A stretch of 17,225 bases of DNA from Pseudomonadota bacterium (GTDB lineage Bacteria > Bdellovibrionota > FAC87 > UBA2466). Positions 1-17,225 of the stretch are shown piece after piece. The first letter of the stretch is position 1. Each line of letters starts with the position of its first letter. Where the stretch lies: assembly GCA_043767805.1 (NCBI GenBank), contig JAYUGC010000025.1:1-17225 (forward strand). The letters run 5' to 3'. Both the position numbers and the translations under genes were made by a program. The notes below the pieces were generated by a model. It made no database searches. It worked only from the letters and a program-made list of their open reading frames with translations, and had not been told where the DNA came from.

Positions 1-110
1 CTAGTTATCACCACGTCTCCGGCCTTGGGATAGTTCGATACAGTCTCTATATATCTAAAATTGTCAGCGGCGGGCAAACGGGTGTCGACCGTGCGGCTCT
101 CTTTCCTCAT
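1..110 (-). CDS. Possible third gene of the first TA operon, 5' part only (runs off window start)
   Basis: ATG at 110-108 overlaps the antitoxin TGA (ATGA coupling). The frame MRKESRTVDTRLPAADNFRYIETVSNYPKAGDVVIT stays open to position 1. Not in the supplied ORF track because it is truncated. Confidence 0.35.
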   Translation of the reverse strand, partial: MRKESRTVDTRLPAADNFRYIETVSNYPKAGDVVIT

Positions 111-391
111 GCTGCTTTGCGCACCCGTACGTCGGCTACCAGGCCCGCTGCTTCTACCATCTTTAAGACGCGATCAATGGTCACCTTTTGAACACTGCCA
201 GACAGAATTCCCGTTACAGCACTTCTCGGAAGGCCTGAGCGAGTTGCCAGCTGGGCGTGCGTGACTCCATCCTTCTCGACTTGCTTCATTACAGCCGAGA
301 TAAGTTGAGCTTTGATGACAGCTTCCATCCCCCTTGCCTGAGAAACGGAGAACATTTTTGCAATCTTCGTACTATTCATCGGTCGTTTCAT
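107..391 (-). CDS. XRE/HTH antitoxin (HigA-like)
   Basis: 94 aa with HTH segment VTHAQLATRSGLPRSAVTGILSG..KVTIDRVL. Its ATG overlaps the toxin stop (ATGA at 391-388). Confidence 0.85.
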   Translation of the reverse strand: MKRPMNSTKIAKMFSVSQARGMEAVIKAQLISAVMKQVEKDGVTHAQLATRSGLPRSAVTGILSGSVQKVTIDRVLKMVEAAGLVADVRVRKAA

Positions 392-703
392 AACACCTCT
401 CTCAATCGTAATTTCGCCATCTGAAGATTCTGGTCAGACGTTTTCTCGGTCTTCTTGCGAAACGCGTGAATAAACCAAATGTCCCTCTGTCGAACGAATG
501 CATAGATGACGCGATACACACCCGAACGATCCCGAACCCGAAGCTCATGACACCCTTTGCCGATGCTCGGCATCGGCCGGGACAGCGGCATAGAAAGCAA
601 GTGTCCTGCCTCAAGCCTCGCTGCCGCGTCCGCGATCTCTCCACGAACGTCTTCCCGGAAAATCAGCAATCTTCTTCTGACAGCGTGAAAGAATTCGAAT
701 CAC
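388..703 (-). pseudogene. RelE/ParE-superfamily toxin (HigB/Gp49-like), frameshifted by one extra base near 654-656
   Basis: The C-terminal frame has SRPMPSIGKGCHELRVRDRSGVYRVIY..IHAFRKKTEKT. The upstream GTG(703) frame reads MIRILSRCQKKIADFP and joins EDVRGEI only if one G is removed from TTT CCG GGAA. The span of 316 nt is 3n+1. Confidence 0.7.
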
Positions 704-710
704 GAAAGTT

Positions 711-736
711 ACTATGTCTTATAAATAAGACATAGT
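711..736. promoter_or_regulatory. Perfect 12-bp inverted repeat, likely autoregulatory operator of TA operon 1
   Basis: ACTATGTCTTAT-AA-ATAAGACATAGT, separated by 7 nt from the GTG at 703. Confidence 0.7.
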
Positions 737-872
737 TAAGAGTCGCACAGCCTCTAAGGTTCAAGAGAAGGGTTCAAATAAAAAAGGGAGCAAAAAGCTG
801 ATGCCGTCCCGAAAAGACCCGACGGCAAAAACTAAAAATTTTCTATTTAATTGAATTAGGTACTTAAAATTA

Positions 873-901
873 ATGGCGGAGGGGAGAGGTATCTAACCTC
901 C
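873..901 (-). repeat. Degenerate direct repeat of the tRNA-Ser(GCT) 3' end (att-like site)
   Basis: atggcggaggggagaggtatctaacctcc versus 2279-2307 atggcggagaggagaggattcgaacctcc: 25/29 identical, same orientation. Confidence 0.8.
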
Positions 902-1089
902 TTTTTTCAAGCCATAGATTCCAAACACCAATCAAACAATAACCGAAAGTTACTCGTACCGCTTAGTGTACCCAGTTGCTCCCCTTAGCACGGATTTGTA
1001 CTCTGCCAACCCCCCGGGGGTTCTCCAATAGCCCCCAAAGGGTTCAAGACCGTTTCTCTCGAACCCCTCTCCCAACATAACTTTAATGA

Positions 1090-1118
1090 TTGAATTGTTC
1101 ACCTAATAGGTGTACATT
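1090..1118 (+). promoter_or_regulatory. Sigma70-type promoter overlapped by a palindromic operator (TA operon 2)
   Basis: TTGAAT(1090-1095)-17 nt-TACATT(1113-1118). Inverted repeat TGTTCACCTA-A-TAGGTGTACA at 1096-1116 (1 mismatch). GTG start at 1127 with no Shine-Dalgarno sequence. Confidence 0.65.
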
Positions 1119-1126
1119 TCTAGTCT

Positions 1127-1405
1127 GTGATACACCGGGTGCTACTCAGCAAGCGTGCAGTTAAAGATCTCGAGGACGTGCCGACTCACGTCGCGGTGAA
1201 GCTCCAAGCATGGAAAGACGGGGTCGAGGGGTTGGGGCTTGAGGAGATGCGCAAGCGGTCTGGGTTTCATGATGAGCCATTGAAGGGCGATCGGAAAGGA
1301 CAACGATCGATCCGACTGAGTCGTTCGTATCGTGCCATCTATCGAATCGTAAGAGACCAGGTCGTATTCGTCCTGGTCGAAGAGGTGAACAAACATGAGT
1401 ACTAA
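1127..1405 (+). CDS. RelE-superfamily mRNA interferase toxin (HigB/YafQ-like)
   Basis: 92 aa with the GFHDEPLKGDRKGQRSIRLSRSYRAIY motif. Upstream of and overlapping an HTH gene. Confidence 0.88.
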   Translation: MIHRVLLSKRAVKDLEDVPTHVAVKLQAWKDGVEGLGLEEMRKRSGFHDEPLKGDRKGQRSIRLSRSYRAIYRIVRDQVVFVLVEEVNKHEY

Positions 1406-1721
1406 ATTCAATCGTAAGGATTATGTGGATGCTGGTCCTGTCTTGGGAAAACTGACCAAGTCTGAGACTACTTTGGCAGGTTTGTTGGAGGCGATCCGCC
1501 TGGGCGAAGAAATGTCTCTTGCCGACTTTGCAAAACAACTTGGAATCTCTCGTTCGCACCTTTGTGACATTGAACAAGGTCGAAAAACGGTTAGCCCGGC
1601 AAGGGCCGCGAAATTTGCCAAGAAACTCGGATATTCTGAGAAACAATTCATCACTCTGGCTTTGCAGGATATCGTCCGTAAAGACGGACTTAAATTCGTT
1701 GTTAAGTTAGAAGCCGCTTGA
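1395..1721 (+). CDS. XRE/HTH antitoxin (HigA-like)
   Basis: 108 aa with IRLGEEMSLADFAKQLGISRSHLCDIEQGRKTVSPARAAKFAKKLG Cro/C1 HTH. Overlaps the toxin by 11 nt. Confidence 0.88.
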   Translation: MSTKFNRKDYVDAGPVLGKLTKSETTLAGLLEAIRLGEEMSLADFAKQLGISRSHLCDIEQGRKTVSPARAAKFAKKLGYSEKQFITLALQDIVRKDGLKFVVKLEAA

Positions 1722-1742
1722 GGGCTGCTAAGGATTTCGCCC

Positions 1743-2096
1743 ATGAGAAAATTCAAATACGAATTCTTGGCCAGAATGGCCTCGAAGGCTTTTCAGGAAA
1801 GATGGATTGATAAGGGCTCGACTGTAGACGGATATGTCGTTCCGGAAGAAATTCTGAATGACGCGTTCGCAGGTATGAAAAAGATCATTCTTGAGAATAG
1901 TGATGACCCCCTTAAAGAACGCGTCTTGAACTTGTACGTTTACTCTCTGAACGAATCGGAAAAATGCGCCGGTGACCAAATTTATGAGTCCAAGAGCTGG
2001 AAAAACATTCGAGAGGCTACTAGGGGTTTTCTAGAGCATCTGACAAATTTCGATTTGGCGGCCTGGGAGAAATCCGATTCCGCTGACTTAGATTAA
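1743..2096 (+). CDS. Hypothetical protein (cargo of the TA islet)
   Basis: 117-aa ORF 21 nt after the antitoxin, AAGGA upstream, followed by a hairpin. No family recognised with confidence. Confidence 0.7.
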   Translation: MRKFKYEFLARMASKAFQERWIDKGSTVDGYVVPEEILNDAFAGMKKIILENSDDPLKERVLNLYVYSLNESEKCAGDQIYESKSWKNIREATRGFLEHLTNFDLAAWEKSDSADLD

Positions 2097-2147
2097 GGCG
2101 GGACTTCTCGTTTTGTGAAATGGAACTCAGGCAATGAGTTGGAATGC

Positions 2148-2178
2148 AATCCTGGGGGTTGTAAACCCACAGGATTTT
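2148..2178 (+). terminator. Probable intrinsic terminator of TA operon 2
   Basis: Imperfect hairpin AATCCTGGGGGTT-GTA-AACCCACAGGATT ending in a short T run. Confidence 0.45.
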
Positions 2179-2255
2179 CGCCTAAAAAAGTCCCCTGGAA
2201 GCACCTGCCGACCCTAAGAACCCCCGGAATGAAAATCGGAAATCGTAAGTAGAGG

Positions 2256-2280
2256 ATATTTTTCACGTAGTGAAAAATAT
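2256..2280. repeat. Perfect 11-bp inverted repeat immediately 3' of tRNA-Ser(GCT)
   Basis: ATATTTTTCAC-GTA-GTGAAAAATAT abutting the CCA end; a terminator or att-associated element. Confidence 0.55.
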
Positions 2281-2371
2281 GGCGGAGAGGAGAGGATTCG
2301 AACCTCCGATACAGTTTAACCCGTATAACAGTTTAGCAAACTGCCGCCTTCGGCCACTCGGCCACCTCTCC
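2280..2371 (-). tRNA. tRNA-Ser(GCT)
   Basis: Reverse complement GGAGAGGTGGCCGAGTGGCCGAAGGCG-GCAGT-TTGCTAA-ACTGT, long variable arm, GGAGGTTCGAATCCTCT-CCTCTCC-G-CCA. Confidence 0.97.
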
Positions 2372-2437
2372 GCAGAGGCAATGAACTCTTAGCTTTAGCA
2401 CGCTAAATAGTTATGTTCAAACGACCCACGCCAAGGG

Positions 2438-2467
2438 TTGTCATTTTTCCCCGAGTTAGTGTAGGCT
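2438..2467 (+). promoter_or_regulatory. Putative sigma70 promoter for tRNA-Arg and tadA
   Basis: TTGTCA-18 nt-TAGGCT followed by a GC-rich discriminator-like stretch just before the tRNA. Confidence 0.45.
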
Positions 2468-2479
2468 CGGGGCCCTTAA

Positions 2480-2556
2480 GCGCCTGTAGCTCAGTTGGAT
2501 AGAGTAGCAGACTACGAATCTGCGGGTCAGAGGTTCGAATCCTCTCAGGCGCGCCA
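2480..2556 (+). tRNA. tRNA-Arg(ACG)
   Basis: 77 nt: GCGCCTG acceptor, TAGCTCAGTTGGATAGAGT D arm, GCAGA-CTACGAA-TCTGC anticodon arm, GGTTCGAATCC T arm, encoded CCA. Confidence 0.98.
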
Positions 2557-2616
2557 TTTTTTAAAGGTAATTAGCTTCGATCCAATCCCAGTAGGTAACC
2601 TTCCTCAAGGATAGTT

Positions 2617-3120
2617 ATGAAATCCCTACACGAAATGTGGATGCGCGAAGTCCTCTCCGAAGCCGAGCGCGCCGGCGTCCGGGGCGAAGTCCCCATGGCC
2701 GCGGTCCTCGTTCGAGACGGCGAGCTCCTCGCCGTAGGCTCAAACTTAAGAGAAGCGACCGGCCGAACGACAGCCCACGCCGAGATTCTCGCTCTTGAGA
2801 CCTACAATCAGCGCCACAACTCTTGGCGGCTTCCTCCCGGAACCACCCTGTATGTGAACGCCGAGCCCTGCCTAATGTGCGCGAGCGCTCTGATCCAAGC
2901 TCGAGTCGACGCCATTTATTACGGCTGCGACGATCCTAAGAACGCCGGCATTCGTAACCTCGCCTCTCTCATCGAAGAGAACCGCTTTGACCACAAACTC
3001 TCCGTCCTTCAAGGGGGAATCCTCGGCGAAGAGTCCGCTTCCTTACTCTCCGAGTTCTTCCGCCGCCGGCGCCTGCAGAAGGTAGCTGACAAAACCCTGA
3101 GCAGCGCCCTAGTTCATTGA
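2617..3120 (+). CDS. tadA: tRNA adenosine(34) deaminase TadA
   Basis: WMREVLSEAERAGVRGEVPMAAVLV, zinc motifs HAE and EPCLMC, YYGCDDPKNAG, LLSEFFRRRR. Adjacent to tRNA-Arg(ACG). Confidence 0.92.
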   Translation: MKSLHEMWMREVLSEAERAGVRGEVPMAAVLVRDGELLAVGSNLREATGRTTAHAEILALETYNQRHNSWRLPPGTTLYVNAEPCLMCASALIQARVDAIYYGCDDPKNAGIRNLASLIEENRFDHKLSVLQGGILGEESASLLSEFFRRRRLQKVADKTLSSALVH

Positions 3121-3383
3121 TTTTAAAGGGTTTTCCTTGTTTTTTATCCCCATCCCCTACTCTTGTATACTCGCGGAACACACGCGTAAATAGCAGTAAT
3201 CATTTAACCAAATAGAAAAACGCTCTATTTCTGCCTTTCCCTTATACGGGGTTTGAGCCTACTCAGTGCGTAACTCCCGGTGGTCCTCAGGTTGCATCCT
3301 TACCTAATGACCCCAACCTCACCTCTGAGACCCACTTCTCTCGAATTCCAGGTTTTCCGGCTCCTAACGCGACTAGGTTGCCT

Positions 3384-4073
3384 ATGCGATTTAACAAATG
3401 GCTTATCCCGGCCCTTCTTTTCCCCCTTTCGATGCTGGTCACCGGCTGCGATATTGTGGACCAGATCGCCGAAGGCAATCTCTCGCTCGAAATCGGCGGC
3501 CTCGTTTTGATTGGCCCGGGAGCGAAGCGAGAGAACGCGCCCATTCTGAGTGGCATTCCCAAGTTTCCAAAAAAAATCGAAGTTGAAAAGAAAGTTCAGA
3601 GCTGGGGAAGCTGCGAAAAAAACGCGCAGCCCTCCGGCGTCGAAGGGTTCCGCAAAGCCCAAGCCGAAGTCAGCGAAATTTGGGTCGCGACCTACGCCGG
3701 CGATCGCGTGGAAAAATTGAAAGTCGCTCGCAAGACGATCAATCTCTTTCGCTTGGCTTCGGAAGTATCCGCGCTTCTGACCGAAGCGCAAATCCCTTCG
3801 GGCGAGTACAAAGAAGTTCAGGTGATGCTTTCCAAAGCCATCGTCACCGACGCCTCCGGAAAAGTCTGGCCTCTCGATATTCCTGAAGGCGATAAGAACG
3901 GCGTTCGCATCCAGCTCGAGCGCAATCTCGTCATCGGCGAGAACGGAGAAAAGCCGCGCGTCTCACTGACCTTCTGCACGGAGTCCAATTTCGTTTTGGA
4001 AAAAATAGGAAACCAGAACCGAAAAATCGGCTTCCATCCGATCATCGATCAGGTCGCGAACCTCTCGCTCTAA
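3384..4073 (+). CDS. Lipoprotein, DUF4382-like
   Basis: ATG at 3384 gives signal MRFNKWLIPALLFPLSMLVTG-C (lipobox). INLFRL..LLTEAQIPSGEYKEVQV..PLDIPEGDKNGVRI resembles DUF4382. Confidence 0.7.
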   Translation: MRFNKWLIPALLFPLSMLVTGCDIVDQIAEGNLSLEIGGLVLIGPGAKRENAPILSGIPKFPKKIEVEKKVQSWGSCEKNAQPSGVEGFRKAQAEVSEIWVATYAGDRVEKLKVARKTINLFRLASEVSALLTEAQIPSGEYKEVQVMLSKAIVTDASGKVWPLDIPEGDKNGVRIQLERNLVIGENGEKPRVSLTFCTESNFVLEKIGNQNRKIGFHPIIDQVANLSL

Positions 4074-4081
4074 GCCACCGC

Positions 4082-5767
4082 CTAGCGCACGCCGGCACGC
4101 TTGTTGAGTCCATCGATGTATTTGCGGCCGGAAATTTTGTGGCAGAGATCGGCCACGTTGTCCGCCCCTTCCACACACAAGGTTCCCTTTAGCTTTCCGA
4201 AATAATCCAGAAGCGAGCGCTTCGTGCCGTCTTCGACGGGACTGAGCATGAGTATCGTGCCGCTCCCCTTGGAAGCCGCCCCACGCACCGTCTCGGAAAC
4301 ATAGCTCGCGTCTCCGCCGCCAGCGTCGACACCGCCGCCACCGGCCTCGCCGCCACCAAGCCCGCCGTAGGCGACCGACTTCGAGAAAGAATAACCGCCG
4401 CTACCGCCGCCGCCGCCCTCACCGCCACCTAGGCCGGAGAAAGGATCGCCGCCAAAATTTCCGCCTGGAGGAGCGCTCGCGCTACCGACGATGTTCGGCC
4501 CCATGGACCCGCCGCCACCAGAATCTCCGCCGCCAAAGCCGCCGCCAAATCCACCACCGCCGCTCATGCCGGGAAGCGGAGAGCTATTGCCTTGAGGGCC
4601 TTGGCCCTTGGCTCCCGCGAGCAGATTTTTCATCAGCTCGGAAGGATCTTGCTGAGGCTCTTCGGGGGGTGCTTTAGGCGTCTCCGCCTTCGCGTTCTTC
4701 TTATCGAGCTCGTCCTTCGACTTGGACGGAGGCAACTCGAATTTTTCCTCGGCTTTGCCGTCTTTGTTCTGATTGTTTTTATCGGTGTTGCTGTCTTTGC
4801 CTTTTAATAGCGCCGCCAAAGCACTGTTGTCGCCGCCGCCTCGATCGCCGCGATCTCGGTCAGGACGAGGGGGAGGTTCTATTTTTTTTGAGTCGTCCTC
4901 TTTTTTCCGCGGAGGCGGAGGAGGCTGATGCCCGGCGAAAGCGTTTTTCAAATCGCCCAGATCGGGAAGCGATCGGTTGCCGCCCTCTTCTTTATCCTTC
5001 TTGTCGTTCAAAAGGCCCGCTCTCAAAGCATCGAGCAAACCGCTGCTTTCACGATTACCACCGCGACGAGACGACGAAGCGCCCCGCTCGGCTTGCAGGT
5101 TTTTCAGCAAATCTTGGGTGAGAGCGAGCTGTTTTGCGACGAGGCTCTCTTCGGGATTTTTAGCCCTGGCCGCGAGCTGACCGAACTTCGCATCGAGAGC
5201 CGCTTGCAACTCGGGCCCCAGAGCCGCGTTACCGGCGAGCTGTCCGTTCGGAGCTTGAGGTTGCGCCGTTCCGTCTTGGCCGGCTTGCGGGTTTTTCGCG
5301 CCCGCGGTCTCGGGAGACGTCACGCGAGTGCTTTCCTTAGCTTCGAGTAAACGTTTCGCCGCCACATTGAGCTCAGTCCCCACGGGAGAGTTCTTCACGG
5401 CGCCGAGCTCGTTTTTAAAAAGAGTTTTTAGTTCATCCCCTTGGTCTTTGGTGACGGTTCCGCCGCTCGTAACTAAACCGTCCACCATCTCGTTGAACTT
5501 TGCGGGCGTAAGCGAGGGCGCTTTATCGGTGGCTTTCACGAGATCGCGCATGCCTTCGCTGGAAAGCTGAACCTGTTTGAGACCCTGAATGAGCGCTTCT
5601 TGCCGGGTAAGCACCGGAACCGAGGACTGGGGAGAGGTGGTCTGAGTCGCGGGCGGAGTCTTTTCTTCGCTGGGGGAGGCATGGGACTGCGGCTCCGCAT
5701 GAGCTTCCCAGCCCAAGGCTAATCCAGCCACTATTACTAACGCACACCAAGGAAAATAGGTCCGCAT
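4082..5767 (-). CDS. Secreted low-complexity Gly/Pro/Lys-rich hypothetical protein
   Basis: Long ORF. Likely start ATG at 5767 gives signal peptide MRTYFPWCALVIVAGLALGWEAHA, then a helical N-terminal part, charged linker, Gly-rich tract and a short C-terminal segment with two Cys. Confidence 0.8.
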   Translation of the reverse strand: MRTYFPWCALVIVAGLALGWEAHAEPQSHASPSEEKTPPATQTTSPQSSVPVLTRQEALIQGLKQVQLSSEGMRDLVKATDKAPSLTPAKFNEMVDGLVTSGGTVTKDQGDELKTLFKNELGAVKNSPVGTELNVAAKRLLEAKESTRVTSPETAGAKNPQAGQDGTAQPQAPNGQLAGNAALGPELQAALDAKFGQLAARAKNPEESLVAKQLALTQDLLKNLQAERGASSSRRGGNRESSGLLDALRAGLLNDKKDKEEGGNRSLPDLGDLKNAFAGHQPPPPPRKKEDDSKKIEPPPRPDRDRGDRGGGDNSALAALLKGKDSNTDKNNQNKDGKAEEKFELPPSKSKDELDKKNAKAETPKAPPEEPQQDPSELMKNLLAGAKGQGPQGNSSPLPGMSGGGGFGGGFGGGDSGGGGSMGPNIVGSASAPPGGNFGGDPFSGLGGGEGGGGGSGGYSFSKSVAYGGLGGGEAGGGGVDAGGGDASYVSETVRGAASKGSGTILMLSPVEDGTKRSLLDYFGKLKGTLCVEGADNVADLCHKISGRKYIDGLNKRAGVR

Positions 5768-5825
5768 TGGCCAACTCGCACTTTCCGCACACGCTCCACC
5801 ACAACCCCGATTCATTCTCTAAGGT

Positions 5826-5841
5826 TGCAAAGGAGCGGCCG
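5826..5841 (-). promoter_or_regulatory. Putative sigma54 (-24/-12) promoter
   Basis: Minus strand cGGccgctcctTTGCA has exact GG-N10-GC spacing, about 60 nt upstream of the ATG at 5767. Confidence 0.4.
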
Positions 5842-5937
5842 GGTGCCTAGGCAGCGTGGACCTTGGGAATACGCCTGAAACGGTGAAGTTTTCGACGGAG
5901 TGACTGCCGTATTACGGCACGTCAGTGTAAAACGACG

Positions 5938-5985
5938 GAATCAACCTTTGATTCTGAGAATCAACCAGAGCTCTCGGGTTGATTC
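5938..5985. terminator. Tandem hairpins built on GAATCAA(CC) downstream of the M56-SLT gene
   Basis: GAATCAA-CCT-TTGATTC (5938-5954) and GAATCAACC-N10-GGTTGATTC (5958-5985). A third inverted repeat lies at 5901-5924. Confidence 0.4.
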
Positions 5986-5998
5986 CGCCGATTAAGGA

Positions 5999-7561
5999 TT
6001 AATCGAGAACGGACGGATTATTCAGAACGATGGCGCCCGCCATGATTTTCTCGACGTACTCGTTGTCGTTGAAAAACCCAGCGTCGATGAGCTTCCAAAC
6101 GTCGCGCGTGCCGCCCTTACGAATAGCGCGCTGAACGAAATTCTCGCCCGCGTTGTAACCGAGAAGGGCCAAGCCCCAATCCTCGAACTGGAGATGGAGC
6201 GCTTTCAATAGGCGAAAGGCGGCGTCCGTCTCTTTCAAGGCATTTAGGCGCTCGTCGACTTTATCGTCGACGCGGAGGTTATAGTTTCGCGCCGTGTCCG
6301 GCATGAACTGCCACAGCCCTGCGGCACCAATCGGATTCGCGCTGGCCGGATAGTTCCGGAAGCCCGATTCCATGAGCGCGACCGCGAGCAACTCACGCGG
6401 AACGCCATACTCCTTGAGCTTTGCTTCCAGAATGGGCGTGTAGCTCTCTTTTCTCTGCAGGGCCTGGCGAAGAAACTCCCGGCCGTCGGGCGTACCGAGA
6501 TAGCGGTTCAGTTGTTTAAGCACGCGCGCATTTAACGGGAGTGGAAAGGCGGCGCCTTTGCGAGGCGCGACCCAGGGCTTGGCGAGATCGAACGTAATGC
6601 GCCGATCGCGGACCCAGGCGCCGGAAGCGGAGCTGGCCACGAGGAGCGTGGATACGGCGATGACCGCGCTAACACGGCCGAGCCAAGGGGACGGGGAACG
6701 TTTTTCGTAGTCGAACAACATGGTGATCCTCCGATGGAGAAAAGCTCCCTTTCGAGTCGAGGCCATCCCCGCCGCGCAAGCGGGAAGGCCTCGACTCGAG
6801 AGAGCGGTTTCCGCTACCTTGAGCAGGCAGCGGCTATAGGCTTGCGGTCCGACGACGCCTCGGCCGAGGAGCGCGCGGTCGCAAGCCAACTCTTGAAATT
6901 CTGTCACCCGGCGAGTGAGGAGCCACGCCGCCGGATGAATCGCGAAAAGCACTTTCAAAGCTTCGAGCCACCACGCCCAAAGCGTATCGCCTTGGCGATG
7001 GTGCTGCAGCTCGTGACGAAGCACGGTGCGGACTCCGGCGGAATCTTCGAGAGACGATTGCGGGAGCACGACGAATAACTTTCCCGGCGTTCGCAAAGAG
7101 AACGGCACCAAATATTGTCCGGAAACGAGCACGCGTACCCTGCCGAGCTTTCGAACCACGAAGCAACGAGCGAGGCGCCCCCGAAGCCGCGCCAAATCGA
7201 CGAGTAACCACAGCCCCCGCAGTAGGGCCGCCCCTAACCAGAGCCACACTATCCACCGCAGATCGGAAATGGGCGCGCTCGTCTTGATCTCGGTAACCGA
7301 GAGGACGGGGTCTTCGACTTCCATTCTTCGCATGGTGGGCGACGCCCAAACTTGAACCGGCGGTTTCGCGAACACGCGTCCTGCCGCGCCGGAGGGCGAC
7401 GTGAAGGGAAGCGCAAGCGTCACGGCGATGAGAAAGTAAGCAAAACGGCAAGCCGACGCCGCGGAGATTCGGCCGCGAGCGACGAGGCGGGACGTTCCTT
7501 CGAGTAAAAGCATGCTCACCGCGAGGAGTAACCCCGCGCGCACCAGCCAAAGAAGGCTCAT
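5999..7561 (-). CDS. BlaR1/MecR1-type M56 membrane metallopeptidase fused to a C-terminal MltD-like lytic transglycosylase (SLT) domain
   Basis: N-terminal TM helices, HELQH (7015-7001), QELACD, LHRRITML, then a TM helix followed by SLT motifs ALMESG, GAAGLWQFMPDTARNYNL, DERLN and ALLGYNAGE. Confidence 0.9.
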   Translation of the reverse strand: MSLLWLVRAGLLLAVSMLLLEGTSRLVARGRISAASACRFAYFLIAVTLALPFTSPSGAAGRVFAKPPVQVWASPTMRRMEVEDPVLSVTEIKTSAPISDLRWIVWLWLGAALLRGLWLLVDLARLRGRLARCFVVRKLGRVRVLVSGQYLVPFSLRTPGKLFVVLPQSSLEDSAGVRTVLRHELQHHRQGDTLWAWWLEALKVLFAIHPAAWLLTRRVTEFQELACDRALLGRGVVGPQAYSRCLLKVAETALSSRGLPACAAGMASTRKGAFLHRRITMLFDYEKRSPSPWLGRVSAVIAVSTLLVASSASGAWVRDRRITFDLAKPWVAPRKGAAFPLPLNARVLKQLNRYLGTPDGREFLRQALQRKESYTPILEAKLKEYGVPRELLAVALMESGFRNYPASANPIGAAGLWQFMPDTARNYNLRVDDKVDERLNALKETDAAFRLLKALHLQFEDWGLALLGYNAGENFVQRAIRKGGTRDVWKLIDAGFFNDNEYVEKIMAGAIVLNNPSVLD

Positions 7562-7962
7562 GATTGTTTTCCTCTTGAATCGATTACCTTACGGATAGCT
7601 TCGAGATCGGAATCCGATAGTCCGCCGAGGTCGAGCAGCGTCCGGACCATGGCGGAAGGAGTGCCGTCGAAGACTTTCTCCACGAGATCCTCGACCGAGA
7701 CTTTCCCGTACGCTTCGCGATCCAAAACCGGAAGGTAGAGATGGCCGCGGCCAGCTTTGCGGGTCGCGACCATACCTTTTTGCTCAAGGATGCGAAGCAT
7801 GGTCGAGACCGAGGTGTAAGCGAGCTTGCGATCGGAAGGCAGACGGGCCAAGACGTCGGTAACCGATCCTTCCCCCAGGGTCCAAAGGACCCGCATCATC
7901 TCTAGTTCCACTTCGGTGAGTAACTTTCGGCCTTTTTCGGGCGGCTTCTTTCGCAACGTCAT
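7558..7962 (-). CDS. BlaI/MecI/CopY-family transcriptional repressor
   Basis: LTEVELEMMRVLWTLGEGSVTDV..LAYTSVSTMLRILEQKG..GRGHLYLP..VEKVFDG. Stop overlaps the M56 gene start (ATGA). Confidence 0.93.
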   Translation of the reverse strand: MTLRKKPPEKGRKLLTEVELEMMRVLWTLGEGSVTDVLARLPSDRKLAYTSVSTMLRILEQKGMVATRKAGRGHLYLPVLDREAYGKVSVEDLVEKVFDGTPSAMVRTLLDLGGLSDSDLEAIRKVIDSRGKQS

Positions 7963-7985
7963 GAATCAACCTCTCCCCAAACACT

Positions 7986-8024
7986 AACTAAGGTTTTAGT
8001 TGCTAGCAACTAAATTATTAGTTG
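7986..8024. promoter_or_regulatory. Two tandem BlaI-type palindromic operators
   Basis: AACTAA-GGTT-TTAGTT (7986-8001) and CAACTAA-ATTA-TTAGTTG (8007-8024), centres 22 bp apart, upstream of the GGGGAGAGG RBS of the repressor gene. Confidence 0.78.
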
Positions 8025-8103
8025 TTCAGTGAAGCATCGCGATATCGTCTCATTCGGGATGGACGGAGGCTTGGGTGGGGTGGTATCTAACTTTGTTCCA
8101 AAC

Positions 8104-8193
8104 GGAGAGGTGGCCGAGCGGTTGAAGGCGCACGCCTGGAACGCGTGTGGTGGCGAAAGCTTCCCGTGAGTTCGAATCTCACCCTCTCCGCCA
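8104..8193 (+). tRNA. tRNA-Ser(GGA)
   Basis: GGAGAGGTGGCCGAGCGGTTGAAGGCG-CACGC-CTGGAAC-GCGTG, long variable arm, GTGAGTTCGAATCTCAC-CCTCTCC-G-CCA. Confidence 0.97.
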
Positions 8194-8271
8194 TTTTTTC
8201 CCCAAGGGAAAAAATAATCTAATCTCTGATCTCCTTTTTCTGATCTCTGCTCTTTCCCACCCCCCACACCG

Positions 8272-8571
8272 CTACTCAATCAGGAAATCCGTCATCTCTT
8301 CTCCACCGTCCAACAGCTTCGGACTATCGACGGAAACCGAGTAGCCCCATTCCGCGATGTCTTTTGCATACGCGAGCCAAGCCTTTCGATCAAAGGTGGC
8401 GAGCCGGGCCGTTACCTCTTTTGAGCCCTCCACCTCAGCGACAGCCAGTCTAAAATAAGAGAAGAGGCAGAGAGCCTCCTTACTCTTCGGCTCGTCGCCA
8501 GCAGGAAAGGCTCTCGACGCAAGAAATAGGGCAATCCATCCTAGCCAAATAGCTAAGCGCAACAGAGGCAT
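8272..8571 (-). CDS. Small hypothetical exported protein (possibly truncated)
   Basis: 99 aa with a signal-peptide-like N-terminus (MPLLRLAIWLGWIALFLASRA) and no recognised domain. Confidence 0.4.
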   Translation of the reverse strand: MPLLRLAIWLGWIALFLASRAFPAGDEPKSKEALCLFSYFRLAVAEVEGSKEVTARLATFDRKAWLAYAKDIAEWGYSVSVDSPKLLDGGEEMTDFLIE

Positions 8572-8779
8572 CGTTCCAGCATATCAGCCGCAGTAGCAAT
8601 CGTACCGCATTGAAGATTTCTTAAACCATGCCCCACCGAGTAAACGATCCCCCGTTTAGTTTTTCCTCGCCAGAAAAATAAACTAACCTTTCGAATCTTT
8701 TCACTTAATTCTTAACCGTAGCGGGGCTTGTTTGCGCTCCCGGTCAACGTCTACAAAGAAAGGACAGCAGTGGGGGTGT

Positions 8780-9922
8780 ATGCATCAGACGAACGATGAC
8801 GTCGCAGACGTACGGCATTTGACCGCGCTCGGAAAAACCATCTTCGAAGCTCAGACTAAAATTTTTGAACGTTGGCAAAAAAACGTTCGTCGGGAAATTT
8901 TCGAAGACAAGAACTGCGCGCAACCTACTTTGGTGGACACCCTTCCGGCTTTCATCTCGAGACTCACGCAGGCTTTGACGCCGAGTTACCCGAGATTGGC
9001 TTCCCCGGACTCGGTCGCCGTCCTGCAGGACGAAGGATCTGAAAAACCCAGACTTCCCAACTACTGTATTGAAAATATGGTGCGGGAGTATCAGCTTCTT
9101 CGCGCGGTGCTTTACGATTTTCTGGCGGAGCAAAACATCGACCCTTCACGCGAGGAAAACAGAATCATCCATGGCTTCATAGATGGCGCTATTCACGAGG
9201 CGATTGCGAGTTACGCAAAAGTTCGCTCCGATGTCCGCGAAAAATTCATCACGACGCTTTCGCATGATCTCAAGAATCCCCTGAAGGCGGCGCAGATGGC
9301 GACGCAAATGATCCTGAGACGCCCGGCCGATCCTCAAGTGCCCGAGCTGGCCAATCGAGTCATTCAGAACCACAAGAGAATGGAACGGATGATTCAAGAC
9401 TTGCTCGATACGGCGCTCGTCCGTTCGGGAGGCCGCTTGCGGCTGGAAATCCACGAATGCGACATGCTTCACCTCATCGAGGATTGTCTTTCGCAAGCGA
9501 TTATGTGTTACGGCGACCGGTTCGTGCTGGACGGTAGCTCTTGTGTGGGATTTTGGGACACAGACACGCTGAAGCGGGCATTCGAAAATCTCATCGGAAA
9601 CGCCATTAAATATGGCGACCCGAGAAAGGCCATCCTCGTTGCCGTTCACAGCAATCCAGGACGGGTCGTCGTCTCTTTTCATAATGAGGGATCCGTCGTC
9701 CCGCTGGAAGACCAAGCGGGCATTTTCCAAATGTATCGCCGTACGCGAGCCGCAAAATATAATTTCCAAGGCTGGGGGGTGGGCTTGGCTCTCGTGCGCG
9801 GAGTCGCCGAGAGTCACGGGGGAACCGTCCAGCTGGAAAGTTCCGAAGAGCGAGGCACGACGTTCACCCTCGATCTGCCCCTCGATGCGAGACCCTTCAC
9901 GGACACCCTCGCGACCAATTAG
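8780..9922 (+). CDS. Cytoplasmic sensor histidine kinase (RsbRD-N-like domain + HisKA + HATPase), paralogue 1
   Basis: H-box TLSHDLKNPL, N-box NLIGNAIKYG, HNEG, G2 GWGVGLALV. ATG at 8780 chosen by alignment with paralogue 2. No TM segment. Confidence 0.9.
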   Translation: MHQTNDDVADVRHLTALGKTIFEAQTKIFERWQKNVRREIFEDKNCAQPTLVDTLPAFISRLTQALTPSYPRLASPDSVAVLQDEGSEKPRLPNYCIENMVREYQLLRAVLYDFLAEQNIDPSREENRIIHGFIDGAIHEAIASYAKVRSDVREKFITTLSHDLKNPLKAAQMATQMILRRPADPQVPELANRVIQNHKRMERMIQDLLDTALVRSGGRLRLEIHECDMLHLIEDCLSQAIMCYGDRFVLDGSSCVGFWDTDTLKRAFENLIGNAIKYGDPRKAILVAVHSNPGRVVVSFHNEGSVVPLEDQAGIFQMYRRTRAAKYNFQGWGVGLALVRGVAESHGGTVQLESSEERGTTFTLDLPLDARPFTDTLATN

Positions 9923-10073
9923 AGCTCTGCGACGAGCCTAGTGCTCAGCGGAGCGGCTGTGGTCGCTGCGTTAACACATGCCGCCATCGACTTTCCCGGT
10001 GGTTTAGCTATTGTCAAAATGAGTCCCATAACAAAGCACGATGACTGAGCCTGACGAACGGGAGTGAACTCGC

Positions 10074-11219
10074 ATGGCACAAGGAACAGACGGCCTAACC
10101 GACCTAACTAAGCTTTCCGTCATTGGCCGAAAAATCGTCGAACAAAGACATCTTGTTTTTGAGCGCTGGGAGAAGATAGTTCGCCATGAGATCGAGCAGG
10201 CGAAGGGGGTCAGTCACCCCATCTTAATCGACACCCTCCCCGCGTTCATGACCAATCTCGGTGAGTCGATCTCGCCTAATTACTCCCGGGACACGGCAAT
10301 CACGGCTACGAACGTGGCGCAGGAGCATGGAGGCGAAAGAGCAAGGCTTACCCACTATAACGTCGAGAACATCGTGCGTGAGTACCAGATTCTTAGAACG
10401 GTCATCTGCGATGTGCTGAACGAAGAGGGAACGACGCCAACCCACGAAGAGATCCGCATCATCCATACCCATATCGATGACGCCATTCACGACGCCATAG
10501 TCGGATTTGCCATCGTCCAAACGGACATTAAGGAAAAATTCACGGCGACACTGTCCCATGACTTAAGAAATCCGCTGAGCGCTGCCCAGATGGGCGCGCA
10601 GATGATCTTACGCGGGCCCGAGCACTCCGGCTGTACCGTCCAAGCCGGCCGCATCATCGAAAATTTAAGACGAATGGATCGGATGATTCAGGACTTACTA
10701 GATTCGACGATAATCCGCTCGGGCGGCCGCTTGAATCTCGATATTTCCGAAACCGACATGCTGAAAATCGTCCAAAGTTGCGTCGCTGAGGCAACGCTCC
10801 TTCACGGGGACCGCTTTAAAATCGTAGGAAGTTCCTGCAAGGGCTTCTGGGACGGCGATGCGCTCACCCGCGCCTTCGAAAACTGCATCGGAAACGCCGT
10901 AAAGTATGGGGATTCAGTCAAGCCCATCGAGTTCAAGATACACGCCGAGCACGGAAGAATTTTTATCTCTATCCACAACGAGGGACTTCCGATCCCCCTC
11001 GACGATCAAGAGGGCATTTTCCAAATTTTTCGCCGAGCCTCTGCCGCCAGACAAGGGTCGAAGAAAGGCTGGGGAGTTGGCTTGGCTTTGGTAAGAGGTG
11101 TGGCCGAGAGCCACGGGGGTAGCGTTATATTGGATAGCTCACCGGAGCACGGAACCACCTTCACCATCGACATTCCAGTGGATGCCCGCCCCTTTTTCGA
11201 CGCCCCCGCCTCGATTTAG
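10074..11219 (+). CDS. Cytoplasmic sensor histidine kinase, paralogue 2
   Basis: AQEHGGERAR N-terminal motif, TLSHDLRNPL, NCIGNAVKYG, HNEG, GWGVGLALVRGVAESHGG. GGGAG RBS. Confidence 0.92.
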   Translation: MAQGTDGLTDLTKLSVIGRKIVEQRHLVFERWEKIVRHEIEQAKGVSHPILIDTLPAFMTNLGESISPNYSRDTAITATNVAQEHGGERARLTHYNVENIVREYQILRTVICDVLNEEGTTPTHEEIRIIHTHIDDAIHDAIVGFAIVQTDIKEKFTATLSHDLRNPLSAAQMGAQMILRGPEHSGCTVQAGRIIENLRRMDRMIQDLLDSTIIRSGGRLNLDISETDMLKIVQSCVAEATLLHGDRFKIVGSSCKGFWDGDALTRAFENCIGNAVKYGDSVKPIEFKIHAEHGRIFISIHNEGLPIPLDDQEGIFQIFRRASAARQGSKKGWGVGLALVRGVAESHGGSVILDSSPEHGTTFTIDIPVDARPFFDAPASI

Positions 11220-11716
11220 AGCTTCTTAAAATCCCGAATCTCCCACTCCATCGCCGAGCGGCGGATGCCCGAGACTTGACGCAGATAGCGAGTGGGAACG
11301 CCCGTAATGGCATCGAACGACGCATCTTCGAAAACATCTTCGGGATCATTTACCCCAAACACGCGCTGAGGCGAGTGAGCGTTCGCGAGCTCTTCTTCCA
11401 AGACGTTGAACATGCCGTCCACAGACCAATAAGCCCAAACCCGCTCGGGCGCATCGAGCCCATCGGTGCGCATGCGCACGACCTTCCCGGACTGAACTTC
11501 TACCTCGTGCACGTGCTTTTCCGTGCCCAGCACGACCACTTTCATGCTGTAGTCCTTAATCACGCTTTGGGCCCATCGTAAGCGGGCGCTAGAGAGCGAG
11601 GTATTGGTGAGCCGCGGGCTTCGCGAACGGCCGGTGAACTGCCACACCGCCAGCGCGCCGAGAGCCGCGGAGACGATGACGAGCCAGACGAGACCAGGAC
11701 GTTTTTGCAATTCCAT
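11216..11716 (-). CDS. Membrane-anchored DUF6174-like protein
   Basis: N-terminal TM helix and the pattern LSSARLRWAQ..KDYSMKV..EVQSGKVV..SVDGMFNVLE..FDAITGVP. Stop overlaps the convergent kinase stop. Confidence 0.7.
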   Translation of the reverse strand: MELQKRPGLVWLVIVSAALGALAVWQFTGRSRSPRLTNTSLSSARLRWAQSVIKDYSMKVVVLGTEKHVHEVEVQSGKVVRMRTDGLDAPERVWAYWSVDGMFNVLEEELANAHSPQRVFGVNDPEDVFEDASFDAITGVPTRYLRQVSGIRRSAMEWEIRDFKKL

Positions 11717-11777
11717 TCCCTAAGGCTTATCACACGGCCATTTGACATTCGACGGGTGATCCCGAAACTTGGGGCTC

Positions 11778-12335
11778 ATGAACCTTCACGAGCTTTTCTC
11801 CAGCCGGCGCACCGTACATAAGTTCAAGGCCGGGCCAGTGCCTAAAGCTGTCGTCGATAGAGCCTTTGAGGCCGCGCACTGGGCGCCCAATCATAAACTC
11901 ACCTTCCCCTGGCGTTTTACGGTCGTTGGCCCCGAGACGAGACGCGCCTTCGCGCACACGGGAATAGGTCTCAAAGAGCAAAAGGGCGGGCCGCTGGCTC
12001 CCGAGGCAAAGCTCGGCATCGAGAAAGGCTTTCTGACGCCTGGCCTTCTCATCGCCGTAAGCTGCCTGATAGGTCCGGATCCGATGCGCGCCCGCGAGGA
12101 TTACGCCGCCGTTTCCTGCGCCATCCAAAACCTGATGCTCTCCTTTTGGGAAGCGGGCTTCGGATCGAAGTGGGGAACGGGCGCCGTCACGCGCCATCCC
12201 AGCACCTACGAACGGCTCGGCATCGATCCCAAAAAAGAGGAAGTCGTCGCCTTTCTCTATGTCGGCGTGCCCGAGATCGTGCCGCCCGCGCCGCCTCGGC
12301 CACCCGCGCGCGATTTCGTGCGCGAAGTGGGTTAA
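11778..12335 (+). CDS. Nitroreductase family protein (YdjA-like)
   Basis: SRRTVHKF, AAHWAPNHKLTFPWRF, EDYAAVSCAIQNLML, GFGSKWGTG, FLYVG. Confidence 0.9.
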   Translation: MNLHELFSSRRTVHKFKAGPVPKAVVDRAFEAAHWAPNHKLTFPWRFTVVGPETRRAFAHTGIGLKEQKGGPLAPEAKLGIEKGFLTPGLLIAVSCLIGPDPMRAREDYAAVSCAIQNLMLSFWEAGFGSKWGTGAVTRHPSTYERLGIDPKKEEVVAFLYVGVPEIVPPAPPRPPARDFVREVG

Positions 12336-12344
12336 CCTAATCGG

Positions 12345-13991
12345 GTGATTGCCCTCCTCCACGGCTACTTTTTAGATGGATCAGGAAGCGGCGTTTGGAC
12401 CCGCCAAATGGTGGAGGCGCTGTGTAAGCGCGGCGAAGACGTTTTACTCCTCTGCCAGGACCCGCGTTTTGATAAGTACGCGTTCGTTTCCCGCGCCTAC
12501 CGGTACGATAAGAGCGGCCGGCGCCATCTCGAGCTCGATCGGCCGAGCCGCTTTCGCGGCAAATGCCATCTCCATAAGATTTTCATCGGCCATCGCCTTC
12601 CCGTTTTCGTGGAAGACGCGTACGAAGGTTTTTTGACGAGCGTTCCCGTCATCGACATGAAAGAGGAGGAATGGGATGCCTACATCGACGCGCATCTCAA
12701 AATCATTCCCGATCTGATCAAAGAGTACGGCGTCGATTGCCTCGTCGTAAATCACGCCGCCCTTCTGTCGGTCGTCGGGCAAAAATTAAAAGCATCGATG
12801 GGCCTCCCTTACGCCGTCATTCCGCACGGAAGTGACTTGGAATACGCGGTAAGAAGAGATCCGCGTCTCCATAAGCGCACAGAGTCCGCTCTCGCCGAAG
12901 CGTCTCGCCTTTTTGTCGTGAGCCCCGAAATCCGCGAGCGGCTGAAAGAGGTTTATCCCAATCGTCCGGAGCTTTTGGCAAAGATGGATACGCTTTCCAT
13001 CGGAGTCGATACAACTCTGTTTCATCCCGTGCCAAAAAACGAAAAAGCGGATTCTTTTCAAAGTTTGGCGACCGACCTCGCTCGTCTCCCGACCGGCAAG
13101 GAACCCTCCCTTGAAAGAACGGCCCAAAGCTTGTTCTCGCAACTTCCCAAGCCCGAACGCTACTTGGGTTGGCTACGAGGCGCGGGGGCTTACGATGGCA
13201 AACGTCTTGAAAAAGGCGCCGTCGAAAATCTTTCCAAAATCGGCTGGGGCAAAGTTCCCGTCGCGGCCTTCGTTGGCCGGCTCATTGCCGCGAAGGGTTT
13301 GCAGAACCTAGTAGCAACCATGCCGTTTTTATGGCGCGAAGCCCCTCACCTTTATATAGCGGTCGTCGGGCATGGACCGCTCCGGGAAGTGGCCGAGCTT
13401 TTGCTCGCCGCACTAAAAACCGGAAACGTCCCTTGGGCGGAAGCCATCGCGCAATGGGGCAGTCCCACCGAAGGTGAGTCCGGACAAAGGTACTTCGGCG
13501 TGAGTGATTACTTTCAAATGCTTAAAAACACGCGGCGCTGGAACGACTACTGGCACGCCGCGAGCGAGATGCCCGTCGATAGATGGTGCTTCACCGGCTA
13601 TCTCGATCATGACGCTCTGGCCCGGCTCCTGCCTTTAACCGACTGCGCCCTTTTTCCCTCGGTGGTTCCCGAAGCTGGTCCCATGGTCTTACTTGAAGCG
13701 GCGAGCTGCGGAAGCTTTCCCATGGGCACGAACGTTGCCGGCATGGCTCACAATCTGACTCGTCTCTTCGAAGGCTTAGGGCCGGAGTACCCATCCGCCG
13801 CCCGCTTGCCGGCGAATGCCGCGAGGGCAATCGAGCGCATTGCCGTGCAGGTGCCCCAAGCCCTGGAGCTGGGGCCCACCGCTTCCTCCATCCTACGCGC
13901 CAATTGTGTGCGCAATTTCGACTGGAATAGTTTGGCTACCCGTCTACTTGATTCCCTCGTGACTACTCGCCAGGCGCGCGCCGCCAGATAG
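12345..13991 (+). CDS. Glycosyltransferase family 4 (GT-B)
   Basis: GSGSGVW N-terminal loop, IPHGSD, GVDTTLFHP, FVGRLIAAKG, FTGYLDH, E-x7-E motif EAGPMVLLEAASCG. Starts 9 nt after the nitroreductase. Confidence 0.9.
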   Translation: MIALLHGYFLDGSGSGVWTRQMVEALCKRGEDVLLLCQDPRFDKYAFVSRAYRYDKSGRRHLELDRPSRFRGKCHLHKIFIGHRLPVFVEDAYEGFLTSVPVIDMKEEEWDAYIDAHLKIIPDLIKEYGVDCLVVNHAALLSVVGQKLKASMGLPYAVIPHGSDLEYAVRRDPRLHKRTESALAEASRLFVVSPEIRERLKEVYPNRPELLAKMDTLSIGVDTTLFHPVPKNEKADSFQSLATDLARLPTGKEPSLERTAQSLFSQLPKPERYLGWLRGAGAYDGKRLEKGAVENLSKIGWGKVPVAAFVGRLIAAKGLQNLVATMPFLWREAPHLYIAVVGHGPLREVAELLLAALKTGNVPWAEAIAQWGSPTEGESGQRYFGVSDYFQMLKNTRRWNDYWHAASEMPVDRWCFTGYLDHDALARLLPLTDCALFPSVVPEAGPMVLLEAASCGSFPMGTNVAGMAHNLTRLFEGLGPEYPSAARLPANAARAIERIAVQVPQALELGPTASSILRANCVRNFDWNSLATRLLDSLVTTRQARAAR

Positions 13992-14084
13992 CTTGCCGCG
14001 CTCGTACAACTTTCGACTATTCAGATAGCCACGCAATTGCCCTTCAATCTGTTTCCTCAATAAGTAGAACTTTCTACGTTTCGC

Positions 14085-14112
14085 TAAACTTCGCTCCATC
14101 TTCGGTCGATAA
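14085..14112 (+). promoter_or_regulatory. Putative sigma28 (FliA) promoter
   Basis: TAAA-16 nt-GTCGATAA, about 58 nt upstream of the LysM gene ATG; GGAGG RBS present. Confidence 0.5.
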
Positions 14113-14170
14113 GCTTTAAGAGAAACGGGATTTCCCTTTATTTTTTTTCGGTTCCCCGGAGGCTACGGAT

Positions 14171-15475
14171 ATGAATGACGCGAAACTTAAGAACCTAGCT
14201 CTAGCGGCGGTAATCGGGCTCTTCGTAGGAGCCTGCGCCCATCAAGAGAGCAATCAGATTTCTGGCATGGAAAACGACGAAGGCGCCGCTTCCGCGGAAA
14301 CCGCCTCCTTGGGAGACTCCTTAGGAGATACGGGTACTTCTTCGAACGGAGAAGTTCCCTCCGAAATGGCGCCGCTTCCCGCATCTTCTACGGAAGGCGG
14401 AACGCAGGCTTCAACGGAAACCATGGACAACTTGGCCGGAGTCGCTTCCACGGAGGCGATGCCGACCGAAAACATTTCTCCCGAAGGCCCTTCCGCTGAA
14501 GTAGCCGCCGCCGCGAGCCCTGAAGCCCCGGCGACCTTGGAACCCACCTTAGTGGGTGCCGCTCCGGAAGCCTCCACGGCGGAAGCGCCGAAAGCGAAGG
14601 CCAAAGTCGCTAGCGCCAAGCCCCGCAAGGCCAGCCGCGCTCTCGTTCTGCCGAACGCTCCGGTCGAGCGCAAAGACGAATTGCTCAACCGCTTCTACAT
14701 TGCCCGTCCTTCCGATTCGGCCGAGAAACTTTCCGAGCTGATGTACGGCAACAAAGAAAAGGCGAGCGAGCTCAAAGCGTGGAACCCGGGCTCTTGGAAG
14801 ACCGGAAGCCTCATTTACTATCTTTCTCCTTTGCAGCCGGCTGACGGCGAAATGCGCTCCTTCTATACGGAACGCGGCATGGTGCCCACCGAGTACGAAG
14901 TGAAGCGCGGGGATACTCTCGCCACGATCGCGTTGGCTACCTACGGATCGAAAGACAGCTGGAAGGAAATCGGGCTACTCAACAATATTCAATCGCCCGA
15001 CAGCGTTGAACCGGGTCGTCGGATTGCCCTCTTCCCGTCCAACCTGAGTGGCTATTCATTGAAGCTCGAGACGACGAAGAGCGCGGTCAACACCGCCCCT
15101 CTCGACAAGCAGATTGACTCTCTTGAGAGCCAAATCAGCAAGCTCGAAGCCGATATCAAGAAGGAAGCTCCAGCCTCCCCGGTGGTTGCCGCCGATAACG
15201 ACAAAGGCGCTTTCGAAGCGGGTGTCGTCGGTTCGAAGCCCCTCATCGGCGACGGCGAGCACAAAGACTTGGCTGCCATCGGCCGCGAACGTCAAAAAGG
15301 ACGCGTGACCAACGGTGGCGCGGACGAAGACGGCGAAGCGGACTTGGCCTCGAGCGAAGTGGCTTCGTTCTTCAAGTCGAACCTAACCATGATTCTCGGA
15401 CTCGTCCTGGCCTTCGCGGCCTTGGGCATCTTCATGTTCGTCCGCCGCTCGCGCAACGAGCACGGCGACGTCTAA
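14171..15475 (+). CDS. LysM-domain lipoprotein with a C-terminal membrane helix
   Basis: Lipobox LFVGA-C, Ala/Glu/Ser/Pro-rich linker, LysM YEVKRGDTLATIALATYGSKDSWKEIGLLNNIQSPDSVEPGRRI plus a degenerate LysM (YIARPSDSAEKLSELMYG), coiled coil, and TM MILGLVLAFAALGIFMFV-RRSR. Confidence 0.88.
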   Translation: MNDAKLKNLALAAVIGLFVGACAHQESNQISGMENDEGAASAETASLGDSLGDTGTSSNGEVPSEMAPLPASSTEGGTQASTETMDNLAGVASTEAMPTENISPEGPSAEVAAAASPEAPATLEPTLVGAAPEASTAEAPKAKAKVASAKPRKASRALVLPNAPVERKDELLNRFYIARPSDSAEKLSELMYGNKEKASELKAWNPGSWKTGSLIYYLSPLQPADGEMRSFYTERGMVPTEYEVKRGDTLATIALATYGSKDSWKEIGLLNNIQSPDSVEPGRRIALFPSNLSGYSLKLETTKSAVNTAPLDKQIDSLESQISKLEADIKKEAPASPVVAADNDKGAFEAGVVGSKPLIGDGEHKDLAAIGRERQKGRVTNGGADEDGEADLASSEVASFFKSNLTMILGLVLAFAALGIFMFVRRSRNEHGDV

Positions 15476-15580
15476 ACACAAATTAGGTCCTTGCGGGGAG
15501 GCGTAAGCGCCCGCCCGCGAGGCACCTTAAAGGTTTCTCTTCCCACTGCCGCAAAAGGCAATCGGAAACAGAAATACGGC

Positions 15581-15620
15581 AAAGGCTAAAGAGCTCCGGC
15601 TCTTTGGCCTTTTGTTTTTG
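15581..15620 (+). terminator. Rho-independent terminator
   Basis: AAAGGCTAAAGAGC-TCCG-GCTCTTTGGCCTTT followed by TGTTTTTG. Confidence 0.8.
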
Positions 15621-15715
15621 TGGGGCCTCCGAAACTTCGCACGTATCTTATAAGGTACCGTTTAAGATACCGCGGTGAGCTTGGCGGGGGATCGGAGGCA
15701 GCCCATAATTAGGGA

Positions 15716-16966
15716 ATGAAATCCCGCAACTGGGCTCTTACGGGCTTGGCCGTGCTCGCCGTCTTCCTCCTTTCGTGCCTCTTCTGGATCAACACGAGTG
15801 AGACGGACTTCATCAAGTACCGGTTTCCCGTCGGTAAACCCACGACTGACTTAGGTGAGCTCGCCGCTCTCGAGAAACGAACGAGGGAAATGCCAGGCCG
15901 GGCGCTCGATCTCTCGGACCTTGCGCTTCGCTACGTCAACCAAGCCCGTTCGCAGGCGAACCGCTCTTACTACGAAAAGGCGGAGCAAGCCGCGAAGCTT
16001 TCTCTGCATTTCCTTTCCGTATCTAATGCAGCCGCGCACGTAGCCCTCGCTAAGGTAAACGAGGCCAATCATCGTTTCGAAGAAGCCCTTGCGGAAGCGA
16101 AGTCCGGCTTGAAGGCCTCTCCGGAATCCATCGGGGCCTGGTCCGTTTTGGTCACGTCTCATCTCGCCCGTGGAGACGTCGAAGAAGCCGCCGCCGCCGC
16201 CGACAAGCTTGTCACCCTTCGGCCCTCCACCGGACATTACGCTCTACGCGGCCTCACCTTGCTCGGTCAAAACCGAGAAGAGGAGGCTCTTTTCAATTTC
16301 CGGAAAGGATTCTCCGTCGAAGAAGCCGGCAACCGCGGGGAGTCGGCCTGGTCGCGGGGTCTATTGGGAAGGCATTGGTTTGCCGTGGGCAAATACAAAG
16401 CCTCTGAAAACATTTTGAAGGAAGCGGCGCGTATCGCGCCCGAGTCAGATTTCATCCAATCGCTTCTGGCCGAGCTCTACCTAAAGAAGGGTGACTCGCG
16501 CCAGGCCGAGATTTTCGCCCAGAAAGCGCTGGAGCTTTCTCCTCAGCCACGTTACCTGAGACTTATCTCCCAAATTAAGACCGCGCGAGGAGACAAGAAA
16601 AGCGCCGAAGGCTATCTCAGGGAAGCGGAACATGCCGTCCGAGAAGAACTTTCCAAAAGCCGGCAAGGCCATCGCCTGGAGCTCGCGCAAATCCTTCTCG
16701 AGGGAGGAGGCAAAGAGCGAGCGGAAGAAGCCGTTCGGCTCGCCCGCGAAGAAACGGAGCTTCGCCGTAGCGGAGAGGCCTTCTATTGGTTCGCCCGGGC
16801 CTTCGCCGCTGTCGAAAAATGGCCGGAGGCGGCCACCGCGATCGAACAGAGCTTGAGGCGGGGAGAGAGAATTGCCGAGCGTTATCGCCTCGCCGCCGAT
16901 ATCCAGCGCCACTTGAATCATCCTCCCGGCGCGGCACTCTACGATCGCTTGGCTGACAGAAAATAG
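15716..16966 (+). CDS. Membrane-anchored tetratricopeptide repeat protein
   Basis: N-terminal TM/signal and repeated TPR-like helices (ALAKVNEANHRFEEALAEAK, LAELYLKKGDSRQAE..ALELSP). The stop codon lies inside the group II intron end. Confidence 0.85.
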   Translation: MKSRNWALTGLAVLAVFLLSCLFWINTSETDFIKYRFPVGKPTTDLGELAALEKRTREMPGRALDLSDLALRYVNQARSQANRSYYEKAEQAAKLSLHFLSVSNAAAHVALAKVNEANHRFEEALAEAKSGLKASPESIGAWSVLVTSHLARGDVEEAAAAADKLVTLRPSTGHYALRGLTLLGQNREEEALFNFRKGFSVEEAGNRGESAWSRGLLGRHWFAVGKYKASENILKEAARIAPESDFIQSLLAELYLKKGDSRQAEIFAQKALELSPQPRYLRLISQIKTARGDKKSAEGYLREAEHAVREELSKSRQGHRLELAQILLEGGGKERAEEAVRLAREETELRRSGEAFYWFARAFAAVEKWPEAATAIEQSLRRGERIAERYRLAADIQRHLNHPPGAALYDRLADRK

Positions 16967-17225
16967 GCATAGGGGCCCCGGCTGATCGCCGGGGAGCCCC
17001 TGCCACACCACCCGGCGTGCGGGTCCGCACCGGGCGGTTCGTAGTGTTGAGGTCACGAAGCCAGCCTTGGAATACCAAGTTGGTCGAAGTGGCGAATGGG
17101 AAAGGCTGCCTTCGAGACCCATGGTCAATTCACTCTTCTCTACGTTCAGCCCTTCGCTGCTTTTCTTTCAGCTACTACGGCCTCGGATGACTTCTCACTC
17201 CATCAGTCTTCTTTTTTTTCTTTCC
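16963..17225 (-). mobile_element. Group IIC intron, 3' part (DIII-DVI), RT ORF internally deleted
   Basis: Minus strand: GAGAAGTCATCCGAGGCCGTAGTAGC..GCGAAGGGCTGAAC (DII/DIII region, about 17197-17144), DV ACCGCCCG-GTGCG-GACC-CGCAC-GC-CGGGTGGT (17038-17007) with CGC triad, DVI with bulged A (16970), and a CCTAT 3' end. Confidence 0.88.
17053..17122 (-). pseudogene. Remnant of group II intron reverse transcriptase/maturase (probable start codons fused out of frame to the last ~18 codons)
   Basis: ATG GGT CTC GAA GGC after DIII. In another frame, AAFPIRHFDQLGIPRLAS* ends at 17053 and resembles class C intron-encoded protein C-termini. Confidence 0.7.

Follow-up and report, generated by a model that had tools for sequence, protein, structure and literature searches.

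A class C group II intron without its reverse transcriptase gene, at the end of a contig

The locus

The window, by which we mean the whole stretch of 17 225 nt that was analysed, is a complete contig (C25), and its right end falls inside an intron. The element occupies the minus strand of the contig end, where we find the last 263 nt of a class C (IIC) group II intron devoid of a reverse transcriptase (RT) gene (Table 1). A convergent gene coding for a protein with TPR repeats runs up to it, so close that the final 4 nt of the intron take in the stop codon of this gene; the 3′ exon, which starts with TTT, is the antisense of the end of that gene. The ORF track of the stretch bears no trace of the element. 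An earlier note on this DNA had proposed an ORF-less IIC intron that arose through deletion of its RT gene, and this proposal is borne out by comparison with full-length relatives.

Table 1. Coordinates of the intron, of its parts and of the neighbouring gene
Feature	Position	Strand	Remarks
Visible part of the ORF-deleted IIC intron	16963..17225	-	Covers the intron from the 3′ strand of domain II (DII) onwards; 3′ splice site at 16963
J2/3 junction and domain III (DIII)	17149..17212	-	RF01998 match
J2/3 catalytic trinucleotide	17186..17188	-	A-U-C, as against A-G-C in relatives; U at 17187
5′ remnant of the IEP gene	17107..17122	-	ATG plus 13 nt (16 nt); aligns with the GTG/ATG start region of relatives
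Deletion junction	17106..17107	-	About 1,304 nt of the RT/maturase gene missing between the two bases
3′ remnant of the IEP gene	17053..17106	-	Last 17 codons (AFPIRHFDQLGIPRLAS) and TGA, 54 nt; out of frame with the ATG
Domain V (DV), 32 nt	17007..17038	-	CGC triad 17036-17034; AC bulge 17018-17017
Domain VI (DVI)	16965..17005	-	Unpaired UA at 16971-16970
Convergent TPR-repeat gene	15716..16966	+	Stop codon TAG at 16964-16966

Domain layout

Upstream of DV the intron is recognized by the covariance model RF01998 (group-II-D1D4-1), which matches with 36.1 bits (E = 0.0018 for the window, 5.6e-05 for a 526-nt stretch), its gathering score being 35 bits. The match is borderline because the DII hairpin, the first of the model, is left unmatched and J2/3 carries two mismatches; among full-length relatives (n = 13) the same model scores between 35.1 and 61.4 bits. 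Of the two covariance models by which the earlier note had proposed to judge the intron call, this one speaks in its favour, while the other, RF00029 (Intron_gpII), finds no match in the window even at E ≤ 10, a miss that is uninformative because RF00029 reached its threshold in 0 of 6 and in 1 of 20 of the relatives' loci in two scans. A short stub of domain IV (DIV) separates DIII from DV. A gap of 108 nt separates 17149, where the RF01998 match stops, from 17040, the G of the GAACCGCC word at the opening of DV, in line with the distance of about 100 nt reported earlier.

The two 3′-terminal domains are those that had been described in the note, a DV with a CGC triad and a 2-nt bulge followed by a DVI with a bulged A and an AT end. 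DV is made of a lower helix of 10 pairs, where the G of the triad is engaged in a G.U pair, then of the 2-nt bulge, an upper helix of 3 pairs and a GACC loop; all of its 13 pairs are formed in the window, and 4 of them covary across 76 sequences. The candidate branch point in DVI is the A at 16970, 7 nt before the last base of the intron, the 3′ terminus of which is AT (16964-16963). The DVI helices also covary in the 76 sequences, and one basal pair is lost in the window through a G-to-U change at 16965. When the window and 75 distinct relatives are submitted to RNAalifold, 28 pairs are predicted in DV and DVI, 12 of them with compensatory changes, and the window forms all of these pairs but one. 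Compared with shuffled sequences the 263 nt fold with z = −3.5; for the DIV stub z is −2.2 only, and we draw no inference from it.

The end of the intron, ...CCCCTATGCCTAT, agrees with the ...CCCCTATGCCGAT of annotated introns, and its 3′ boundary is fixed because in one relative (L019) the next intron begins directly after that same end. A blastn search against plasmids returned 464 records, with E values down to 4e-17, and in several of the plasmid records listed the feature lying under the match is annotated as 'ltrA: group II intron reverse transcriptase/maturase'.

Full-length relatives and the deletion

Full-length members of this IIC lineage are found in plasmid 2 of Polaromonas sp. JS666, in plasmids of Azospirillum thermophilum and Rhizobium acidisoli, and in metagenome-assembled genomes (MAGs) of Polyangiales and others (loci L019-L021, L045, L050, L094 and L154 among them). 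They align with the window at J2/3-DIII, in the start region of the IEP, at the IEP C-terminus, along the spacer that follows the stop codon, in DV, in DVI and at the 3′ end. On the 3′ side the aligned stretches measure 110-148 nt and are 76-88% identical, on the 5′ side they measure about 90-95 nt and are 73-78% identical. Where they carry an RT/maturase gene of 1.3-1.4 kb, the window has none. They also have A-G-C in J2/3, G at position −3 and a visible domain I (DI, model RF02001), whereas the window has A-U-C and U at these positions and no visible DI.

These alignments place the junction to the base. Matches to relatives end at query position q119, that is 17107, for the 5′ half in 20 cases, and begin at q120 for the 3′ half in 37; among the 34 loci that carry both halves, 33 have 1,300-1,418 nt between q25-119 and q120-264, the distance being 1,304 nt in 16 of them. 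The earlier note had put the junction near 17107-17110, and the alignments give 17107|17106. The other landmarks which that note had placed in the gap are there as well: a purine-rich stretch reminiscent of a ribosome-binding site (17141-17126), then ATG GGT CTC GAA GGC (17122..17108), and an out-of-frame C-terminus, AAFPIRHFDQLGIPRLAS*, which closes with TGA at 17055-17053. Full-length relatives have IEPs that terminate in ...AFPI(H/Q/R)YFDQLGIPRLAA*, and the C-terminal remnant equals these ends; a Pfam search with the 23-residue remnant gave no match, as expected at such a length. The RT/maturase that the intron should encode in DIV is thus absent apart from 16 nt and 54 nt.

The junction is real and present in a single copy, because contigs of Logan, a second assembler, cross it without any difference in runs X1 and X2 (452 nt) and X3 (143 nt), at depths (7.1, 6.6 and 5.5, respectively) to be set against 7.95, 7.76 and 7.9 in the flanking gene, with the reservation that X1 and X2 possibly represent a single data set, and all three the source sample. 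The concern, voiced in the note, that the junction might reflect an assembly collapse is thereby answered.

The insertion site and a proposed history

In a sister genome (G001) a bidirectional terminator, made of AAAA, a GC-rich hairpin and TT, stands behind the orthologue of the TPR gene, and three relatives (L020, L021 and L087) begin directly behind a hairpin and a T run. By analogy, the most likely insertion point of the intron is behind such a bidirectional hairpin, one that would be located past the end of the contig. The history may then be put as follows. A copy of a IIC retroelement, which would have inserted behind this hairpin, sits on the minus strand directly behind the end of the convergent TPR gene. 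One internal deletion, some 1,304 nt long, has taken almost the whole RT/maturase gene away from DIV, and the copy that is left would be immobile and decaying rather than a proliferating mini-element.

The rest of the genome and related sequences

A blastn search with 326 nt located no other copy of the element in the assembly, the hits being short chance matches and a 42-nt similarity to the DV of another intron family of the genome (family A). None was found by DNA search in 60 related genomes, one of which gave a single chance match of 20 nt, and the exact 41-nt word spanning the junction had no match in the metagenome contigs of JGI. A scan of 150 further genomes from the phylum with RF01998 gave matches in 3. 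No match to RVT_1 (PF00078) or GIIM (PF08388) was obtained in the 204 contigs of the assembly, nor any to the DI model RF02001 (group-II-D1D4-3), and the right end of the contig shares nothing with the other 407 contig ends. The missing RT gene is weak evidence, however, because the assembly is without any intron bodies: the other group II introns of this genome are all broken at contig ends, and the bodies of two other families are evidently missing. These other introns are multi-copy, and one family is IIC-like; having a different IEP end and a different DV and DVI, it is a different sub-lineage.

Contigs from the same sediment study agree with the window on one side of the junction and then diverge, those of run X3 as far as 17109 with 1 difference in 49 nt, those of run X4 from 17106 with 9 differences in 94 nt. 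A close relative of full length would produce contigs of this sort, and non-deleted relatives may be present in that study. Runs X4-X20 hold small shares of the stretch only, from which no conclusion on habitat is drawn.

Two substitutions at invariant positions

The visible RNA (J2/3, DIII, the base of DIV, DV and DVI) keeps the fold of active relatives; at the base of DIV, CGUAG pairs with CUACG through changes on both strands with respect to relatives (judged by eye, uncounted). Two of its bases depart from what is otherwise invariant. The second base of the J2/3 trinucleotide is G in 60 of 60 matches in an intron context, obtained with a search pattern that left the four bases concerned free (a 61st match, L047, is a chance hit outside an intron), and it is U in the window, which lacks the A-G-C of the catalytic triple helix. 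Closer to the splice site, the G three bases before the 3′ end (alignment column 83) is present in 75 of 75 relatives; the window has U, at 16965. Several columns of this alignment owe part of their invariance to the way the relatives were gathered, with a regular expression that fixes them. Of the 49 conserved columns of DV and DVI the window departs from 1, and one or more such departures are present in 17 of the 76 sequences.

The A-U-C of J2/3 bears on activity, not on descent. In the intron of O. iheyensis, the passages of PMC3669008 and PMC7275048 that deal with this region place A287-G288-C289 in the catalytic triple helix, where the N7 of G288 holds a catalytic potassium ion, and they cite an earlier report that an N7-deaza change at G288 impairs the first step of splicing. 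What these passages provide on the J2/3 G is this N7-deaza result; they describe no effect of a G-to-U change.

Known introns without their protein

A review of 2015 (PMC4424553) calls ORF-less bacterial group II introns rare, and gives as the usual situation that the genome also holds an RT-encoding intron, closely related, that could act in trans. The TeI3 family of Thermosynechococcus elongatus, as presented in PMC2882425, resembles the present element in its single DIV deletion, in its remnants of both the N- and C-terminal ends of the ORF and in its disrupted frame. It differs from it in its 17 copies, which have one junction in common and move by means of related IEPs, and in that it belongs to another structural class; the window, in contrast, holds one copy with no sign of spread and with two changes at invariant positions of the ribozyme. 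The HYERs (hydrolytic endonucleolytic ribozymes; Liu et al., Science 2024), going by the account given in PMC12990946 and in bioRxiv 10.1101/2024.08.31.610620, are ORF-less IIC introns with a hydrolytic nuclease activity, a protein-free and sequence-specific cleavage of RNA or DNA. They share with the window the status of ORF-less IIC intron RNA; in the window the J2/3 G is changed, and DI, the part that recognizes the target, is outside the visible sequence.

The nearest counterpart comes from the same lineage. A MAG of Deltaproteobacteria (contig JBKDQC010000696.1, locus L087) contains an intron that is 79.7% identical over 143 nt and has likewise suffered an internal deletion of its ORF, keeping the last 16 codons or so, with a 3′ endpoint within 3 nt of that of the window. 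This intron is complete, from a hairpin with TTTT and a GTGCG start through RF02001 (at 546-716) to DV (at 1050), and its J2/3 is A-G-C. A common origin of both deletions was considered and rejected: towards the 5′ end of the ORF, 123 nt that are missing from the window survive in L087, which for its part lacks a GCC codon common to the window and to the full-length copies, so that its deletion is an independent one. Another locus, L118, had at first sight seemed to have the same 3′ junction, an impression that was abandoned, its homology extending, by eye, about 45 nt further upstream.

Remnant or working ribozyme

With its RT gene almost wholly deleted, the intron has no protein of its own and cannot move by itself. 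The earlier note had left the choice between a mini-element mobilised in trans and a relic; the evidence leans towards the latter, and we consider, with moderate confidence, that we are dealing with a decaying, immobile remnant. The copy is single, no second one exists in the assembly or in the 60 related genomes, two substitutions are unique to it and no RT gene has been assembled. Against this reading, DV, DVI, DIII and the base of DIV are otherwise undamaged, and the deletion spares the ribosome-binding and start-codon region. In the lactococcal intron this region is the main binding site of the intron's protein; since it is retained here, a protein supplied in trans might still bind. The same intact domains, which fit the covarying consensus, together with the retained start region, would suit a ribozyme that still functions without its protein, either spliced or mobilised in trans in the manner of Thermosynechococcus, or acting alone as a hydrolytic ribozyme in the manner of HYERs. 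The multi-copy introns of the genome, with their IIC-like family, the possible non-deleted relatives in the sediment study and the complete ORF-less intron of L087 go in the same direction, as do the mobility of the T. elongatus introns with remnants of both ORF ends (PMC2882425) and the nuclease activity of which ORF-less IIC introns are capable (PMC12990946, bioRxiv 10.1101/2024.08.31.610620). Yet this working ribozyme would be single-copy by depth, would have its junction nowhere else in the assembly, in none of the 60 related genomes and in no exact match of the JGI metagenomes, would carry U in place of two invariant Gs, and would have as its resident IIC-like companion a family of a different sub-lineage, all of which makes it an unlikely, if serious, alternative to the remnant.

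It might also be thought that the intron begins only around 17204-17201, the A-rich 21-24 nt at the contig end being an unrelated flank, so that we would see a dead fragment, truncated at its 5′ end, whose DI was never there or has been lost. Similarity to relatives does begin there (q22-25) and not at q1, the DII hairpin of RF01998 is unmatched, and no partner for the 3′ strand of DII is apparent, by eye, in the 24 nt upstream. Furthermore, 3′ fragments without DI or DIII are common: 8 of 20 relative loci had neither RF02001 nor RF01998, and in 7 of these 8 at least 1.9 kb upstream of DV was available. However, the two strands of DII are at least some 27 nt apart in relatives, which would put the 5′ strand here just beyond the contig end, and a DI match would also fall beyond 17225, because in relatives a distance of 16-50 nt separates RF02001 from RF01998 downstream of it. 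The first bases at the contig end resemble, by eye, the 3′ end, of GGAAAG type, that the DI model has in L023; the plus strand at the contig end is T-rich, instead of showing the A run and hairpin expected of the 5′ exon; and beyond 17225 Logan contigs go on for another 197 and 239 nt with no change in depth. A truncated fragment is, on these grounds, improbable. As for an artefact, be it a collapsed full-length intron, misjoined contigs or terminator hairpins that look like DV and DVI by chance, we hardly believe in it. The contig does stop inside the element, as the other introns of the genome break at contig ends, and RF00029 has no match; but the second assembler gives the same junction in three runs, without differences and at even depth, the hairpins bear the conserved DV and DVI flanks of 75 relatives, and RF01998 and the IEP remnants follow each other in the right order on the right strand. 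Terminators were rejected as an explanation of the hairpins, no terminator-like site being called in 16700-17225.

Loss of the protein gene in this lineage

ORF-deleted IIC introns, though uncommon, have been described before, and the present copy is probably inactive. The kind of element, the mechanism of the loss and its possible afterlives (mobilisation in trans, HYER activity or decay) have all been published, and no new question is opened. The practical value of the case is for annotation, the ORF track being blind to such an element. With its exactly mapped junction and relatives that were deleted independently (L087, L072 and L118), it is also a clean example of the loss of a protein gene in retroelements.

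A bolder view, to which we give a slim chance, would have it that loss of the ORF is recurrent and selected in this IIC lineage, the copy in the window being a working protein-less ribozyme, mobilised in trans or HYER-like, that tolerates the U of J2/3. What suggests recurrence is that the two independent deletions, in the window and in L087, which their labels assign to different phyla, stop no more than 3 nt apart and leave the same last 16-17 codons in place. If this view were true, these codons would be an RNA element required by the ribozyme, the 3′ strand of DIV.

Identity and boundaries of the intron

The element at the right end of the window is real and ordinary in kind. As it lies on the minus strand, it is read from 17225 to 16963, and it runs into the contig end because the window comprises all of contig C25, in an assembly of 204 contigs and 4.52 Mb. 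An intron of class C (IIC) without its open reading frame had been proposed at this place from the sequence, and the analysis confirms it. A covariance-model match exists: RF01998 (group-II-D1D4-1) scores 36.1 bits at 17212..17149 (minus strand), above its gathering score of 35. Among full-length relatives, the region that RF01998 detects comprises DII, J2/3 and DIII, and the DI model, RF02001, always matches 16-50 nt upstream of it. The other Rfam model, RF00029 (Intron_gpII, for DV/DVI), gave no match in the window even at E <= 10, a failure without weight, because the same model also failed on 6 of 6 relatives' loci in one set and 19 of 20 in another. By blastn of 266 nt against 72,556 plasmid records, 464 records matched, with E down to 4e-17; the matches span 17090 to 16963, and the annotation beneath reads 'ltrA: group II intron reverse transcriptase/maturase' in several of the records listed.

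Relatives were collected as three annotated plasmid introns (Polaromonas sp. JS666, Azospirillum thermophilum and Rhizobium acidisoli) and by two pattern scans, both built on a C-terminal peptide motif, which gave 121 loci in species-representative genomes and 30 in metagenome contigs. The closest (L174, L151, L154, L160 and L112; identity 84-88% over 110-146 nt) are on contigs from soil, sediment and wetland-type sources, or in MAGs with labels such as Polyangiales. The window's own family contributed none, 60 related genomes being without a real match, and, of 150 other genomes in the phylum, only 3 gave an RF01998 match.

The last 78 nt (17040..16963) were aligned with 75 distinct relatives, and for this alignment RNAalifold predicted 28 pairs, 12 of which keep pairing through two-sided changes, as in column pairs 9/30 (GC 32, CG 31, UA 8, AU 3), 12/28 (GC 46, AU 30) and 41/80 (CG 48, GC 27). 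Some of the column invariance is a product of the regular expression used to gather these relatives, which placed no constraint on the covarying columns. The 3' boundary is fixed at 16963, in agreement with the earlier note, since in the Polaromonas plasmid locus (L019) another intron starts directly after the corresponding ...GCCGAT.

Features of the window and of related ORF-deleted introns
Feature	Position	Strand	Basis or remark
IEP gene 5' remnant, ATG GGT CTC GAA GGC A; purine-rich stretch upstream of the junction too	17122..17107	-	aligns with relatives
Deletion junction	17107/17106	-	match ends in relatives
IEP gene 3' remnant, GCC TTT CCC ... TCG TGA, reads AFPIRHFDQLGIPRLAS*	17106..17053	-	compared with IEP C-termini
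DV	17038..17007	-	alignment and RNAalifold
CGC triad of DV, G in an invariant G.U pair	17036-17034	-	alignment and RNAalifold
DV bulge AC	17018-17017	-	alignment and RNAalifold
DVI	17005..16965	-	alignment and RNAalifold
Unpaired UA of DVI	16971-16970	-	alignment and RNAalifold
Intron 3' end, ...CCCCUAUGCCUAU	16963	-	alignment with relatives
TPR-repeat gene	15716..16966	+	profile match, TPR_19 1.6e-14
LysM-domain protein gene, upstream of TPR gene	14171-15475	+
Glycosyltransferase family 4/1 gene, upstream of TPR gene	12345-13991	+
Three tRNA genes, two with long variable arms	2283-2371, 2480-2553, 8104-8190	-, +, +	RF00005, 57-68 bits
L087 (Deltaproteobacteria MAG), complete ORF-less IIC intron of the same lineage	465-1126	+
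L072, only the RT (fingers/palm) part missing, maturase part kept; DIII to DV 569 nt	1844-2722	+
L118, gross deletion; first 75 nt or so of DI joined to roughly the last 30 IEP codons		- (of locus)

Loss of the reverse transcriptase gene

In relatives, the 5' and 3' parts of the element align to two separate places on one strand. The points adjoining in the window lie 1,300-1,418 nt apart in 33 of the 34 loci carrying both parts (exactly 1,304 nt in 16 of these), and 123 nt apart in the remaining one, L087; the proposed deletion of the RT gene from a IIC intron is thus supported. The 5' matches stop at query position 119 in 20 cases and the 3' matches start at query position 120 in 37, which places the junction between 17107 and 17106. 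Upstream of it, the 5' remnant lines up with the region where the IEP genes of relatives start (GTG/ATG); downstream, the 3' remnant may be compared with the full-length ends AFPIHYFDQLGIPRLAA*, AFPIQYFDQLGIPRLAA* and ALPIRYFDQLGIPRLAA*. Read across the junction, the two remnants are mutually out of frame, as the earlier note had said. A 215-codon ORF at 16481..17128 (minus strand) continues from the start region across DV and DVI into the TPR gene's antisense strand; it finds no support as a gene.

A collapse during assembly could mimic such a junction. The stretch is present in three runs (X1-X3) of one sediment-metagenome study, which may be the assembly's source and two of which may be one data set; the Logan contigs of these runs are the product of another assembler. 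A 452-nt contig over 17013-17225 (X1, X2) and a 143-nt contig over 17018-17157 (X3) cross the junction with 0 differences, and summed depth is 7.1, 6.6 and 5.5 (X1, X2 and X3) in intron-specific bins, against 7.95, 7.76 and 7.9 in the TPR gene; the junction is thus no collapse, and each genome has one copy. DV (16996-17041) and J2/3-DIII (17175-17199) recur, at 90% or more, in many other community contigs. One X3 contig (record 23) matches 17109-17157 with 1 difference, then departs from the window at the junction, and one from run X4 (record 31), departing there too, matches 17013-17106 with 9 differences and has 220 more letters upstream; this is the pattern that a relative without the deletion would give. 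Two more joints, 17039 to 17169 and 17040 to 17171, join DV to DIII in other contigs.

Loss of the ORF puts the window's copy in an already known kind, of which it is a further example. According to a 2015 review of group II intron evolution (PMC4424553), ORF-less introns are rare in bacteria and nearly always reside in genomes with related IEP-encoding introns. T. elongatus is described as having 17, mobilised by related IEPs and, like the window's, showing one DIV deletion (theirs of about 1.5 kb) with both ORF ends remaining (PMC2882425); ORF-less IIC introns are catalogued as a group under the name HYERs (Liu et al. 2024, as cited in PMC12990946 and bioRxiv 10.1101/2024.08.31.610620). The deletions in L087, L072 and L118 indicate that ORF loss recurs in this lineage. 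L087 shows, in order, a hairpin with TTTT, a GTGCG start, a match to RF02001 (546-716), some 200 nt of DIV, DV and DVI; its deletion, independent of the window's, has its 3' endpoint 3 nt from the window's 3' breakpoint, a proximity that may be chance or may reflect a requirement for the ORF's last 50 nt as RNA.

An active or a decaying copy

The RNA domains that can be seen are well preserved. Across the 49 DV/DVI columns conserved at 90% or more, the window departs from consensus at 1, while 17 of 76 sequences deviate at one or more; the column is 16965, U in the window and G in 75 of 75 others, and the outermost DVI pair is broken. J2/3 reads A-U-C-C, against A-G-C-A or A-G-C-C in relatives. 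The search pattern left these four bases free and gave 41 matches in L019-L145 (AGCA 32, AGCC 6, AGCT 1, AGAA 1, and one in L047, a chance match outside an intron) and 20 in L146-L175 (AGCA 12, AGCC 8); the second base is therefore G in 60 of 60 intron copies. The fourth-place C, common to the window and its close relatives, is harmless, and only the U at 17187 is the window's alone. The corresponding trinucleotide of the O. iheyensis IIC intron, A287-G288-C289, joins the triad and bulge of DV in the catalytic triple helix (PMC3669008), and the N7 of G288 is described as holding a catalytic potassium ion, an N7-deaza change there impairing the first splicing step in an earlier report cited by the same source (PMC7275048). 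A uridine has no N7, and we infer that the U at 17187 would disable the window's copy.

A helper acting in trans, the other reading proposed at the outset, could come from a related intron, and the assembly does hold other group II introns, with bodies unassembled. They are stubs of 85-99 nt at contig ends (L002-L008): family A has three identical 98-nt 3' ends, at the right ends of C67, C81 and C84 (RF00029, 49.5 bits), and family B four, at the right ends of C160 and C151 and the left ends of C185 and C168 (34 bits). A profile search of the assembly found no RVT_1 or GIIM match, and RF02001 matches nowhere in it; the bodies of both families therefore did not survive assembly or filtering. 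Family A is IIC-like, and in DV/DVI it resembles the intron at L024, which has both D1D4 models. The IEP gene of family A extends as far as DV, and DVI and the 3' end are unlike the window's, so that this family belongs to another sub-lineage. The window's element is most likely a decaying single copy.

Six contig ends enter a GTGCG-type intron-like 5' end (C158, right; C76, C189 and C155, left; a variant pair, C190, left, and C117, right). All are preceded by the same 18 nt (AACCATTCAGTAAAAAAG), with unrelated DNA before it, which points either to a conserved homing site or to another short repeat with an intron inside it.

The 5' exon and 5' splice site, together with DI and the exon-binding sites, would lie past 17225. 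No other contig end of the assembly overlaps C25 on its right side; the 452-nt Logan contig continues for 239 nt and a 295-nt X3 contig for 197 nt. Similarity to relatives starts only at 17204-17201, and the 21-24 A-rich bases preceding it have no counterpart there. These could be a variable DII loop, its 5' strand just past the contig end, or could mark a truncation point of the intron. Fragments without DI and DIII are frequent among relatives: 8 of 20 loci scanned had neither RF02001 nor RF01998, 7 of them with at least 1.9 kb upstream of DV.

Insertion site and neighbourhood

The 3' exon of the intron is the antisense of the end of the TPR gene, whose TAG stop (16964-16966) falls inside the intron's last four bases. 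The intron's final bases (minus strand) complete the last codon and TAG (16961-16966, plus strand), so insertion reshaped the C-terminus of the TPR gene. In the sister genome G001, the orthologous gene (61% identity) stops one residue further on, and after it come AAAA, a GC-rich hairpin and TT, together a bidirectional terminator. A hairpin with a T run also stands directly before the start of the L020, L021 and L087 introns, and starting there is a known habit of IIC introns. Probably the intron entered the T run of a terminator that serves a convergent transcript. None of the hairpins of the window's intron was called as a terminator. The genes at 12345-15475 (plus strand) look like a cell-envelope neighbourhood.

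In Polaromonas sp. JS666 plasmid 2 (L019, about 890-4603, plus strand) two IIC introns stand head to tail, the second starting at the base adjoining the 3' end of the first, as if the DVI of the first were the target hairpin of the second.
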